Under the pieces are notes generated by a model that worked only from the letters and a program-made list of their open reading frames with translations, had not been told where the DNA came from and ran no database searches. Positions 1 through 64,000 of a stretch of 64,000 bases of DNA are shown one piece after another. Position 1 is the first letter of the stretch; each line of letters opens with the position of its first letter. The DNA lies in contig CAVRQT010000002.1 of assembly GCA_963723515.1 (NCBI GenBank), forward strand, positions 224,001 to 288,000, given 5' to 3'. The translations under genes were made by a program, and so were the position numbers. Source of the stretch: Vulcanimicrobiota bacterium. GTDB taxonomy: Bacteria; Vulcanimicrobiota; Vulcanimicrobiia; Vulcanimicrobiales; Vulcanimicrobiaceae.

Positions 1-305
1 TCAAGCGGCGTCCGACTTCACCAAACCTGAAGCGCCTCATCGAGCCCTGCGAACTGGCGTTAATTCGGCGGCTTTCAAGCCTGCCCCGAACGATCCAAAA
101 CGTTGTCGATCAATTTGCGCCGCATCGTTTGACGCAATACGCGCGTGACGTCGCGGCGGACTTTCATCAATTTTATACGGAATGCCGCATCTTGGTTGAG
201 GAGCCGGAACTGCGCTTGGCACGTTTGGCGCTCTGCATCGCCGCACGCACCGTGTTGGCGCGCGTGCTTCAGCTAATGGACGTCACCGCCCCGGAATCAA
301 TGTAG
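1..305 (+). CDS. argS: Arginine--tRNA ligase, C-terminal anticodon-binding domain (partial; absent from ORF track)
   Basis: Manual translation of frame +3 gives ...ELALIRRLSSLP...APHRLTQYARDVAADFHQFYTECRIL...RLARLALCIAARTVL...DVTAPESM*, a typical ArgRS C-terminus. Stop TAG at 303-305. Confidence 0.9.
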   Translation, partial: KRRPTSPNLKRLIEPCELALIRRLSSLPRTIQNVVDQFAPHRLTQYARDVAADFHQFYTECRILVEEPELRLARLALCIAARTVLARVLQLMDVTAPESM

Positions 306-1527
306 CCTTTAAGTGCTGCACGCTAATTAACGAGACTGTCACCCTGAGCTTGATCGCCGCTTCGAAGGCTAAGGATGACAACTCTTGCGACTGAGCTTTC
401 GCGTATGCTTTCTTCGAAAGCCGGCGCGGCTCGGGACGCAGATCGAGCGGCTCAACGGGATGCCCTGTCAGCCACGGCGCGACGAAATAGCGCCAGAGAA
501 TCTTAATGAGCGCGGCTGCGGGAATGCCCAAAATCAGTCCCGCAAACCCGAAGAGCTCACCGCCGGCGAACACCGCGAACATGACGCCGATCGGTGAGAC
601 GCCCACCGACGTACCCATGATCTTTGGAACGAGAACGTTGTCGCTGATGCGCGCCACAACGAAGAGGATCAACTGCACCCAAAGGATCATCCAACCGCCT
701 TGCGGAGCCGCAACGACAGCGCCGATCAGGTGGGCGGCGATCATCCCGACGATCGGAATCGCATAAGCGATCGCGCTTATCACACCGAGAATGAGCGCGA
801 ATTTGAAGCCCACGATCGCAAGCAACACCGCAATCACGATACCGGTAATCGCGCTCACGATTATTTGTCCGGCGATGAAACTGCCGAACATGTGCGTCAC
901 TTCATTGGAAAGCGACCGCGCAGTGGCGCGCCTTGACGTTGGGAAAAGCGCCACGAAGCCTTCCAAAATTTGCGTTCGCTGCAGCAAGAAGAAACAAGAG
1001 AGAATCAGCGCTGAAATCGCGATGAAGATCGCAGTAGCGGCACCGAGTAAGACGCTGCCCAGGGACGAAACGGAAGACGTTACGAGCGCCGAAACTTTAG
1101 CGCTAACGAGCTGCTGAAGGTTCAGAACCCCAGCAGGCAGATTCGCGTGCGCAAAACGTTGCCGCAGCATCGTCTCCCCGCCGAGCATCCAGCCTTGCGT
1201 CGACTTCAGGTATGCCGGCGCGTTTTGCACGAGCGCCTGACCTTGCTCGATCGTGGCGGGCAAGACGATCAACGCACCGATTGCCATTACGAGCAAAAGC
1301 ACGATGTAAACAAATGCGATCGCGAGTCCGCGCTTAACGCCCCGTGATTCTAAGTGGGTGACAATCGGCTGCGCTCCAAACGCGATGAAGGCAGCCACGA
1401 CGAAGATCGTGATCGTGCGCGGGATGTGCGATGCAAGCCAGAGCGCAAAAATCGCCGCGACGATACCGGCCGCGGTCAGGGCGATGCGGCGCATCGTCTG
1501 CGGGCTTACGGCGTTCGGCATAAGCAT
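283..1527 (-). CDS. AI-2E family (PerM-like) transporter
   Basis: Multi-TM protein with 'DNVLVPKIMG..VGVSP' and 'GGELFGFAGLILGIPAAA' motifs. Likely start ATG 1527 or 1521. The C-terminal tail reads through a REP-like hairpin and overlaps argS, so the true end is uncertain. Confidence 0.85.
   Translation of the reverse strand: MLMPNAVSPQTMRRIALTAAGIVAAIFALWLASHIPRTITIFVVAAFIAFGAQPIVTHLESRGVKRGLAIAFVYIVLLLVMAIGALIVLPATIEQGQALVQNAPAYLKSTQGWMLGGETMLRQRFAHANLPAGVLNLQQLVSAKVSALVTSSVSSLGSVLLGAATAIFIAISALILSCFFLLQRTQILEGFVALFPTSRRATARSLSNEVTHMFGSFIAGQIIVSAITGIVIAVLLAIVGFKFALILGVISAIAYAIPIVGMIAAHLIGAVVAAPQGGWMILWVQLILFVVARISDNVLVPKIMGTSVGVSPIGVMFAVFAGGELFGFAGLILGIPAAALIKILWRYFVAPWLTGHPVEPLDLRPEPRRLSKKAYAKAQSQELSSLAFEAAIKLRVTVSLISVQHLKATLIPGR
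337..380. repeat. REP-like imperfect palindrome (TGTCACCCTGAGC family)
   Basis: TGTCACCCTGAGCTT...AGGCTAAGGATGACA; related copies at 15147, 15184, 16469 and 20510. Confidence 0.7.
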
Positions 1528-1580
1528 CGTCTCTGCGAGATACTGCCGTGCGGCCGGAAAGTTCCGACGCCATTTGGTCT

Positions 1581-1683
1581 GACATCGCACGATGCGCGAT
1601 GTCTGGCGCTCCGGCTCCCTTTTGCCACGATGCGGCAAAAAGGGCCTACGCGCCCCCGCCCAAACTGTCGCGGGCGGGCCCCC
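1581..1683 (-). ncRNA. Three-hairpin structured element, copy C (candidate novel RNA motif or repeat)
   Basis: Minus strand: GGGGG CCCGCCC-GCGACAGTTT-GGGCGGG GGCGC-GTA-GGCCCTTTTTGCC-GCATCGT-GGCAAAAGGGAGCC-GGA-GCGCC A GACATCGC-GCATCGT-GCGATGTC. Aligns with the copies at 4817 and 58322. Confidence 0.65.
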
Positions 1684-1684
1684 A

Positions 1685-2254
1685 TCATATTCGGCGCGAT
1701 CCCGGGTCGCTCAGCGGCACACCGGCTTTACACTGTGGACATGCGTCGGCTTCATATGAGTCCAACGGGAGATTCAGCAATGCAAACGTTTGCACGCCGA
1801 AGTCGACCGGCGCTCGCTGCACGATCGCTCCAACGCCGACAACTTGCGCACCACGATCGCGTCCTAGCTGCACAACTTCGCGTACCGATCGTCCCGTCGT
1901 AATGACGTCCTCCACGACGAGCGCGCGATCTTGCGAAGTCAGCGCAAAATCCCGACGCAGCGCCGGCCTTCCCTCTTCTTTCTCGACGAAAATCGCCTTC
2001 GTTCCGAGCACGCGCGCGACTTCGTAGCCCAGCAAAATGCCGCCGACGGCAGCGCTGAGCACCACCGTTGGATCGCAGTCTTCAAAATGCCGGGCGATTG
2101 CGTCCGCCAGCGGCGCGAGCAACTTCGGATCTTCTAAGATGCGGAACTTTTGCACGAAACGGTCGCTGTGCCGTCCTGAACTCAACAAGAAGTGGCCGCT
2201 TTGCAAAGCGCCGCGCCCTTGCAGCTCTTCGAAGAGATCCGTAACGGCGCTCAT
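1685..2254 (-). CDS. pyrE: Orotate phosphoribosyltransferase
   Basis: [11 protein letters not shown] motif, PRPP loop VVEDVITTG, pyr operon context. Confidence 0.95.
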
Positions 2255-2970
2255 GCCACTTCGACGCCTTGCATCTCATCCAGAATCGCGCGCGCCGCGG
2301 CGCGCGGATCATCGGACTCGGTGATCGGCCGGCCGACAACGAGATAATCAGCACCGGCCGATACCGCTTGCGCGGGCGTCGTGACCCGCTTTTGGTCGCC
2401 GTGTACGGTACCAAGGGGACGAATCGCGGGCGTCAACGTCAGGAAATCTTGCCCGAAAAACTGCTTGATGTCGGCAACTTCTTGCGCGCTGCAGACGATG
2501 CCGCTGCATCCGGCGTCACGGGCGAGGGCCGCGAGCCGAATCGCGTTCTCTCCCGGACCGCCCGAGAGGCCGAGTTCGCGCAAATCTTCGTTTCCAATGC
2601 TCGTGAGAATCGTGACGGCAAAAAGATAAGGCACCGTCACTCCTAATTCGCTCGCGCGCGCGTCCGCGGCCTCAACGGCCGCCGCCATCATTTCGTTTCC
2701 GCCGAGCGCATGCACCGTGATGATGTGGGCTCCAGGACGTACGAGGGCTCGCACACCGGCGGCGACGGTATGCGGAATGTCGTGCAGTTTTGCGTCCGCA
2801 AAGTAGCGTACGTCGCGTTGCTCGATGTAGTCGAGAAGCGGTCCGCCGTAGCCGTAGAACGCTTCGAGGCCAACTTTGAAAATGACGTCGAGTTCGTAGA
2901 GCTCATCGATCAACGACCGCGCTCGCTCGAATGTATCGACGTCCAGCGCGACGATCAGCGATGCACTCAA
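2251..2970 (-). CDS. pyrF: Orotidine-5'-phosphate decarboxylase
   Basis: [25 protein letters not shown] and VVGRPIT motifs. Confidence 0.95.
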
Positions 2971-3920
2971 CCCTCGTCTCCTTCGTATTGATGCGCGCTC
3001 GAGAAACCGATGTTCGCTTTGCCGATGATCTCCTTGAGCGAGCTTAGGTTGCGTTGCTGCAAATAGCCGCGCAGCCCTTCGACGATGCGTAGTGGCGCAC
3101 GCGGATCAGTAAAATTGGCGGTGCCGATGCAGACCGCCGTAGCGCCCGCCAAGAAGAACTCCAGCGCATCGTTTGTCGTTTCGATCCCGCCTTGTCCGAC
3201 GATCGGAATGTGCACCGCACGCGCGACTTCATACACGGCCAGCACCGCGATTGGGCGGATCGCGGCCCCGGAGAGGCCGCCTGCGACGTTGCCGAGCCGT
3301 GGCCGCCACGCATCGACGTCGATCGACATCGCGCGCACCGTGTTGATCACGGCAAGGGCATCTGCGCCGGCTTCTTGCGCCTCTAGCGCGATCGCCGCAA
3401 TGTCGGTGACGTTTGGCGACAGCTTGACGATCAGCGGCTTATCGGTGACGCTTCGCCCAAGCGCAACGACTTTTTTTGTCAGTCGCGGATCGCAGGCGAA
3501 GGTCTCGCCTTCGGATGCGACGTTCGGACATGAGATGTTGACCTCGATCGCGGCGATTTCTTTACGCCGCGCCAATCGCTCGGTGATGTAACCGTAATCG
3601 TCGACCGAAAAGCCGGCAACACTGCCGATGATCGCGCACGGACGGTCGGCGAATTTGCGAACCTCGTGCTCGAGGTACCAATCAATGCCCGGATTCTGCA
3701 GTCCGATCGCGTTGAGGAATCCCGAGGGCGTCGGCATCAGACGCGGCGTCGCATTTCCGAGCCGAGGCCAGCGCGTGACGCTCTTGAGCACGATGCCGCC
3801 GACCTTGGAAAGATCGACGAACGGCGCGTACTCAGCTCCTGAACCGTAACAGCCGCTCGCCATCAAGGTCGGAAGCGGCAATTGCAACTTGCCGAGCGAG
3901 ACGGAGAGGTCGATCACCAT
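2967..3920 (-). CDS. pyrD: Dihydroorotate dehydrogenase family 1B, catalytic subunit
   Basis: [22 protein letters not shown] and GGLSG motifs. Confidence 0.95.
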
Positions 3921-4748
3921 CGCAACTCATGCGCCCAGAAGACCGGGCCTTCTTTGCAGATTCGCGCGTATACGGGATCGCTTCTCACGCCGTCGGTGGA
4001 AAGCATCGGAAAGCGCGGCGCTTGATCGCTGCCGCGCTCGATCGGGATGACGCAGCCCCAGCATGCGCCCACGCCACAGGCAAATGTTTCCTCCAATGAA
4101 AGTTGGGCGCGCGTTTTCATTTGCGCCGCAACTTTGCCGACGGCATGCAGCATCGGCGACGGTCCGCAGGCCAAAATCAAATCCGGCACATCATCGGTTT
4201 GCGCGAGCAAATCCGTCACGAATCCGCCGTGGCCGTAGGAACCGTCATCGGTGGCGCAATGAACGGTGCAGCCGGCTTGCGCAAATTTTTCTGCATCCAC
4301 GAGCAGCGCGCTCGTTCTCGCGCCATAGTAGAGCCGAACCCGCACGCCGTTCTGGATCAAGCGCGCGCGCCGCGAGCAGCACCGACGCGATGCCGACGCC
4401 GCCCGCGACGATGGCCACGTTTTTCATCCCACGCTCCAGATCGAAGCCGTTGCCTAGGGGCCCAAATAGATCGAGCGTTTCGCCCGGCGCAACATCGGCA
4501 AGTTCGCGGGTGCGCGGACCACAAACCAGCACCATGAAACTCGCACGCTCGCCTTCCGCTTCATAGACGCCAAGCGCGACGGATGCACGTTCTCCCGACG
4601 GCGGAATCATCATAACGAAATGTCCCGGACGCGTCACAGCGACAAGTTGCGGGGCGTGTAAACCGATGACGACGACGCCGGGAGCGAGTTCGGTGCGGTC
4701 GAGCACCGTGGTTGTATGCACCGCCGCGCTCGATTGGACCAAGGGCAT
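3914..4748 (-). CDS. pyrK: Dihydroorotate dehydrogenase electron-transfer subunit (frameshift near 4360)
   Basis: N-terminal half has GPLGNGF and AGGVGIA. C-terminal half has ACGPSPM and CGVGACWGC...C ([2Fe-2S] motif). Split over two frames. Confidence 0.9.
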
Positions 4749-4816
4749 CGGGGCGGAAGCTTCTCGGCAACGATTAGGCAACCATGCGCCAAGAAGATAT
4801 GCTAAATGCGACGGTC

Positions 4817-4920
4817 GGGGGCCCATCCGCGAAGTTTGGATGGGGGCGCGAAGTTCGTTTCTGTCGCATCGTGACAGAAACGAAACGGAGCGCCAAGCGT
4901 CAGGCGAAGTCTGACGCTAT
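4817..4920 (+). ncRNA. Three-hairpin structured element, copy A (candidate novel RNA motif or repeat)
   Basis: GGGGG CCCATCC-GCGAAGTTT-GGATGGG GGCGC-GAA-GTTCGTTTCTGTC-GCATCGT-GACAGAAACGAAAC-GGA-GCGCC A AGCGTCAGGC-GAA-GTCTGACGCT AT. Confidence 0.65.
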
Positions 4921-5039
4921 AAAGAGGGATGCGATTCACCGAATTTTAAGTTTGCTACGAGAAATAGAGAACCGGTTGAATCTCTGAACCGTTATTAGGG
5001 TAGAACGGTTAGAAAACAAAGAAAGGGGGGTCCAGGAAC

Positions 5040-5180
5040 ATGGCAGGTCTGATGGTCTTTAAATCGTTAGCCGACGCGCTAAGAGCGGGCTACCAAGTCT
5101 ACGACCGCACTGCGGACGGATATCTCGTTCGTACACGAACTGCAGCTGGATGGGCGATAGCTCTGGTTTCCTGCAAGTGA
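5040..5180 (+). CDS. Small hypothetical protein, 46 aa (MAGLMVFKSLADALRAGYQVYDRTADGYLVRTRTAAGWAIALVSCK)
   Basis: ATG preceded by a purine-rich AAAGAAAGGGGGG/AGGA stretch and followed by an intrinsic terminator. Below the ORF-track length cutoff. Confidence 0.7.
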   Translation: MAGLMVFKSLADALRAGYQVYDRTADGYLVRTRTAAGWAIALVSCK

Positions 5181-5205
5181 CCCCTGGATCGCAGGACTCA
5201 TAAGC

Positions 5206-5240
5206 AAAGCGGCGTCGAAAGACGCCGCTTTAAATTTATT
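5206..5240 (+). terminator. Intrinsic terminator, probably bidirectional
   Basis: AAAGCGGCGTC-GAAA-GACGCCGCTTT followed by an AT-rich tail, between convergent genes. Confidence 0.8.
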
Positions 5241-5275
5241 ACGAGGCCTCTCTTGAGCATGGGCCGAACTCTTCT

Positions 5276-5870
5276 TCAGCGAACGTTGTCAGGCGGTCGC
5301 GTCGGCGGCTCAAGCTCTACCGTTCGATCCCGGGCGATAAGAATAGGTTCCCGGCGAAACGTCGCGCGGTGCTTGCTGCGCCGCAGTATTCCCATTGATT
5401 GGGGGCGGATTGTAGGGAATCCCAAACCCGGCGAAACGGGCGCCGGACATCACCGCGATCACAATTTGCGCAACGCCGACACAGAGCGGAATCAATCCGC
5501 CGAGCAGCCACGGTCCCGGCCGGCCGATATCGATGAACGACAATCCGATCAAGAGCGCAAGGCCGACGAAAGCGACGACAATGCCTTTGCGAAGCTGCGC
5601 TTGCGCGCCGGCTTGTTCGTAGGCATAAAGCTGCGCATTTACGTCAGGAGGCGTTTGTGGGCCGGCTTGCGGCGGCGGCACGAACGGTGCGCCATATTTC
5701 GCGTAGCGCCGCAGATCGCGCGGATTGGGCGGCGGGACGATCCCGTGTTTGATCATTTCGATACGTTCCTGATGCGCTAAGACACGCGATACGATGAACG
5801 CGGCAACGGGAAGCCCAAAGATGCAGATGACTGCAGCGAGTGGGACAAGCAGCCCAGCAAGTGAGTCCAT
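5276..5870 (-). CDS. Membrane protein, DUF6249-like
   Basis: N-terminal TM followed by 'HQERIEMIKHG', a Pro-rich linker and two C-terminal TMs. The ORF stops at 5310; a probable frameshift would extend it to the TGA at 5276. Confidence 0.65.
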
Positions 5871-5872
5871 CG

Positions 5873-5989
5873 TTATATCCTCGGGCCCCAGCCGGCGAAC
5901 GTCGTGCGGGCATCGCCGGCGTTGCCTTCGATTTCGGGGAGAGGCAGCGTCGTTCTGCCGAAGTTGCGGTGGGTGTACGGCGTGATCAT
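5873..5989 (-). CDS. Small peptide, 38 aa (MITPYTHRNFGRTTLPLPEIEGNAGDARTTFAGWGPRI)
   Basis: GAGGAG/GGAG RBS upstream of the ATG, directly downstream of a SigW-type promoter. Stop codon is 2 nt before the next ATG. Confidence 0.55.
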   Translation of the reverse strand: MITPYTHRNFGRTTLPLPEIEGNAGDARTTFAGWGPRI

Positions 5990-6023
5990 ATTTTCTCCAA
6001 ACTCCTCATGCGTCTGCCCTAAG

Positions 6024-6049
6024 TACGTCGCAGCAGGCTCGCGGTTTCA
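6024..6049 (-). promoter_or_regulatory. ECF (SigW-type) promoter TGAAAC-N16-CGTA
   Basis: Minus strand TGAAAC (6049-6044), 16-nt spacer, CGTA (6027-6024). Confidence 0.8.
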
Positions 6050-6059
6050 GAGACGACCC

Positions 6060-6085
6060 TGAAACACCGACGGCACCCGTCCGTA
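6060..6085 (+). promoter_or_regulatory. ECF (SigW-type) autoregulatory promoter TGAAAC-N16-CGTA
   Basis: TGAAAC 6060-6065, 16-nt spacer, CGTA 6082-6085, directly upstream of the sigma gene. Confidence 0.8.
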
Positions 6086-6094
6086 GTTAAGAGT

Positions 6095-6669
6095 GTGGCA
6101 GCCGCAGCCTTGGATCTCCCGGGCGTGACGTTGCGGGCCGCTCCGGATAGCGACCACAGCTCGTGATGGAGGCGCTTCGGGGCGATCCCGATGCCTTCGC
6201 TGCACTCGTCCAACGATACGACCGCGCGGTCTACCACTTGGCATACCGCACGATGCGCGATGAGGAGGAAGCAAAGGATGTGGCCCAAGAGGCGTTTTTC
6301 AAAGCCTACCGCAGTCTCAAGACGTTTAAGCCGGGCGCAAAATTCTCAACCTGGATCTTTGCGATCACGTACCACGCCTGTTGCGACCGCCTCAACCGGC
6401 GTAAACGGTATTCCGATGAGGAGCTGCCCGAGCGCGCCGATTCCGCACGCGGCCCGGCCGACACGGTCATTGCCGGCGATGAGGCGCGCCGCTTGCGCCG
6501 AGCGATTCTCGAACTTCCCGAGAAGTACCGGACGGTCGTGACGCTCTACCACCTGCAGGGTAAGCAATACGATGACATCGCAAATGTTCTCGGGATACCC
6601 GTCGGAACCGTGAAGACGCACCTCTTTCGAGCCAAAGAGCACCTGCGCAGAATTCTCACGGCTGACTGA
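6095..6669 (+). CDS. ECF RNA polymerase sigma factor (SigW-like)
   Basis: Region 2 (AKDVAQEAFFKAY...FSTWIFAI) and region 4 (LPEKYR...IANVLGIPVGTVKTHLFRA). Clean ORF is 6163-6669; probable true start GTG 6095 with a 1-nt loss near 6157. Confidence 0.92.
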
Positions 6670-6683
6670 AGTGGAGAGATGAC

Positions 6684-7121
6684 ATGATGCACGAACACGA
6701 CGACGATCTCGATCGACTGCTTTTCGAGATACCCCTCGAAGAGCCGCCTGCGGATCTGCGCACCTCGATCTTGCATGCAACGATCTATCGTCCGGCGTTC
6801 TCTCTAAAGCCGTGGGAGCTGTGGATGTGCGGCACGATCGCCGCCATCGCGCTGTGGCTCGCCGTTTTGATCTTCCGTGACGGCGGAGATGCATTCATGC
6901 GGACCGTCTCAGTGCTTGGCACGATCTCTCTTCATGCGCTGCTTGCGCAGAATACTTGGCTCTGGATCGCGGCGGGAATCGGCGCGGCGTTCTGGCTGCT
7001 GATCCTTAATCCGCTTCCAATGCCGGTGCCACGGTTTTTCAGCGTTACGCTCGCCATTAAGGAATGCAGAAAGACGGACGGCCGTTTCGCATCCTCATCG
7101 TCGAGGACGATCACGCAATAA
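6684..7121 (+). CDS. Putative membrane anti-sigma factor
   Basis: Directly follows the ECF sigma gene. Short acidic N-terminus (LEEPPADLRTSIL) plus TM helices. 3' end uncertain. Confidence 0.6.
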   Translation: MMHEHDDDLDRLLFEIPLEEPPADLRTSILHATIYRPAFSLKPWELWMCGTIAAIALWLAVLIFRDGGDAFMRTVSVLGTISLHALLAQNTWLWIAAGIGAAFWLLILNPLPMPVPRFFSVTLAIKECRKTDGRFASSSSRTITQ

Positions 7122-7744
7122 ACCGCGTGCTTCAGCTCGAACTGGAGCATGAAGGGTATTTCGTGGAGACCGCGCGCGACGGTTTGGCCGGGCTCGAAAA
7201 AGCGCTCAAAGAGCCCGACCTGATTATCCTGGACTTGATGCTGCCGAAGATGGACGGTCTCGAAGTCTGTAAACGCGTCCGCCGAAAGAGCCGCGTGCCG
7301 ATTATCATGCTCACGGCGAAGGATCGAATTCCGGACCGCATTGCCGGCCTCGACATAGGTGCCGATGATTATTTGACCAAGCCGTTTGCGACCGAAGAGC
7401 TATTAGCGCGCGTGCGAGCACGCTTGCGCGAAAAAGCGCCGGCGAACAACACGATCGCATACAAAGATTTGGTGATGGACCGCGATCGTCATGAAGTACT
7501 TCGTGATGGCCGCTCGATCAATCTGACGGCCAAGGAGTACGCGCTGCTCGAGTATCTCTTGCTGCACCGCAACAAAGTCCATACGCGCGACGAACTTTTT
7601 AACGGCGTCTGGGGCAGCGATTTCTTGGGCGACTCCAACCTGATCGATGTCTACATCCGCTACCTGCGCGGCAAAGTCGACGACGGCTTCCCGGAGAAAT
7701 TGATCACAACGGTACGCGGCGTCGGCTACACGATCAAAGATTAA
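7064..7744 (+). CDS. OmpR/PhoB-family response regulator
   Basis: ILIVEDD, DLMLP and GADDYLTKPF motifs; winged helix ending in TVRGVGY. Confidence 0.95.
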   Translation: MQKDGRPFRILIVEDDHAINRVLQLELEHEGYFVETARDGLAGLEKALKEPDLIILDLMLPKMDGLEVCKRVRRKSRVPIIMLTAKDRIPDRIAGLDIGADDYLTKPFATEELLARVRARLREKAPANNTIAYKDLVMDRDRHEVLRDGRSINLTAKEYALLEYLLLHRNKVHTRDELFNGVWGSDFLGDSNLIDVYIRYLRGKVDDGFPEKLITTVRGVGYTIKD

Positions 7745-7795
7745 GGGAACCTCTTAATTCATCAACTTCGGTGGCGCATTGCGCTATGGTATGCC

Positions 7796-9176
7796 GTGCT
7801 TTTGGCTGCCGTGATCATCTTGATCGGCGTCGTCGTGACGGCCCGTTTCCAGTCGATCCTCTACGATCAAGCGCGTAGCCGCATCGATCGCACGATGCAG
7901 GACATCGCGCGCATCGCCAATCCGTCGTCGAACCCGTTCTTGAACATCGGAGAGTCGGCGCCGATCGAGCAGACCTTAGCGAATAGCGATAATCTCGAAC
8001 GCTGGTCTTCACCGACCACATTTCTGCAGGTCGACAACGCGCAGGGCTACCCGATCGGCAAGAGCTCAAACATGGGCGGAATGTCGTTTCCGCCGGCCAC
8101 TGGACTGAGCGCGAAGCACGACACGACGTATCGAACCGTGCGGCTCCAGCGCGGCGAATTCTTGGTCGAGGACCGGCTTTTCAGCGAGGGCGGCAAGCGG
8201 CAATTCGTCATCCACGTCGGCGAGCCGCTCGATCAGTTAGACGAGACCTTCGCGCGGACTCGAGAGACAATCGCGATCATCATCGCGCTGGCGATCGTTG
8301 CCGTCATCATTCTTTCGGTCGCGCTCGCGGGACGCGCCACTCGGCCGCTTGGTGAGCTTGCGATGGCGATGCGCGAGATTGGCTCCGAACGGCTGAATCG
8401 GCGGCTGAAGTGGAAGGGGCGCGATGACGAAATCGGCAGGCTCGCGGAAACCTTCGACGAGATGCTCGCGCGGCTTGAAGAGGCATTTGCGCGCGAACGC
8501 CAGTTCATCTCTGACGCGTCGCACGAACTGAAAACGCCGCTGACTTCGATCAATGCGAACGCGCAGATGCTTCGGCGTTGGGGTTCGACGGATGAACGCG
8601 TGCGGTGCTGAAAGCCTCGAAATGATCGCGCAAGAATCGGCTGCGCTCGCAAGCATGGTCAACGGCATGTTGACGCTTGCCAAGGCTGAGTCGGCCGAGA
8701 ACGTTCCTAAAGAGGCGGTCGAATTGAAGCGCGTCGCAGAAGAAGCGGTCAATAGCGCGCGCGTCCGAGCCGCGTGAAAAAGGGCTCGGCGTTGGAGCTG
8801 CACTTCGAGGGCGACCCGGTCTGTCTCGGGCGATGCGAACTTGCTCCGGCAGATGATCGCGAACCTGATAGACAACGCGATCAAATTCACCGACCGTGGA
8901 CGCATCGACGTCTCTATCAAGCGCGACGATCGGCAAGCCGTGGTTGAAGTTTGCGATACCGGCAGTGGCATTGCGGCGGATGAGCTGCCGCACATCTTCG
9001 ATCGCTTCTATCGCGCGGACAAATCACGCAATCGCAGCGTCCCAGGCACCGGTCTTGGCCTCGCGATCGTCCGCAGCATCGCGCGCGCACATAAAGGGAG
9101 CGTCTCCGCCGAAGCGACTGCCGCCGGCGGCGCTTGTTTGCGCGTCTCTTTCCCGACCCTAGACGGCTCCGGCTAG
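7796..9176 (+). CDS. HAMP sensor histidine kinase (two frameshifts)
   Basis: Two TMs, HAMP domain, H-box ASHELKTPLT, then NLIDNAIKF, DTGSGI and GTGLGL across three ORFs (7796-8611, 8553-8777, 8841-9176). Confidence 0.9.
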
Positions 9177-9232
9177 CGGCCCTGGGCGAAATAATCGTCT
9201 TCTCATGAACCTTCGCGGCAGCAGTTCGTAGA

Positions 9233-10300
9233 ATGAGTACGGTGTCCACAATTGCGCCGCGTCTGCCGAAGCCGGCGGCGGCGATCCTTTTCGTATTCTC
9301 CTTCCTGAGCGGATTGCGCGGCGTTGCGTCAGCCGATCAGGGGCTCTATGCCGCTGCCAATGCGCCGGTCATTAACCTCAGCATCAACGGCGGGACCCTC
9401 AACGTACGAACGTGGGACCGACCGCAGGTGCAGATTCAGTCAACGGTTGCGCTGCAGGTGCAACAGTTTTCGAGCGCGGCGATGATGCGCAATGTGCCGC
9501 GTGAGATCGCCGTGTTGGCCGGACAGATTCAGTCGCCACGCGGCTTGCTGACGATGCCCCGTGAGACCTTCGTCGTCGGTTCAGCTGCAAGCGGTCCGCA
9601 TGACGGCATCGCCATCACCGGCTCAGGCGGGGAAACGACGATCACGATTCCCGCCTCCACGGCGCTGCTCGTCACAAGAATGCCTCGCGGCTTCGTCACG
9701 ATCGACGGTTATCGCACCGGCACGTTCTTCGTGCGCCTGCGAAACGGCTGGGTTCACATGACCAACGTCGGCGGTGAAGGCTTCGTTCAGGTTATGCGCG
9801 GGCCGATCGTCGCCAGCGATTCGAGCTTTCTCAGACTGCGCGCGCGCTCGGCGATCGGAAACATCATCTTCGAACGCTGCCACGCGCGCCAAATCGAAGT
9901 TTCCACGATTGCGGGCGCGATTAGTTTTGACAATGGGTCTTTTGAGCCCGGGCTCGCGCGTTTTGAATCACAATACGGCCCGGTGGCGCTTGGGCATCGG
10001 TTCGGGAAATGCGCAGATCGCGGCGCATAGCGACGGCGGACGGATTCTCGTAAACTACGAGCGCGCTGCGCGCGTCGATGCGCATGGAAACGACGCCACG
10101 GCGGCTGTCGGCGCCGGCGGACCGCTCGTAAACGTCTCGTCGGGTGGGCCGGTGTTGCTCTACGACGGCGCGATACGATCGCGCTCTCGACTGAGCGGCG
10201 GTTGGAAAGCAGCCGGCGAGGTGATCGATCGCGTCCAGCAACGCGTGCAAAAACCGGTGCCGTCGCCGCAATTGACGCGACGCCCCACCGCGCATTCGGC
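9233..10300 (+). CDS. Secreted beta-rich protein, DUF4097/adhesin-like (frameshift near 9990)
   Basis: Signal peptide, 'GGTLNVRTWDRPQVQI' and repeated Gly/beta-strand pattern. End approximate. Confidence 0.5.
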
Positions 10301-10301
10301 C

Positions 10302-10744
10302 TTAAAGCAGAAATTTGCGCAAGACCGCGACGTCTTTTTTCCAGGCGTGTTGCGGCAAGATGGCTTCCTCTCGAAAACCGCAACGCTCGAAAAACGCTTG
10401 CGCCGTCGCTTCGATGCGGAACTTGGACCGTCAATTTGTGGCAGTTGTTGTAGCTTCCGATTTCCGTCGCCGTCTCTAAGAGACGACGGCCGATTCCGCG
10501 GCGACGGCGCATCAGGCTGCACGATGATTTCGTCAATGTGACCGAGGTTGTCGCTCACGCGCATACGCAGCGCTCCGATCACACGATCGTCGTCGAGTGC
10601 AGCGACATCGTACGTCTGTTCGTAGCCGACGATGTTGAAGCCCCAAAGCGTATTCAGAGCCTCACGGCGTGCCGTCTTAAAGAACTCATCGACTCGCTCA
10701 TCGTGCACCCGCACGATCTCAACCGGCGGCAGCGGCGACCTCAA
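10302..10744 (-). CDS. GNAT acetyltransferase (frameshifted)
   Basis: Stitched frames give GHIDEIIVQP..RRRGIGRRLL...GFREEAILPQHAWKKDVAVLRKFLL*. Confidence 0.75.
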
Positions 10745-11516
10745 TATCGACGTCCAAACGATAACCGTCGCGCGCCGCGATGACACGCCGTCCCGACGTA
10801 TTCTCCAATTCCTCAGCCAGCCGGTTCGGATCGCGCTCGAGCATCTTCGTTCCGAAATGCGAGAGGACCGCAACTTTCGGGCGTACGCCATCCAAGACTC
10901 GAACGGCGTCATCGAAGGTCAGGTGGTCGACGTCCATCGTGTCCCGGTACCGCAGGACATTGACGATCAGCACATCGGGTTCATGACGCGCATAATCTTC
11001 GATCAAGCCGTCAAAAAAGCGGCCGCAGGGCATGTAGGAGATCGTGCGCCCCTCGTGCGCGAAATGCAAGCCGTACGTCTCAACGGCATGCACGTGCTGC
11101 ATGGACGTTCGCAATTCCACATCGCCGATGCGGTAGGGTCCGGCACTCGGCTTGAGCCGTTCAACTTTCTCGACGAAGCGAAGTGCGTAGGGAAAGACGA
11201 CCGGCTCACCTTCGAGCGCGTCGCTCGGCGCAAGAACGATGCCGCGTTTGCGAAAGCCGCCATGCGTCATCGCCTCGATCATGATGTTGATGTCGTTGCT
11301 GTGGTCCAAGTGCTTATGTGAAAGCACGAGCGCACTGAGTTCCGAGGGCACGCACGGTGGCACGAGCGAAAGCGCTCGCACGAGCGCGCCCGGACCCGGA
11401 TCGACGTGAATCTGCGTCTGACCGAAACGCATCCACATGCCGCCCGATGCGCGCAGCTGGCGCGCGACGACGAAGCGCGCGCCGCCGGTTCCTAAGAAAA
11501 GCACGCTCGCGCTCAT
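10719..11516 (-). CDS. MBL-fold metallo-hydrolase
   Basis: FLGTGG, DPGPG, SHKHLDH (HxHxDH) and LSHF motifs. ATGA overlap with the phaC stop. Confidence 0.9.
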   Translation of the reverse strand: MSASVLFLGTGGARFVVARQLRASGGMWMRFGQTQIHVDPGPGALVRALSLVPPCVPSELSALVLSHKHLDHSNDINIMIEAMTHGGFRKRGIVLAPSDALEGEPVVFPYALRFVEKVERLKPSAGPYRIGDVELRTSMQHVHAVETYGLHFAHEGRTISYMPCGRFFDGLIEDYARHEPDVLIVNVLRYRDTMDVDHLTFDDAVRVLDGVRPKVAVLSHFGTKMLERDPNRLAEELENTSGRRVIAARDGYRLDVDIEVAAAAG

Positions 11517-12500
11517 GCGCTTCGCGCTGCCAGCCAATCATTGAGAAGCGGAAAGAGTTGCGTGCGGCCGATCTTTGAAGCGACCATTCCGATATGGCCG
11601 CCGTTCACTTCGCGATACGTAATGTCGCGGGAGCCAAGCGCATAGCGAACCGGCCGCGATGAATCGGCCGGAACGATCGTATCGCCCGGCGCAGCAACGA
11701 TCAGCGCAGCCGCTTCAATATCCCGCGGATCAACCGTCTTCCCATCGAGCGCTACGCCGCGCGATTGCAGGCGGTTTTCTTGGTAGAACCACTGCACCCA
11801 CTCGCGCGCAGCGGCGCCAGGAAAGGCGACCCAATCGTTCGCCCAACGATCCATCGCCGCAAAAGCGCGGGCGGAGTTTTCATTCCTGTACGAGCCGCCG
11901 AAGGCTAAGGCGGCGCGCATTTTGGCGGTGGGCCGCAGCAGCGTAAAGACCGTCTCGACGAGGTGTGCCGGCACCGTGCCGAAGATTTCCGTGATCCGCT
12001 CCACGTCCAAATAGCGCTTGCTGCACCAGCGCGCTAAGATGCCGCCCGCTTCGAAATCGTACGGTGCCGCGAGCATGACCAGATTATCGTCCGCGATCGA
12101 CTTGCGCACCGCGCTCGCCATCAGCGCGAGCGTTCCGCCCATGCAGTAGCCCAATAACGTCATGTGCCGGAGCGCGGCTGAAGGCCGCGACGCGGTCGAG
12201 CGCCTTAGCGATATACTCGCAGACGACCGCTTCTAATGAAAGGCCGGCGTCTTCATCGCTCATGATGCCCCAATCGATCAAGTAGACGTCGTGGCCGGCC
12301 GCGCAAAGCGATTCAATGAGCGAAAGGCCTGGCGAGAGATCCAGAATGTAGGAACGGCTAATCAGTGCGGGGATGCAGACGATCGGCTTACGGTAGCGGA
12401 CGCTTGAAAAGAAGTGCAACACCGACATTTTTCGGTGTTGCATGATGACTTCGTAAGGCGTTACGCCGTGGTAGTGGGAGAGTTGAGGGGACTTAACTTC
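11513..12500 (-). CDS. phaC: PHA synthase catalytic subunit, class III/IV (frameshifted; start approximate)
   Basis: PALISRSYILDL, YLIDWG, PhaC box GYCMGG, Asp in GDTIVP and His in GGHIG. Split over ORFs 12084-12443 and 11513-12163. Confidence 0.88.
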
Positions 12501-12501
12501 G

Positions 12502-13287
12502 CTACCAACCCATGTAGATGCCGCCGTTGATGTTGAGCGACTGCCCCGTCATGTAATCCGCTTCGGTAACCAAAAAACGCACGCCGCGCGCGACTTCATC
12601 CGGTTCGGCGACGCGATGCATCGGAATTCGGTCGAGGATCTTCTCCTGAATGTTCGGCGGAACGGTGCGCCACATTTCGGTGTTCACAAAGCCCGGACAA
12701 ACGGCGTTGACCAGAATGTTGTTGCGCGCGAGCTCGATCGCGAGCGATTTTGTAAAGCCGATGATGCCGGCTTTGGCTGCCGAGTAATTCGACTGCCCGA
12801 AGTTGCCCATCTGTCCGACGAACGACGAGATGTTGACGATCCGGCCGCCGCCTTGCTCGATCATGTGCGGCACGACCGCATGGCATGTATTCATCACGCT
12901 CGTTAAGTTCGTGTTGATGACCTCATGCCAATCAGAGAGCGACATCTTGCGAAACGTGCGATCGCGCAGGATGCCCGCGTTGTTGATGAGGATGTCGAGA
13001 TGCCCATCTTGCTCGTAGATGCGATCGACCATCTCTTTGACGGAATCGGCGTCGGAAACGTCGCCGGCTTCCGAGCGGGCGGAGCCGCCGCCGTCTTTGA
13101 TGCCTTGCACGACAAGATCTGCCGCCTCTTTGCCGCGGACGTAGTTGATGACCGTGTGGGCGCCGCAACGCGCCAATTCCGCGGCGATGGCTGCGCCGAT
13201 ACCGCGCGAGCTCCCGGTGACGAGGGCGACCTTACCGACGAGCGGTGCAGCTTCTTGGAACGGCTTCGGGCGAGTTTCGAGCATCAC
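12502..13287 (-). CDS. phaB: Acetoacetyl-CoA reductase (SDR)
   Basis: TGSSRGIG, NNAGILRDRTFRKM and GNFGQSNYSAAKAG motifs; pha cluster context. Confidence 0.85.
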   Translation of the reverse strand: MMLETRPKPFQEAAPLVGKVALVTGSSRGIGAAIAAELARCGAHTVINYVRGKEAADLVVQGIKDGGGSARSEAGDVSDADSVKEMVDRIYEQDGHLDILINNAGILRDRTFRKMSLSDWHEVINTNLTSVMNTCHAVVPHMIEQGGGRIVNISSFVGQMGNFGQSNYSAAKAGIIGFTKSLAIELARNNILVNAVCPGFVNTEMWRTVPPNIQEKILDRIPMHRVAEPDEVARGVRFLVTEADYMTGQSLNINGGIYMGW

Positions 13288-13336
13288 AGTTCCCTCCGCT
13301 AGGGAATGTGGCAATTAGAAACCCGCGAGGTTTACC

Positions 13337-13660
13337 CTACTTTTTTGTTTTCTTCTTCTTCTTGATCTGGTGGATCAGCTCGTCGATGCGCGTCGTCAAA
13401 TCATCGACGCGTTGCGCGAGTCGGGCGACTTCTGCGCGCGTCGGCAAATTAGAAGCCGCGAGGAAACGCTCGACGTTCTCGCGGCTGACTTGGGTTGCGT
13501 TCAAATACGCTTCTAGCGCTTTGCTGAGCGACTGCGCAAAGGCATCGCTGCCGGCGGCGCGTTCGAAAAGCGCACTGAGCTGCTTCTCTTGCGCCGCCGC
13601 GATTTGGCGCCACGCCTCAAACGGGTCGGACGTGTCCTGAGCCCGGTCGAAGGGCGCCAT
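13337..13660 (-). CDS. phaR: PHA synthase partner subunit (Bacillus PhaR-like / PhaE C-terminal-like)
   Basis: 'DPFEAWRQ...NLPTRAEVARLAQRV..L..RIDEL' resembles class IV PhaR; located upstream of phaBC. Confidence 0.7.
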   Translation of the reverse strand: MAPFDRAQDTSDPFEAWRQIAAAQEKQLSALFERAAGSDAFAQSLSKALEAYLNATQVSRENVERFLAASNLPTRAEVARLAQRVDDLTTRIDELIHQIKKKKKTKK

Positions 13661-13671
13661 CTAGTCTTTGC

Positions 13672-14073
13672 TTACTTGGCGCTCTTGGCCGCCGCTTCAA
13701 CGTGCTTCGTGAAGCCGTCGATTTGATGGCCGGTCGCTTCTTTGACGTAGTTCAGGTTGGAAACCATCACGTCGCCGAGGCCTTGGAAGCCGCGCTGCGC
13801 CGTTTCCTGCCAGGCCTTCGCGTTATCGACGGCCGCGTTCGCTAGGCCGCTGTATTGCGCCGCTGCTTCGCGGAGAAATTTTTCGCGCAGCTCGAACAGC
13901 TTGCCGGTGCGCTCGAAATTCTCGTTGATGATCGCGTCCGGCCGAATCGCCGAGTACGGCTTGGCCATCACGTCAAAACTCGCTTTCGCATACTCGAGCG
14001 CGCGCGTCGCTGCCGACGTCATCGCATCGATCGAAAGCTCGAACGTTTGGGTGGAAAGGTCGATGTAGTTCAC
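13672..14073 (-). CDS. phaP: Putative phasin (PHA granule protein)
   Basis: Amphipathic, all-helical, Ala-rich 133-aa protein between phaQ and phaR. Assigned mainly by context. Confidence 0.55.
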   Translation of the reverse strand: MNYIDLSTQTFELSIDAMTSAATRALEYAKASFDVMAKPYSAIRPDAIINENFERTGKLFELREKFLREAAAQYSGLANAAVDNAKAWQETAQRGFQGLGDVMVSNLNYVKEATGHQIDGFTKHVEAAAKSAK

Positions 14074-14468
14074 TTGTGCTCCTGTTTATCTGAAGTCCAA
14101 TTGCCCGTGTACAAATTGAAGAACGCGTCGAGATTCGTGCGGTACGCTTCGAGTGCGGTGCTCCACAACTTGAGCGCGTCGGTTCCGGCGTCGGTCAAGG
14201 TGTAGACGCGACGCGCCGGACCTTGATCCTTAGCGTCCCACCACGAGCTGATGTAGCCATCACGCTCGAGCTGGCGGAGTGCCCGGTAGACGGTTCCAGG
14301 ATCCGAAATCACGTCGAAGCGCTCTTTAAGCTCCTTCATGATCTCGTAGCCGTGGAGGTTGTAGCCCTTGAGCATGACGAGCAGCCACGCCATCAGGTAG
14401 TTCTTAGGAGTTCCTTTGGGCGGCCGTCCCGCTTCTTTGTGGGCCTGCTCTTCCGAGGCGTTCTTCAT
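14070..14468 (-). CDS. phaQ: PadR-family PHB-responsive repressor (PhaQ-like)
   Basis: 'GTPKNYLM..LL..L...NLHGY', 'DPGTVYRALRQLE..G.ISS.WD...GPARRVY.LT' and 'FFNLY' match the Bacillus PhaQ pattern. Confidence 0.8.
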   Translation of the reverse strand: MKNASEEQAHKEAGRPPKGTPKNYLMAWLLVMLKGYNLHGYEIMKELKERFDVISDPGTVYRALRQLERDGYISSWWDAKDQGPARRVYTLTDAGTDALKLWSTALEAYRTNLDAFFNLYTGNWTSDKQEHK

Positions 14469-14473
14469 GCCAC

Positions 14474-14492
14474 TATGTGCATTTTACACCTA
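14474..14492 (-). promoter_or_regulatory. Candidate PhaQ operator overlapping a -10-like TAAAAT
   Basis: Imperfect palindrome TAGGTGTAAAATGCACATA, 5 nt upstream of the phaQ ATG. Confidence 0.45.
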
Positions 14493-14506
14493 AGTGCTGA
14501 CACGCG

Positions 14507-14944
14507 TCAACTGGCCGCTTCAGCCGGTTCATCGTCTTCTGCGACGATGTCGCTAACGAGGCAGACGGCTTGGCCTTCCATGACCGTCACGCCGTCTTGG
14601 TTGACGCACTCGGTCCGAAGAGTCAGGATCTGCTTATCGGGCCGGTACTTTAGCACGGTCACCTTGGCCGTGATCTCGTCATCGAGGTAGACCGGCGCCT
14701 TGAACGTCAGACTTTGGCTCAGATAAATCGTCCCCGGTCCGGGAAGTTCCGAGCCGAGGACGGCAGAGACGTACGAGGCGGTCAGGAGTCCGTGGGCGAT
14801 GCGGCGCTTGAATCTCGTGGTCGACGCAAAATCGGCGTCGAGGTGGATCGGGTTGCGGTCGCCGGTGATCTCAGCGAACCGCTCCACGTCGGCGGCGGTC
14901 ACCCGGCGGGTCATCGCCGCCTGCTGACCCTCAAGAAAATACAT
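14507..14944 (-). CDS. phaJ: MaoC-family (R)-specific enoyl-CoA hydratase
   Basis: FAEITGDRNPIHLD, RIAHG and LPGPGTIYLSQSL.F.APV motifs. Confidence 0.85.
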   Translation of the reverse strand: MYFLEGQQAAMTRRVTAADVERFAEITGDRNPIHLDADFASTTRFKRRIAHGLLTASYVSAVLGSELPGPGTIYLSQSLTFKAPVYLDDEITAKVTVLKYRPDKQILTLRTECVNQDGVTVMEGQAVCLVSDIVAEDDEPAEAAS

Positions 14945-14974
14945 GCTTATCCTCTTATGGCGCAGGCAAAGTCA

Positions 14975-14997
14975 CCTATCTGACTATTACAGATAGG
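14975..14997. promoter_or_regulatory. Perfect inverted repeat upstream of phaJ
   Basis: CCTATCTG-ACTATTA-CAGATAGG, 30 nt upstream of the phaJ ATG. Confidence 0.45.
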
Positions 14998-15146
14998 CGG
15001 AGTCAGGGCGTGGGTTGCACGCGGTCGCAGCATTCGGCCGGCCCTTTTCGCGCTCAGTCAGTCATAGCGCGCATGGCGACGTGCGATCTGTCACGGTGAG
15101 TTCATCGAAGCGCGACGATGATTTTTGCGTTTCGAGATGGTCCCAT

Positions 15147-15212
15147 TGTCATCCTGAGCCTGTCGAAGGATGACTTAAGGTAATGTCACATTTCGACAAG
15201 CTCAATGTGACA
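15147..15212. repeat. Inverted REP-like doublet
   Basis: TGTCATCCTGAGCCTGTCGAAGGATGAC, followed by the reverse complement of TGTCACATTGAGCTTGTCGAAATGTGACA. Confidence 0.8.
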
Positions 15213-15230
15213 CAGGGACCGCGGGGATCC

Positions 15231-16454
15231 TCAGCCGATCGCGGCGATGGTGCTGAAGTTGCCCGACAAGATAGGCGCTGCGGGCCGCCCTAGCCAGCGC
15301 TCGAGCACCGTTGCGTACACGCTTCGGAAATCGGTCGTGAAGCCGAGGTTTCCCATGTTCAAGCGCGAGAGATCCGGATAAGAGCCATACATTCCGCCCT
15401 TGACGCCGCCGCCGATCATGAACAGCGGCGATGCTTCGCCATGGTCCGTTCCACGGCTGGCATTTTCACCTACGCGCCGTCCGAACTCCGAGAACGTCAG
15501 CGTCAAGACCCGCCCATCATTGCCATGCGCCGAAAGATCATTGTAAAACGCCGCGATCGCATCAGAGAACTCGCCGAGCAAGCGGTCTTGCGTTCCCTTT
15601 TGATTGACGTGCGTATCAAATGAGCCGTGCTGCACGTAGAGCACACGCGTTCCAATGTTGCTGCCGATAATCTGCGCCGCTAATGCGAGGCTGCGCCCGA
15701 TCGGCGAGGCCGGATACGATGCATCGGTCTTGTAGCCGGCAATCAGCTTCGGAAGCTCTTCCGAGCCTTTTTGTGCGTGGTCTTCAATCTCCATCACGTG
15801 GCCCAAGTACGGCGAGCGGAACGGCAACCGCGTATCTTCCACAATCGACGAGTAAGCCGAGCGCGCCGCGCCATTGCGGTCGCTGATCAAACCGTAGCCG
15901 TTAATTTGCGGCACGGCGGGAACGTCCGTAGACCGCGCCACGAGCGCCTCAGGCAGCACCTGCGAGATTGCAACACCGTTGAAGAGGTTGTTCTTGGGAA
16001 GATTCGCGTCATCGAGATAACGCCCGAGCCACCCGGTGTGCTCGTAGCGATCCGGCGCGGCGGTCTGCCAGATTTCGGTCGAGCGGAAATGCGAATGATC
16101 CGGATCCGGATAGCCGACGCCTTGAACGATCGCCACCATCCCTTTGTCATAGAGCGCCTTGAACGATTTCATCGTCGGATTGAGACCGATTCGTTCGTTG
16201 ATTTGCAAGACGTTCGATTTCGGAATGCCGAGCGTCGGACGGAAACGATAATATCCGTCGTCGCCATGCGGCACGACACAATTCAAACCGTCATTGCCGC
16301 CTTGCAAATTGACGAGCACGAGAACGCGATTGGCGCCTCCCTGAAGACCAGGCAACAGCGGTCCGGCGAGCGCCCGTGCAAAGAAGTGGTCGGCGTTGGC
16401 AACGATCGTGAGTCCGCTGACGGTGCCGAGTAAGAAGTGGCTGCGTTTTAACAT
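15231..16454 (-). CDS. DUF1501 family protein
   Basis: LQGGNDGLN, HSHFRS, FDTH, SEFGRR, GTDHG and DFRSVY motifs; Tat-like N-terminus. Confidence 0.9.
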   Translation of the reverse strand: MLKRSHFLLGTVSGLTIVANADHFFARALAGPLLPGLQGGANRVLVLVNLQGGNDGLNCVVPHGDDGYYRFRPTLGIPKSNVLQINERIGLNPTMKSFKALYDKGMVAIVQGVGYPDPDHSHFRSTEIWQTAAPDRYEHTGWLGRYLDDANLPKNNLFNGVAISQVLPEALVARSTDVPAVPQINGYGLISDRNGAARSAYSSIVEDTRLPFRSPYLGHVMEIEDHAQKGSEELPKLIAGYKTDASYPASPIGRSLALAAQIIGSNIGTRVLYVQHGSFDTHVNQKGTQDRLLGEFSDAIAAFYNDLSAHGNDGRVLTLTFSEFGRRVGENASRGTDHGEASPLFMIGGGVKGGMYGSYPDLSRLNMGNLGFTTDFRSVYATVLERWLGRPAAPILSGNFSTIAAIG

Positions 16455-16468
16455 TTAGATTCCTTTTG

Positions 16469-16493
16469 TGTCACCCTGAGCTTGTCGAAGGGC
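16469..16493. repeat. REP-like element
   Basis: TGTCACCCTGAGCTTGTCGAAGGGC in the 40-nt spacer between DUF1800 and DUF1501. Confidence 0.75.
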
Positions 16494-16494
16494 T

Positions 16495-17961
16495 CTAATT
16501 CAATTGGTAGGCGGGCATGGCCATCGTGAGATAAGCCGCGCCCCGCACGCGTTCTGGGTAATTCTCTCCGGAGAGCATTCCGAGCGCCGAAGTGTTGACG
16601 CCGTTCAAATAGTTCTGCACCTTGGCAACAGCAGCGGGCGATGCGTCATTTTGTAAGATCGTGCGAATCAATTGCCGCGTCGCTTGCGGGGCGCTCATGG
16701 GCACGTTGGTGAGCCAACCTGAGTTGGCCATCGACGGCGAGTTTGTCAGCGCGGTCGCGAAGTTTTCCCGCGCGATCATCATCTGCGTCGTCAGCCAACC
16801 GCTCCCGCCCGGCCAGCCGGCGACATTCGGCGGATAGAAGAGAACCTGCCCCATCTGCACGAGCGCGCGCTGCGCGGTTACATCGATCTGGTTCAGGCCG
16901 AACAACTTGTAGGACCCGATGACGAATTCGACCGGGCTCTTGACGAGCGCACGGTAGGCGCGGTCCGAGAAGAAGACGTTACTTCGAAAGATTCGCGAGA
17001 GGACCGGCGCGACGTTGAAATCGTTCTTGCGCAGCAGCGCTGCCACGCCATTGACGAGCGCCGGTTCCGGATCGTTGTAAACGAAGAAGTTCAGTAAGGA
17101 CGATGCGAAAAATCGCGCCGCGGCCGGTTGCTGAAAGATCGTGTTGACGATGTCATCGCCGGTGAAGTTGCCGGTTCGCCCGAGGAAATGCTTTAGGCCG
17201 TCGTCGTGGATGCGCGCAACGTCCATAAATTGGCCGGTACGCCGGTCGATAGTCCATCCGGTGAAGGCGCGCGCCGACTCGCGGATGTCTTGCTCAGTAT
17301 AGTTTCCGTGCCCGAGCGTGAAGAGCTCCATCAGCTCGCGCGCGTAGTTTTCATTGGGATGCGCCTTGACGCTGGTCGCGTTGTCGAGATACAGGAGCAT
17401 CGCCGGATCTTTTGAGACGTTGCGCGTGAGCTCGCGCACGTTTCCGAGCGCGTAGTTACGGAAGAGTTGGTTTTGCTGGTAGATGTACGAAGGCCAAACG
17501 CCTTTTTGGATCGCCGCGCTCGTGAAGTGACCGTGAAAGTAGAACGTCATCTTCTCTTGCAGCGGCGCGGGCGTCGTCAACATGCGCTGCAGCCACCACT
17601 GCTGGAGCGAGACGATCGAATCGCGGGAACGGCGGCGCACATCCATCAACAGTTGCCGACGCGAGCTTTCGTCCATCATCATCGCGCCGGGCCGCGCGCG
17701 CGCAAGCGGCAAAATGCCCGCACTGTAGGGATCGAAGACGTTATCCGGTTGCGGAAGATCGGCGGTCGAAGGGAAGTGAACCAGGGACTCGACCGCATCA
17801 CCGAGGCGCATCTGCGCGAGACGGGCGATCTCAGACGGCGTCCCGCCGAATCCGGCGCGCCGAAGGAGATGCGCCGCTAAGCGCTGATTCCATGGCCCAT
17901 TGTAGGGCGAGAGGGCCGTCGCGATATCGACGGATCCCGCGGGTCGGTTCGAACCTGCCAT
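16495..17961 (-). CDS. DUF1800 family protein
   Basis: HLLRRAGFG, LQEKMT.YFHGHF, PAMLLYLDN, PNENYARELMELFTLG and PPNVAGW motifs. Confidence 0.92.
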   Translation of the reverse strand: MAGSNRPAGSVDIATALSPYNGPWNQRLAAHLLRRAGFGGTPSEIARLAQMRLGDAVESLVHFPSTADLPQPDNVFDPYSAGILPLARARPGAMMMDESSRRQLLMDVRRRSRDSIVSLQQWWLQRMLTTPAPLQEKMTFYFHGHFTSAAIQKGVWPSYIYQQNQLFRNYALGNVRELTRNVSKDPAMLLYLDNATSVKAHPNENYARELMELFTLGHGNYTEQDIRESARAFTGWTIDRRTGQFMDVARIHDDGLKHFLGRTGNFTGDDIVNTIFQQPAAARFFASSLLNFFVYNDPEPALVNGVAALLRKNDFNVAPVLSRIFRSNVFFSDRAYRALVKSPVEFVIGSYKLFGLNQIDVTAQRALVQMGQVLFYPPNVAGWPGGSGWLTTQMMIARENFATALTNSPSMANSGWLTNVPMSAPQATRQLIRTILQNDASPAAVAKVQNYLNGVNTSALGMLSGENYPERVRGAAYLTMAMPAYQLN

Positions 17962-18128
17962 CTGTTGCTACCCTGCCAGAACGCGTTTGTTCTAGTGTAA
18001 CGAATTTGTGCCGCTTTTCATCGGCCGAGGCGACACATCTAACCACCGATTCACACGCAAGCGCACCGACATTAAACGAAGATTAGAGAGGACGCCGCAA
18101 AAAGGCGTAGGAAGTCGAAAAGCGCTTT

Positions 18129-19712
18129 ATGGCAATCGTTGAAACGCGTCTCGAGAGAACGAGCGCCGCGTACCCGCAGAACTTCGAACGCCTGAGCGGG
18201 CTTGTCGACGAGCTGCGGGAGGCGCTGATTGCCGTCCGCGCGGGCGGCGGCCCGGAAGCGACCGCAAAGCATCGCAACCGCGGCAAGCTGACGGCTCGCG
18301 AACGAATCGACCAGCTTATCGATCCGGGCGCGCCGTTTTTGGAGTTCAGTTCGCTGGCAGCGCACGGGATGTACGACAACCAATGTCCCTCGGCCGGTAT
18401 CGTCACGGGGATCGGCGTCGTTGAAGGTCAGGATTGCATCATCGTCGCCAACGACGCCACCGTCAAAGGCGGCACTTACTACCCCATCACCGTCAAAAAG
18501 CATCTGCGCGCGCAAGAGGTTGCCGAGCAAAACCACCTGCCCTGCATCTATCTCGTCGATTCAGGCGGCGCTTTCTTACCGCTGCAAGCGGACGTCTTTC
18601 CCGATCGCGAGCACTTCGGGCGCATCTTTTACAATCAAGCGCGCATGTCGAGCCAGAAAATTCCGCAGATCGCCGCCGTCATGGGCTCTTGCACGGCGGG
18701 CGGTGCCTACGTTCCGGCGATGTCCGACGAAACGGTTATCGTCAAAGAACGCGGCACCATCTTCCTTGCCGGTCCGCCGCTTGTGGCGGCAGCAACGGGC
18801 GAGCAAGTCACGGCAGAGGAGCTGGGCGGCGCCGACGTTCACACGCGAATTTCCGGCGTCGCGGATCATTTTGCCAACGATGACGTGCAGGCGCTGGCCA
18901 TCGTTCGCTCGATCGTTTCAAACTTGCATCGCGAGATGCCGCGCTGGTGGGACACAGTAACGCCGCAGCCGCCGGCATACGACCCGCAGGAGATCTACGG
19001 CATCGTTCCTAGCGATCCGCGCATCGGCTATGACGTCCGGGAAGTGATCGCGCGAATCATTGACGGTTCCGATTTCGCAGAATTCAAAGCCCGATTCGGA
19101 ACGACGCTGGTCTGCGGATTCGCGCGCATCGAAGGGCATCCGATCGGGATCCTCGCGAACAACGGCATCCTCTTCAGCGAGAGTTCGCATAAAGGGGCGC
19201 ACTTCATCGAGCTTTGCGCACAACGCGGCACGCCGCTGCTGTTCTTGCAAAACATTACCGGTTTTATGGTCGGCAAGGAATACGAGAATCGCGGCATCGC
19301 AAAAGATGGCGCGAAGCTCGTGACCGCCGTTGCTTGCGCTGAAGTGCCGAAGTTTACCGTGATCATCGGCGGCAGCTTCGGCGCCGGGAACTATGGGATG
19401 TGCGGTCGCGCCTACTCGCCACGCCAACTGTGGATGTGGCCGAACGCGCGCATCTCCGTCATGGGCGGTCCACAAGCCGCGAGCGTTCTTTCAACGGTCA
19501 AAGGCGAGATGACGCCGGAACAACGCGCGAAATTCGAACAGCCAATTCTCGAGAAGTACGAGCGCGAAGGCAGCCCGTATTACTCGACGGCGCGCTTGTG
19601 GGACGACGGCATTATCGATCCGCTCGACACGCGCAAAGTGATCGCGCTCGGCTTGCAAGCCGCTTCCCACGCACCGCAACGCGAGACGCGCTTCGGCATC
19701 TTTCGAATGTAG
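18129..19712 (+). CDS. mccB: Methylcrotonoyl-CoA carboxylase, carboxyltransferase (beta) subunit
   Basis: [36 protein letters not shown] motifs and C-terminal FGIFRM. Confidence 0.92.
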
Positions 19713-19717
19713 CCCGG

Positions 19718-20461
19718 TTAAGGGCGAGGTGTTTGCAGCGATCCCGGACTTGGAAGCGGCGATTTAAAGATCGATGCCGGACTCGGTGTCATCTTTGGAA
19801 TCGGTCCAATAACGCGCGCGCGAGCCATTCCGCGAACCGTTAAGTTAAAGTAGGCTGGATGTAAGGTCCAGCGCCCGGCGCCGTACGCCAAAATCGCTCG
19901 CGCACGCGGTTGTGTCGGACAACATAACGCGGCCGTGGCATTGTAATACGGGCCGTTCAAGACGATTGTATTTCCCTGAATCTGCGCGGAAAGATCGCAT
20001 GGATTGGAGACCTGCGCGGCAACTCGAACGGTTCCGGCGCCCGGAACGGCGCGTAGAACAGAGAGCGCCGAACTGCCGCAGTCGGCACCCGCTTGATGCA
20101 CGAGAACGGCTGCTTCTTGTCGTCCAGCCCCCATAAACTCACCTTTGCCGATTAAGCGCAAGTCAACGGTCGGCAAAAACAGATCTGCGCCCGGCACTTT
20201 TTGCCGCCTTGGGACGAGCGCCAACGCGTCGCGTGCTGACGGCGATTGATAGATCTCCGTAAAACCGTCGCCGCGTTGCGCGTAAATCGTTAAATACGGT
20301 TGCCACTGTGAGTTCGTCAGCCGAAGCCGGCTCGCCACGAGCTGGTAACGGCTGTTCATCGCTTCACCGATGAGGTACGCGGTCATCGACTGCGTGACCG
20401 CGCCGGGCGGCGACGGATGATACATTTGTGCGAATGCAGCGGTAGTGCAAGCGACCGCCAA
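19718..20461 (-). CDS. Hypothetical secreted protein
   Basis: Signal-like N-terminus; Cys motifs GADCG, NPC and LCCPT; Pro-rich tail. Confidence 0.6.
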   Translation of the reverse strand: MAVACTTAAFAQMYHPSPPGAVTQSMTAYLIGEAMNSRYQLVASRLRLTNSQWQPYLTIYAQRGDGFTEIYQSPSARDALALVPRRQKVPGADLFLPTVDLRLIGKGEFMGAGRQEAAVLVHQAGADCGSSALSVLRAVPGAGTVRVAAQVSNPCDLSAQIQGNTIVLNGPYYNATAALCCPTQPRARAILAYGAGRWTLHPAYFNLTVRGMARARVIGPIPKMTPSPASIFKSPLPSPGSLQTPRP

Positions 20462-20509
20462 GATAATGGGCAGCGCGACGCTTTGTGACGCCTGCGGCGT
20501 TTTTCCTAA

Positions 20510-20561
20510 GTCACACTTCGACGCTTCGTCACTGCTCAGCGCAGGCTTGCTCAGTGTGACA
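20510..20561. repeat. REP-like element with internal insertion
   Basis: Reverse complement reads TGTCACACTGAGC...GTCGAAGTGTGAC. Confidence 0.65.
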
Positions 20562-20587
20562 CTGGGACTGCTGCGGGTGACACGTCC

Positions 20588-21325
20588 TTAAATCCCTGCG
20601 TACCATTCATAGCCTTGGTCCTCCCAGTAGCCGCCGTGTCCGGAAAAAATTGTGGCAAATGAAGCGACGACCTCTATGCGCGCGACCCACTTGGCACTCT
20701 TGTAGCCTAATTGCGTCGGAACGCGCAAGCGCAGCGGCGCGCCGTGATCGGCGTCGAGCGGCTTGTCGTTGAGATCCAGCACGAGCAGCGCTTGCGGATG
20801 CCGTGCTTGATGCAAATCCAAACTCTCATAGTATGGCAGCCCTTCGGGCGAGCGGTCCATGCAATGGAAGACGACATAGCGCGCTTCCGGCCGCGGCTGC
20901 GCTAGGTCAAGCACATCGCGCAATCGCACGCCGCGGAACTTTCCGATCGCGCTCCAGCCCTCAACGCAATCGTGACGCGTTATATTTGTCTGCAACGGCA
21001 TGCTGCGCAGTTGAGAAAGCGAAAGCCGCTGCCGCCGTTCGACCGCGCCGTCCACGACCAAGCGATAGGCGCGATAATTGGTGTGCATCAGCATGGCGTA
21101 GTGTGCGTCCATCGGCGTATCAAAGCCGTTGACGCGAAAACTACGATCGATATCTGCGTCACGGTACTCTTTAGCGAGTCCATGCGTACCGAGCAGCGCC
21201 CGGTTGAGCGGTTCTGCTGCGTTCAGCACGTCCCGGAAGCGAGTGTCGTTCAGGCGTGTCCCTATTGCCGAGCAGCCGGCGAGCGCGGCAGAAAGCGATG
21301 AGGCAATGAAGAGCTGGCGCTTCAT
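20588..21325 (-). CDS. Molybdopterin-dependent oxidoreductase (sulfite oxidase/MsrP-like)
   Basis: TRHDCVEGWS and HGAPLRLRVP.QLGYKSAKW motifs, C-terminal GYWEDQGYEWYAGI, Tat/lipoprotein-like signal. Confidence 0.88.
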   Translation of the reverse strand: MKRQLFIASSLSAALAGCSAIGTRLNDTRFRDVLNAAEPLNRALLGTHGLAKEYRDADIDRSFRVNGFDTPMDAHYAMLMHTNYRAYRLVVDGAVERRQRLSLSQLRSMPLQTNITRHDCVEGWSAIGKFRGVRLRDVLDLAQPRPEARYVVFHCMDRSPEGLPYYESLDLHQARHPQALLVLDLNDKPLDADHGAPLRLRVPTQLGYKSAKWVARIEVVASFATIFSGHGGYWEDQGYEWYAGI

Positions 21326-22126
21326 ATTCCGGTTCCATCATGAACGCCCAAGCGGTACCAACCGGTGACCATCGAGCGAAGGTGGTTGATGACGCCCGTC
21401 GTTGCAACGAGCACCAGATGCGTCGCAAAGAAAGCGATCAAAAGCAGCATGATAGACGAAGTGCCAAAGCCGCGCAAACTGACGTCCGCCGAAAAGAACC
21501 GTAATCGGATGAAATGTCGCATCGAATGAGGGCGAGAGAGCGAGGCCCGTTAAGACGATCAACGGCGCCAGCACGAAGAGCACCGTCGTGTACGCAAGCT
21601 TTTGCAGCGGGTTGTACTTGCCGTGCGGCGGCGGCTCTTTACGTATGCGCAAGTAGTAGAGTTGCATCGGTAAGATTTTCGGAATATCGGCGCGTCTGAG
21701 AATCAGCTCGCGGAGATCACCGCGCAATAGGCCGACGATCACATACAGCAGGCCGCCGATCGCCATGATCCACGCGAAGAACAGATGCCACCGTCTTCCG
21801 TCGGAGAGCGCTTGATACGACGGAATCGTGAGCCAACCCGGAAAGGCGCGATCCGTCTTGCCGCCCATTCCATCGTCGGTGTATCCGAGAAAGCCGGTCG
21901 TTACAAATCGATGGCCGAAGATCGTCGTGATTCCCATATGGGATTCCGTCGAGTCAATCGAAAGCACGCGCCGCGCCGGATTGCTCTTATCCGAAGCGTC
22001 GAGATACGGCGCTGCGTTGAAGATCTGCAAACCGCTGCTGATCAGTGCCAAGAACGCAAGGAAGAACGCCCAATGCGTAAGCCGTGTCGTCAAGGAGTGG
22101 CGATAGACCGCTGCGCGCTGCTCCAT
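21322..22126 (-). CDS. Cytochrome b/b6-domain membrane subunit (frameshift near 21470)
   Basis: RLTHW, SGLQIFNA, GRRWHLFFAW, KYNPLQKLAY and GGRQFARLWHF motifs. Confidence 0.85.
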
Positions 22127-22179
22127 CGCGACTATCTTAGCATAGGCGGTGACACGCAACGCCGAGAAGCTCGCGCGCA

Positions 22180-22959
22180 ATGCCCGAGCCAATTCTCGAA
22201 ATCTCGACCACCGAATCGGTCGCGCACGTCACGCTCAATCGCCCGGAAGTACGCAATGCATTTAATGCAGAGCTTATCGCGGAGCTGCGTCGCGCGTTCG
22301 AGCGGCTCTCGAACGACGATGCGCTTCGCGCCGTCATTTTGTCCGGCGCGGGCAAGACGTTCTGCGGCGGTGCGGACATCAACTGGATGCGCGACTCGCT
22401 GGAGCTTTCACATCAAGAGAACGTTTCAGACGCCAAACGGATGTCCGAGATGTTCACCACGATCGACCGTTGTTCTCGGCCGGTCATCGCGCGCGTCCAT
22501 GGTGCGGCCCTCGGCGGCGGTTCCGGCTTGGTCGCAGTCTGCGACGTCGCCATCGCGGCCGACGATGCGCTCTTCGGTTTTACCGAAACCAAACTCGGCA
22601 TCTTGCCGGCCGTCATCTCGCCATTTGTCATCCGCAAGATCGGCGTCTCTTACGCGCGCGCACTGTTTCTGACGGGAGAGCGCTTCGGCGCCGAGCGCGC
22701 CGCAAGCATCGGCCTCATCCACGAAGTCGTTCGCTTTGAGGATCTCGATACCGCGGTCGATCGGGTCGTCGATGAGATCAAGACCGGTGGGCGAGACGCG
22801 ATCGCTCTCGCCAAGAAGACGATTTTTGATGTGACGGCCGATCCGCGGAATGCGCGAGAAATCACCGCGCAAGCGATCGCGCAACAGCGCACGAGCCCCG
22901 AAGGCCAAGAGGGGTTGCGGGCGTTCTTGGAGCGGCGCAAACCGAAGTGGTCGCTATGA
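22180..22959 (+). CDS. Enoyl-CoA hydratase, likely methylglutaconyl-CoA hydratase
   Basis: LNRPEVRNAF, FCGGADINWM, ALGGG.GL and E.KLGILPAVISP motifs; leucine-catabolism context. Confidence 0.88.
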   Translation: MPEPILEISTTESVAHVTLNRPEVRNAFNAELIAELRRAFERLSNDDALRAVILSGAGKTFCGGADINWMRDSLELSHQENVSDAKRMSEMFTTIDRCSRPVIARVHGAALGGGSGLVAVCDVAIAADDALFGFTETKLGILPAVISPFVIRKIGVSYARALFLTGERFGAERAASIGLIHEVVRFEDLDTAVDRVVDEIKTGGRDAIALAKKTIFDVTADPRNAREITAQAIAQQRTSPEGQEGLRAFLERRKPKWSL

Positions 22960-24891
22960 TTGGGCGTCTGCTCATCGCGAACCGCGGCGAGATCGCGGTA
23001 CGCATTGCCCGCGGCGCGCGAGAACTCGACATCGAGCCCCTTGGAGTGTACTCCGAAGCCGACCGCAACTCGATGCATCTCGATTTCATGGCGGACTCAG
23101 CCTGCATCGGGCCGCCCGCCGTGACGGCTTCCTACCTTAATATGGCCGCAATTCTGGATGCGGCACGGGCGCTTCATGCGGACGCAATCCACCCCGGCTA
23201 TGGCTTTCTCTCGGAGCGGCCGCAGTTTGCCGAAGCGGTGCGTGAGGCCGGATTGATCTTCGTCGGTCCGTCCCCTGAGGCGATGGCCGCGATGGGCAGC
23301 AAGCGCCGTGCCAAGGCGCTTGCGCGTGAGAACAGCGTTCCGGTCGTTCCCGGCTATGACGGCGACGATCAGAACGCCGCGCGACTGGCGTCGGAAGCGA
23401 GCCGAATCGGTACGCCGCTATTGATCAAGGCGAGCGGTGGCGGCGGCGGCCGCGGAATGCGGGTCGTGAACGACTTGAACACGTTCGACGAGGCGCTGCA
23501 AAGCGCGCGCCGCGAAGCGCAAGCCGCTTTCGGCGACGATACCGTCTTGCTCGAGCGCTATCTTCAAGATCCGCGGCACATAGAATTCCAAATCTTAGCT
23601 GACTCACACGGAAATATCGTGCACCTGGGCGAGCGTGAATGCTCGATTCAGCGCCGCCACCAGAAAATGGTCGAGGAAGCACCGTCATCGGCCGTTTCTT
23701 CAGCAATTGCGTACGGCGATGGGAGAGTCGGCGGTGCGCATTGCGCGTGCAGTCGGGTATGTCAATGCCGGAACGCTCGAATTCATGCTCGACCGCGACG
23801 GAAATTTCTATTTCTTAGAGATGAACACCCGACTGCAAGTCGAGCATCCCGTAACCGAACTTGTCTACGATCTCGATCTCGTTCACTGGCAACTGCGAAT
23901 TGCAAACGGAGAGCGATTGACGTTCGGTCAAGACGATGTTGCGCCACGAGGCTCAGCAATCGAGGCCCGGATTTACGCCGAAGATCCGTACAACAACATG
24001 CTTCCGTCCACCGGTACGATATCGGTGTGGCAGCCGGCGGCCGGACCAGGCGTTCGCGTTGATTCCGGCGTTCAAGCGGGCAGCAACGTCTCGATGTACT
24101 ACGATCCGATGCTCGCGAAGCTCATTGTGTGGGGCGAAAATCGATCGACGGCCATCAAACGGATGCAGTATGCGCTGAACTGCTTTACGATCGCCGGCGT
24201 CCAGAGCAACATTCCGCTGCTTTCCTGGATCGCGTCAAATCAAGCGTTCATCGACGGCAACACAACGACGTCGTTCTTGGACGAAGAGTTGTCCGATGAT
24301 CTCTTTGCGCAGCGCGCGCCGCCGTCTGCGCAGACGCTTGCCCTGGCGAGCGCTGCGGCATTGCAAAACGGTTCTGCCGGCTGGCGCCTTGGCGCGGTCG
24401 GAGTTCCGCTTCGCTTCGCCTATGGCGATCGCATGTATGCAATTGACGCCTCGCGCAGCGCTGAGTCGACATGGAAACTGCAGGGCGATCTCCAGGGCAC
24501 AATGACGATACGGCATGCGGGGCCGGCGCTCGACGTGCAACTTGAAGACAAAAGGATCCAAGGGGTCGCAGTCGCCGATTCCGACGGCGTTGAGGTGCTC
24601 CGCGATGGAGAGCGTCATCAATTGCGCCTTGCGCCGCCGCCTTCAATGGAGCAGCGCGCGCATGCCGGCGGCGGTACCGGCGGCGCCATCGTTGCACCGA
24701 TGCCCGGGCGCATCATCAAAGTTTCCGTTGAAGCCGGTGAGGCTGTCGGAGAACACGCACTGCTGATGGTTCTTGAAGCGATGAAGATGGAGCATCGAAT
24801 CGAGACCTCAGCCGCCGGTAGCGTCAAGCGCGTTCTCGTGAAAGACGGCGAACTGGTGACTGCCGGCGCCCCGCTCGTTGAAATCGAGTAG
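22956..24891 (+). CDS. mccA: Methylcrotonoyl-CoA carboxylase, biotin carboxylase/biotin carrier (alpha) subunit (frameshift near 23700)
   Basis: ANRGEIA, HPGYGFLSE, GGGGRGM, ERECSIQRRHQK, EMNTRLQVEH and EAMKM motifs. Confidence 0.9.
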
Positions 24892-24895
24892 CGGC

Positions 24896-25696
24896 ATGCA
24901 AGAACGCACGTTATTCATGGTTCCCGGCTACAACGAGCCGCCGCGGCACTTTGAAATCTTGCAACATGGTCGCGGCGGCATCGCCGGACTCGAATCGTAC
25001 GGCTTTCGTTGCGTGACCTTCCCGCCCCAAGCGGATAACTTGCGCGACCGAATCGACCGCTTTGCAGACCATATCGACATGTTGCGCGAGAGCGGTCATC
25101 ACTTTCCGATTGCGACCGTCGGATACTCGCTCGGCGGCTTGGTCGTGCGCGGTTTTCTTCGCGCCTATCCCGAGCGTGCAAAAGAGATCAGCCACACGAT
25201 CATGATTGCTACGCCGAACTGGGGCGTAACGGTGCTTGAGATGCCGCACATCACGCGCATGCTACGCATCCCCGACCAAGCGATGGGCGACATGGATCTG
25301 CAGTCGGATTTCATGCGCTGGCTGAACAAGACGAGCGGACATTGGGAAATCGTTCACGACAAACGCAATCGGCTCTGGCACCTCGATGCCGAACCCTTCG
25401 TTGCGCCGCCCGACGCGGCGCTTCTCTCGATCGTCGGGCTGATTCCGCAGCGCGGCGGCGACAATGACGGCCTCGTTTGGTCGGATTCGGCGACTCTGGA
25501 CGGCCGAATTCCGGCGCACTTTATCGTCGGTCCGCATTGCAACCACATGAACATCATCGGGCACTTCGACGTCATGATCATGCTGAGCAAAGGTTTCTTG
25601 CGCAACGATCGGGTTTGGCCGCTCACGCTTGAGGCGATGCTGAAGTTTCTCAGAACCGACGTAACGCAACCGTTGGCAACGGCGCGACCGTCATGA
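24896..25696 (+). CDS. Alpha/beta hydrolase (lipase/esterase-like)
   Basis: Nucleophile elbow GYSLGG; IATPNWG, NDGLV and NH motifs. Confidence 0.75.
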   Translation: MQERTLFMVPGYNEPPRHFEILQHGRGGIAGLESYGFRCVTFPPQADNLRDRIDRFADHIDMLRESGHHFPIATVGYSLGGLVVRGFLRAYPERAKEISHTIMIATPNWGVTVLEMPHITRMLRIPDQAMGDMDLQSDFMRWLNKTSGHWEIVHDKRNRLWHLDAEPFVAPPDAALLSIVGLIPQRGGDNDGLVWSDSATLDGRIPAHFIVGPHCNHMNIIGHFDVMIMLSKGFLRNDRVWPLTLEAMLKFLRTDVTQPLATARPS

Positions 25697-26610
25697 GCAA
25701 CGTGGCGGTTCCAAAACGCGTGAAGGTCTGCGAGGTCGGACCACGCGATGGCCTACAAAACGAAAGCGTTACGGTGGCGGCGGACGTGAAGGTTCGCTAC
25801 ATCGATCTGCTTTCGCAGAGCGGCTTGCAGATGATTGAAGCGACATCGTTTGTTAGCCCGAAAGCGATTCCGCAACTGGCGGATTCGGCCGAGGTCTTCC
25901 GTTCGATTCAAAAACGGCCCGGCGTACGATACGTTGTACTCTGTCCAAACCTTCGGGGGTTGGAACGCGCGCGTGAAGCGGGCGCCGATTCGATCGCCGT
26001 CTTCACTGCCGCAAGCGAAACGTTTACGAAGCGCAACATCAACATGACGATTGACGAATCGCTGCGGGTGTTCGGCGAAGTGATTCGCGAGGCGCGTTCT
26101 GGGGGCATGTGGGTGCGCGGATACATCTCGACCGCCTTCGGTTGTCCTTACGAAGGTGCCGTCCCGATCGATCGGGTCCTCAAAGTGACCAGCGCGCTCT
26201 TCGAATTAGGCTGCGATGAGATTTCAATCGGCGACACGATCGGCGTTGGTGTACCGACGCAAGTCGATGCGCTGATCCCACGCCTAGCGCAATCCATTCC
26301 TCTCGAACGAATTGCGCTGCATTTTCACGACACGCGCGGCACGGCGCTCGCAAATGTCCATGCTGCATTGCAGCATGGCGTTGCGATCTTCGATTCGTCT
26401 GCCGGCGGCCTCGGCGGCTGTCCGTATGCACCCGGCGCTTCAGGCAATCTCGGAACCGAAGATCTGCTTTACATGCTGCACGGCATGGGGATCGAGACGG
26501 GTGTCGATCTGGCTCAAGTGCGCGCTGCTTCTCGGTTTATCGCCGGTGCGCTCGACCACGCCCCGACTTCAAAAACGTTCTTGGCGCTCGAAGCCGCTTC
26601 TAGCGCTTGA
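25693..26610 (+). CDS. hmgL: Hydroxymethylglutaryl-CoA lyase
   Basis: EVGPRDGLQNE, LHFHDT and GLGGCPYAPGASGN motifs. Confidence 0.95.
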   Translation: MSNVAVPKRVKVCEVGPRDGLQNESVTVAADVKVRYIDLLSQSGLQMIEATSFVSPKAIPQLADSAEVFRSIQKRPGVRYVVLCPNLRGLERAREAGADSIAVFTAASETFTKRNINMTIDESLRVFGEVIREARSGGMWVRGYISTAFGCPYEGAVPIDRVLKVTSALFELGCDEISIGDTIGVGVPTQVDALIPRLAQSIPLERIALHFHDTRGTALANVHAALQHGVAIFDSSAGGLGGCPYAPGASGNLGTEDLLYMLHGMGIETGVDLAQVRAASRFIAGALDHAPTSKTFLALEAASSA

Positions 26611-27761
26611 CCGACCTGCGCGGGCTGCGGCTCGGCGTGCTTGCGCCGATCACGTGGCCGACGCCGCCGCGCGGATACGGCCCTTGGGAACAAATCGCAT
26701 TCAATATTGCCGACGGCATGCGCCGGCGCGGTGTCGACGTTACGCTCTTCGCGACCGGAAATTCCCGATTTGCCGGAAAGCTGCAATCCGTTGTGCCGCT
26801 GGGCTTGGCGGAAGATCCGGCGCTCAACGGCGAGGTTTTCTCGGCCTTGCACATCGCAAAGTTCTTCGAAGCGGCTTCACAACTCGATCTGCTGCACAAC
26901 AACTTCGATTGGAAGCCGCTCACATATGCGCTGACGAGCGCCTCGCCGCCACTCGTAACGACGATTCACGGCTTCTCAGGGCCGCAGATTCTGGCGGCGT
27001 ACTATGCGGCGGCACAGCGAAGCTTCTACTGCTCGATCAGCAATGCAGATCGCGATCCCGGCCTCTCGTATCTCGGAACAACGTACAACGGCATCGAGCC
27101 AAAGCAATTTACGTTTCGCGACCGGCCGGGTGATTATTTGGCGTTCTTGGGACGCTTTCACATCGAGAAAGGCGTCCATCTTGCCATTGAGATCGCGAAA
27201 CGCAGCGGCATTCCGCTGAAGATTGCCGCGATTCCGCAAGACGAGCAGTATTTCAAGACGCAAGTCGAGCCGCACATCGATGGCAAGGTGGTGCAGTTCT
27301 TGGGGCCAGTGCATGGAAAGGCGCGCGACGATCTGCTCGGCGGCGCGCTCGCGCTCGTCATGATGACGACGCGACCGGAACGCTTCGGCCTGACGATCGT
27401 TGAGGCGATGGTTTGCGGAACGCCGGTGCTCGGCGCCGATATGGGTTCGATTCCGGAAATCATCATCGACGGCGAAACGGGTTTTCTTTGCAAGAGCGTT
27501 GACGACGCCGTCGCGCGCGTTCCGGAATTGCGAGATTTAGATCGCCGTGCTTGCCGGCGAAGGGTCGAAGAACAATTCACGGTCGAGCATATGGTCGACC
27601 GGTATGCCGACGCCTACGCGAAAGCGCTCGTGCAGCGCACGCCTCCGCCGCCGACGCCCGAACGACTGCAAGCGCGCGCGCACGATTGGTGGGATCGCCC
27701 GATGGCGTTCACCGACATCCCACCGAAGCCTAAGACGCCGGTGCACGACCTGCTGCAATGA
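26607..27761 (+). CDS. Glycosyltransferase family 4
   Basis: PPRGYGPWE, LGRF..EKG and ERFGLTIVEAMVCGTPV motifs. Confidence 0.9.
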   Translation: MTDLRGLRLGVLAPITWPTPPRGYGPWEQIAFNIADGMRRRGVDVTLFATGNSRFAGKLQSVVPLGLAEDPALNGEVFSALHIAKFFEAASQLDLLHNNFDWKPLTYALTSASPPLVTTIHGFSGPQILAAYYAAAQRSFYCSISNADRDPGLSYLGTTYNGIEPKQFTFRDRPGDYLAFLGRFHIEKGVHLAIEIAKRSGIPLKIAAIPQDEQYFKTQVEPHIDGKVVQFLGPVHGKARDDLLGGALALVMMTTRPERFGLTIVEAMVCGTPVLGADMGSIPEIIIDGETGFLCKSVDDAVARVPELRDLDRRACRRRVEEQFTVEHMVDRYADAYAKALVQRTPPPPTPERLQARAHDWWDRPMAFTDIPPKPKTPVHDLLQ

Positions 27762-27786
27762 ATTTGTGACTACGACGCTAACGGCT

Positions 27787-28275
27787 TTACAGTTTGATTG
27801 AGCTGATGCGCTCCCGCATGTCGTCGATATACTGACGGAGGCGTTTCGCGATTGCTTCATCCGAGAGCGCGAGCATGCGCACCGCCAACAGCGCCGCATT
27901 CTTCGCGCCGCCGATCCCGACCGTCGCCACCGGAACGCCCGCCGGCATTTGCACGATGGAGAGGAGCGAATCGAGCCCGCCCATCGTTTGCGTTCTGATC
28001 GGCACGCCGATGACGGGCAATGTCGTCTTGGCTGCGATAACACCGGGAAGATGGGCGGCCCCTCCGGCGCCTGCAATGATCACGTGCAGGCCGCTTGCGA
28101 CGGCCTTCTCGGCAAACTCGAGCGTTGCATCAGGCGTGCGGTGCGCGGAGAGCACTTTGAGCTCGAACGGGATATCGAATTCCTGCAGCACATCGCGCGC
28201 GTCGCCCATCGTCTCCATATCGGAGACGCTGCCCATGATGATCGCAACTAACGGCGCATTCGGTTGACGGTCCAT
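27787..28275 (-). CDS. purE: N5-CAIR mutase
   Basis: [22 protein letters not shown] and [14 protein letters not shown] motifs. Confidence 0.97.
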
Positions 28276-28352
28276 GGCGCGCGCTTTCGAGTCCCTCCTT
28301 GGCCCGCCCTCGAAAAGAGTGAGCGCGTTCGCCGCGAAGCGCGCAGGCCAAC

Positions 28353-29584
28353 GTGACTCGTTTTCGCATGGGAATCAATTACTGGCCTCGCCGCAGTGCG
28401 ATGTACATGTGGCAGCGATTCGATGCCGGCGAAGTGCGCGAGGACATGGCGCACATTGCGGCTCTCGGCTTAGATTGCGTGCGCTTCTTTCTTACTTGGG
28501 AAGACTTCCAACCTGAAGCAGCGCGAATCGACTCAACGGCGGTCAACAATCTGCATTTGGTCATGGATGCGATCTCGGACGCAGGGCTCGCGGCGATTCC
28601 TACGCTCTTTACCGGTCACATGAGCGGCGTCAACTGGCTGCCGGAGTGGACGCTGGACGCGCATACGCCGCATGGCCGCTTTCGAACCTACAGCCGCGGT
28701 CGCGAAGTGCCGTTCGGCATCGGCGATTTCTATCGCGAGCCATTGTTGACGGCGCAGCTGCTGCACGCCAAAGAAGTCGGCGCTTCATTAAAGGGACATC
28801 CCGCGCTTTGGCTGTGGGACGTCGGCAACGAGTTTTCAAACTTGCGTGAACCGCAAACGCCTGCCGATGCGGCGAATTGGAGCGCGGCGCTCACCAATAC
28901 GCTTGCCGAACATTCCGCAGCCGGAGTCACCGGAGGGACGCACGGTGAAGATCTGACGCGCGATCGCCACCTGCGGCCAAGCTCGATTTGTTCGCCCTGG
29001 ACATTTGCGACGATGCACGGCTACTCGGTCTATTTTCCACAATCGCGCGGACGCTTGGATCACGAAGTCGTGCCGTTTCTTTGCCAGTTGATGCAATCGT
29101 GTGCCGAAAAGCCGGTCTTCTTTAGCGAATTCGGCAATCCAACATGTCCGCCGGGCACCGTTTCACCGTACGACCGCGTGCCATTGCCCGGCGAAACGCG
29201 ACCACAAGCAAGCGCGATCCCCGCAAATGCCGCCGCATTTGCCTGTCTAACTGAAGACGAGATGTGCAGCTATGCCTATGCGGTGCTCGATCACTGCAGC
29301 GCAGAGGCGCCCTTGGAGCAATGTGGTGGTGCTACGCCGATTACGCGGACGAACTACGCGAGGTGCCGCCGTTCGATCGTGCTCCACATGAGCTGACGTT
29401 TGGCATCATCCGCGCCGATGGATCATCGAAGCCGATCGCACAGACGCTGCAGCAATTTGCCAAAGAAAATCGGCAGACGACGGCGTTGCCGCTGCCGCTG
29501 GTTGACGAAGCAGACTACTATGGCGGTCTGCCCGCGACGCTCTCGCAACACTATCGCCAGTATTGTGAAAGCGACGACGTATGA
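28353..29584 (+). CDS. Glycoside hydrolase, clan GH-A (GH5-like; frameshift near 29300)
   Basis: GINYWP, acid/base motif WDVGNE, MHGY, nucleophile motif SEFG, then WWCYADY and HELTFGIIR in the next frame. Confidence 0.8.
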
Positions 29585-30676
29585 AAGCGATGATCGTGAC
29601 CGGTGCTTCAAGCGGCATCGGACGCGCCGTGGCACTGGCTGCGGCACAAGAAGATTTTGCGCTCGTCGCAGTCGGTCGCCGTACCGAGATGCTCGAGGAG
29701 GTCTCTCAACAAATTCACGCCGCCGGCGGACTGTGCACGACGGTGCCCGTTGATTTGCGTTCGCCCAATGCTGCTTCAGCAATCGTCTCGACGGCAATTC
29801 AGCGGTACGAGCGCATTGATGCGATCGTGCATGCGGCCGGAACGGCGGCCGCAGGATCGCTGCTCGCTCAATCCGATCCCCAGTTAGCCGAACAGTGGGA
29901 AATTCACGTGCTCGCGCCGCTTCGGCTGACGCGAGAAGCGCTCACGCCGCTACGCGCAACGCACGGACAGATTTTTCTCTTCGGCTCGGGCGTCGCCGCG
30001 GTTCCAACGCCGGGATTAGGCGCGTATCCGCCGATGAAGGCAGCGGTACGCGCAATGGCGACTCAGCTGCGGCGCGAATTGCACGATGACGACATTGCGG
30101 TAACGTATGTCGATCCAGGCGCCGTTGATACCCCGCTGATGGAACGCGCGCGTTTACGCGGGCCGGCAAAACGCTTGCGTATTTCGGCGGAGCGGCGTGG
30201 CGTCGCGCATCGTGCGCTCGCTGCGTTCCCGCCCCGGTCGGCTGAGCGTCGTTCCATGGCAAAGCGCAGCCGTTTCGCTTGGCGAGCTGCTGCCGGCGAT
30301 CACAGATCGCGTGCTCAAGCGCGATGCCGCACATCGCCGGCAGCGGAGCCGTTGCCCCAAAGCGAGGCCGAACAAATCGAGCCAATGGCGCCAACGCACC
30401 AAGCGGCGACCGCCTGCGACAACGCTCGATCAAGCGCTCGAGCCGCTCAAACGTCGACTCGAACGCGTGCGTCTCTCGCGCGAGTTCATCGCGTCGCTGC
30501 TCGTGCCGGGCACAACACTGCAGTTAAGCGAGGTTGCCATGCGTTGGGCCGGAATGCCGAACAAAAATGAACGCGCGGCTACGCACGAAATGCTCGATGC
30601 ATTCACGAATGCTGGGCTGCTCGAGGAGAGCGGAGAGGAAAGATGGATCGTTCGCAAATCAGCCGCCGCAACGTGA
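29581..30676 (+). CDS. SDR oxidoreductase with C-terminal extension (frameshifted)
   Basis: TGASSGIG, YPPMK (YxxxK) and DPGAVDT motifs; the C-terminal domain continues in ORF 30197-30676. Confidence 0.75.
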
Positions 30677-31513
30677 TACTGCGTGCCACGGCGTTAGCGA
30701 ATCGTTTTCGCAATCATCGGCGCAATGGCCGCGAACGCGCCGCAAATCGGACAGTGGGCGTTGCGCGGATCGCCCGCAGATCGTTGGTGAACTGAGCGCA
30801 ACGCCGCTTGCCGAATGGAACCGAACTCGACATCACGCAGTACCGGCGCAATTCGCATGCGTCTGATCACGCAACTACGACGCTCGATCGCACGAAGTAC
30901 GATGCATTTGATCATCGTGCGCGGCCGATTTTCGTGAGTTCATGCACGTGCATCCGGCGCTGCAGCGCCGGCCACTTTCGAATTCTGGTCGCGCTCTCAG
31001 GCGGACCAACGCTACTATGCCTATGCGGACACCACGCCGGCCGGTATCGGACAACAAGTCGTTCGCTTTACGCTCAAAGGCGGGTGAACCGCCGCCGGTG
31101 CAAGCCACAAAAGTTGCCGCTTCGTTGCCGCAAGTTGCTGCAGGTCCGTACGTCGTTCATCTCACGCGCACATTCTGCCGAGCGGACGACCGACAACGCT
31201 CGGCGTGACGATAACGCGAAGCGGTCGGTCTGGCATCAGATTTGCGTCCCTATCTCGGCGCAGCGGCGCATGTCGTCGTCATCGCGACCTCTGACTTGAG
31301 CTTACATTCACGTTCACCCGATGGCGCATGGTCAAAAGGATGCCGATGAGCGGGATGAGCATGCCCGATATGAAGCCCTCAGCAGCACGTCGATCCGCAT
31401 CTCGATTTCTATTTGCCGGCGTTAACGCATCGCGGCGCCTACAAGATGTGGTTGCAGTTCAGCGGCGGACGGCGGCGCTTTACGTCGCGCCGTTTACTCT
31501 TTCTGCGCGCTAA
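30673..31513 (+). CDS. His/Met-rich secreted putative metal-binding protein (multiple frameshifts)
   Basis: Stitched frames give MHLIIVR.DFREFMHVHP, YLGAAAHVVVI..SDLSYIHVHP, MPMSGMSMPDM and YKMWLQF. Confidence 0.55.
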
Positions 31514-33747
31514 CTCGCGTCGGAATCGAGCGGAAAGCCGGATCTCCGCACTGCCACAAGAGGAACGAGTACTCATCGGTGAGCAGCTGCTCGGTCTGCG
31601 TCCGTGATGCCGCGAGGAAGCCATGTCCGGCATCGTAGTCAACGCGCAGCAGAATCGGCTTGCCGCTGCTCGTCGCTGCTTGCAAACGCGCCGTCATCTT
31701 CGCGAGCTCCCACGATGAAACGCGCGGATCGTTGTAGCCGGTGATCAGCATCACCCCCGGGTACGCAACGCCATCACGCACGTGGGCTAACGCATCCATG
31801 TCATAGAGCGCGCGAAATCCGGTCTCATTTTTCACGGTTCCGAACTCGGGGATGTTGGGAGGACCGTTCGGTGAAAATTCGGAGCGCATCGCATTGCTGA
31901 CGCCGACGACGTCGAGCGCAGCCGCAAAGAGGTCAGGACGGGTTGTGATCGCACGCCCGATCGTTATGCCGCCGGCACTGGTTCCTTCGCCGGCAAGATG
32001 TTGCGGCGATGTGTAATGATTGTCGACAAGCCACTGGCCGCAGGCGATGAAATCTTCCCACGTGTGATGTTTTGTCGCGATCATGCCGGCCTGATGCCAC
32101 GCTTCGCCGTACCAGCCGCCGCCGCGCGGATGACAAACGGCGTACACGCCGCCGCGTTGCATCCACGCAATCCGCGTTGTTGAAAACGCCGGCTGGAGCG
32201 TGATGCCGTACGAGCCGTAGCCTTCCAAATACGTGGGATGGCTGCCGTCGAGTCGAATGCCCTTCTTGTACACGAGCGAGAGCGGAACCATCGTCCCGTC
32301 TTGCGCTGCGCGCTTGCACCTCTTGCGACGTGTACGCCGACATATTAACCGGCGCCGGTTTCTTCAAACGCGTATCGGTCACGCTGCCGTTTGCGGCGGC
32401 ATAGAAGTAACGCAGCGAGCGCGTCCACCCGGTTAGACCGAAGGTCACGCCGGGAACACGCGAATCCGTTACGATGCCCCCGATTGCGCCGGCATACGGC
32501 ACACGAACGGTGCTGCCGCCGCCAACGATATTTCCGCTTTGATCGAGCGAGAATTTTGAAATTTGCCCAAACCCGCCGTCGCGTGCCAAAACGTAGAGTC
32601 CGTCCGCAGCAACTTGGGGTGCCTCAACAACCGCACGCCCTGGCGAGACAACCGTTTTCGCGTTGGCAAAATCCGGCGCAGCGAGGGACATCGAAACGAC
32701 TTTATATGTCGGCGCATCGTGGTGCGTCAGCAAGTAGATCGTCGAGCCTTTGACATCGAAGCCCGTGACGTCGTTGGAGTCGTCGACGATCTTCTTCCAC
32801 GGCGCACGCGCTGCCATCACCGGCGTTTGATCGAGCACGTACAGGACCTGCTCATTCTTAACGCCATGCACGACGATCGCGAACGAATACTTCGAAACCG
32901 GCGAGTAGACGATGATCGGAAAGTCGGTTTCAGCAAACGGGATGTTCGGATCGACGCCGTAGCCGAAAATCGGCTGATCTTGATCCGGATTGCGTCCGAG
33001 GACGTGCAGGTAGTTGACTGCGCGCGTTTCCTTATCGGTCTCCGGCTCGCCGGGCTGCAGTTTCGGGAAGCGCACGTAGTAGAATGACTTTCCATCCGGC
33101 AGCCAGCTTGTCGCGCCGACGAAATAAGCGCGATCGATTGCATCAGGCAACGTTCCGCCGGTGGCCACGTTGACGACGTGAATAACAGAAGATTCCGAAC
33201 CACCTTCCGATATGCCGTAAGCGACGTACTTACCGTCAAGCGATGGCAGATAGTAGTTGATCGTGTAGTGTTTGCCGGCGCTGGCGAGCCGGTCGGGATC
33301 GACGAGAATCCGTTCGCGCGTGCTTCCGGCGGTTCGAACGTATAGTTTTTCCGTATTCTGACCCGGTTTGAGCTTTTCGTAAAAATAGAGATTTTTGACG
33401 CGCTGAACGCTCCCAACGCTCTCGCCCGCGTTATCGAGCATCTTGATGCGATTGAAAAGCGCCTGACGCGGTAACCCTAAACGGGCGAGGACGCCGCGCG
33501 TGTAGTTGTTTTGATCTTTGAAGAATTGCTGCACCTGGGGATCGTTCATGTTTTCCATGTAGCGATACGGGTCCGTGACAGTCGTTCCGAAATACGTTTC
33601 GGTCACTGGCCGAACGGGAGCCGGCGGTGGCGGGCTCGGAAAGGCGACGAAAGGTCCCGCGGCCGTTGCCCTAGTGGCTCCAGCAGCAAAGCTCAAACCC
33701 AGCAAGCCAATGGATAGCGCAAGCGCGCTCAAGCGCAACTTCTTCAT
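31494..33747 (-). CDS. Prolyl oligopeptidase, S9A family, secreted (frameshift near 32300)
   Basis: Signal peptide, DPYRYME, beta-propeller region, GYGSYG, RGGG.YG, catalytic GTSAGG, NDPRV and AGHG. Confidence 0.9.
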
Positions 33748-33913
33748 ACGGGCTCTTTCTATGGGCTTTGTGGCCGCCGCCTCTACGAAGCTCGAGGCAT
33801 TGCTTGCAGCGCTTCGCTACACGTAACCGTTTGGCGAGGCGCCCCGACTGGTAGTATATTTAAACCGAAGCAGCCGTCCGCTCACCGTTATCCGTAAAGG
33901 AGGCGATCCACTC

Positions 33914-34353
33914 ATGGACTGTGTCGTTGCCGGAATCGCTCGCACCTCAGATCCAAAGCAACTTGAAGATATTCTGATGGGCTGCGCGCATCTCGACGCA
34001 AAGCGCCTGGCCGTCGTCACAAAGTCGACGCAGACCGATGCTTTCGATAAATCTCCGTTGAACTTTGTACACTCATCCAGCTCGTGGGGAATGGGAAGCG
34101 CCACCGACGGCACCGGCGTCCCGGGAATCGGCAGGCGCACCACGTTCTCCGACCTCGTGCATCATCACGCCGTGCCGCACTATCTCGAGGACATCGCAAT
34201 TTCGCGCGATCTCGCGGAAAACTATAACGTCGCGATTCACGAAGGCCGCAGCGTCGTGACCTTCAAGGCGACGACCGACGAATCAAAGGACGTCGAGAAC
34301 ACGTTTCGCGGATGCGGTCTGGTCAACGTGAGAACGCTTAAACCGCGCGCTGA
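33914..34353 (+). CDS. Hypothetical protein (3' end uncertain)
   Basis: Strong RBS AAAGGAGG. The ORF as called runs through the tRNA promoter into the tRNA, so the real stop is probably near 34353. Confidence 0.6.
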
Positions 34354-34393
34354 ACAAAAAACGAGCAGCCACGCAAACCTAAAGTCGCTTACT

Positions 34394-34423
34394 TTGACAG
34401 GTCGTACGTGTGGCAGATATAAT
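34394..34423 (+). promoter_or_regulatory. Sigma70 promoter of tRNA-Ala
   Basis: TTGACA-N18-TATAAT, perfect hexamers. Confidence 0.85.
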
Positions 34424-34441
34424 GCCCCTCGTCGCTGTCCT

Positions 34442-34514
34442 GGGGGTGTAGCTCAGCTGGTAGAGCACTTGCTTCGCATGTAAGGGGTCAGCGGTTCGAG
34501 TCCGCTCACCTCCA
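34442..34514 (+). tRNA. tRNA-Ala(CGC), CCA not encoded
   Basis: Cloverleaf with acceptor GGGGGTG/CACCTCC including G3:U70, anticodon loop TT-CGC-AT and T-loop TTCGAGT. Confidence 0.97.
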
Positions 34515-34520
34515 TATTTG

Positions 34521-34557
34521 AAAAGCCCGCGTTCCTTAAAGGATCGCGGGGTTTTTG
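34521..34557 (+). terminator. Intrinsic terminator after tRNA
   Basis: CCCGCGTTCCT-TAA-AGGATCGCGGG followed by GTTTTT. Confidence 0.8.
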
Positions 34558-34659
34558 TAATCGCACGGTGACGGCACGCGGCACGCGTATGCTTGGGAAA
34601 GCAGCCCATGCTTACATTCGATGGGCCGATTTACACGCAACGGCAATGAGGAGACGTTC

Positions 34660-35052
34660 ATGTTCAAACGCACAGAATTCCGGCCATCGTTGGGCGCGTT
34701 GGCGCTCGTAACTTTGGTGCTTGCAACCGCCCCCGCCTTGGCCGCGAGCAATTTCCCAACCGGCACCTACGCGGTCAGAGGCGTCGCCGCCACCGCCACG
34801 TTCGATAACAAAGGACAGGTCCGCGTGAACAAGCACGGAGTGATGGAAGTCGCGGCCGATTACGCGGTCAAGGGAGATCAACTTCGGTTGACCGACAAGA
34901 GCGGACCGTGGGCTTGCACGAAAGCCGGCGAACAGACCGGCACGTACCGCTGGAAGTACGACAGCGGTGTGCTAGCATTCACCAAAGTCGCCGACACGTG
35001 CAAACCGCGCGCGGATACCCTGACGAAGTACGTGTGGAAGCGACAGCCGTGA
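34660..35052 (+). CDS. Hypothetical secreted beta-rich protein
   Basis: RBS GAGGAG, signal peptide (ALA-A) and two Cys. Confidence 0.7.
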   Translation: MFKRTEFRPSLGALALVTLVLATAPALAASNFPTGTYAVRGVAATATFDNKGQVRVNKHGVMEVAADYAVKGDQLRLTDKSGPWACTKAGEQTGTYRWKYDSGVLAFTKVADTCKPRADTLTKYVWKRQP

Positions 35053-35230
35053 GCGCTTGACAGCACTCGCGAACCGCCCTGCGCCGAGTTCGGCTCTTGC
35101 TTCCAGTCCAGGTGTGGGTAACGGCGAGCGACGGTAGTCACCATGACGCCCGCACGAGAGCCGTACGCCGCCAGGGTATTGTTAGCTTGGCTTAAACGGC
35201 GGCTGACAACCCCTACTACGAGGAGGCCCG

Positions 35231-35611
35231 ATGCACACTGTTTTGCTTCTAGTCGTGCTGCTAGTAATACCCGCGATGACGATCGCTAAGGGCGCCGCGC
35301 CCGCAATTCATTCTGCGCGCCTCGACGGCTCGATACCGATTTACCCGAACTCGACGTTAGCAACCATGGGAGGGCCTGGAGAAAACGACCCCAAAATGGC
35401 CGCGGCCCTCAAGGCCGGTACCTCGGCGACCTTCCTCACGAGCGATAGCGAATCCACTGTCGCTACGTGGTATCGCAAACACCTGCCTGGAAGCTATACG
35501 ATGAAGTCATCTGCCGGGACTGCGCAATTCACGTCAGGCGGTAATCAAGTCAACGTTTACTCACACCAGACTGCGACGTATCGCACCAGGATTGTGATAC
35601 TGCCGCGATAG
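35231..35611 (+). CDS. Hypothetical secreted protein
   Basis: RBS AGGAGG, signal peptide, 'IPIYPNS' and 'VATWYRKHLP' patterns. Confidence 0.7.
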   Translation: MHTVLLLVVLLVIPAMTIAKGAAPAIHSARLDGSIPIYPNSTLATMGGPGENDPKMAAALKAGTSATFLTSDSESTVATWYRKHLPGSYTMKSSAGTAQFTSGGNQVNVYSHQTATYRTRIVILPR

Positions 35612-35841
35612 CAGTGAATCCCCGAAGACGCCTGCACTCGGGGAATGGGAAACTATCGCACGGAGAGAGATTGCGAGGGCGACGTTTCCCGGGTTACCGA
35701 CCCTCGGGACGGCGGTTTTCCTAAGCGTACGCCCGGGAGGCGGATGGCCTTGCGACGCAAGTTGCGGAACGTGGCGAGGTGATTGCACTTGCGTTGATAA
35801 CGGTTCTTTAAACAATACGCTTCTACCGGTGGTAAGAGCCG

Positions 35842-38649
35842 ATGTCGATTAAAGCCGCTGCGTCCAGAACTGCAAAGCATTCGCCTCCTACAGGAATGGT
35901 AACGTTCTTATTTAGCGACATCGAAGGCAGCACCTCACGCTGGGAAGACCGCAGTGCGCAGATGCAGGCGGCGTTGCGGCGGCACGACGAGCTCTTGCGA
36001 TCGGTCATTGAGAACCATGGCGGTTACGTCTTTAAGACCGTCGGCGATGAGTTTTGCACGGCGTTCGCTGATGTGCGGAACGCGATTGCGGCGGCGCTCG
36101 CCTCGCAGCGCGCGATTGGCGCCGAAGACTGGAGCGCGGTGGATGGCTTGCGGGTTCGCATGGCGATCCATGGCGGCCTTACCGATGAACGGAACGGCGA
36201 TTATTACGGAACGGTCGTTAACCGCGTCGCGCGCATTCTCGCGACCGCCCACGGCGGACAGGTAATAACTTCTGGGACAGTAGCCGATGTTGCGCGGGAG
36301 CGACTGCCGCCTCAGGCGTCGCTGCGCGACTTAGGCTCCCATCGTCTGCGTGATCTAGCGCGCCCCGAGCGGCTTTACCAGCTCGTCGCGCCGGGTTTGC
36401 AATTCGATTTTCCGCCACCGCGTTCGCTTGAAACACGTTCCAACAACTTGCCGGTGCAACTTACGAGTTTTATCGCGCGTACGGCGGAAGTTGCAGAAAT
36501 TGCTGAACTTCTTGAGGGCGCTCATCTCGTAACGCTGATCGGCGCTGGCGGAATCGGAAAAACGCGCACCGCGTTGCAAGTGGCCGCCGACGCTCTCGAT
36601 AGCTATCCCGACGGCGTATGGCTGGTCGAACTCGCACAACTGGCGGATCCGGCGCTTGTCGCGAGCGCAATCGCGCAGGTCTTCAATATTGAAGATCGGG
36701 GCGGCTCCCGGCCGCTCATCGACGACGTCGTTATTGCGCTCAAGGATAAACATGCTCTCATCCTGCTCGACAATTGCGAGCACTTAGTGGCTGCGGCAGC
36801 TGACGCTGCCGAAAACATTCTGCGCCGCTGCCCAAACATCAAAATGCTTGCAACGAGCCGCGAGCCGCTAGGCATTGCAGGCGAACAGTCATATCGCATG
36901 CCCTCGCTTGCAGTCCCGCCCATAACGGATCGATTGAGCGCCAACGATGCGATGGAATATGGAGCGGTTGCTCTTTTCGTTGCTCGCGCGCACTCAGTTC
37001 AGGAAAAGTTTATCCTCACTGATAGCACGGCTCCGATAGTCGCGGAAATCGTGCGACGCTTGGACGGCATCGCTCTTGCGATCGAACTGGCGGCGCCGCG
37101 CATCAACGTGCTCAGTATCGAGCAACTCGCGCAACGACTTGACGAGCGCTTCAAGATACTGACCGGTGGAAGCCGCACTGCTTTGCCACGGCAACAGACT
37201 CTGCGCGCCATGATCGACTGGAGCTACGATCTGCTCAGCGAGGCGGAGCGCAGTCTACTGCGACAGTTAGCGATCTTTCGGGGCGGTTGCACGCTGGAAG
37301 CGGTGAGCGCGGTCTGCATCGATGACGGGTGGGGTGACGATGAAGTGCTGTCGCTGCTTTCCGCCCTCGTTGACAAGTCGCTCGTTGTCACGGAATTGCA
37401 AGACGATAAACATCGCTATCAACTTTTGGAGTCAACACGCCAGTATTCGCAAGAGCGCCTACAACAGGCCGGCGATTTGAACAGCGTTGCGGCGCGTCAC
37501 TCTGAGCACTATCGCGCGCTCGCCGAGCAGTTGGAGGACGAGTTCTGGACAACGAACACGAAGCGTTGGTTTCAACGCGCCCGCGGCGAGTTAGAGAACT
37601 ATCGCGCTGCGATTGACTGGGGGCTTGTCGGCGGCAACGCGCCCGAGGCGGCCGCTGCGATCGTTGCCAGTTTGCGGTCTTTGTGGTTCGAGTCGTTTCG
37701 GCGTGAAGGACGCGCGCTCGTTGCGCGCGCTCTCGACTCGTTTGGCGATAATGATCAATCGCAGCTCTTCGGGCGTCTCTTGCTCGCGTCGGCGGTCTTT
37801 GATAGCGATAGCGGACGGGGTGCGAAAGCAGCAGAGGAAGCGGTGGCCATCCTTGCGCGGGGCGAGGATCGCGCGAGCCAAATCAACGCACTTCGCGCCC
37901 TCGCAGCATGCCGGGCACGAGGGGGAAATGTTGAGCAAGCGCTGCACAACTACGACGAAGCGTTGGCTCTCGCTCGCACGACACGACTCCCGACGCTCAT
38001 TGCGCAAGTCGCAAGCGAAATGGGCGGCTGGGTTAGCATTAGTGGCGACTCCGAACGCGGACGAGTTCTCCTTGAAGAAGCGCTCGCTATCGATCGCTCG
38101 CATGGAGACCGCCAAAGAATGGCGACCGTGCTGACGAATCTTGGCGAACTGCGGTTCGCCGGAGGCGACGTTCGCGGTGCGCTCGAGAACGTTCGGGAGG
38201 CCGAAACAATTGCTCGCGAGCTTGGCAGCGAGTACCGGCGCATGGCGACATCGGTCAATATGGCGGCGTACCTTCTCGCGCTCGACGAACGTGCCGATGC
38301 ATGGGCTCGTGCGCGTGAAGGTCTCGAGCTCGCGCTAGGACGTGAACAGACGCTTCCAGCAGCGATGGCGATCGGCCATCTTGCGCAGCTGGCTGTCTTG
38401 GCAGGCAAGAATGTTTCTGCCGCTCGCCTGAATGGTTATGTCGATGCCGTGTATGCTCGTCAAAACGCGGTCCGCGAACCGACTGAGCAACGAGGGCGCG
38501 ATAAGACAACCGCGATGCTGCGCGACGCTCTTACCGAAAACCAGTTAGCCGCGCTATTGGCGGAGGGCGCATCGATGGACGAAGCTACAGCCGTCGCGGA
38601 AGCCATGGCGGTTCCGCAGCCGCACAGCGACGATGTAGAAACTGCATAG
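35842..38649 (+). CDS. Class III adenylate/guanylate cyclase - STAND (NB-ARC-like) ATPase - TPR protein
   Basis: Cyclase motifs FSDIEGST, KTVGD and GTVVNRVAR; Walker A GAGGIGKT, Walker B LLDNCE, GIALAIELAA; helical TPR C-terminus. Confidence 0.92.
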   Translation: MSIKAAASRTAKHSPPTGMVTFLFSDIEGSTSRWEDRSAQMQAALRRHDELLRSVIENHGGYVFKTVGDEFCTAFADVRNAIAAALASQRAIGAEDWSAVDGLRVRMAIHGGLTDERNGDYYGTVVNRVARILATAHGGQVITSGTVADVARERLPPQASLRDLGSHRLRDLARPERLYQLVAPGLQFDFPPPRSLETRSNNLPVQLTSFIARTAEVAEIAELLEGAHLVTLIGAGGIGKTRTALQVAADALDSYPDGVWLVELAQLADPALVASAIAQVFNIEDRGGSRPLIDDVVIALKDKHALILLDNCEHLVAAAADAAENILRRCPNIKMLATSREPLGIAGEQSYRMPSLAVPPITDRLSANDAMEYGAVALFVARAHSVQEKFILTDSTAPIVAEIVRRLDGIALAIELAAPRINVLSIEQLAQRLDERFKILTGGSRTALPRQQTLRAMIDWSYDLLSEAERSLLRQLAIFRGGCTLEAVSAVCIDDGWGDDEVLSLLSALVDKSLVVTELQDDKHRYQLLESTRQYSQERLQQAGDLNSVAARHSEHYRALAEQLEDEFWTTNTKRWFQRARGELENYRAAIDWGLVGGNAPEAAAAIVASLRSLWFESFRREGRALVARALDSFGDNDQSQLFGRLLLASAVFDSDSGRGAKAAEEAVAILARGEDRASQINALRALAACRARGGNVEQALHNYDEALALARTTRLPTLIAQVASEMGGWVSISGDSERGRVLLEEALAIDRSHGDRQRMATVLTNLGELRFAGGDVRGALENVREAETIARELGSEYRRMATSVNMAAYLLALDERADAWARAREGLELALGREQTLPAAMAIGHLAQLAVLAGKNVSAARLNGYVDAVYARQNAVREPTEQRGRDKTTAMLRDALTENQLAALLAEGASMDEATAVAEAMAVPQPHSDDVETA

Positions 38650-38699
38650 GGAGCTGTACCGCAAATTCGTAGGTCGCCGCTTGCGACAAGGAGTCGTCT

Positions 38700-39113
38700 A
38701 TGCGTACCATCACGCTAACGCTGATAGCAACACTCATGTTCACCGTCGGGCCACCGGTTGCCGCGCAGCCTTCCCCGCCGATAACCCCGACGGTTGCGTG
38801 CCGTCCAATATTAACCGCTTCCGGCGCAATGTTCATGATCGCACTGCCCGCAGATCACACGACTGGCTTCAGTTGGGTACTTGAAGAGCCGCTGAAGCGA
38901 GCTAGCATCGCGTACCGCGGCAAACGCTACGTTCCGGCCGGCACCGCAACTCCGGGAGCGATGGGCTCGGAAGTATGGACGTTTGCCGCCATTCGCCCGG
39001 GCAAGATGCTGCTTTCTCTAAAGTACATACGACCGTCGGACAACCCGCCGGCAGCGGGCGAAGAATCATTTTTCGTCGTCATCGTGCGCGACTATTCGGT
39101 GAGCGCGCGCTGA
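38700..39113 (+). CDS. Protease inhibitor I42 (chagasin) family
   Basis: Signal peptide; 'LPADHTTGFSW', 'GAMGSEVWTF' and 'LKYIRP' motifs. Confidence 0.8.
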   Translation: MRTITLTLIATLMFTVGPPVAAQPSPPITPTVACRPILTASGAMFMIALPADHTTGFSWVLEEPLKRASIAYRGKRYVPAGTATPGAMGSEVWTFAAIRPGKMLLSLKYIRPSDNPPAAGEESFFVVIVRDYSVSAR

Positions 39114-39256
39114 TGAAACGAATCGTCGTTTGCACGCCACTCGTCGGGGCATTTCTGTTCACCGCGGTGCCGATGCCGGCGTTATCCGCCAACACCGATG
39201 GCACTTGTCAAAAACCGTCCTAGTTTGGGAAGATAGCTCAAGTTCGGAGGCTCGTC

Positions 39257-40240
39257 ATGGTCAAGAGTTTCGTTTTTATCGCGTGCGTTGCTGTCGTTGT
39301 GTTTTTCGTCCCCACCGGCGTTCATGCGCAGACCCTCGTCAATGCGGCCGGCAGCTGGAACATCACTTCCACCGGCGAGGCATTCGCGACCGGCCTCGTC
39401 AGAATAGCGCAGCGAGATTTAAGCATTACCGGCACCTACGGGCAAGGAGGCCGGATCGACGGCAAATTCCAGCCCGGTACATCGCAGGTTGACGCCAATT
39501 GGCGTGACTCGCGAGGCGACGGCTGGATGACGATCGTCTTTGCCGCCGACGGCAGCCGATTTTCAGGCCAATGGGGCCGCCCCGGCAGTAACGCGAGTGG
39601 CCAATTCGTCGCGGTTCGCGCGCCCTATCCTAGCGTTAGCGGAGACTACAACGTTACCGTCACCGGCGGTCCTGAGTTTACAACGCGCCGGATAAGTTTG
39701 CATCAATTGGCATTAGATGTCGTCGGGAATTACGGGCCGGGAACTCAGTTGAACGGCGCGATGGCGACAAATGCAAACACTTTGACCGGCACGTGGAAGG
39801 GAACCAACGCCAACGGCTGGCTCAAGCTACAGTTTGCCGACGACAGCAAGAGCTTTCAAGGCACGTGGGGTCTAGCGTCTGATGCCGCGCCCTCCGGACA
39901 GATCACGGGCAGCGTTGTCAGTACCGCTCAGCTTCGGATCGCAGGAGTGTGGCAGATCGCCTCCAGCGGTGCGGCTTTTACGGCAAACATGCTCAAAATC
40001 CAGCAGAAAGGGCAAACGATCACGGGCTCTTACAAAGGCGGCCGCCTGCAAGGCACGCTTCCGCGCGGTTCATCCTTGCTCAGCGGGAACTGGAAAGACT
40101 CGCACGACGCGGGCGTTTTGCTTTTCAAGTTCGCCCCGGACGGTATGAGCTTTCAAGGCACCTGGACTACGAAGAGGCAGTACGAAGGGAGCATTATCGG
40201 AAAACGCCTCATCGCAGGAACGCCAGCCTTACGGCATTAG
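39257..40240 (+). CDS. Secreted protein with three tandem ~100-aa beta-barrel-like repeats
   Basis: The pattern G.W.I...Q....ITG.Y...G.L.G....L.G.W......G.L...FA.D..SFQG.W recurs three times. Confidence 0.75.
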   Translation: MVKSFVFIACVAVVVFFVPTGVHAQTLVNAAGSWNITSTGEAFATGLVRIAQRDLSITGTYGQGGRIDGKFQPGTSQVDANWRDSRGDGWMTIVFAADGSRFSGQWGRPGSNASGQFVAVRAPYPSVSGDYNVTVTGGPEFTTRRISLHQLALDVVGNYGPGTQLNGAMATNANTLTGTWKGTNANGWLKLQFADDSKSFQGTWGLASDAAPSGQITGSVVSTAQLRIAGVWQIASSGAAFTANMLKIQQKGQTITGSYKGGRLQGTLPRGSSLLSGNWKDSHDAGVLLFKFAPDGMSFQGTWTTKRQYEGSIIGKRLIAGTPALRH

Positions 40241-40291
40241 CGCAGAACGCGCGCGTCTTCCAACTGGGTTTGACGACCAGCGTTTTGCACA

Positions 40292-40918
40292 TCACCAGTG
40301 TAATGCGCCGGCCGCATGCGGTCGGACCCAGACGATAAGGTCCCAAATTGTCGGAAACTCGAAGATCGTCGTGACCGCATCCGCGGTGGGCGCTCGATTC
40401 ATTTTAACGAGCGTGTCCGCTGACGGTTTCGATATGTTGCCACCGGCATTGACGAAGTCGCCGTTCCAAACCCACTGGTCGTAGATCGTCTTGCCGCTGC
40501 TTGGATCTTTGATGACGAAGTGCACGTGCCCATTGAACTCATACCATCGGCCGGGATTGATGCCCCAAAGTTGCGGTCGCGGCTCGTTATTGGGACGCGG
40601 CACCGAAAAGTCGGCACCCATCAGATTTCCGTTTGCGTCGTACCACAGTTGGCTCGGATGCGTTGGATCCGACGTCCACTGCTGATTGGCGTAGCTAATT
40701 GCGCCCGTATCGTCCGGAGCCGTGTATCGCACGTAACCGGCTTTTAACGCGTCGCCGACGTGCGGGAAGCGTGCCGTGATGTCGCGTCGCACCGACGCGA
40801 CGAACTGCGCCTCTGTGGACGAGAGCGGACCGTTGTATGTCGGCTGCTCGTCCGCCCGAGCGGGCGCGGCGAAACTGCAGCAAATGGCAAGAAAAGCTAC
40901 CGCTAGAAGAGCCTTCAT
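40292..40918 (-). CDS. Hypothetical secreted protein
   Basis: RBS GAGGAGAAGG, signal peptide (ARA-D), 'ALKAGYVRY', 'HPSQLWYD' and 'HVH' motifs. Confidence 0.7.
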   Translation of the reverse strand: MKALLAVAFLAICCSFAAPARADEQPTYNGPLSSTEAQFVASVRRDITARFPHVGDALKAGYVRYTAPDDTGAISYANQQWTSDPTHPSQLWYDANGNLMGADFSVPRPNNEPRPQLWGINPGRWYEFNGHVHFVIKDPSSGKTIYDQWVWNGDFVNAGGNISKPSADTLVKMNRAPTADAVTTIFEFPTIWDLIVWVRPHAAGALHW

Positions 40919-41000
40919 CGAACCTTCTCCTCGCTGATCAACGTCTTTTCGTGAAAACGCAAAAGCCGTACAAGTGTGACATCGCCTCCCCCTGGATCTT

Positions 41001-42149
41001 CTATTGGACGGCGCCGGCTTTGAGCACCGCCTGAGGTTCGCGCAGCGTCCGGATGTCTTCACCGACATCGCGCCGCAGCAAGAGCATATCCGCCGGCTCA
41101 CCCGGGGCCAAGACGCCTCGATGGAGTCCAATGAGTTCAGCGGCCACGTTCGTCGCCGCATGCAGCGCCTGCTGCGGCGTCATTCCGAGCAGCGTGCACA
41201 TCAGCTCGACTTCTTGCGCGTAATTCTCATGGTAATTGTAGGGCGTCCCCGCGTCGGATCCGCCGGCGATCCGTACCCCGTTTTCATACGCCCGGCGAAC
41301 GTTGGTTAACATCGCTTCATTGACTCGCTGCCCCTTATCGATCACGTATTGGGGCTGCTCGCCGTCTTCAAGGTGCGCGAGAATGCAGGTCGGAGCGCTC
41401 AAGGTCGGCACAAGAGCGACATTGCGTTCTTTGAACAACTTGATGCATTCGTCATCGAGCATGTGTCCGTGCTCGATCGAGTCGATGCCGCAGCGAAGCG
41501 CATTCTTGATCCCTTGCGTGCCGATCGCGTGTGCAGCGACGCGCAGCTCTTGCCGATGGGCTTCATCGATTGCCGCCTCGAGTTCATCGGGTGTTAACTG
41601 CGCGTTGCCCGGCACGGCGCCTTTCGTCAAGACGCCGCCCGTGGCGATCAGTTTGATGCAGTCCGCGCCGGCAAACATTTGCTCGCGCACCGCTTTACGC
41701 GCATCCCACGGCGAATCGACGGCGCGTCCGACCGGCCATCCGTGGCCGCCTGTCATGCACAGAACCGCAGCTGCAGCGCGCATACGCGGTCCCGGGATTC
41801 GCTCTTCTTCGATCGCGTCGCGCACGTCGGGAGCGATATGGTTGGAGCTACCGACGTCGCGGATTGTCGTGATGCCGGCCTTGACCGACTTGCGCGCGTT
41901 TTCAACGGCGCGCAGCAGCCGCTGATTCGCCGTTGTGGCTTGGATTTCGCCCATCGTATCGGGCTCGCCGCTCATTTCGAGATGCGCGTGCGCATTGACC
42001 AGACCCGGCGTGATGCACGCCGCTTCCAGCTCGCACGAACCGCTCGCTGCGCGAATTTCCGAAACGCGCCCGTCGGCGATAACGATATCAACATTCCGTT
42101 TGGGCGGCTCAAGCGTCCCATCGTAGAATGCGCCGGCTCGAACGATCAT
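41001..42149 (-). CDS. Amidohydrolase family protein (Xaa-Pro dipeptidase-like)
   Basis: PGLVNAHAH, TGGHG, IKLIATGG, AAHA, SIEHG and GSDAG motifs. Confidence 0.9.
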   Translation of the reverse strand: MIVRAGAFYDGTLEPPKRNVDIVIADGRVSEIRAASGSCELEAACITPGLVNAHAHLEMSGEPDTMGEIQATTANQRLLRAVENARKSVKAGITTIRDVGSSNHIAPDVRDAIEEERIPGPRMRAAAAVLCMTGGHGWPVGRAVDSPWDARKAVREQMFAGADCIKLIATGGVLTKGAVPGNAQLTPDELEAAIDEAHRQELRVAAHAIGTQGIKNALRCGIDSIEHGHMLDDECIKLFKERNVALVPTLSAPTCILAHLEDGEQPQYVIDKGQRVNEAMLTNVRRAYENGVRIAGGSDAGTPYNYHENYAQEVELMCTLLGMTPQQALHAATNVAAELIGLHRGVLAPGEPADMLLLRRDVGEDIRTLREPQAVLKAGAVQ

Positions 42150-42220
42150 AAGAGCCCTATTTTGCCTAAGCTGCAGGGCTCATGCAGCAGCCGACATGAT
42201 GCAGCTTGAAAGAGCGCGCC

Positions 42221-43048
42221 ATGGCGACACAACGTGAAAAGGCAACTTCGCTGCGAAACCTGCACCGGCGCGGCGAGCCGCTTCTCCTGATCAACGTCTG
42301 GGACGCCGTGAGCGCTCGAATCATCGAGCAGCTCGGATTTCCTGCGATCGCGACAACGAGCGCCGGCATCGCGTGGCGTGAGGGCTTTGCCGACGGCGAG
42401 CGCATTCCGCGTCAGCGCATGCTCGACGCGGTGGCATCCATCACCGCCGCGGTCGGCGTTGCCGTCACCGCAGACCTAGAGGCCGCGTATGGACCTACCG
42501 TCGATGATGCGATCCAGACGGCCAAAGGCGCGATCGCAGCCGGCGCGGTCGGCTTGAATTTTGAAGATTGGGATGCGCAGCACGAGCGGTTAATGGATGC
42601 TGACGCGCAAATCGCGCGCATCGCCGCAATGCGCAAAGCAGGTGATGAGGCGGACGTACCGTTGGTCATCAACGCTCGCACCGACGTATTTCTGAAGAAG
42701 GCCGGCGACAGCGATGCGTGGCGCATTCAAGAATCGGTGCGGCGCGGAAATTCATATCTGGATGCCGGCGCGGACTGTGTCTTTGTGCCGGGCGTTACCG
42801 AAGAAGAAACAATTGCAACCCTGGCAGCGCAAATTCCCGGACCGATCAACGTCCTCGCGGCTCCGGGCATGCCGACTGTTGCACGCTTAAGCGCGCTCGG
42901 AGTTGCACGAATAAGCGTCGGCGGCGCGGCAATGGCCTCTGTCCTGGCGCAACTTGGCCGGTTAGCGAGCGACGTGAACGAAACCGGACGCTTCGAATTT
43001 ACTGCCGACCGCATTTCTCATGCAGACCTGAACGCGCTCTTCCCGTAG
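42221..43048 (+). CDS. Isocitrate lyase/PEP mutase family protein
   Basis: NVWDAVSA, ATTSAG, ADLEAAYG, GLNFED, INARTD and AGADCVFVPG motifs. Confidence 0.9.
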   Translation: MATQREKATSLRNLHRRGEPLLLINVWDAVSARIIEQLGFPAIATTSAGIAWREGFADGERIPRQRMLDAVASITAAVGVAVTADLEAAYGPTVDDAIQTAKGAIAAGAVGLNFEDWDAQHERLMDADAQIARIAAMRKAGDEADVPLVINARTDVFLKKAGDSDAWRIQESVRRGNSYLDAGADCVFVPGVTEEETIATLAAQIPGPINVLAAPGMPTVARLSALGVARISVGGAAMASVLAQLGRLASDVNETGRFEFTADRISHADLNALFP

Positions 43049-43051
43049 TAC

Positions 43052-43651
43052 TCACGCATTGTCAACGCGTATTAAGCCTTCGAAGCGGCGATCCGGCACG
43101 ATCCACATGATCGCAACCGCCACGATGAGCAGATCGGAGAGAAGCGTGGAAAACATCGCGCCGATGATCGCAATAACGTACAGCGCGATCGAGAGCATGC
43201 CTTTGATGTCAACGGCTACCGCCTTCGCAAAGGGCGAACCGCGCCCGTTAACGCCAACCAGCGCCCGCTGGAGCAGCGTATACGCAATGGCATCAAGCAA
43301 GAATATTAGGCCGTAAAGCACCGTTGGGCCGACGGCAGCGGGATTGCGCCCAAGCCACGCGGTGGAAAACGGCACCAGTGAAAGCCAGAATAGCAGATGC
43401 AGATTCGCCCACATCGCACGCCCGTCGATGCCGCGACTGGCGCGCAACATATGGTGGTGATTGTTCCAATAGATCGCGATGAAAACGAAGCTCACGGCAT
43501 AGGTCGCAAGCGTTGGCAGTACCGCCAAAAGCGACCGAAAATCCACGCCGACGGGAGCGCGCAATTCAAGCACCATGATCGTGATGATGACCGCGAGCAC
43601 GCCATCGCTAAATGATTCGAGCCGGTTCGATTCGGTGAGAAATCTCTTCAT
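43052..43651 (-). CDS. TMEM175-family potassium channel (DUF1211)
   Basis: RLESFSDGVLAVIITIMVL, YWNNHH and WIVPDRR motifs. Confidence 0.92.
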   Translation of the reverse strand: MKRFLTESNRLESFSDGVLAVIITIMVLELRAPVGVDFRSLLAVLPTLATYAVSFVFIAIYWNNHHHMLRASRGIDGRAMWANLHLLFWLSLVPFSTAWLGRNPAAVGPTVLYGLIFLLDAIAYTLLQRALVGVNGRGSPFAKAVAVDIKGMLSIALYVIAIIGAMFSTLLSDLLIVAVAIMWIVPDRRFEGLIRVDNA

Positions 43652-43734
43652 TCGGCGCTATTTGAAGCGCCCGGTGGAAAACACTGCGCACGGCTCGAAA
43701 CACCGCTGCTTCGAGATGTAGGGAGAGCGAAATC

Positions 43735-44694
43735 TTGAGCCTTCATGATGCTGCGGCAAGCCGCTGGTTGTGGCAAGATATCGACGTTTCGCATTGGAGC
43801 GAAACGAAGCGCAGCTTGCATCTGTACTCGCAGATGCTCGGCAAGATCAAATTGGCCGCCGCGCCGATTCAGCCGAACTGGATCTTTACCGCGCTCTATC
43901 TGACGCCGCGTGGGCTGACGACCGGAACGATTCCCTGGCACGGGATGTCGTTCGACGTCGTCATCGATGTTTTTGAATCGTCCATCGTGCTCTCGCGCAG
44001 CGACGGCGCTCGCAAGAGCGTTCCTTTGATTCCGGTTCGTACCGTCGCAGAGGTATACGCGGCGCTCAGCGCCGCGTTGGCCGCGTTGGACATCAACATT
44101 ACGATAAGCACGATACCGCAAGAAATCCCGGATACAACGCCGCTCGATCAAGACCGGCGCCCCAGCGAATACGACGCGTCTGCAGTAATGCGTTGGTTTG
44201 GCGCATCGACCGCGATCTCGGGCGTCTTTGATGCCTGGCGAACGCGCTTCTTTGGTCGGGAGGGACTGCAGCTTTGGTGGGGAGCCTTCGACCTCGCTTT
44301 GCTCCTCTTCAGCGGTCGTCACGTCAAGCCGCCCGCCGATCGCGGTTACCTTATGAAATACGATCTGGATGCGGAGTTGATGAACGTCGGCCTCTACTAC
44401 GGTGATGCGCAAACACGCCCGTTTTTCTACGGCTACATCTACCCTGAGCCAAGAGGCGCAGCATCACTGCAGATCGCGCCGTCCGAGGCGTCGTGGTCGG
44501 AAACGTTGCACGAATGGGTGCTGCCGTACGAGGCGGTTCGAACTTCCTCGGACCCTGCAGCAACCGTACGGACGTTTATCGACGCGATTTACGAGCAGTG
44601 CTTCACCGCGGCGGGCTGGTCGCGCGAGGCGTTCGCTTATCATCCGCCGCCGCTGGCAGTACGCTCGCGCGCAAGCGACACTCAGATTTCATAG
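43735..44694 (+). CDS. DUF5996-like protein
   Basis: 'LHLYSQMLGKIKL', 'LYLTPRGLTT', 'WWGAFDLA..FSGR', 'FYGYIYPEP' and 'EWVLPYEAVR' motifs. Confidence 0.75.
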   Translation: MSLHDAAASRWLWQDIDVSHWSETKRSLHLYSQMLGKIKLAAAPIQPNWIFTALYLTPRGLTTGTIPWHGMSFDVVIDVFESSIVLSRSDGARKSVPLIPVRTVAEVYAALSAALAALDINITISTIPQEIPDTTPLDQDRRPSEYDASAVMRWFGASTAISGVFDAWRTRFFGREGLQLWWGAFDLALLLFSGRHVKPPADRGYLMKYDLDAELMNVGLYYGDAQTRPFFYGYIYPEPRGAASLQIAPSEASWSETLHEWVLPYEAVRTSSDPAATVRTFIDAIYEQCFTAAGWSREAFAYHPPPLAVRSRASDTQIS

Positions 44695-44697
44695 CGA

Positions 44698-46026
44698 GTG
44701 GATGCTGACGTTGTCGTCGTAGGCGCCGGCGCCGCCGGGTTGGCGGCGGCGCACAAATTAGCGAAAAAGAAGTCGCGCGTGCTTCTCTTGGAAGCGCGAG
44801 ATCGAGTTGGGGGTCGCGTTTGGTCATGCCCAACGTCGCCCGACGGCCCGCGCGTAGAGTTGGGCGCGGAATTCATTCACGGAGACGCGACCGATACGAT
44901 GGCGGTGCTGCGCGATGCCGGCGTTCAAGCACTCGCCACCGCCGGCGATGCGTGGTTGTGTTCGAGCAGCGGCGAGCTGCAGCGCGACGATGAGACCGAC
45001 TTCTTCTCGTCGGCTGCAATCTTCGAAGACGCCTTATCGCTCCCGCAAGACGAAACGATCGATAAATTCTTGCAACGCTTTGCGCATGATCCGGCGATGC
45101 GCGAAAAAATGGCCACGGCACGCGCCTTTGCGGAAGGCTTCGATGCAGCTGACCCAAGTATTGCAAGCGCGCAGGCGATCGCGGATGAGTGGTGCTCCGG
45201 AGTGGACTTCACGAGCCGGCGACCCGTCGGCGGATATCACCGGATGTTCGAATGTCTGCGCAGCGCTTGTCTTCAGGCGGGCGTCGAACTCTTTGAATCC
45301 ACGGCCGCTGAACGGATCACTTGGCGCCGTGGCGACGTAACGGTTCATGCAACGATGTCCAATGGTCGATCGCGCGATTTTGCTGCCCAAACCGCCGTCA
45401 TCACGTTGCCGGCCGGCGTGCTAAAGCAACGCGGCGGTGAAGGCGACGTCATTTTCGAGCCGGAGCTGCCGGCAGAAAAACGCGATGCGTTACGATACAT
45501 CGAAATGGGCGAGGTTCGTAAGGTCACGCTTTGGTTTGAAACGCCTTTCTGGGAGCGCCTTCGCGCTGGACGATATCGTGACGCGGGTTTTTTCCGCTGC
45601 GAGGACGACGCATTTGCGGTCTACTGGGCGCAGCTGCCGTTGCGCACGACGCTGATCACCGCGTGGGCCGGCGGTCCCAAAGCCGTTGCGCTGAGAGACG
45701 TTTCGAATCAGGACGTCATCGATCGAGCACTCTTCGGCTTTGGGAATCTCTTCCACGAAGCGCCTCTAGCGAAGGAGCAGTTCAAAGGCGGTTTCACACA
45801 CGATTGGGCTCATGATGGTTATGCACGGGGCGCTTATACCTATATCGCCGTCGGCGGGCGGAAGGCGCGCGCGACGCTAGCGGCGCCGATCGCCGAGACG
45901 TTGTTTTTCGCAGGCGAAGCAACCGCAGGCGATGGCCAGGGCGGAACGGTCAGCGGAGCACTCAACACCGGCGAACGCGCAGCACAAGAGGCCGCGGCTG
46001 CGCTTGCAAAAAAGCGCGCTAGATGA
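44698..46026 (+). CDS. Flavin monoamine oxidase family protein
   Basis: GAGAAGL, EARDRVGGR, ELGAEFIHG, GAY, FAGEAT and GTVSGA motifs. Confidence 0.9.
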   Translation: MDADVVVVGAGAAGLAAAHKLAKKKSRVLLLEARDRVGGRVWSCPTSPDGPRVELGAEFIHGDATDTMAVLRDAGVQALATAGDAWLCSSSGELQRDDETDFFSSAAIFEDALSLPQDETIDKFLQRFAHDPAMREKMATARAFAEGFDAADPSIASAQAIADEWCSGVDFTSRRPVGGYHRMFECLRSACLQAGVELFESTAAERITWRRGDVTVHATMSNGRSRDFAAQTAVITLPAGVLKQRGGEGDVIFEPELPAEKRDALRYIEMGEVRKVTLWFETPFWERLRAGRYRDAGFFRCEDDAFAVYWAQLPLRTTLITAWAGGPKAVALRDVSNQDVIDRALFGFGNLFHEAPLAKEQFKGGFTHDWAHDGYARGAYTYIAVGGRKARATLAAPIAETLFFAGEATAGDGQGGTVSGALNTGERAAQEAAAALAKKRAR

Positions 46027-46564
46027 AATCCGCGTTGGCCGCTTGGTCGACGTTCTATGTCATGCTCGGCTCTGCGGCCGCGTCTTTAACCGGATTGACG
46101 TTCGTTGTGATTACGCTGGCCACAAGCTTGGAGCGATCGCCTCCGGCAGAGGAAGGGATCGCGGTATTTACGACGCCGACCGTTTTGCACTTCGGCACCG
46201 CATTGCTGATGGCAGCGCTCCTGAGCGTACCATGGCACTCGCTTGTTGCTCCAGCGTTTATGCGTCGCAGGCGTCGGTCTCGCCGGCCTCGCTTACATCT
46301 TTTTCGTGATGTACCGCACGAAGAGGCTGAGTGCATACTCGCCGGATCTCTCGGATTGGGTTTGGTACTCCATCGCGCCGTTGGTCGCGTACGCCGCGAT
46401 CTTGGCCGGTGGCATTCTGCTGCCGTCCGCTTCCTAAGAAGGCGATGTTCTCAATTGCGGGAGGCGCGTTGCTCTTGATCTTCGTCGGCATCCGCAACTC
46501 GTGGGACATCGTGACGTTTCTCGCCGTTCGAAATCTGCACGCCTCACCGGACGAAAAGAACTAG
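46023..46564 (+). CDS. Membrane protein (frameshifted)
   Basis: Hydrophobic segments 'FYVMLGSAAASLTGLTFVVITL', 'DWVWY' and 'LLLIFVGIRNSWD' across three frames. Confidence 0.65.
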
Positions 46565-46578
46565 TCTTAATGAATTAG

Positions 46579-46608
46579 TTGACAGTCGCGTTCGAGAGCC
46601 GCTATATT
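46579..46608 (+). promoter_or_regulatory. Sigma70-like promoter
   Basis: TTGACA-N18-TATATT in an AT-rich spacer. Confidence 0.55.
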
Positions 46609-46682
46609 CTCTTAAAGAATTAGTTACTGTGAGCGAGGCGACTTCCGTGAACCTGATCGGCGGCTTGCGTAGTACAAGGGGC

Positions 46683-48893
46683 GTGAAATACTCGGTCCTC
46701 AGCGTCTGCCTGACGATGCTTTGGGTTGCATCGGTGCAAGCGCAAACGATAGCGACCTCGACGCCGCTTTCGGTCCCCAAAGGCGCGCCGGCGTCGCTCG
46801 ATCCGACCGCATCCGCCGCTTCGGCGTGGTCAGCCGCGGCGACAGTGACGCTGCCGTGGGACGCGAGCAATCAGCGCGCCGCAAGCGAACCGACAACGGC
46901 CTACATCGAAACCGACGGCAAGTTCATCTACGTTCGCTTTGACGTTAAACAGCGCGAGACGCTGCTCTCGCAGCAACATACGAACAACGTCGGCGACGGA
47001 ACGGACGACGAGGTTTGGGTCGACCTCTGGCCGACCGGTAATAACGGCTTCTACTACCAATTCGCAGCCACGTCCAACGGCACGCACTACCAATACTCGT
47101 CCGAGAACTCGATCTACCAGCCAAATTGGGATTCTTTCGGCGCGCCGAACGGCGGCGGGTTCACGGTCACGATGAAGATCCCGCTCGAAGTGATGCGTGG
47201 CGTCGGCTCCGGACGGTGGAAGGCGCAGTTCGTGCGTGTCATCCGCTCGACCGGCGAATACCAGGTGTGGTCCTACGATCGCGGTGAGACCAATCAAGGC
47301 GTCGACAACGTTCGTTTTGCCGGCGCACTCAACGGCTTACTTTCCGTCAGCGCGCGTCCTAAACCACGCCTCGGGGTGTACGGGCTTGGCGAAGTCGGTT
47401 CGCCGGCCTCGGGCCTCTCAACATCGCGCATGGGCGCCGACATTTCGATCCCGATTACCTCGACCGCATCGTTCTATTCAACGCTGCATCCGGATTTCTC
47501 AAACGTCGAAGTCGATCAGCAGACGATCGCGCCGACAGCCTACCAGCGCTTCTTTACTGAAGTGCGCCCCTTTTTCACCCAAGGCAACGCCTACTACAAC
47601 AATTTCGATTGCAACGCGTGTCCCGGCATCAGCGAACTGTACACTCCGGGCATTCCGACGCCACGCGCCGGGTATGCGTTCGAAGGAAAACAAGGGCCAT
47701 TCTCGTTAGCCGCGTTCGATGCTATCGGCGTCGGGCGTTCGGACGCCGCTCAGGCCTTTGGAGCGATTACGAACAACCATCTGTTGCGCTTCAATATCCA
47801 GCGCGTGGCCGCGGACTGCAACCTTGCAGCCAGCAACGGATGCCAAAACGGCCAACCGACGGTGCACGACGACAACGTGCTGAGTCAGCTTGAATACTAC
47901 GATGGAAAGCACGTAGACGCATATCTTGATTACGGAAGTGATTCCGGCAGCAACGTCCTGGCCGGCAATCGCGCGCAGCGGTACGAAGCCGCAACGTATC
48001 TCTTCAACAACACCTTCGGTTTTGCGTTCGCGGCTCGCAAAATCGGACAGTATTACAACCCTGCGGATGGACTCGTGCAGCATCCGGACATTGCCGGTTA
48101 CGCGACGTTCGCGGCGAAGATCTGGTTATTCGGTGAGCGGAGCCCGCTGAACAGCGTTGGAGTCTCGGGATTTCTGGATCGCTACCACGATCATACGGGC
48201 GCCCTCGATCAAACCGACAACAGCATTTTGCTCGACGTCCTGACCAAAAACCGTCTCGATGTGCAAGCCTCGATCGGTTCCAGTTACCTGCTGCAGAATT
48301 TCAGTTGCACCGGCGCGGCCTGCGTCTTCACGCCGATCTCGCAAAACGGCATTGGCGTTACCTGGCACGCCGGAACGCTGAACTCGCCAGGAAATTTTCC
48401 CAATCACGGCAGCTCATCGACCCCCACGACGATTACATTTAATACCGGCCGCTTTGGCCCGGGCAAGCTTGATTCGTGGACCCGCAGCTCGACGATTCGA
48501 TTCGGTAATCGCGGCTCGATCTTGCTCGAAGCCGATGATACGCGCCAATATCTCGATTCCGGCGGAGTCAACATCCAGTGGCTCGAGCGCCTCGGTTACA
48601 ATCTCGCGACCGGACCGAATTCTTCGCTGACGGTGGGCGTTCGACGCATCATCGGAACGCCGCCGCTCGTCTTTGCCGCCGCTCCGGTCAATTGCACGAC
48701 GGTCTACGTCGCGCCGCCGCCGGGTGCGGTGACTGCGCCATGTACCGGCGCGTGGAACCTCTCATTTGCCTACCACCGGCAGACGTTGCACGATGAGCTC
48801 TACTTCGCTTACGGCGACGCGAGCCTGCTCTCAACAACGCCGTCATTCATTCTAAAATTGATACACTATTACGGCGCCCCAAAAGGCACGTAG
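46683..48893 (+). CDS. Secreted/outer-membrane protein with N-terminal CBM9-like domain (DUF5916-like)
   Basis: Signal peptide, 'DGKFIYVRF', 'FTVTMKIPL', 'PDFSNVEVD' and 'E.RPFFTQG' motifs; beta-strand-rich C-terminus. Confidence 0.7.
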   Translation: MKYSVLSVCLTMLWVASVQAQTIATSTPLSVPKGAPASLDPTASAASAWSAAATVTLPWDASNQRAASEPTTAYIETDGKFIYVRFDVKQRETLLSQQHTNNVGDGTDDEVWVDLWPTGNNGFYYQFAATSNGTHYQYSSENSIYQPNWDSFGAPNGGGFTVTMKIPLEVMRGVGSGRWKAQFVRVIRSTGEYQVWSYDRGETNQGVDNVRFAGALNGLLSVSARPKPRLGVYGLGEVGSPASGLSTSRMGADISIPITSTASFYSTLHPDFSNVEVDQQTIAPTAYQRFFTEVRPFFTQGNAYYNNFDCNACPGISELYTPGIPTPRAGYAFEGKQGPFSLAAFDAIGVGRSDAAQAFGAITNNHLLRFNIQRVAADCNLAASNGCQNGQPTVHDDNVLSQLEYYDGKHVDAYLDYGSDSGSNVLAGNRAQRYEAATYLFNNTFGFAFAARKIGQYYNPADGLVQHPDIAGYATFAAKIWLFGERSPLNSVGVSGFLDRYHDHTGALDQTDNSILLDVLTKNRLDVQASIGSSYLLQNFSCTGAACVFTPISQNGIGVTWHAGTLNSPGNFPNHGSSSTPTTITFNTGRFGPGKLDSWTRSSTIRFGNRGSILLEADDTRQYLDSGGVNIQWLERLGYNLATGPNSSLTVGVRRIIGTPPLVFAAAPVNCTTVYVAPPPGAVTAPCTGAWNLSFAYHRQTLHDELYFAYGDASLLSTTPSFILKLIHYYGAPKGT

Positions 48894-48930
48894 GCAGACA
48901 CAATTCCGGCGGCCCGACCGTTATACGGGT

Positions 48931-49689
48931 ATGATGCTCAGGATTTTTGGAATCGTGTTGGCAGGCATGGTCTTGTTTGCGGCGCCCGCGCAAGCCGATC
49001 AGAATGCATGGCGTCACCTCGTGTATAGCGTCGGCGTCAACGTCGCGACGCGAACGGATGTGTTGGTCTCGGGAAAGCCTGCCACCGTAGTGATGGGTAG
49101 TCCGAGCCAAGAGTCAGGGCAGATGAGCGGAACAAACAGTTCTACCGACAGCATGCTCTCGAAAGGCACGATGACGGTGGACATTATCGGGCTCACAGCG
49201 GATAACGCGCTCGCGATGCAGGTTTCTGAAGACACCGACAACCGCAAGGCGCCGCCGGTTCGCGTTGACGTCACCTCCGACGGCAAGGTGCGGGTTCCAG
49301 CGGATCAGACGCTCAATGTGAGCCAAGAGGAGCAGACGCTTTTACGAATGCTAGCGCGCAATTTCCTCACCGCGCAAGATGCCAGGGCGGGACATTGGAT
49401 TCAACACTTGTCGCTCACTTATGTGGACGTCGATGAGGCCTATCGCATAACCGACATCCAACCGAACGGTGATGTGACGATTGCGCTCGACCAAATGATG
49501 AAAGTGCCGGGCGCCCAGCACTCCGAGTCCAAATTCCATGGCACCATTATCTACAGCAGCAAGTATAAAGTGCCGCGGTCAGTATCGCTCGAGGGCATCT
49601 CGCGACGCGAAGGGATCGACCATGCGGAAACTGCGGATTCGAAGCTGAACTTAGATTTGCTGAGCGATTCCTTTCAGCCGCGCAGCTAA
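48931..49689 (+). CDS. Hypothetical secreted protein
   Basis: Signal peptide (AQA-D); 252-aa ORF. Confidence 0.7.
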   Translation: MMLRIFGIVLAGMVLFAAPAQADQNAWRHLVYSVGVNVATRTDVLVSGKPATVVMGSPSQESGQMSGTNSSTDSMLSKGTMTVDIIGLTADNALAMQVSEDTDNRKAPPVRVDVTSDGKVRVPADQTLNVSQEEQTLLRMLARNFLTAQDARAGHWIQHLSLTYVDVDEAYRITDIQPNGDVTIALDQMMKVPGAQHSESKFHGTIIYSSKYKVPRSVSLEGISRREGIDHAETADSKLNLDLLSDSFQPRS

Positions 49690-49720
49690 CGCGTGATCAG
49701 CGTCGCCATCGGCGTTGTAT

Positions 49721-51391
49721 TCAAGGCGAGACGAGCGCCGCCCACGACCGCGCGCCGCTTTCGCGGCTCAGCGCAGCCGCTGAAAGCCGCTTGACAATCA
49801 CTTCGCTGGATTCGCTCCGCTCGCCGTCTTTATCGAATGCGGCCGAGACGATCGTTCGCGACTTAGCGTCAGCGAGACTAACCCGTAAGGGTCTGTAGTA
49901 GAGAAAACTCGTTGTAGTCGGCTGAGAGCCGTCCAACGTGTAGCGAATTCTTACTCCGTTCATCGGTTCGCTCAGTTGCACGTTTACCGTTGGCGAAGCG
50001 GTGAACGCCGCAGCACCCGAAACGTTGTGCTCGATCGAACGAAAGCGCGCTGCGCCTCCAACGACCTTGATAATCGGCGACGGCATGCGAAACGAATAGC
50101 CGTGTTCTTTCAACCAGTCCAACTGAGCCGGCAGGCGCGCTAAGAAACCGTCCCAACTCTTGCGGCGCGGTGCTGTCCATGCGATTTCGCTTAAGGCCAG
50201 CGCGCGCGGCAAAGTCATTTGAAATAAGCGCTCCGCCGAAGCGATTTTCTCCGTCCAAACGGCTCCCTCGACTCCCAGAATGTGCGAACGTTGCTCGGCG
50301 CTTAAGCCATCGGGTGTGGGATCGTACGAGTAAACCTGCTCGAGCGTCGCCATGTGCGGCGCGGCGGCCGGTTCCTGAAAGCCGGCGCCTTGATACGCAT
50401 TGAAGTAGAGCGGCCCATCGGGCACCATGACGACCTCGTGCCCCGCGGCGATTGCCTCAACGGCGCGGTGCTCGCCGTTCCACGATGTGATCACGGTGTC
50501 GCGAGAGATTCCGGAACCAAGTGCGTCATCCCAGGTGACCATCGTGCGCCCGTGCGACTGCAAGAATGCCTCAATGTGCAGCAGCACGTATCGTTGCGCC
50601 GCTGCCGGGGCCTCATCGCCGCCGACATGAATGTAGCGCGACGGAAAGAGTCGGATGACTTCCGCCAGGACGTTTTCAAGGAACGTGAGCGATGCCGGGC
50701 GGGGGCAAAAAACATTCTCAGCGCCGCAGCGTAGTTCGGGGTAAGCACGAAGTGCCGCGCTCGCATGCGCCGGCATCTCAATCTCCGGCATCACCGTTAC
50801 GTTTCGCGTTCGCGCATAGCGAACGACGTCGCCAACATCGCTCTGCGAGTAGAATGCACAAGATGTTGCACGGCATGACGTTGTTGCGGTCAAGGCGGGA
50901 TAGCGCTTCACTTCAAGACGCCAGGCTTGATCGTCGGTGAGATGCCAATGGAAGACGTTCAGCTTGTAGTGCGCCGCAAGATCGATGTAACGCTCGAGCA
51001 CGCTAACCGGAAAGAAATGCCGACTGACGTCGAGATGCAGGCCACGCCACCGATACATCGGCCGATCTCGTACGTCGACGTCGGTGCCTTGAGGTGAAAA
51101 CGCCAGCTGCTTGAGCGTCGTCAGCCCGTAGGCAAATCCGGCCGCGGAAGATGCGCGAATCGTTGCCTCGTCATTCCGGATTCGCAGCGAATACGCGTCG
51201 CGCGCCATCGCGGACCACACGAAACGAACTGCATGAACTCCAGCGGAACCCCGATTCAGCCCAATGGATCGGACATCCAGCGGTGCCGGGACGATCGATA
51301 ATGGGGGATCACGCAAAACGCGATGCGCATGATTGCATGCCGCAACGACCGCGAGCAGTAGCGCTGCAACAAGACGCGCTGCAGCGCGCAT
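49721..51391 (-). CDS. Beta-N-acetylhexosaminidase (GH20) lipoprotein with C-terminal FN3-like/chitobiase domain
   Basis: WRGLHLDVSRHF, HWHLTDDQAWR, PEIEMPAH, HVGGDE, WTE and YTLDGSQP motifs; lipobox VAAC. Confidence 0.9.
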   Translation of the reverse strand: MRAAARLVAALLLAVVAACNHAHRVLRDPPLSIVPAPLDVRSIGLNRGSAGVHAVRFVWSAMARDAYSLRIRNDEATIRASSAAGFAYGLTTLKQLAFSPQGTDVDVRDRPMYRWRGLHLDVSRHFFPVSVLERYIDLAAHYKLNVFHWHLTDDQAWRLEVKRYPALTATTSCRATSCAFYSQSDVGDVVRYARTRNVTVMPEIEMPAHASAALRAYPELRCGAENVFCPRPASLTFLENVLAEVIRLFPSRYIHVGGDEAPAAAQRYVLLHIEAFLQSHGRTMVTWDDALGSGISRDTVITSWNGEHRAVEAIAAGHEVVMVPDGPLYFNAYQGAGFQEPAAAPHMATLEQVYSYDPTPDGLSAEQRSHILGVEGAVWTEKIASAERLFQMTLPRALALSEIAWTAPRRKSWDGFLARLPAQLDWLKEHGYSFRMPSPIIKVVGGAARFRSIEHNVSGAAAFTASPTVNVQLSEPMNGVRIRYTLDGSQPTTTSFLYYRPLRVSLADAKSRTIVSAAFDKDGERSESSEVIVKRLSAAALSRESGARSWAALVSP

Positions 51392-51392
51392 C

Positions 51393-51611
51393 TTATGCCG
51401 GTGTCTTGCGGCGGCGCGGACACTCACGCCGAAAACATTGCCGCAGCGTATATTCGCCCGACTCAAGACGATACGCATGACATCCGCAACGGAACCAGAG
51501 GTAATGATCCTCGCTGACCGCGACCGTCTGGCCGCGCAGATTGCGGGAAACGAACGGCTCGCGGCGCGTCGGCGCGCCCAACGTCCCGATCAGCTCATCC
51601 ATCGAAGGCAT
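51393..51611 (-). CDS. Small Cys-containing hypothetical protein (72 aa)
   Basis: CGC...C...C pattern; stop 1 nt before the GH20 ATG; TAAAAT shortly upstream of its own ATG. Confidence 0.55.
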   Translation of the reverse strand: MPSMDELIGTLGAPTRREPFVSRNLRGQTVAVSEDHYLWFRCGCHAYRLESGEYTLRQCFRRECPRRRKTPA

Positions 51612-51697
51612 GGTGGGATTTTACCACTTGGACGGCTGGATGGCGCACGGGGGTCTGAGGCATTTACGCGGGCATTGGCAAGCGCGCTGACCTCGAC

Positions 51698-51735
51698 AAA
51701 GTAAGAAAGCATCCGCGCGGGATGCTTTCTACTTT
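51698..51735. terminator. Intrinsic terminator downstream of the Spy-like gene
   Basis: AGAAAGCATCC-GCGCG-GGATGCTTTCT with A/T flanks. Confidence 0.75.
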
Positions 51736-51757
51736 CGGGGCGAGCTAGTGCGGAGTC

Positions 51758-52324
51758 TTAGCCGCCCGGATTTTGTGGATTGCGGCTCTGTTGCTGAAGC
51801 TGTTGCTGCTGTTGCGGCGTTAGGACCGCGTTGATTTGATCGCGGAGCTGCCGCATCGCGTTGCGGTCAGGAGCGCTGCCTGCGGGGTGCGCTGCCTGGA
51901 ACTGCGAGACCAATCCTTGAATCCGTGACTTTTGATCGTCGCTGAGATTCAAGTTTGCCAACCGCGCCATGAAGCGGCCGGAGAAATCGCCGCTGCGCGA
52001 AGCTTGCATGTTTGCGCGCAACTGACTTTGTTGAGCGGGCGTTAGGACGGCGTAGATCTGATCGCGGAGCGCTTTGCGCGCTGCCGGATCCGGAGTGCTG
52101 CCGTGTGGATGTGCTTGGCGATATTGCGCGATTAGTGCCTGAATCTTCTGTTGCTGGTCCGGGGAAAGGTTCAAGTTGTCGAAGCCGCGCATCATGCCGC
52201 GGCCGTTTCGCGGCGCATTGACGCCCGGCTGATCGGACGGGACTGTTTGCGCAAACGTTGCGACCGGGAAAAGCACGGCGGCTACCAAACCGCCGATCGT
52301 AAGGAATGTGCGAATCGTTTTCAA
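51758..52324 (-). CDS. Spy/CpxP-family (LTXXQ) periplasmic chaperone with a duplicated unit
   Basis: Signal peptide; LNLSPDQ..VLTPAQ and LNLSDDQ..VLTPQQ repeats. Confidence 0.8.
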   Translation of the reverse strand: MKTIRTFLTIGGLVAAVLFPVATFAQTVPSDQPGVNAPRNGRGMMRGFDNLNLSPDQQQKIQALIAQYRQAHPHGSTPDPAARKALRDQIYAVLTPAQQSQLRANMQASRSGDFSGRFMARLANLNLSDDQKSRIQGLVSQFQAAHPAGSAPDRNAMRQLRDQINAVLTPQQQQQLQQQSRNPQNPGG

Positions 52325-52427
52325 TGGTGACTCCCAAAAAAGGCAAACGTATGGACGAATCGTCCCATACCATAACGTTGCTCCCTGGGAAGTCGTTGTG
52401 AAGGCGGATTAGAGCTTGGTGAGATCG

Positions 52428-53159
52428 CTACTCCGTAGAGCGCGCCATGATCGCCCTGACATTCGCATAGCAATCGCAAGAGTCGCGCTCGAGCGCGGCG
52501 CGATCTTCGATCGTCATCATGCCATGCCGAAAGGCCAAGACGCCTTCGCGCTGCATCGAGGCCGCAATGCCGGAGACGGTCTGACGGCCGACCCCCAGCG
52601 TCAATGCGAGAAATTCTTCGGTCAGAGGAAACGTATCGCGCCCGATACGGTCTCGCACCATGAGGATCCAGCGCGCCGTTCGTTCCTCGACCGAATGCAG
52701 TCCGTTGCACGCGGTCGTCTGGAGAATCATCGAAATGAAACCGTTCAGGTAGCGCAACAAGCGATGATAGAAGGGACTTTTTGCGCGAACGACGTGCTGC
52801 AGGAAGTCCGTCGCGTGCATGCGCATCGCCAGCCCGGGCACTTGCACGATAACCGTCGCGTTGCTTTCGCGCGTCTCAAGCAATAGCGATAGGCCGACCA
52901 TGCCGTCGGAACCCATCAGGCCCGCCTCCGTAACGCCGCCCTCTTGCGTCGTCACAATCGTCGACGCGATTGCGTCCTGCGGAAACCAGACGTGCGCAAT
53001 CGGCACGCCGCTTTCGGTCAGTTGCTCACGCACATCAAGCTGCACCGGCTCAAAGTAAGGCTCGAGCAGAGCTTTCTCGCCGCTCGAGAGGCCGTCGAGG
53101 AGAAGGTTTTTCAAGGGTGCCAAAGGCGGCAGGCCTGTCCGACGTAGGACAGACGCCAC
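52428..53159 (-). CDS. Crp/Fnr-family transcriptional regulator
   Basis: NLLLDGL, GSDGMVG, ACNGLHSVEERTARW and HTH LTEEFLALTLGVGRQTVS. Confidence 0.9.
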   Translation of the reverse strand: MASVLRRTGLPPLAPLKNLLLDGLSSGEKALLEPYFEPVQLDVREQLTESGVPIAHVWFPQDAIASTIVTTQEGGVTEAGLMGSDGMVGLSLLLETRESNATVIVQVPGLAMRMHATDFLQHVVRAKSPFYHRLLRYLNGFISMILQTTACNGLHSVEERTARWILMVRDRIGRDTFPLTEEFLALTLGVGRQTVSGIAASMQREGVLAFRHGMMTIEDRAALERDSCDCYANVRAIMARSTE

Positions 53160-53279
53160 AATGTTCGGTTCCTTACATTAGAAGGGCGGCCCTTCCACAT
53201 TCTGGCGGCTTTTTTTGTTTGACCGCCTTTCGCAGCCGCATGGCGGGCCCCAAGCTGGGCGCCCCGAGATCGGAGCCGA

Positions 53280-54002
53280 TTGCACGAGAACATCTTAGTT
53301 CAAAACCTGCCGCAAGATGAGCAGGAGCGGCTAAAACCTTATCTCGAGCGTACGGCCATGGATTTTCGGCAGACCTTAATCGAAGCCGGCGAACCGATCC
53401 CATACGTATGGTTCCCGCACGACGCGATCACTTCGACCGTCGTAGACACGCGCGAGGGAACGACCATCGAAGTCGGACTTATGGGCGTCGAGGGCATGGT
53501 CGGCCTCTCGCTCTTGCTCAATGTTGAGCTCAGCAATACGACCGTGATCGTCCAGGTGCCCGGCGTCGGTGCACGGATGCGCGCTGACCACTTCTTGGAG
53601 CATGTCGTCGGCGCCGGCGGCGTACTTTATGAACGTCTCTTGCGCTATACGAACGCCTTCATGTCGATGGTCGCGCAAACTGCTGCCTGCAACAGCCTGC
53701 ACAGCATCGATCAACGTCTAGCGCGATGGCTACTGATGACGCACGATCGCGTTCAACGCCCGCAGTTTCCGCTGACGCACGAATTCTTGGCTTTCATGTT
53801 AGGAGTGCGCCGGCCGTCGGTTTCTGTCGCCGCGAACGCGCTCTTGCAAAATGAATACATCAACTATACGCGGGGACTGATGACGATCACGAGTCGGGCG
53901 GGCTTAGAGCAGAACGTCTGTCCCTGCTACGACATCGTCAACAATATCATGGACGGTGTCATGCAGCGTGAGGAAGTCCTCGTAAGGGGGCCGGAACGCT
54001 AG
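53280..54002 (+). CDS. Crp/Fnr-family transcriptional regulator
   Basis: GVEGMVG, ACNSLHSIDQRLARW and HTH LTHEFLAFMLGVRRPSVS. Confidence 0.9.
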   Translation: MHENILVQNLPQDEQERLKPYLERTAMDFRQTLIEAGEPIPYVWFPHDAITSTVVDTREGTTIEVGLMGVEGMVGLSLLLNVELSNTTVIVQVPGVGARMRADHFLEHVVGAGGVLYERLLRYTNAFMSMVAQTAACNSLHSIDQRLARWLLMTHDRVQRPQFPLTHEFLAFMLGVRRPSVSVAANALLQNEYINYTRGLMTITSRAGLEQNVCPCYDIVNNIMDGVMQREEVLVRGPER

Positions 54003-54003
54003 C

Positions 54004-56233
54004 CTACCGTTTGATAAAAACGCGAACGTCAGTCGTCGTGCGGCGGCCATCGACCGTAATCGCCTCGAACTGGACGTTGTAAGACCTTCCTTTCAAGAAC
54101 GACGGCATCGACGGGACACGAGTCGAGGCCTCAAAATCTCCCGGCGCAAGCGGCGGGATGCCGAGCGTTCGGCCGGAGATATGCGCGTAGACGCCGTTGA
54201 CGTTTATCGAGGTCAGAACGCGCACCGCGAGCAGTCCCGGGGATGAAAGTTGTTGATCGTTGAGATCGATTTCTAAGATCTGCGGCGCGTTCGGATCAGC
54301 GGATGGGCTCGGCGTTGGCCGAAACGTGTAGCCGTATGACGGCGCGGTGGATGGCGAGGGCGCCGGCGAGGGCGTCGGGGCCGGCGACGAAACCGGAGTT
54401 TCCGTTTGCGCTACTCTGGCAACGGCGATTTTGCGCCACGGCTGGTTTGCTCTGAGCCAAGCAGTCAATGCACGAGCAACAACTACCCTTCCATGGTATG
54501 AGAAGTGCGGATCGCTCGTGCCGAACAGCGGCGCATGATGCGGTGACTTGACATCGTTAACGAAGACCGGCCACAAATCGAGTAAGGCGGTCCCCGAGGC
54601 GCGCACCGCGTCGTTGATCATCGCGCCGACGGATGCAGCCGGCACGATTTGCCCTTCAGTCGAGAGCAGCTGTGGCCACGCGCTTTCCACCGGTGATATG
54701 TCCGTTGCCAGCGGGGTGGTCACGACCAGTAACCTAGCGTGCAACGCTGCGAGCGTTTCACGCAGCCGCCGCAAACTCGAAGTCACCATCGGCTGCCATT
54801 GATTCACCGCTGACGACAACTCGAGCGCGCCGGCAAGATCCGCGGTTGGATAGACATTCCCTGGATTGATGTTCAGCACGTAAAAATCGGCTGCTCCGCC
54901 GCGCGCGAGATATTCAATATATTGCTCGTCCGCACCAAACGCGGATCCCGGCAATACATAAGGGTTGATGCGGATGTGCGGTCTGCGCACGGCCGAACCC
55001 AACGCCGCTTCGGTCATTCCTTGGATCGAGTCCGACCAGCGCGTGTACTGCCACAGAAACGAATTTCCGACGAACGCGATGTTGTACGCGCCCGAAGCGC
55101 TCTTGGGCAATGCCGATCCAAGCACCGCATCATGCGCGCGATCGATGTTTACGATCTCCCGGACGCGCTTGTTTCCGCCGTCGGCGATAACGAGGGAGCG
55201 CGCATCGCGCACCGCGATCCCGAGCGGCACGTCGAAGCGCGATTGCGTTCCCGATCCGTCGCGATATCCGCCGCCGGACGCAGCGCCGTTTTCAACCGGA
55301 ACACCGCCCAGCGTTTGAAGCGCCCCTGCCGACCAGTTCAAGTATCGCACCGTGTTCGCGCGCACGTCCGTAAAAGCGATCCCGTTTTCGTCGAACGCTG
55401 CCAATCCGAAAGGACTTCCCAACGGCTGCTCACCTTGCAAATCTCGAACGTTTTTTTGCGCCGCCGGAAGGGAGCCGTACCGTTCGATCGTTCCATCGGG
55501 CATGCGGCGAAGCAACCCGCTTTCATCTGCGGCGAAGATAACCGGAGCCGGCGTTGCTGCTTGCTACCGCCACGCCGAACGGCGCCGTTCCGAATTGCGG
55601 AATCGTCGCCACGATCCCCGACGGAGAAATGATACGGATACCCGAGAAGTCGGCAACGTACAACGTTCCATAAGCGTCGCTTGCAAGACCGGTTGGCCGA
55701 TCGAATGTCGCGACGTTACGCGGACCATCGAGGTGACCCGCAACGCCCGCTTGTCCGGCATAGGTCGTGACATTGCCCGTCGGATCGATGCGCCGAATGC
55801 AATGGTTGTTCGTGTCGGCAACGTAGAGCGCTCGATCGCTGCCCATCGCGAGTCCGGCCGGACGATTGAACCGCGCAAGCTTTCCGGGACCGTCTTGATA
55901 GCCGCCTTCAACCCATAAGCCGCTTGCGATCGGCTCGCCCGAGCCGGCTAGCGTGCGCGTGGTACCGTTTCGCTCGATAACGCGGATTCGCTGCGCGCCC
56001 GCGTCGCTGACATACAAGCGTCCGTCCCTATCGTAGATAACGCCGAAGGGCTCGATGAACTGGGCGGCGTGCGCGGGGCCATCTGAAAATCCGGCTACGC
56101 CTGAACCGCTGATCGTTGCCACGCGAACTTCCGGCGACCCGCTCAAGGCTGGATCGTCGGCTAAGACAGCTGCTGGGCCGTAGAGCAGACAACAGCAAGC
56201 TAACGCTGCTGCTAAACGAGGCAGAATGCGCAC
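54004..56233 (-). CDS. Secreted NHL-repeat / SGNH-hydrolase-like / Pro-Ser-Thr linker / Ig-like protein (frameshift near 55530)
   Basis: NHL repeats (DGPGKLARFNRPAGLA, YVADTNNHCIR), block I GNSF, block V DPHFSYHG and PSPAPSPST linker. Confidence 0.75.
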
Positions 56234-56240
56234 GTTAAGG

Positions 56241-56756
56241 TTACTTCTGCGGAATCTCGCTCACGACTTGCAGTTTTATGCCGGGCGGGAGAACACCACG
56301 CTGCGCGTTCGCTTCCCAACCGCGCGGAAAACCCATGTTGCGATGCAGATTTCCGTCAAGCGTGAAGATGGTCTGAATTCCCTCGAGCGTTGATGTCTGA
56401 TAGCGCGCGTTGATCGGTCCGGTTTTTGCAAAGGACGCAATCAAACGGAGGTGGCGTTCCGTCTTTGCGATCTCCGGTGCGTGGGTGACAAAGATCTTGA
56501 CGGCTTCCAGTTCAAGCGCGCTCAGCGCATCTTTGGGCGATGTGCCGTCTGCGATGAATCGCTCAACGTACGGCGTAGCATCCCAAAAAATTACGCCGCC
56601 GAAGATGTTGCTGTGTGTTTGAATGATCCGCGGCGCCGGCATCGGCGCTTGCACCGCGACGACGGCTGGTGGAAACATGAAGAGCACGGTGGCACAAAAT
56701 TGCCGTTGCAAAGCGCGGCGTCCTGCGTTCTTAGGGATGGTGCGGGGCAGGAACAA
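56241..56756 (-). CDS. Hypothetical protein, probably secreted (start uncertain)
   Basis: Fills the gap in the operon between DUF2723 and the NHL protein; hydrophobic N-terminal stretch. Confidence 0.55.
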   Translation of the reverse strand: MFLPRTIPKNAGRRALQRQFCATVLFMFPPAVVAVQAPMPAPRIIQTHSNIFGGVIFWDATPYVERFIADGTSPKDALSALELEAVKIFVTHAPEIAKTERHLRLIASFAKTGPINARYQTSTLEGIQTIFTLDGNLHRNMGFPRGWEANAQRGVLPPGIKLQVVSEIPQK

Positions 56757-58254
56757 CGCGGTAGATCGCCGGCGATTCGCCTCCCGTAGGCTCTAGCCTC
56801 ATCCCATCAAGCGAGAACACGCGGTCGCCAAACGGCTTGAAGTAAATGACATAAACCGGCCGGTTGCGTTGCCACCGCTTAACGTATTCCGCGATCTCAT
56901 CCGGCTCCGCGGACACGATGACGCGCCCTCCGAGCCGGTGTTCGACATAACTTGCATAAGCGAGCGGCGTCGCGTAAATCCAGCTCGCAACGATAATGCT
57001 GCGATCCGGCGTTTCGCGCAGCGCACGATCGATGAATGCGTCGCCGGTGTGATCTGCGTTTTGCGCGAAAGTCGCACGGTTGGCCGCGAACGTGTAGCCG
57101 ACACTGAAAAACAACAATAGCGCGGCTACCCCAAGCGCGACCGCGGCAATGCGCAAACGAGCTTTCAAAAACGTCATTACCGCTTGCGCGCCATAGCCGG
57201 TAAAGAGCGCGAGCACCCAATATGCCGTCAAAAAGTACCGATCGAAATCCGTTTCGATCGCATAGCTCAAAGCGAACGGAACGCCGGCCACAACGATCAG
57301 CATCAAACCGAGCGCTTTGAAAACATCCTTAACGATCACAGCCAACATGCCGAGCAGCATCAAAGCGATGGCAATGACTGAAAACTCGGCGTAAATCTTA
57401 GCGCCAAACTCCTGCGCCATCGACGGATACAGCGAAGGGCGGAAAATCGCGATCAGTGCGTCCCATTTGGCATAGTACGATCCAAGAACCGCCCGCAGAA
57501 AACCGTGCCAATCCGCCGGGTGACCCCAGTTCCAAAAAGCTTGGCTCGGCGGCAGCCCCAGCGCCTGCGTTGGATCGAGCGTGTGAGCCGCAACATACGC
57601 GCTCCGTAGCGGCATGTAGAAGTACAGCAAGAGCGGCGCCAGTACGAGGAGCAGCGCCGTCAGCATAGCCCGCGCCGGAAAACGTTTCGCTCGCGCGGGC
57701 GGCAAAAACAACAAAATCAGCACACCCGGAATGGCCCAAATCATGACCGGATGCGTCGCCGCCGCAAGTCCCATGCACAGCGCAGCCGCGTAAAGCGGTT
57801 GCGTAGACCCCGTTGCACGCGCGCGAAGCGCGGCCCAAATCGTTGCTCCGATCAACAGAATGGCAAGCGCATGCACTTCAGCACGCGTTCCGCGCGTCCA
57901 GGCCACAACGCCGAATGCAAACGTCCACGCGCAAAGACATGCGATCAGGTCATCGACGCCCTCATCCCGCGAAGCCAAAAACACCAACCATGCTGCGCCG
58001 GCCATCGCGATTGCGCTCATCAGCGACATGCGCCAAGCAACGCTGAAGATCGCAACAGCATGCGAGAAGACATATCCGAGCAGGATGAACAACGGGAAGC
58101 CGGTGGGATGCGCGATTCCGAAAATGTATGGAACGGTTTGCATTTCGCCGGTGTCCCAAAAGCCGACGCTCGGCGTCAAACTCCAGATATACACAACCAA
58201 CGGTACGCAAAATGCCGCGGCGGAAAACGCTCGGCGCGTGAAGACCTCGTTCAT
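56731..58254 (-). CDS. DUF2723 / TMEM260-family GT-C membrane protein (putative protein O-mannosyltransferase)
   Basis: 'PSVGFWDTGE', 'IAHPTGFPLF', 'AEVHAL', 'YMPLRS' and 'NWGHP' motifs; multiple TMs. Confidence 0.85.
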   Translation of the reverse strand: MNEVFTRRAFSAAAFCVPLVVYIWSLTPSVGFWDTGEMQTVPYIFGIAHPTGFPLFILLGYVFSHAVAIFSVAWRMSLMSAIAMAGAAWLVFLASRDEGVDDLIACLCAWTFAFGVVAWTRGTRAEVHALAILLIGATIWAALRARATGSTQPLYAAALCMGLAAATHPVMIWAIPGVLILLFLPPARAKRFPARAMLTALLLVLAPLLLYFYMPLRSAYVAAHTLDPTQALGLPPSQAFWNWGHPADWHGFLRAVLGSYYAKWDALIAIFRPSLYPSMAQEFGAKIYAEFSVIAIALMLLGMLAVIVKDVFKALGLMLIVVAGVPFALSYAIETDFDRYFLTAYWVLALFTGYGAQAVMTFLKARLRIAAVALGVAALLLFFSVGYTFAANRATFAQNADHTGDAFIDRALRETPDRSIIVASWIYATPLAYASYVEHRLGGRVIVSAEPDEIAEYVKRWQRNRPVYVIYFKPFGDRVFSLDGMRLEPTGGESPAIYRVVPAPHHP

Positions 58255-58321
58255 CGAGAAGGGGCTTCTTTCGATTTTATTGGAGAATCACCGCCGCTTT
58301 GTTAGCGCTCTGTGCGGATAT

Positions 58322-58425
58322 GGCGCCCGCCCGCGAAGTTTGGGCGGGGGCGCGTAGGTCATTTTCGTCGCATCGTGACGAAAGTGAACCGGAGCGCCAA
58401 GCGTTTCGCGATAGTGAGACGCTAT
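58322..58425 (+). ncRNA. Three-hairpin structured element, copy B (candidate novel RNA motif or repeat)
   Basis: GGCG CCCGCCC-GCGAAGTTT-GGGCGGG GGCGC-GTA-GGTCATTTTCGTC-GCATCGT-GACGAAAGTGAACC-GGA-GCGCC A AGCGTTTCGC-GATA-GTGAGACGCT AT. Confidence 0.65.
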
Positions 58426-58439
58426 CTAAATAAGGAGAA

Positions 58440-59558
58440 GTGATGAGCCGAGTACGCGCCCTGGTCGGCACGCGCAAAGGTGCGTTCGTGTTGACATCGG
58501 ATGGCAAGCGTGAAGAGTGGGACATCAGCGGCCCTTTCTTTGCCGGCTGGGAAATCTATCACGTCAAAGGCTCGGCCGCCGACCCTAATCGTCTCTACGC
58601 TTCACAGACGAGCGGCTGGTTCGGGCAATTGATGCAGCGTTCGAACGATGGCGGTGCGACATGGGAAGCGGTCGGAAACGAGTTTGCGTACGATGGTCCC
58701 ATCGGAACGCATCAATGGTACGACGGCACGCCGCGGCCGTGGGAATTTAAGCGCGTTTGGCATCTTGAACCTTCGGCTGCCGATCCGGACGTCGTTTACG
58801 CGGGCATCGAAGACGCCGCAATCTTTCGCTCGAGTGATGGCGGCAGCAGTTGGCACGAGTTACCTGCGTTGCGCAACCATGGGTCCGGTCCCGCATGGCA
58901 GCCCGGAGCCGGCGGGATGTGTCTGCATACGATCATCTTCGATCCCATAAATCCGCAACGGATCTTCGTGGCAATCTCGGCCGCCGGCGCCTTCCGCACG
59001 GATGACGGCGGCAAGACGTGGCAGCCGATTAACCGTGGCTTGCAATCACAGTATATTCCAGATCCGACCGCCGAGGTCGGTCATTGCGTCCATCGGATTG
59101 CAATGCACAAAGCTCGACCGAACGTGCTCTTCATGCAAAAGCATTGGGACGTGATGCGCAGCGACGATGCAGGCGATTCATGGCGTGAGATCAGCGGCAA
59201 TCTGCCGACCGACTTCGGCTTCCCAATCGACGTGCACGCCCATGAACCGGACGTGGTTTACGTCGTGCCGATCAAGAGCGATTCCGAACACTTTCCGCCC
59301 GATGGCAAACTCCGTGTCTACCGCAGCCGCACCGGCGGCGACGAATGGGAGCCGCTGACGAACGGGCTGCCCCAGCGGGATTGTTACGTCAACGTGCTGC
59401 GTGATGCGATGGCGGTTGACTCGCTGGATCGATGCGGAATCTATTTCGGAACGACGGGCGGCCAAGTGTATGCGTCAGCAAACGAGGGTGATACGTGGGA
59501 CGCGATCGTTCGCGACCTTCCGCCCGTGCTTTCCGTCGAGGTACAGACATTGCCGTGA
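58440..59558 (+). CDS. BNR/Asp-box repeat beta-propeller (sialidase-like)
   Basis: VGTRKG and Asp-boxes [49 protein letters not shown]. Confidence 0.9.
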
Positions 59559-59851
59559 TACGGATCATATTGCCGGCGCATCTTCGGACGCTGGCTCGCG
59601 TCAACGGCGAAGTAACGCTCGAAGTGGCAAACCACGCGACACAGCGTGCGGTTCTCGATGCCCTCGAATCGCGCTATCCGATGTTGCGTGGAACGATACG
59701 CGACCAGGTTACGCAACAGCGCCGGCCTTTCATCAGATTCTTTGCATGCGAGGAAGATCTCTCGCACGAATCGCCGGATAACGCGCTGCCGAGTGCCGTC
59801 GCATCAGGCCGCGAGCCCTTGCTTATCGTCGGCGCGATCGCGGGGGGTTGA
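59555..59851 (+). CDS. MoaD/ThiS-family ubiquitin-like protein
   Basis: GTG start overlapping the upstream stop; C-terminal AIAGG. Confidence 0.88.
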
Positions 59852-59887
59852 AGATTCAGCACCGACAAGCATGGGAAACATTCGTGC

Positions 59888-60316
59888 ATGCGCAAGGTGA
59901 TCGTCGCGGCGATGCTTCTGCTTGCGGCATGCTCGAAAGGGCAACAAGCCGTTGGACCATCGCGTTCTCCGGCACTAAGCGACAATGGCCGAACGATCTT
60001 CCTGCAAGGCGTCGACGCGGGCGGGAAGCGGATCGTCGCGCAATCGACGCCGCTGCGTCCGTCTTGCGCAGCGTGTCACGGGACCAACGGCGCCGGCGGA
60101 CTTCATCTGTCCGGCGGCGCGGTCAGCGCGGATCTGCGGCATAAGGCGCTCGTCGTACAACAGCGTCACCCATACACATTGCCACTGCTGGAGCGTGCGG
60201 TCTCCAAGGGGATCGACAACGAAGGCAAGCCGCTCAATCCGGTGATGCCGCGCTGGAAGCTCTCGCCGGCAGATCTGCACGATGTCGCGCAATACGTTCT
60301 AACGCAGCTTCACTGA
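59888..60316 (+). CDS. Cytochrome c lipoprotein
   Basis: Lipobox LAAC, heme motif CAACH, distal Met in VMPRW. Confidence 0.85.
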   Translation: MRKVIVAAMLLLAACSKGQQAVGPSRSPALSDNGRTIFLQGVDAGGKRIVAQSTPLRPSCAACHGTNGAGGLHLSGGAVSADLRHKALVVQQRHPYTLPLLERAVSKGIDNEGKPLNPVMPRWKLSPADLHDVAQYVLTQLH

Positions 60317-60765
60317 GCGAGCGCCTAGGGCGAATCGGCCCAGCGGCAGTCGTCGTAACCCTTTGCGTCGCGCCGCTTGCGGTGCACGCCGAGGCGCTGC
60401 CAAATCGCTCCTTTACTCCCGGCGCGGTCGCTGTCTCGAGCGCCGCCGATGTGTGTCTTCCTTTCTATAGCCGTCGTCACGTGCGACGTGTTTCGACACA
60501 GCTCAAACACCGCGTGTACGTCGAATACTTCGGCGGCTACCGGCGGGGATATGTCATTGACCACCTGGTGCCGCGCGAAATCGGCGGGGCGGACGATATT
60601 CGCAATCTGTGGCCGCAGCCGCGCGCTGAAAGCAAAGTGAAAGATGCGATCGAAAGTCGCGCGCGCTTTGAAGTGTGCGACGAACATCGGCCGCTGAGCG
60701 AGGCGCAGCGCGCGTTCATGCGCGATTGGCGAGGCGCGGCCGAGTGGCAGCCTGGCCGCCCCTAA
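60313..60765 (+). CDS. Secreted HNH-like nuclease-fold protein
   Basis: DHLVPREIGGADDIRNLWPQP..K.KD..E motif. The frame is open upstream of the GTG at 60382 through a signal-like stretch back to CTG 60313. Confidence 0.65.
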   Translation: MSERLGRIGPAAVVVTLCVAPLAVHAEALPNRSFTPGAVAVSSAADVCLPFYSRRHVRRVSTQLKHRVYVEYFGGYRRGYVIDHLVPREIGGADDIRNLWPQPRAESKVKDAIESRARFEVCDEHRPLSEAQRAFMRDWRGAAEWQPGRP

Positions 60766-60843
60766 ACGGGCGTAGGCCGTTTAAAGGACGCCGATCGTTG
60801 GTACAATGAGTACGTCAGGTACATTCCAATGGACTAAGACACT

Positions 60844-60875
60844 ACAGACGCGACTGAAGTCGCGTCTGTTCTTTT
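60844..60875 (+). terminator. Intrinsic terminator of a short transcript or leader
   Basis: ACAGACGCGAC-TGAA-GTCGCGTCTGT followed by TCTTTT. Confidence 0.7.
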
Positions 60876-60914
60876 GCGCAGGGAGCTCGCGCTGCGCCCC
60901 TGCATATCAGGCGC

Positions 60915-62006
60915 ATGCCAGGCCGCCGTTTGCACATCGGTGTGGATGCATGGAATCTGCGCGGAGATCGCCGCGGCATCGGCCGCTACACTCGTGCGAT
61001 GCTGCGCGAATGGTCCACCGCCTTTGCGAACGATGCTGATCTCACGCTGCTTGTTCCGGAGCGGCCGGCGTGGTGGTATGCCGGAAAATACCGGCGCGAA
61101 GCCGGATCGCAATTGCGCGTGCGCAGCCGTGCCGCCGCCGATGACATCGACGTTTTGTTCTTCCCGTGGAACGGTTTGAGTTGGACGGCCGGCAAACCCA
61201 AGGTCGCGGTCTTGCACGATGCCTCGCTCTTTGCGCTCGACATCCCGGCGGAAACGCGCAAGCAAGAGACGCTTCCGTTCTTTCGGGCGGTTCGTGAAGG
61301 CGCGCGCATCATCACCGATTCACAGTTTTCGAAACGCGAACTGCTGCGCTATCTTCCGCTCAGGATGGATTCAATCGATGTCGTTCCACTAGGGGTGAAA
61401 CTGCCAAGCGCGACGGAAGGCGAACAGAAACCGCGCCTCCCGTTTGAGTTACCGTACATCCTCTTCGTCGGCGAGTTGGAAAAGCGCAAGGGCATCGATC
61501 TCTTACTCGACGCCATCGCGCACCTTACGCCGGAGATTCGCGCGAAAGTAGGATTGGTCGTTGCGGGCGAAACGCGCGGCACAACGCAAATCGATGCTGC
61601 GGTCCCAACCGCAATTCTGGGTCATGTTGAAGATGCGATGTTATCGTCGCTCTATCGTAACGCCGCGCTCTTCGTATATCCCTCGCGCTATGAAGGCTTC
61701 GGTCTTCCGGTGCTTGAGGCGATGGCTCACGGCGTGCCGGTCGTTGCATCCGACGCGGGCGGAATTCCGGAAGCGGGCGGCGATGCGGCGCGATACTTTC
61801 ACAGCGGTGATGCGGCCGACGCTCGGCCCGCGCGATTCGGCGATGTGCTCACGAATGCAGGCTTAGCGGAGGACCTGCGGCGACGTGGACTGCAGCGTGC
61901 CACCGAGATGAGCTGGTCGGCAACCGCGCGTAAAACGTTCGAAATCTTACGGAGGGAATCGAAGCGTCAGGCAGCTGACCGAGCGCCCGCAGGGACGGTT
62001 CGTTAG
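60915..62006 (+). CDS. Glycosyltransferase family 4 (GT-B)
   Basis: GIGRY, HD, FVGELEKRKG and YPSRYEGFGLPVLEAMAHGVPV motifs. Confidence 0.9.
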   Translation: MPGRRLHIGVDAWNLRGDRRGIGRYTRAMLREWSTAFANDADLTLLVPERPAWWYAGKYRREAGSQLRVRSRAAADDIDVLFFPWNGLSWTAGKPKVAVLHDASLFALDIPAETRKQETLPFFRAVREGARIITDSQFSKRELLRYLPLRMDSIDVVPLGVKLPSATEGEQKPRLPFELPYILFVGELEKRKGIDLLLDAIAHLTPEIRAKVGLVVAGETRGTTQIDAAVPTAILGHVEDAMLSSLYRNAALFVYPSRYEGFGLPVLEAMAHGVPVVASDAGGIPEAGGDAARYFHSGDAADARPARFGDVLTNAGLAEDLRRRGLQRATEMSWSATARKTFEILRRESKRQAADRAPAGTVR

Positions 62007-62076
62007 CGAACTGAAAAGCGAGCGCTCCCTATGCGAGTGTAAGAGCACTAATCGCACTCCGCCGAGGACGAACCGC

Positions 62077-62265
62077 TTGAAATACGTTTGTATCCAGTGC
62101 GGGCGCATATTGCCGGTCGATCGCGACCTTGATGACGACCGCACCTTTGAGTACGTCGTCGCGCGACATGAGGAAGGCGACTGCCCGCACACATTTCTTC
62201 CGAACGACGATACGTCGACCTCGCGATTGCGTTTAGTGCCGCACGCGAGCGCTTTTCGACACTAG
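62077..62265 (+). CDS. Small putative zinc-binding protein (62 aa)
   Basis: TTG start after GAGGA; CIQC...H....C.H pattern. Confidence 0.5.
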   Translation: MKYVCIQCGRILPVDRDLDDDRTFEYVVARHEEGDCPHTFLPNDDTSTSRLRLVPHASAFRH

Positions 62266-62290
62266 CACCTACCGTCTCGCCGCGCTCGTC

Positions 62291-64000
62291 CTAGCCGGCG
62301 GCCTGCGGTACGCCCTCCAAATTGCCCTGAAGCATCGGGTCGCGGCCGGAGTAATAATAGCCCTCTGCAGCCGGAGGTTGCGCACGGTTGAGCACGATGC
62401 CGGCGATATTCGTGACGCCGAGTTTCTCCCAACGCTTCAATCCTTCGCGTAAGTCCGCGCGTTGCGTTGCGCCGGCTGCGACGACGATTAACGAAGCGTC
62501 CGTTCGTTGCCCGATCAGTGCAGAGTCAAGCACCGGCCTCATCGGCGGCGAGTCCAAAACGACCACGTCATAGCGCGTCAAACATTCTTTGAGCAGCGAA
62601 TCTAAACGCTCGGGCTGCAGGACCTTAAGCGGATTGAGTGCGCCGGCGCCGCTCAGCAGCGCGTCGACGTCGCGATGCGCGGTCGTGCAGATCGCGTCTT
62701 GAAGATCAGCCTTGCCGGAGAGAACCTCCGAGAGCCCGCATTTGTTGGCGAGGCGAAGTCGTTTATGGAGCGATGGACAGCGCATGTCTGCATCAACGAG
62801 CAAGACTCTCCGCCTCCGCTTCGCGCCATTTCGCGCCTCTTCCGAATGGTGTTGTAACGCCAGCATCGTCGTGATGTCCGCTCCCTCCTGATTCGGCGCA
62901 GGTTGCAACGGAATGGCCGAGGCGGCGGTTCTCATTTGCGAAATTGCGATCGCCAAGTTGAGTGCAATCGTCGTCTTTCCATCACCGCCGTGCGGACTCG
63001 TTATCGCGACTGTCCTGATCGGATTGCTTTGGGTGGCTCGCAACGTCGTGCACAGTTCAAGAAATGACTCCGCCGCGACCGCTCGCAACCAAGGCGCCGC
63101 CGGTTCCTCGACCGTCCCGAGTTGAGGAACGCTCGAGAGCACGGGCAGCGCGAAGTCATGCTCGATTTCGCGCTTATCGCGCACGCGTTGATCCAGATAA
63201 TCAAGGCCGAGGACGGTCCCCAGTGCCGCTAAAAGGCTGACGGCGAAACCAATGATTAGCATCAAAACGCGGTTCGGCTGCGCGACAGCGTTTTCTGCGG
63301 TTGCAGGCTGCGTCACCGATATATCACTGAGCGCGGTCGTCTCCATGATGAGCGCGTCGTTGTATTTTTGCTGGAGCGCCGTATAGACGTCTTCAGAGAG
63401 TTTGGCTGCTCGTTGGAGCTGGAAAAGCTGAGCGGTTTGCAGCGGCAAGGCGCTCATGCGCGGCATCATCTGCGCGCGTTGCGTATTAAGCTCGCGCAAT
63501 TGCGCGCCATCGCCCGCGATCTGGGCTTGATAGGTGGCGGCTGATTGACTGAGTTGCTGGTACACCGGATTGGGCAGCGTGCTCTGCGCAGAGACGACCG
63601 TCGCCGGCAATGCGGAGATCTCGCGCTGTAGGGCGGCTTGTTGCGCTTCGAGAGATTTGACGGCGGGATGGTCTTCAGTGAACTGCTGACGCGCAGTTTG
63701 CAACTGCGTCTCTACTTGCGCAAGTTGGGTCTGCAACTGTGCAAGGGCCGGGTTCGGAGCAAGCGTTGTTCCGCCCGGCGTCGAGGCCCCTACGCCGGAA
63801 AGTTGCCCTTGTACGCTGCGCAATTGCGCTTCCGCTTGATTTTGGTCGAGCTGAACCTGACCGATTTTGGAGTCGAGTCCGGAAAGCGCGTTCAACGTGT
63901 TCTGCGTCTGCAGATTCATATCGCTGATGCGATGCGACGCCTGGAATTCGGCGAGTGCACCCTCGGCCTTGCGCAGCCGCGCGGCGCTCGCCGGCATCTG
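62291..64000 (-). CDS. wzc: Polysaccharide co-polymerase / tyrosine autokinase (Wzc-like), 5' end outside window
   Basis: Coiled coil with FTEDHP.V, TM, Walker A PHGGDGKTT, VDADMR, DSPP and C-terminal GYYY. Confidence 0.85.
   Translation of the reverse strand, partial: QMPASAARLRKAEGALAEFQASHRISDMNLQTQNTLNALSGLDSKIGQVQLDQNQAEAQLRSVQGQLSGVGASTPGGTTLAPNPALAQLQTQLAQVETQLQTARQQFTEDHPAVKSLEAQQAALQREISALPATVVSAQSTLPNPVYQQLSQSAATYQAQIAGDGAQLRELNTQRAQMMPRMSALPLQTAQLFQLQRAAKLSEDVYTALQQKYNDALIMETTALSDISVTQPATAENAVAQPNRVLMLIIGFAVSLLAALGTVLGLDYLDQRVRDKREIEHDFALPVLSSVPQLGTVEEPAAPWLRAVAAESFLELCTTLRATQSNPIRTVAITSPHGGDGKTTIALNLAIAISQMRTAASAIPLQPAPNQEGADITTMLALQHHSEEARNGAKRRRRVLLVDADMRCPSLHKRLRLANKCGLSEVLSGKADLQDAICTTAHRDVDALLSGAGALNPLKVLQPERLDSLLKECLTRYDVVVLDSPPMRPVLDSALIGQRTDASLIVVAAGATQRADLREGLKRWEKLGVTNIAGIVLNRAQPPAAEGYYYSGRDPMLQGNLEGVPQAAG

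What the first reader, a model, noticed from the sequence alone, without database searches (positions are those of the whole stretch)
4817..4920. Candidate novel ~100-nt structured RNA or ssDNA motif present in three covarying copies
Seen: three intergenic copies (A 4817-4920 +, B 58322-58425 +, C 1581-1683 -) share one architecture. P1 is a 7-bp stem with loop GCGA(C)AGTTT. P2 is GGCGC/GCGCC, then a 3x3 purine-rich internal loop (GAA or GTA opposite GGA), then a 13-bp stem with one bulged A capped by an invariant GCATCGT. P3 is an 8-10-bp hairpin. Stem sequences change while pairing is kept: P1 CCCATCC/GGATGGG vs CCCGCCC/GGGCGGG; the P2 arms differ in all three copies; P3 differs in all three. 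The non-canonical stem pairs are G-U wobbles in this orientation and would be A-C mismatches in the other, which implies single-stranded function with fixed polarity. Each copy has a same-sense gene downstream. The P1 loop (GCGA) could pair with the P2 loop (TCGT). Inference: an unrecognised cis-regulatory RNA, an sRNA family, or a REP/BIME-like element (GTAG and GGAG flank the P2 hairpin, as in RAYT-associated REPs). I do not recognise it as any known riboswitch.
Basis: partly seen in the sequence, partly recalled or inferred. Interest (0 to 1): 0.9.

Follow-up and report, generated by a model that had tools for sequence, protein, structure and literature searches.

The report
Three-hairpin interspersed repeat, new family
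The three look-alike stretches belong to a new family of about twenty copies of a 105-base, three-hairpin repeat scattered between genes of this small genome; it comes and goes between related species and is carried on messenger RNAs, so it is a structured repeat and not a riboswitch.

Summary
Copies A, B and C share a three-hairpin fold, and this strand folds 10-19 kcal/mol better than its complement. They are three of about 20 sites in this 2.1 Mb genome.

On 75 copies from this genome, relatives and metagenomes, 96.5% of pair cells are paired and 26 of 38 pairs change on both sides. G-U outnumbers A-C 307 to 17. No Rfam family matches.

It is not a gene-class-specific leader:
- Flanking genes are unrelated housekeeping genes.
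- Five of the 20 sites lie between convergent genes.
- Copies A and C are missing from the same sites in a same-genus genome, and 4 of that genome's 5 copies sit at sites empty here.
- Head-to-tail arrays occur.
- The element is confined to one family of the phylum: 24 of 71 genomes, against 0 of 79 elsewhere.

Orientation follows transcription, not replication. No RAYT, TnpB, reverse transcriptase, DDE or IS110 transposase was found, and no terminal inverted repeats or target duplications.

Best reading: a new structured interspersed repeat that works like REP, BOX or ERIC elements. It is co-transcribed in sense and probably acts as an mRNA-stabilising or processing module. That function is inferred, not shown.

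The parts
4817..4920 (+). Copy A of the three-hairpin element. 5' G-run 4817-4821; P1 4822-4844; P2 4845-4894 (basal 5 bp, 3x3 internal loop, 15-bp upper stem with one bulge); P3 4896-4918.
   Evidence: MFE -60 kcal/mol, z -7.3. R1 scores 126.2 bits. The copy is missing from the same site in same-genus genome G001.
58322..58425 (+). Copy B. It ends 11-14 nt before the start of a BNR/Sortilin-like ORF, with an AAGGAG Shine-Dalgarno-like motif (my reading of the sequence) right after P3.
   Evidence: -63.3 kcal/mol. R1 scores 122 bits.
1581..1683 (-). Copy C, between a phosphoribosyltransferase gene (pyrE-like) and an AI-2E transporter gene, in sense with both.
   Evidence: -67.3 kcal/mol. R1 scores 118.8 bits. 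The copy is missing from the same site in G001.
3914..4826 (-). PyrK-like gene, read as two overlapping ORFs (3914-4360 and 4245-4826). Copy A lies just upstream of its start, on the other strand.
   Evidence: ORFs. DHODB_Fe-S_bind has E 6e-14 on 3917-4360. The upstream ORF has no Pfam hit; calling it PyrK is my reading from synteny with the DHO_dh, OMPdecase and Pribosyltran genes.
5040..5180 (+). 46-aa ORF, 119 nt downstream of copy A in the same sense.
   Evidence: ORF; no Pfam hit. The stretch 4921-5231 is 91% identical in G001, against 73-79% for its neighbours.
5206..5231 (+). Canonical terminator-like hairpin with a T-run, after the 46-aa ORF.
   Evidence: 11 pairs, 7 G-C.
58440..59558 (+). 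BNR/Sortilin-like ORF downstream of copy B.
   Evidence: Sortilin-Vps10 E 3e-15, BNR E 3.5e-10.
56731..58254 (-). TMEM260-like O-mannosyltransferase ORF, divergent from copy B.
   Evidence: E 4e-18.
1685..2254 (-). Phosphoribosyltransferase ORF. Its stop codon lies 1-2 nt before the 5' G-run of copy C.
   Evidence: Pribosyltran E 7e-10.
283..1638 (-). AI-2E family transporter ORF downstream of copy C. Its true start is probably inside this longest ORF.
   Evidence: E 3e-59; the domain starts at residue 60.

Best explanation
The element is a new family of small structured interspersed repeats, about 105 nt long. It consists of a 5' G-run followed by three consecutive G+C-rich hairpins. Each hairpin is usually capped by G-C-NNN-G-U, that is a C-G pair and a G-U pair closing a triloop.

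It is restricted to one family of a poorly studied phylum. The phylum is probably Vulcanimicrobiota/Eremiobacterota, judged from one protein-atlas lead.

Shown:
- Copies are gained or lost between related species.
- They form head-to-tail arrays.
- They sit in ordinary intergenic spacers next to unrelated housekeeping genes.
- They are oriented with the sense of transcription.
- They keep their pairing through compensatory changes, also at orthologous sites.

Inferred:
- The element is co-transcribed as part of mRNAs, in 3' ends, intercistronic spacers and 5' leaders. The selected form is the folded sense-strand RNA.
- Its most likely effect is that of a portable mRNA structural module: a barrier to exonucleases and/or a processing site that sets the stability of the neighbouring cistrons, as REP/BIME, ERIC, Correia and BOX elements do.
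- It is not an efficient terminator in sense. It lies between promoter-like sequence and highly expressed genes, and within 11-14 nt of a start codon.
- How it spreads is unknown. No transposase-like gene is linked to it.
For: Copy number: R1 finds 23 matches at 20 sites in G000, 18 of them full length with E <= 3e-11. These include a tandem array at C2:214368-214656.

Structure: on 75 copies (74 distinct), 96.5% of 2804 cells are paired. 26 of 38 pairs change on both sides, in 477 cells, against at most 72 cells in the slid controls. 0 of 500 shuffles reach the observed values. The same holds on 40 copies.

Polarity: G-U 307 against A-C 17. The sense strand folds 10-19 kcal/mol better than the complement.

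Not class-specific: Pfam on 115, 88 and 28 flanking ORFs shows unrelated housekeeping genes and no transposase.

Gain and loss: A and C are missing from the syntenic G001 contig. Of 5 G001 copies, 4 are at sites that have no copy in G000 (one of them keeps a P3-like hairpin), and 1 site is shared, upstream of rimP-nusA.

Range: 24 of 71 genomes of family f1 carry it, and 0 of 79 genomes of 20 other families of the phylum.

Orientation at the 20 G000 sites (my reading):
- 11 co-directional, sense
- 1 co-directional, antisense
- 1 ambiguous
- 5 convergent
- 2 divergent

Outside G000, 10 distinct co-directional sites have Pfam hits on both neighbours, and all 10 are sense: amtB>DUF1761, pnp>phyH, rpmA>obg, map>rpsM, dnaG>rpoD, plsX>degV, PMT>yebC, fpg>rpsA, fusA>tuf and hpt>ftsH. 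Against the leading strand the split is only about 11:7.

Constraint in place:
- The shared rimP-site copy is 89% identical between G000 and G001, against 78% for the locus as a whole.
- The acyl-CoA dehydrogenase site has 5 compensatory, 3 one-sided and 0 broken pairs.
- In three genomes with a single match each, the fusA-tuf copy keeps P1 and P3 through several double changes.

Not a terminator or promoter: no terminator-like or sigma-70-like site is called at A, B or C.
Against: - No expression data exist. No sequencing run was listed, so transcription of the element is inferred from position and orientation only.
- Nothing tests the stabiliser or processing function. A purely selfish element whose fold is needed only for copying would give much of the same picture.
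- No mobilising enzyme, terminal inverted repeat or target duplication was found, so 'mobile' rests on presence/absence alone. Precise deletion cannot be told from insertion without an outgroup.
- Gene calls come from a crude longest-ORF caller. At 6 of the 11 sense sites in G000 only one neighbour has a Pfam hit.
- Candidate antisense sites exist: C2:205870, L105/L119 and L043.
- Alignments A3 and A7 were fitted to the model, which leans the pair counts towards the structure.
- Orthology of the compared sites is assumed from neighbouring gene families. Across the 11 pairwise site comparisons, 16 pairs are broken against 19 compensatory.
- The genome is 88% complete, so an unlinked mobilising gene could be missing from the assembly.
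Confidence: 0.6

Rival explanations
1. A purely selfish, non-autonomous mobile element. The three-hairpin fold of one DNA or RNA strand is what an unidentified trans-acting enzyme recognises to copy it. The fold has no role for the host, and the orientation bias reflects either selection against harmful antisense insertions or transcription-coupled insertion.
For: - Presence/absence differs between same-genus genomes.
- Distribution within one family is patchy, with 1-20 copies per genome.
- Head-to-tail arrays of nearly identical units occur.
- Truncated and P2-less derivatives and a solo P1 exist.
- The split of site types (12-13 co-directional, 5 convergent, 2-3 divergent, of 20) is close to the genome background of 64/18/18%. 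That is what tolerated insertions would give.
- The sense strand is G-rich (G 38.9%, C 28.4%). An antisense insertion would therefore give a C-rich transcript, which might be selected against. This last step is my inference.
Against: - No RAYT, TnpB, reverse transcriptase, DDE_Tnp_1 or IS110 gene was found in G000, and no RAYT in 5 other carriers.
- 6 filled/empty comparisons show no terminal inverted repeats or target duplications.
- Copies at shared sites are better conserved than their surroundings and change by compensatory pairs, also in genomes with a single match where gene conversion has no donor.
- Copies sit inside core operons such as fusA-tuf, dnaG-rpoD and map-rpsM.
Confidence: 0.25
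2. A trans-acting or protein-binding RNA family. Each copy, released from its host mRNA by processing, acts as an sRNA or as a sponge or landing pad for one RNA-binding protein that recognises the conserved apexes.
For: - All three hairpins share the same apex design. The G-U and C-G pairs next to the P2 and P3 loops are unchanged in 74 of 74 distinct copies.
- The loops are more conserved than the stems.
- Multi-copy and tandem arrangements are known for sRNA families. This point is recalled, not tested.
Against: - No promoter or terminator is conserved with the element.
- The apex triplets vary: P3 has GAA in 25 of 75 copies and AAC in 16 of 75. No obvious seed sequence is present.
- Copy number ranges from 1 to 20 and most genomes of the family have none. 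That is odd for a needed trans-acting RNA.
Confidence: 0.08
3. A riboswitch or other gene-class-specific cis-regulatory leader.
For: - A, B and some other copies lie in sense upstream of a gene: B at 11-14 nt, and L101 at 8 nt before a response-regulator gene.
- The fold is conserved and has a purine-rich internal loop.
Against: - Downstream genes share no function.
- Five of the 20 G000 sites are between convergent genes. In two of these the element fills the whole 104-106-nt gap.
- Copies are missing from orthologous leaders in a same-genus genome.
- Tandem arrays occur.
- There is no expression platform, and no terminator-like site was called.
Confidence: 0.02
4. A member of a nuclease-linked repeat system: REP/REPIN with a RAYT, or an Ssn-type GIY-YIG nuclease with its hairpin repeats.
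For: - Hairpin-based with a strand polarity, as those repeats are.
- G000 does encode a 100-aa single-domain GIY-YIG protein flanked on both sides by arrays of a short hairpin repeat.
- That repeat's core sits inside the P1 loop of four of the long-loop copies and of the solo P1 at C4:1174.
Against: - Y1_Tnp: 0 hits in G000 and 0 in 5 other carriers.
- The GIY-YIG gene is flanked by a different repeat. No three-hairpin copy lies within 1.5 kb of either small GIY-YIG gene.
- With this query, the GIY-YIG protein was not found in carriers G001, G011, G015, G031 and G035. It was found in many genomes without the element, for example G006, G007, G010, G014, G016 and G025.
- Copy number is 20 or fewer. 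There are no inverted pairs.
Confidence: 0.05

Closest known systems
REP/BIME elements of enterobacteria and pseudomonads (with RAYT transposases)
   Same: They are intergenic and G+C-rich, fold into stable hairpins and are co-transcribed with neighbouring genes. They are reported to act on mRNA stability and as attenuators: BIMEs as attenuators per passages of PMC3049150, and the REP/RAYT background per the abstract listing of PMC2817692. Tandem and composite arrangements occur.
   Different: A REP is a single palindrome and usually exceeds 100 copies per genome, per the abstract of PMC2817692; a length of 20-40 nt and a RAYT gene flanked by REPs are recalled, not read. In BIMEs, REPs alternate in orientation. 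Here the unit is 105 nt with three different hairpins, has 20 or fewer copies and forms head-to-tail arrays only. Stems covary instead of being conserved in sequence, and no Y1_Tnp gene was found.
BOX, RUP and SPRITE repeats of Streptococcus pneumoniae
   Same: These are small interspersed repeats with extensive predicted RNA structure. They mirror the coding strand, are found between convergent genes, are restricted to close relatives, and are thought to affect genes they are co-transcribed with (passages of PMC3049150). BOX is modular with variable module number, which compares with the P2-less copies and P1-loop variants here.
   Different: There is no sequence similarity and the phylum is different. 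BOX and RUP have terminal inverted repeats that pair with each other, and SPRITE looks like a terminator with a U-rich tract. This element has no terminal inverted repeats and no U-tract. Its helices also covary far more.
ERIC/IRU and Correia (NEMIS) elements
   Same: These are ~100-150-nt transcribed repeats whose folded RNA is reported to be a target of RNase E or RNase III, with orientation-dependent effects on neighbouring mRNA (as cited in passages of PMC3049150).
   Different: Those elements are long imperfect palindromes with terminal inverted repeats; Correia elements also make target duplications (recalled). The element here is three independent hairpins in series. RNase cleavage of it is untested.
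Ssn (GIY-YIG) nucleases with NTS/SRM hairpin repeats
   Same: A strand-specific hairpin repeat read as single-stranded nucleic acid, with the nuclease gene flanked by its own repeats (sections 6, 7 and 10 of PMC11893778). G000 has such a layout for another, far more abundant hairpin repeat. That repeat's core is nested in the P1 loop of some copies.
   Different: The three-hairpin element is not what flanks the GIY-YIG gene. Its phyletic pattern does not follow that gene. Whether the G000 protein belongs to the Ssn clade (cd10448) was not tested.
Mycobacterial MIRU repeats
   Same: From recall only: 40-100-bp units in intergenic spacers of operons, oriented with transcription, and in tandem arrays.
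   Different: From recall only: MIRUs are thought to carry small ORFs that couple translation and are not defined by a covarying RNA fold. Not tested here.

Membership tests
Any Rfam 15 family | A match to a curated covariance model at or near the gathering score | tested here: not met
   Whole window at gathering threshold: only a tRNA at 34442-34514. Copy A region in E-value mode: only mir-4854 at E 6.5 and 15 bits, against a gathering score of 100. Nine loci holding copies, at E <= 1: one unrelated miRNA hit elsewhere in the locus.
REP/REPIN-RAYT | A RAYT (Y1_Tnp, PF01797) gene in the genome, typically flanked by REPs | tested here: not met
   0 hits in G000 (88% complete). The control rang in 6 of 14 named genomes. 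0 hits in G001, G017, G031, G104 and G162.
REP/REPIN-RAYT | A single short palindrome (20-40 nt), high copy number, inverted pairs (BIME/REPIN) | tested here: not met
   The unit is ~105 nt with three distinct hairpins. It occupies 20 sites. Arrays are head-to-tail.
MITE | Terminal inverted repeats and target-site duplications | tested here: not met
   Six filled/empty site comparisons show no duplication and no inverted ends. The 5' junctions carry 0-18 nt of unrelated filler. Intergenic divergence of about 78% limits resolution.
MITE | A related autonomous IS with a transposase in the same genomes | tested here: not met
   No DDE_Tnp_1, IS110 C-terminal domain, TnpB or RVT_1 in G000. The one weak Transposase_20 hit is a ComEA-like HHH protein. 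The Y2_Tnp search is uninformative because its control rang nowhere. Other transposase families were not searched.
Ssn (GIY-YIG) / SRM repeat system | Repeats flank the nuclease gene, and the nuclease co-occurs with the repeat across genomes | tested here: not met
   The small GIY-YIG gene at C3:290982-291284 is flanked by a different hairpin repeat. R2 finds no copy in L129 or L130. The GIY-YIG query finds nothing in five carriers and hits many non-carriers.
Riboswitch / gene-class-specific leader | A conserved position upstream of functionally related genes | tested here: not met
   Neighbours are unrelated. 5 of 20 sites are between convergent genes. The element is missing from orthologous sites in G001.
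Intrinsic terminator / SPRITE-like | A G+C-rich hairpin followed by a U-tract | tested here: not met
   No terminator-like site is called at A, B or C, while canonical ones are called nearby. The element lies 11-14 nt before a start codon. It also lies in the spacer between fusA and the tuf start.
Structured interspersed repeat (functional class of REP, BOX, ERIC, Correia) | Multi-copy, intergenic, stable fold, variable presence among close relatives | tested here: met
Structured interspersed repeat (functional class) | Transcribed with neighbouring genes and changes their mRNA fate | not testable with these tools
   No sequencing run was listed. This needs RNA-seq, end mapping and reporter assays.

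The most novel reading that the evidence does not exclude
A mobile, self-contained functional RNA module. It spreads without any recognisable transposase, RAYT or reverse transcriptase, and then comes under purifying selection for its fold wherever it lands, including the core operons of translation and transcription (fusA-tuf, dnaG-rpoD, map-rpsM, rpmA-obg, upstream of rpsA, infC and rimP-nusA). On this reading the shared apex of the three hairpins is the docking site of a still unknown host protein, either an RNase or an RNA-binding regulator. Insertion would be coupled to transcription, for example into the exposed non-template strand. That would explain both the sense bias and the taste for highly expressed operons.
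Probability: 0.15. Interest if true: 0.8.

Novelty: new variant of a known kind. Interest (0 to 1): 0.45.

Why it matters
It adds a well-supported, strongly covarying RNA or single-strand structure to a phylum with almost no described non-coding elements. It also shows that a motif which looks like a riboswitch in three copies is in fact a repeat family.

The family is a clean natural experiment for two open questions:
- how structured repeats spread when no transposase is present;
- whether their fold is kept for the host or for the element.

It suits those questions because the same 105-nt fold is found at 3' ends, between cistrons and in leaders, with presence/absence pairs between close species and compensatory change at shared sites.

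For annotation, the covariance model keeps these copies from being mistaken for regulatory RNAs.

Tried and rejected
- Genome-collection scan: wasted by my own error. The second gap was set to 16-22 nt when the family has about 13. It returned 3 hits (Streptomyces, Eubacteriales and Planctomycetota records), none of which matches model R1. The phylum rests on one protein-atlas lead for NusA.
- Viral contigs: 1 pattern hit with no R2 match, so it is chance. The element was not found in that collection with this pattern.
- Sequencing runs: none was listed, and no RNA holder was listed.
- Hairpins capped by GC-NNN-GT as a genome-wide class: 262 in all, 36 of them inside the elements. Control apexes gave 146-508, so there is no excess outside the element. 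A few solo P2-like or P3-like hairpins exist (C3:486960, C3:1014238, C2:503150).
- A promoter in the TATAAA-like 3' tail: no sigma-70-like site was called. In filled/empty comparisons the tail belongs to the flank.
- Kissing between the P1/P3 and P2 loops: no co-variation.
- Replication-strand bias: only about 11:7.
- Weak Transposase_20 hit: it is a ComEA-like protein.
- Literature: three searches (the last on SsnA/NTS) and one preprint searched for terms found no description of this element. The only paper holding 'Eremiobacter', 'repeats' and 'intergenic' together is unrelated.
Full report
**Observation.** Over about 109 nt they align at 84% mean column identity.
- a 5' G-run;
- P1, 8 bp;
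- P2, made of a basal 5 bp, a 3x3 purine-rich internal loop and an upper stem of 15 bp with one bulge;
- P3, 10 bp.

That is 38 pairs, 13 of which already show compensatory changes. Each copy folds to this structure alone, at -60.0, -63.3 and -67.3 kcal/mol. The z-scores are -7.3, -7.5 and -6.8, and 0 of 200 shuffles fold as well. The reverse complements are 10-19 kcal/mol weaker.

**Not a known RNA family.** Rfam 15 at gathering threshold finds only a tRNA in the window. In E-value mode the region of copy A gives one noise hit. Nine loci with copies give nothing at the copies at E <= 1.

**How many copies, and where.** A covariance model built from the three copies (R1) finds 23 matches in the window's own genome. 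That genome is 2.11 Mb in 4 contigs, about 60% G+C and 88% complete. Eighteen matches are full length with E <= 3e-11. They lie at 20 sites. Notable variants:
- a head-to-tail array of two identical units plus a partial one (C2:214368-214656);
- two copies 40 nt apart after gyrB;
- two copies that lack P2;
- one degenerate copy;
- five copies with about 18 extra bases in the P1 loop;
- a solo P1 at C4:1174.

**Structure on a larger set.**
- On 40 copies from this genome and relatives, 97.5% of cells are paired and 27 of 38 pairs change on both sides.
- On 75 copies that also include metagenome contigs (74 distinct), 96.5% of 2804 cells are paired. 26 of 38 pairs change on both sides, in 477 cells, against 32-72 cells when the 3' partners are slid by 1-3 columns. 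0 of 500 shuffles reach any observed measure.
- These alignments were fitted to the model, which leans them towards the structure. The margin is nevertheless large, and the three-copy alignment that seeded the model was made by MAFFT.
- G-U cells number 307 and A-C cells 17. Outside the pairs where G-U is the usual state the counts are 68 and 17. The fold is therefore selected on this strand.
- All three hairpins usually end in the same apex: a G-U pair and a C-G pair around a triloop. The G-U and C-G next to the P2 and P3 loops are unchanged in 74 of 74 distinct copies. The triloops themselves vary: the P2 apex is AUC in 48 of 75, and the P3 apex is GAA in 25 and AAC in 16 of 75.

**Context in this genome.** I called ORFs with a crude longest-ORF script and checked 115 flanking ORFs against Pfam.
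- The neighbours share no function. They include a phosphoribosyltransferase and an AI-2E transporter, an MBL-fold hydrolase and LigT, GyrB, RimP-NusA, LigD and Ku, SHMT and a glycosyltransferase, an EVE-domain protein, a ComM-like ATPase, and carboxyltransferase.
- My reading of the 20 sites: 11 between co-directional genes with the element in sense, 1 in antisense (the P2-less copy at C2:205870), 1 ambiguous (the tandem array), 5 between convergent genes and 2 between divergent genes (A and B).
- In two convergent sites both genes have Pfam hits and the element fills the whole 104-106-nt gap (Aminotran_4 against beta-lactamase2; STAS against a CCG/4Fe-4S protein).
- The mix of site types is close to the genome background of 64% co-directional, 18% divergent and 18% convergent.
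- Copy A lies just upstream of a PyrK-like gene on the other strand. Its Fe-S domain is confirmed. A 46-aa ORF lies 119 nt downstream of A. That ORF is unusually conserved in a same-genus genome and is followed by a canonical terminator-like site.

**Context elsewhere.** A corrected sequence pattern found 55 metagenome stretches, on which R1 gives 48 matches.
- Pfam on 88 and 28 flanking ORFs from metagenomes and relatives again shows housekeeping genes and no transposase.
- Ten distinct co-directional sites have Pfam hits on both neighbours, and in all ten the element is in sense: amtB>DUF1761, pnp>phyH, rpmA>obg, map>rpsM, dnaG>rpoD, plsX>degV, a mannosyltransferase>yebC, fpg>rpsA, fusA>tuf and hpt>ftsH.
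- Adding the six such sites in G000 (5 sense, 1 antisense) gives 15 of 16 in sense. By my own arithmetic the two-sided binomial p is about 0.0005. The selection of sites was by eye.
- Two candidate antisense sites exist where one or both neighbours lack a Pfam hit (L105/L119, L043).
- From the GC skew I place the origin near C2:640 kb, beside gyrB, and the terminus near C3:695 kb. Against the leading strand the copies split only about 11:7. Orientation therefore follows transcription, not replication.

**Gain and loss.**
- A 7-kb query from the window finds one syntenic contig in the same-genus genome G001. It aligns to window positions 1-1565, 1681-4798 and 4921-5231. The two gaps are copies C and A.
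- Conversely, of the 5 copies in G001, 4 lie at sites that have no copy in G000 (one of these keeps a P3-like hairpin). One site is shared, upstream of rimP-nusA.
- The six filled/empty comparisons show no target duplication and no inverted ends. There are 0-18 nt of unrelated filler at the 5' junction. The A/T-rich tail after P3 belongs to the flank.

**Taxonomic range.**
- With R1, 9 of 36 other genomes of the same family (f1) have matches, against 0 of 5 and 0 of 19 in two other families of the class. Two of the nine, G022 and G029, are unpublished genomes; without them the count is 7 of 34.
- With the broader model R2 on an even sample of the phylum, 24 of 71 f1 genomes have matches and 0 of 79 genomes of 20 other families do.
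- Copy number elsewhere is 1-10, so G000 has the most. Several genomes have arrays of 2-3 units with periods of 110-120 nt.
- The phylum is probably Vulcanimicrobiota/Eremiobacterota, by a protein-atlas row for NusA. This is a lead, not a test.

**Constraint in place.**
- The shared rimP-site copy is 89% identical between G000 and G001, while the locus as a whole is 78% identical.
- Across 11 pairwise comparisons at 9 presumed orthologous sites I count 19 compensatory, 14 one-sided-kept and 16 broken pairs. At the acyl-CoA dehydrogenase site the counts are 5, 3 and 0.
- In three genomes of one genus that each have a single match, the copy lies between fusA and tuf, 17-25 nt before the tuf start codon. 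It keeps P1 and P3 through several double changes. With one copy per genome, gene conversion has no donor.

This argues that the fold matters where the element sits. The argument is not proof, because orthology is assumed from the neighbouring genes.

**What could move it.**
- G000 has no Y1_Tnp, no TnpB zinc-ribbon domain, no RVT_1 and no DDE_Tnp_1.
- It has no IS110 C-terminal domain. The one weak hit is a ComEA-like protein.
- The Y2_Tnp search is uninformative because its control rang nowhere.
- Five other carriers have no Y1_Tnp either.
- Other transposase families were not searched, and G000 is 88% complete.

**A second repeat, and a nuclease.** Looking for nucleases, I found two small single-domain GIY-YIG ORFs.
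- One of them (C3:290982-291284) is flanked on both sides, in inverted orientation, by arrays of a short hairpin repeat. The core of this repeat occurs at least 128 times in G000.
- This is the layout described for Ssn nucleases and their repeats (sections 6, 7 and 10 of PMC11893778).
- That core sits inside the P1 loop of four of the five long-loop copies and of the solo P1 at C4:1174; the fifth (C4:26453) carries a more diverged version. P1 therefore tolerates a nested insertion, or attracts one.
- The three-hairpin element itself is not linked to this gene. No copy lies in either GIY-YIG locus.
- With this query the protein is not found in carriers G001, G011, G015, G031 and G035, but it is found in many genomes without the element.

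**How it most likely works.**

Shown: the element is a multi-copy, family-restricted unit with a strand-specific fold. It is gained or lost between close species, lies in ordinary spacers in the sense of transcription, and keeps its fold.

Inferred:
- It is transcribed as part of mRNAs, and the sense RNA is the selected form.
- It cannot be an efficient terminator in sense. It lies 11-14 nt before a start codon (copy B) and in the spacer just before the tuf start, and it has no U-tract.
- One role fits 3' ends, intercistronic spacers and leaders alike: a stable structural module that blocks exonucleases or offers a processing site, as reported for REP/BIME, ERIC and Correia elements (as cited in passages of PMC3049150).
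- The sense strand is G-rich (G 38.9%, C 28.4%). An antisense copy would give a C-rich transcript, which may be selected against. This is speculation.

The selfish-element rival explains much of the same evidence and is not exclusive of this reading.

**Comparison and verdict.** The element works like the structured interspersed repeats of other bacteria, but it fails the membership tests for REP/RAYT, MITE, Ssn/SRM, terminator-like repeats and riboswitches. I found no description of it in three literature searches and one preprint searched for terms. I class it as a new variant of a known kind.

Noticed in passing
G000 C3:290780-291560 (locus L129:1220-2000); copies in the window at 15189-15207 (+) and 16474-16492 (-): A 100-aa single-domain GIY-YIG ORF (PF01541, E 2e-14) is flanked on both sides, in inverted orientation, by arrays of a short hairpin repeat (8-bp stem, 11-nt loop). 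The core CTTCGACAAGCTCAG occurs at least 128 times in the genome, in several subfamilies. The layout resembles Ssn nuclease/SRM or RAYT/REP systems. The same core is nested in the P1 loop of some three-hairpin copies.
   Followed up: partly
G000 C3:112533-112811 (L130:1480-1758 +): A second small GIY-YIG ORF (92 aa, PF01541, E 3e-9). Its surroundings were not examined for repeats.
   Followed up: no
window 3914-4826 (-): The PyrK-like gene reads as two overlapping ORFs in different frames (3914-4360 with the Fe-S domain, and 4245-4826). This may be a frameshift or an assembly error.
   Followed up: no
window 4955-5015 and 5040-5231 (+): Three GAACCGKTT-like direct repeats lie upstream of a 46-aa ORF with no Pfam hit. 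The ORF is followed by a strong terminator-like hairpin at 5206-5231, flanked by an A-run and a T-run. The whole stretch is 91% identical in a same-genus genome, against 73-79% for its neighbours.
   Followed up: partly
G000 C2:501815-502985 (-): An AI-2E transporter reads as two adjacent ORFs (Pfam profile positions 130-322 and 3-94). It may be a broken gene.
   Followed up: no
G000 C2:205377-206511 (+): Two signal-peptidase S26 fragments (profile positions 43-154 and 78-168) flank the only clearly antisense, P2-less copy of the element. The gene may have been disrupted or duplicated there.
   Followed up: no
L139:1830-1990, L140 and L141 (fusA-tuf spacer of three genomes of genus g47): Upstream of the full element, the spacer holds a highly conserved promoter-like TTGACT box, a G/C hairpin with a T-run, a P3-like hairpin and, in two of the three genomes, an extra partial P1. 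This looks like the remains of an older tandem copy.
   Followed up: partly
G000 C2:636-640 kb and C3:~695 kb: The GC skew changes sign near dciA-gyrB (likely origin) and near C3:695 kb (likely terminus). Two element copies (C3:689069 and C3:693052) lie close to the presumed terminus.
   Followed up: no
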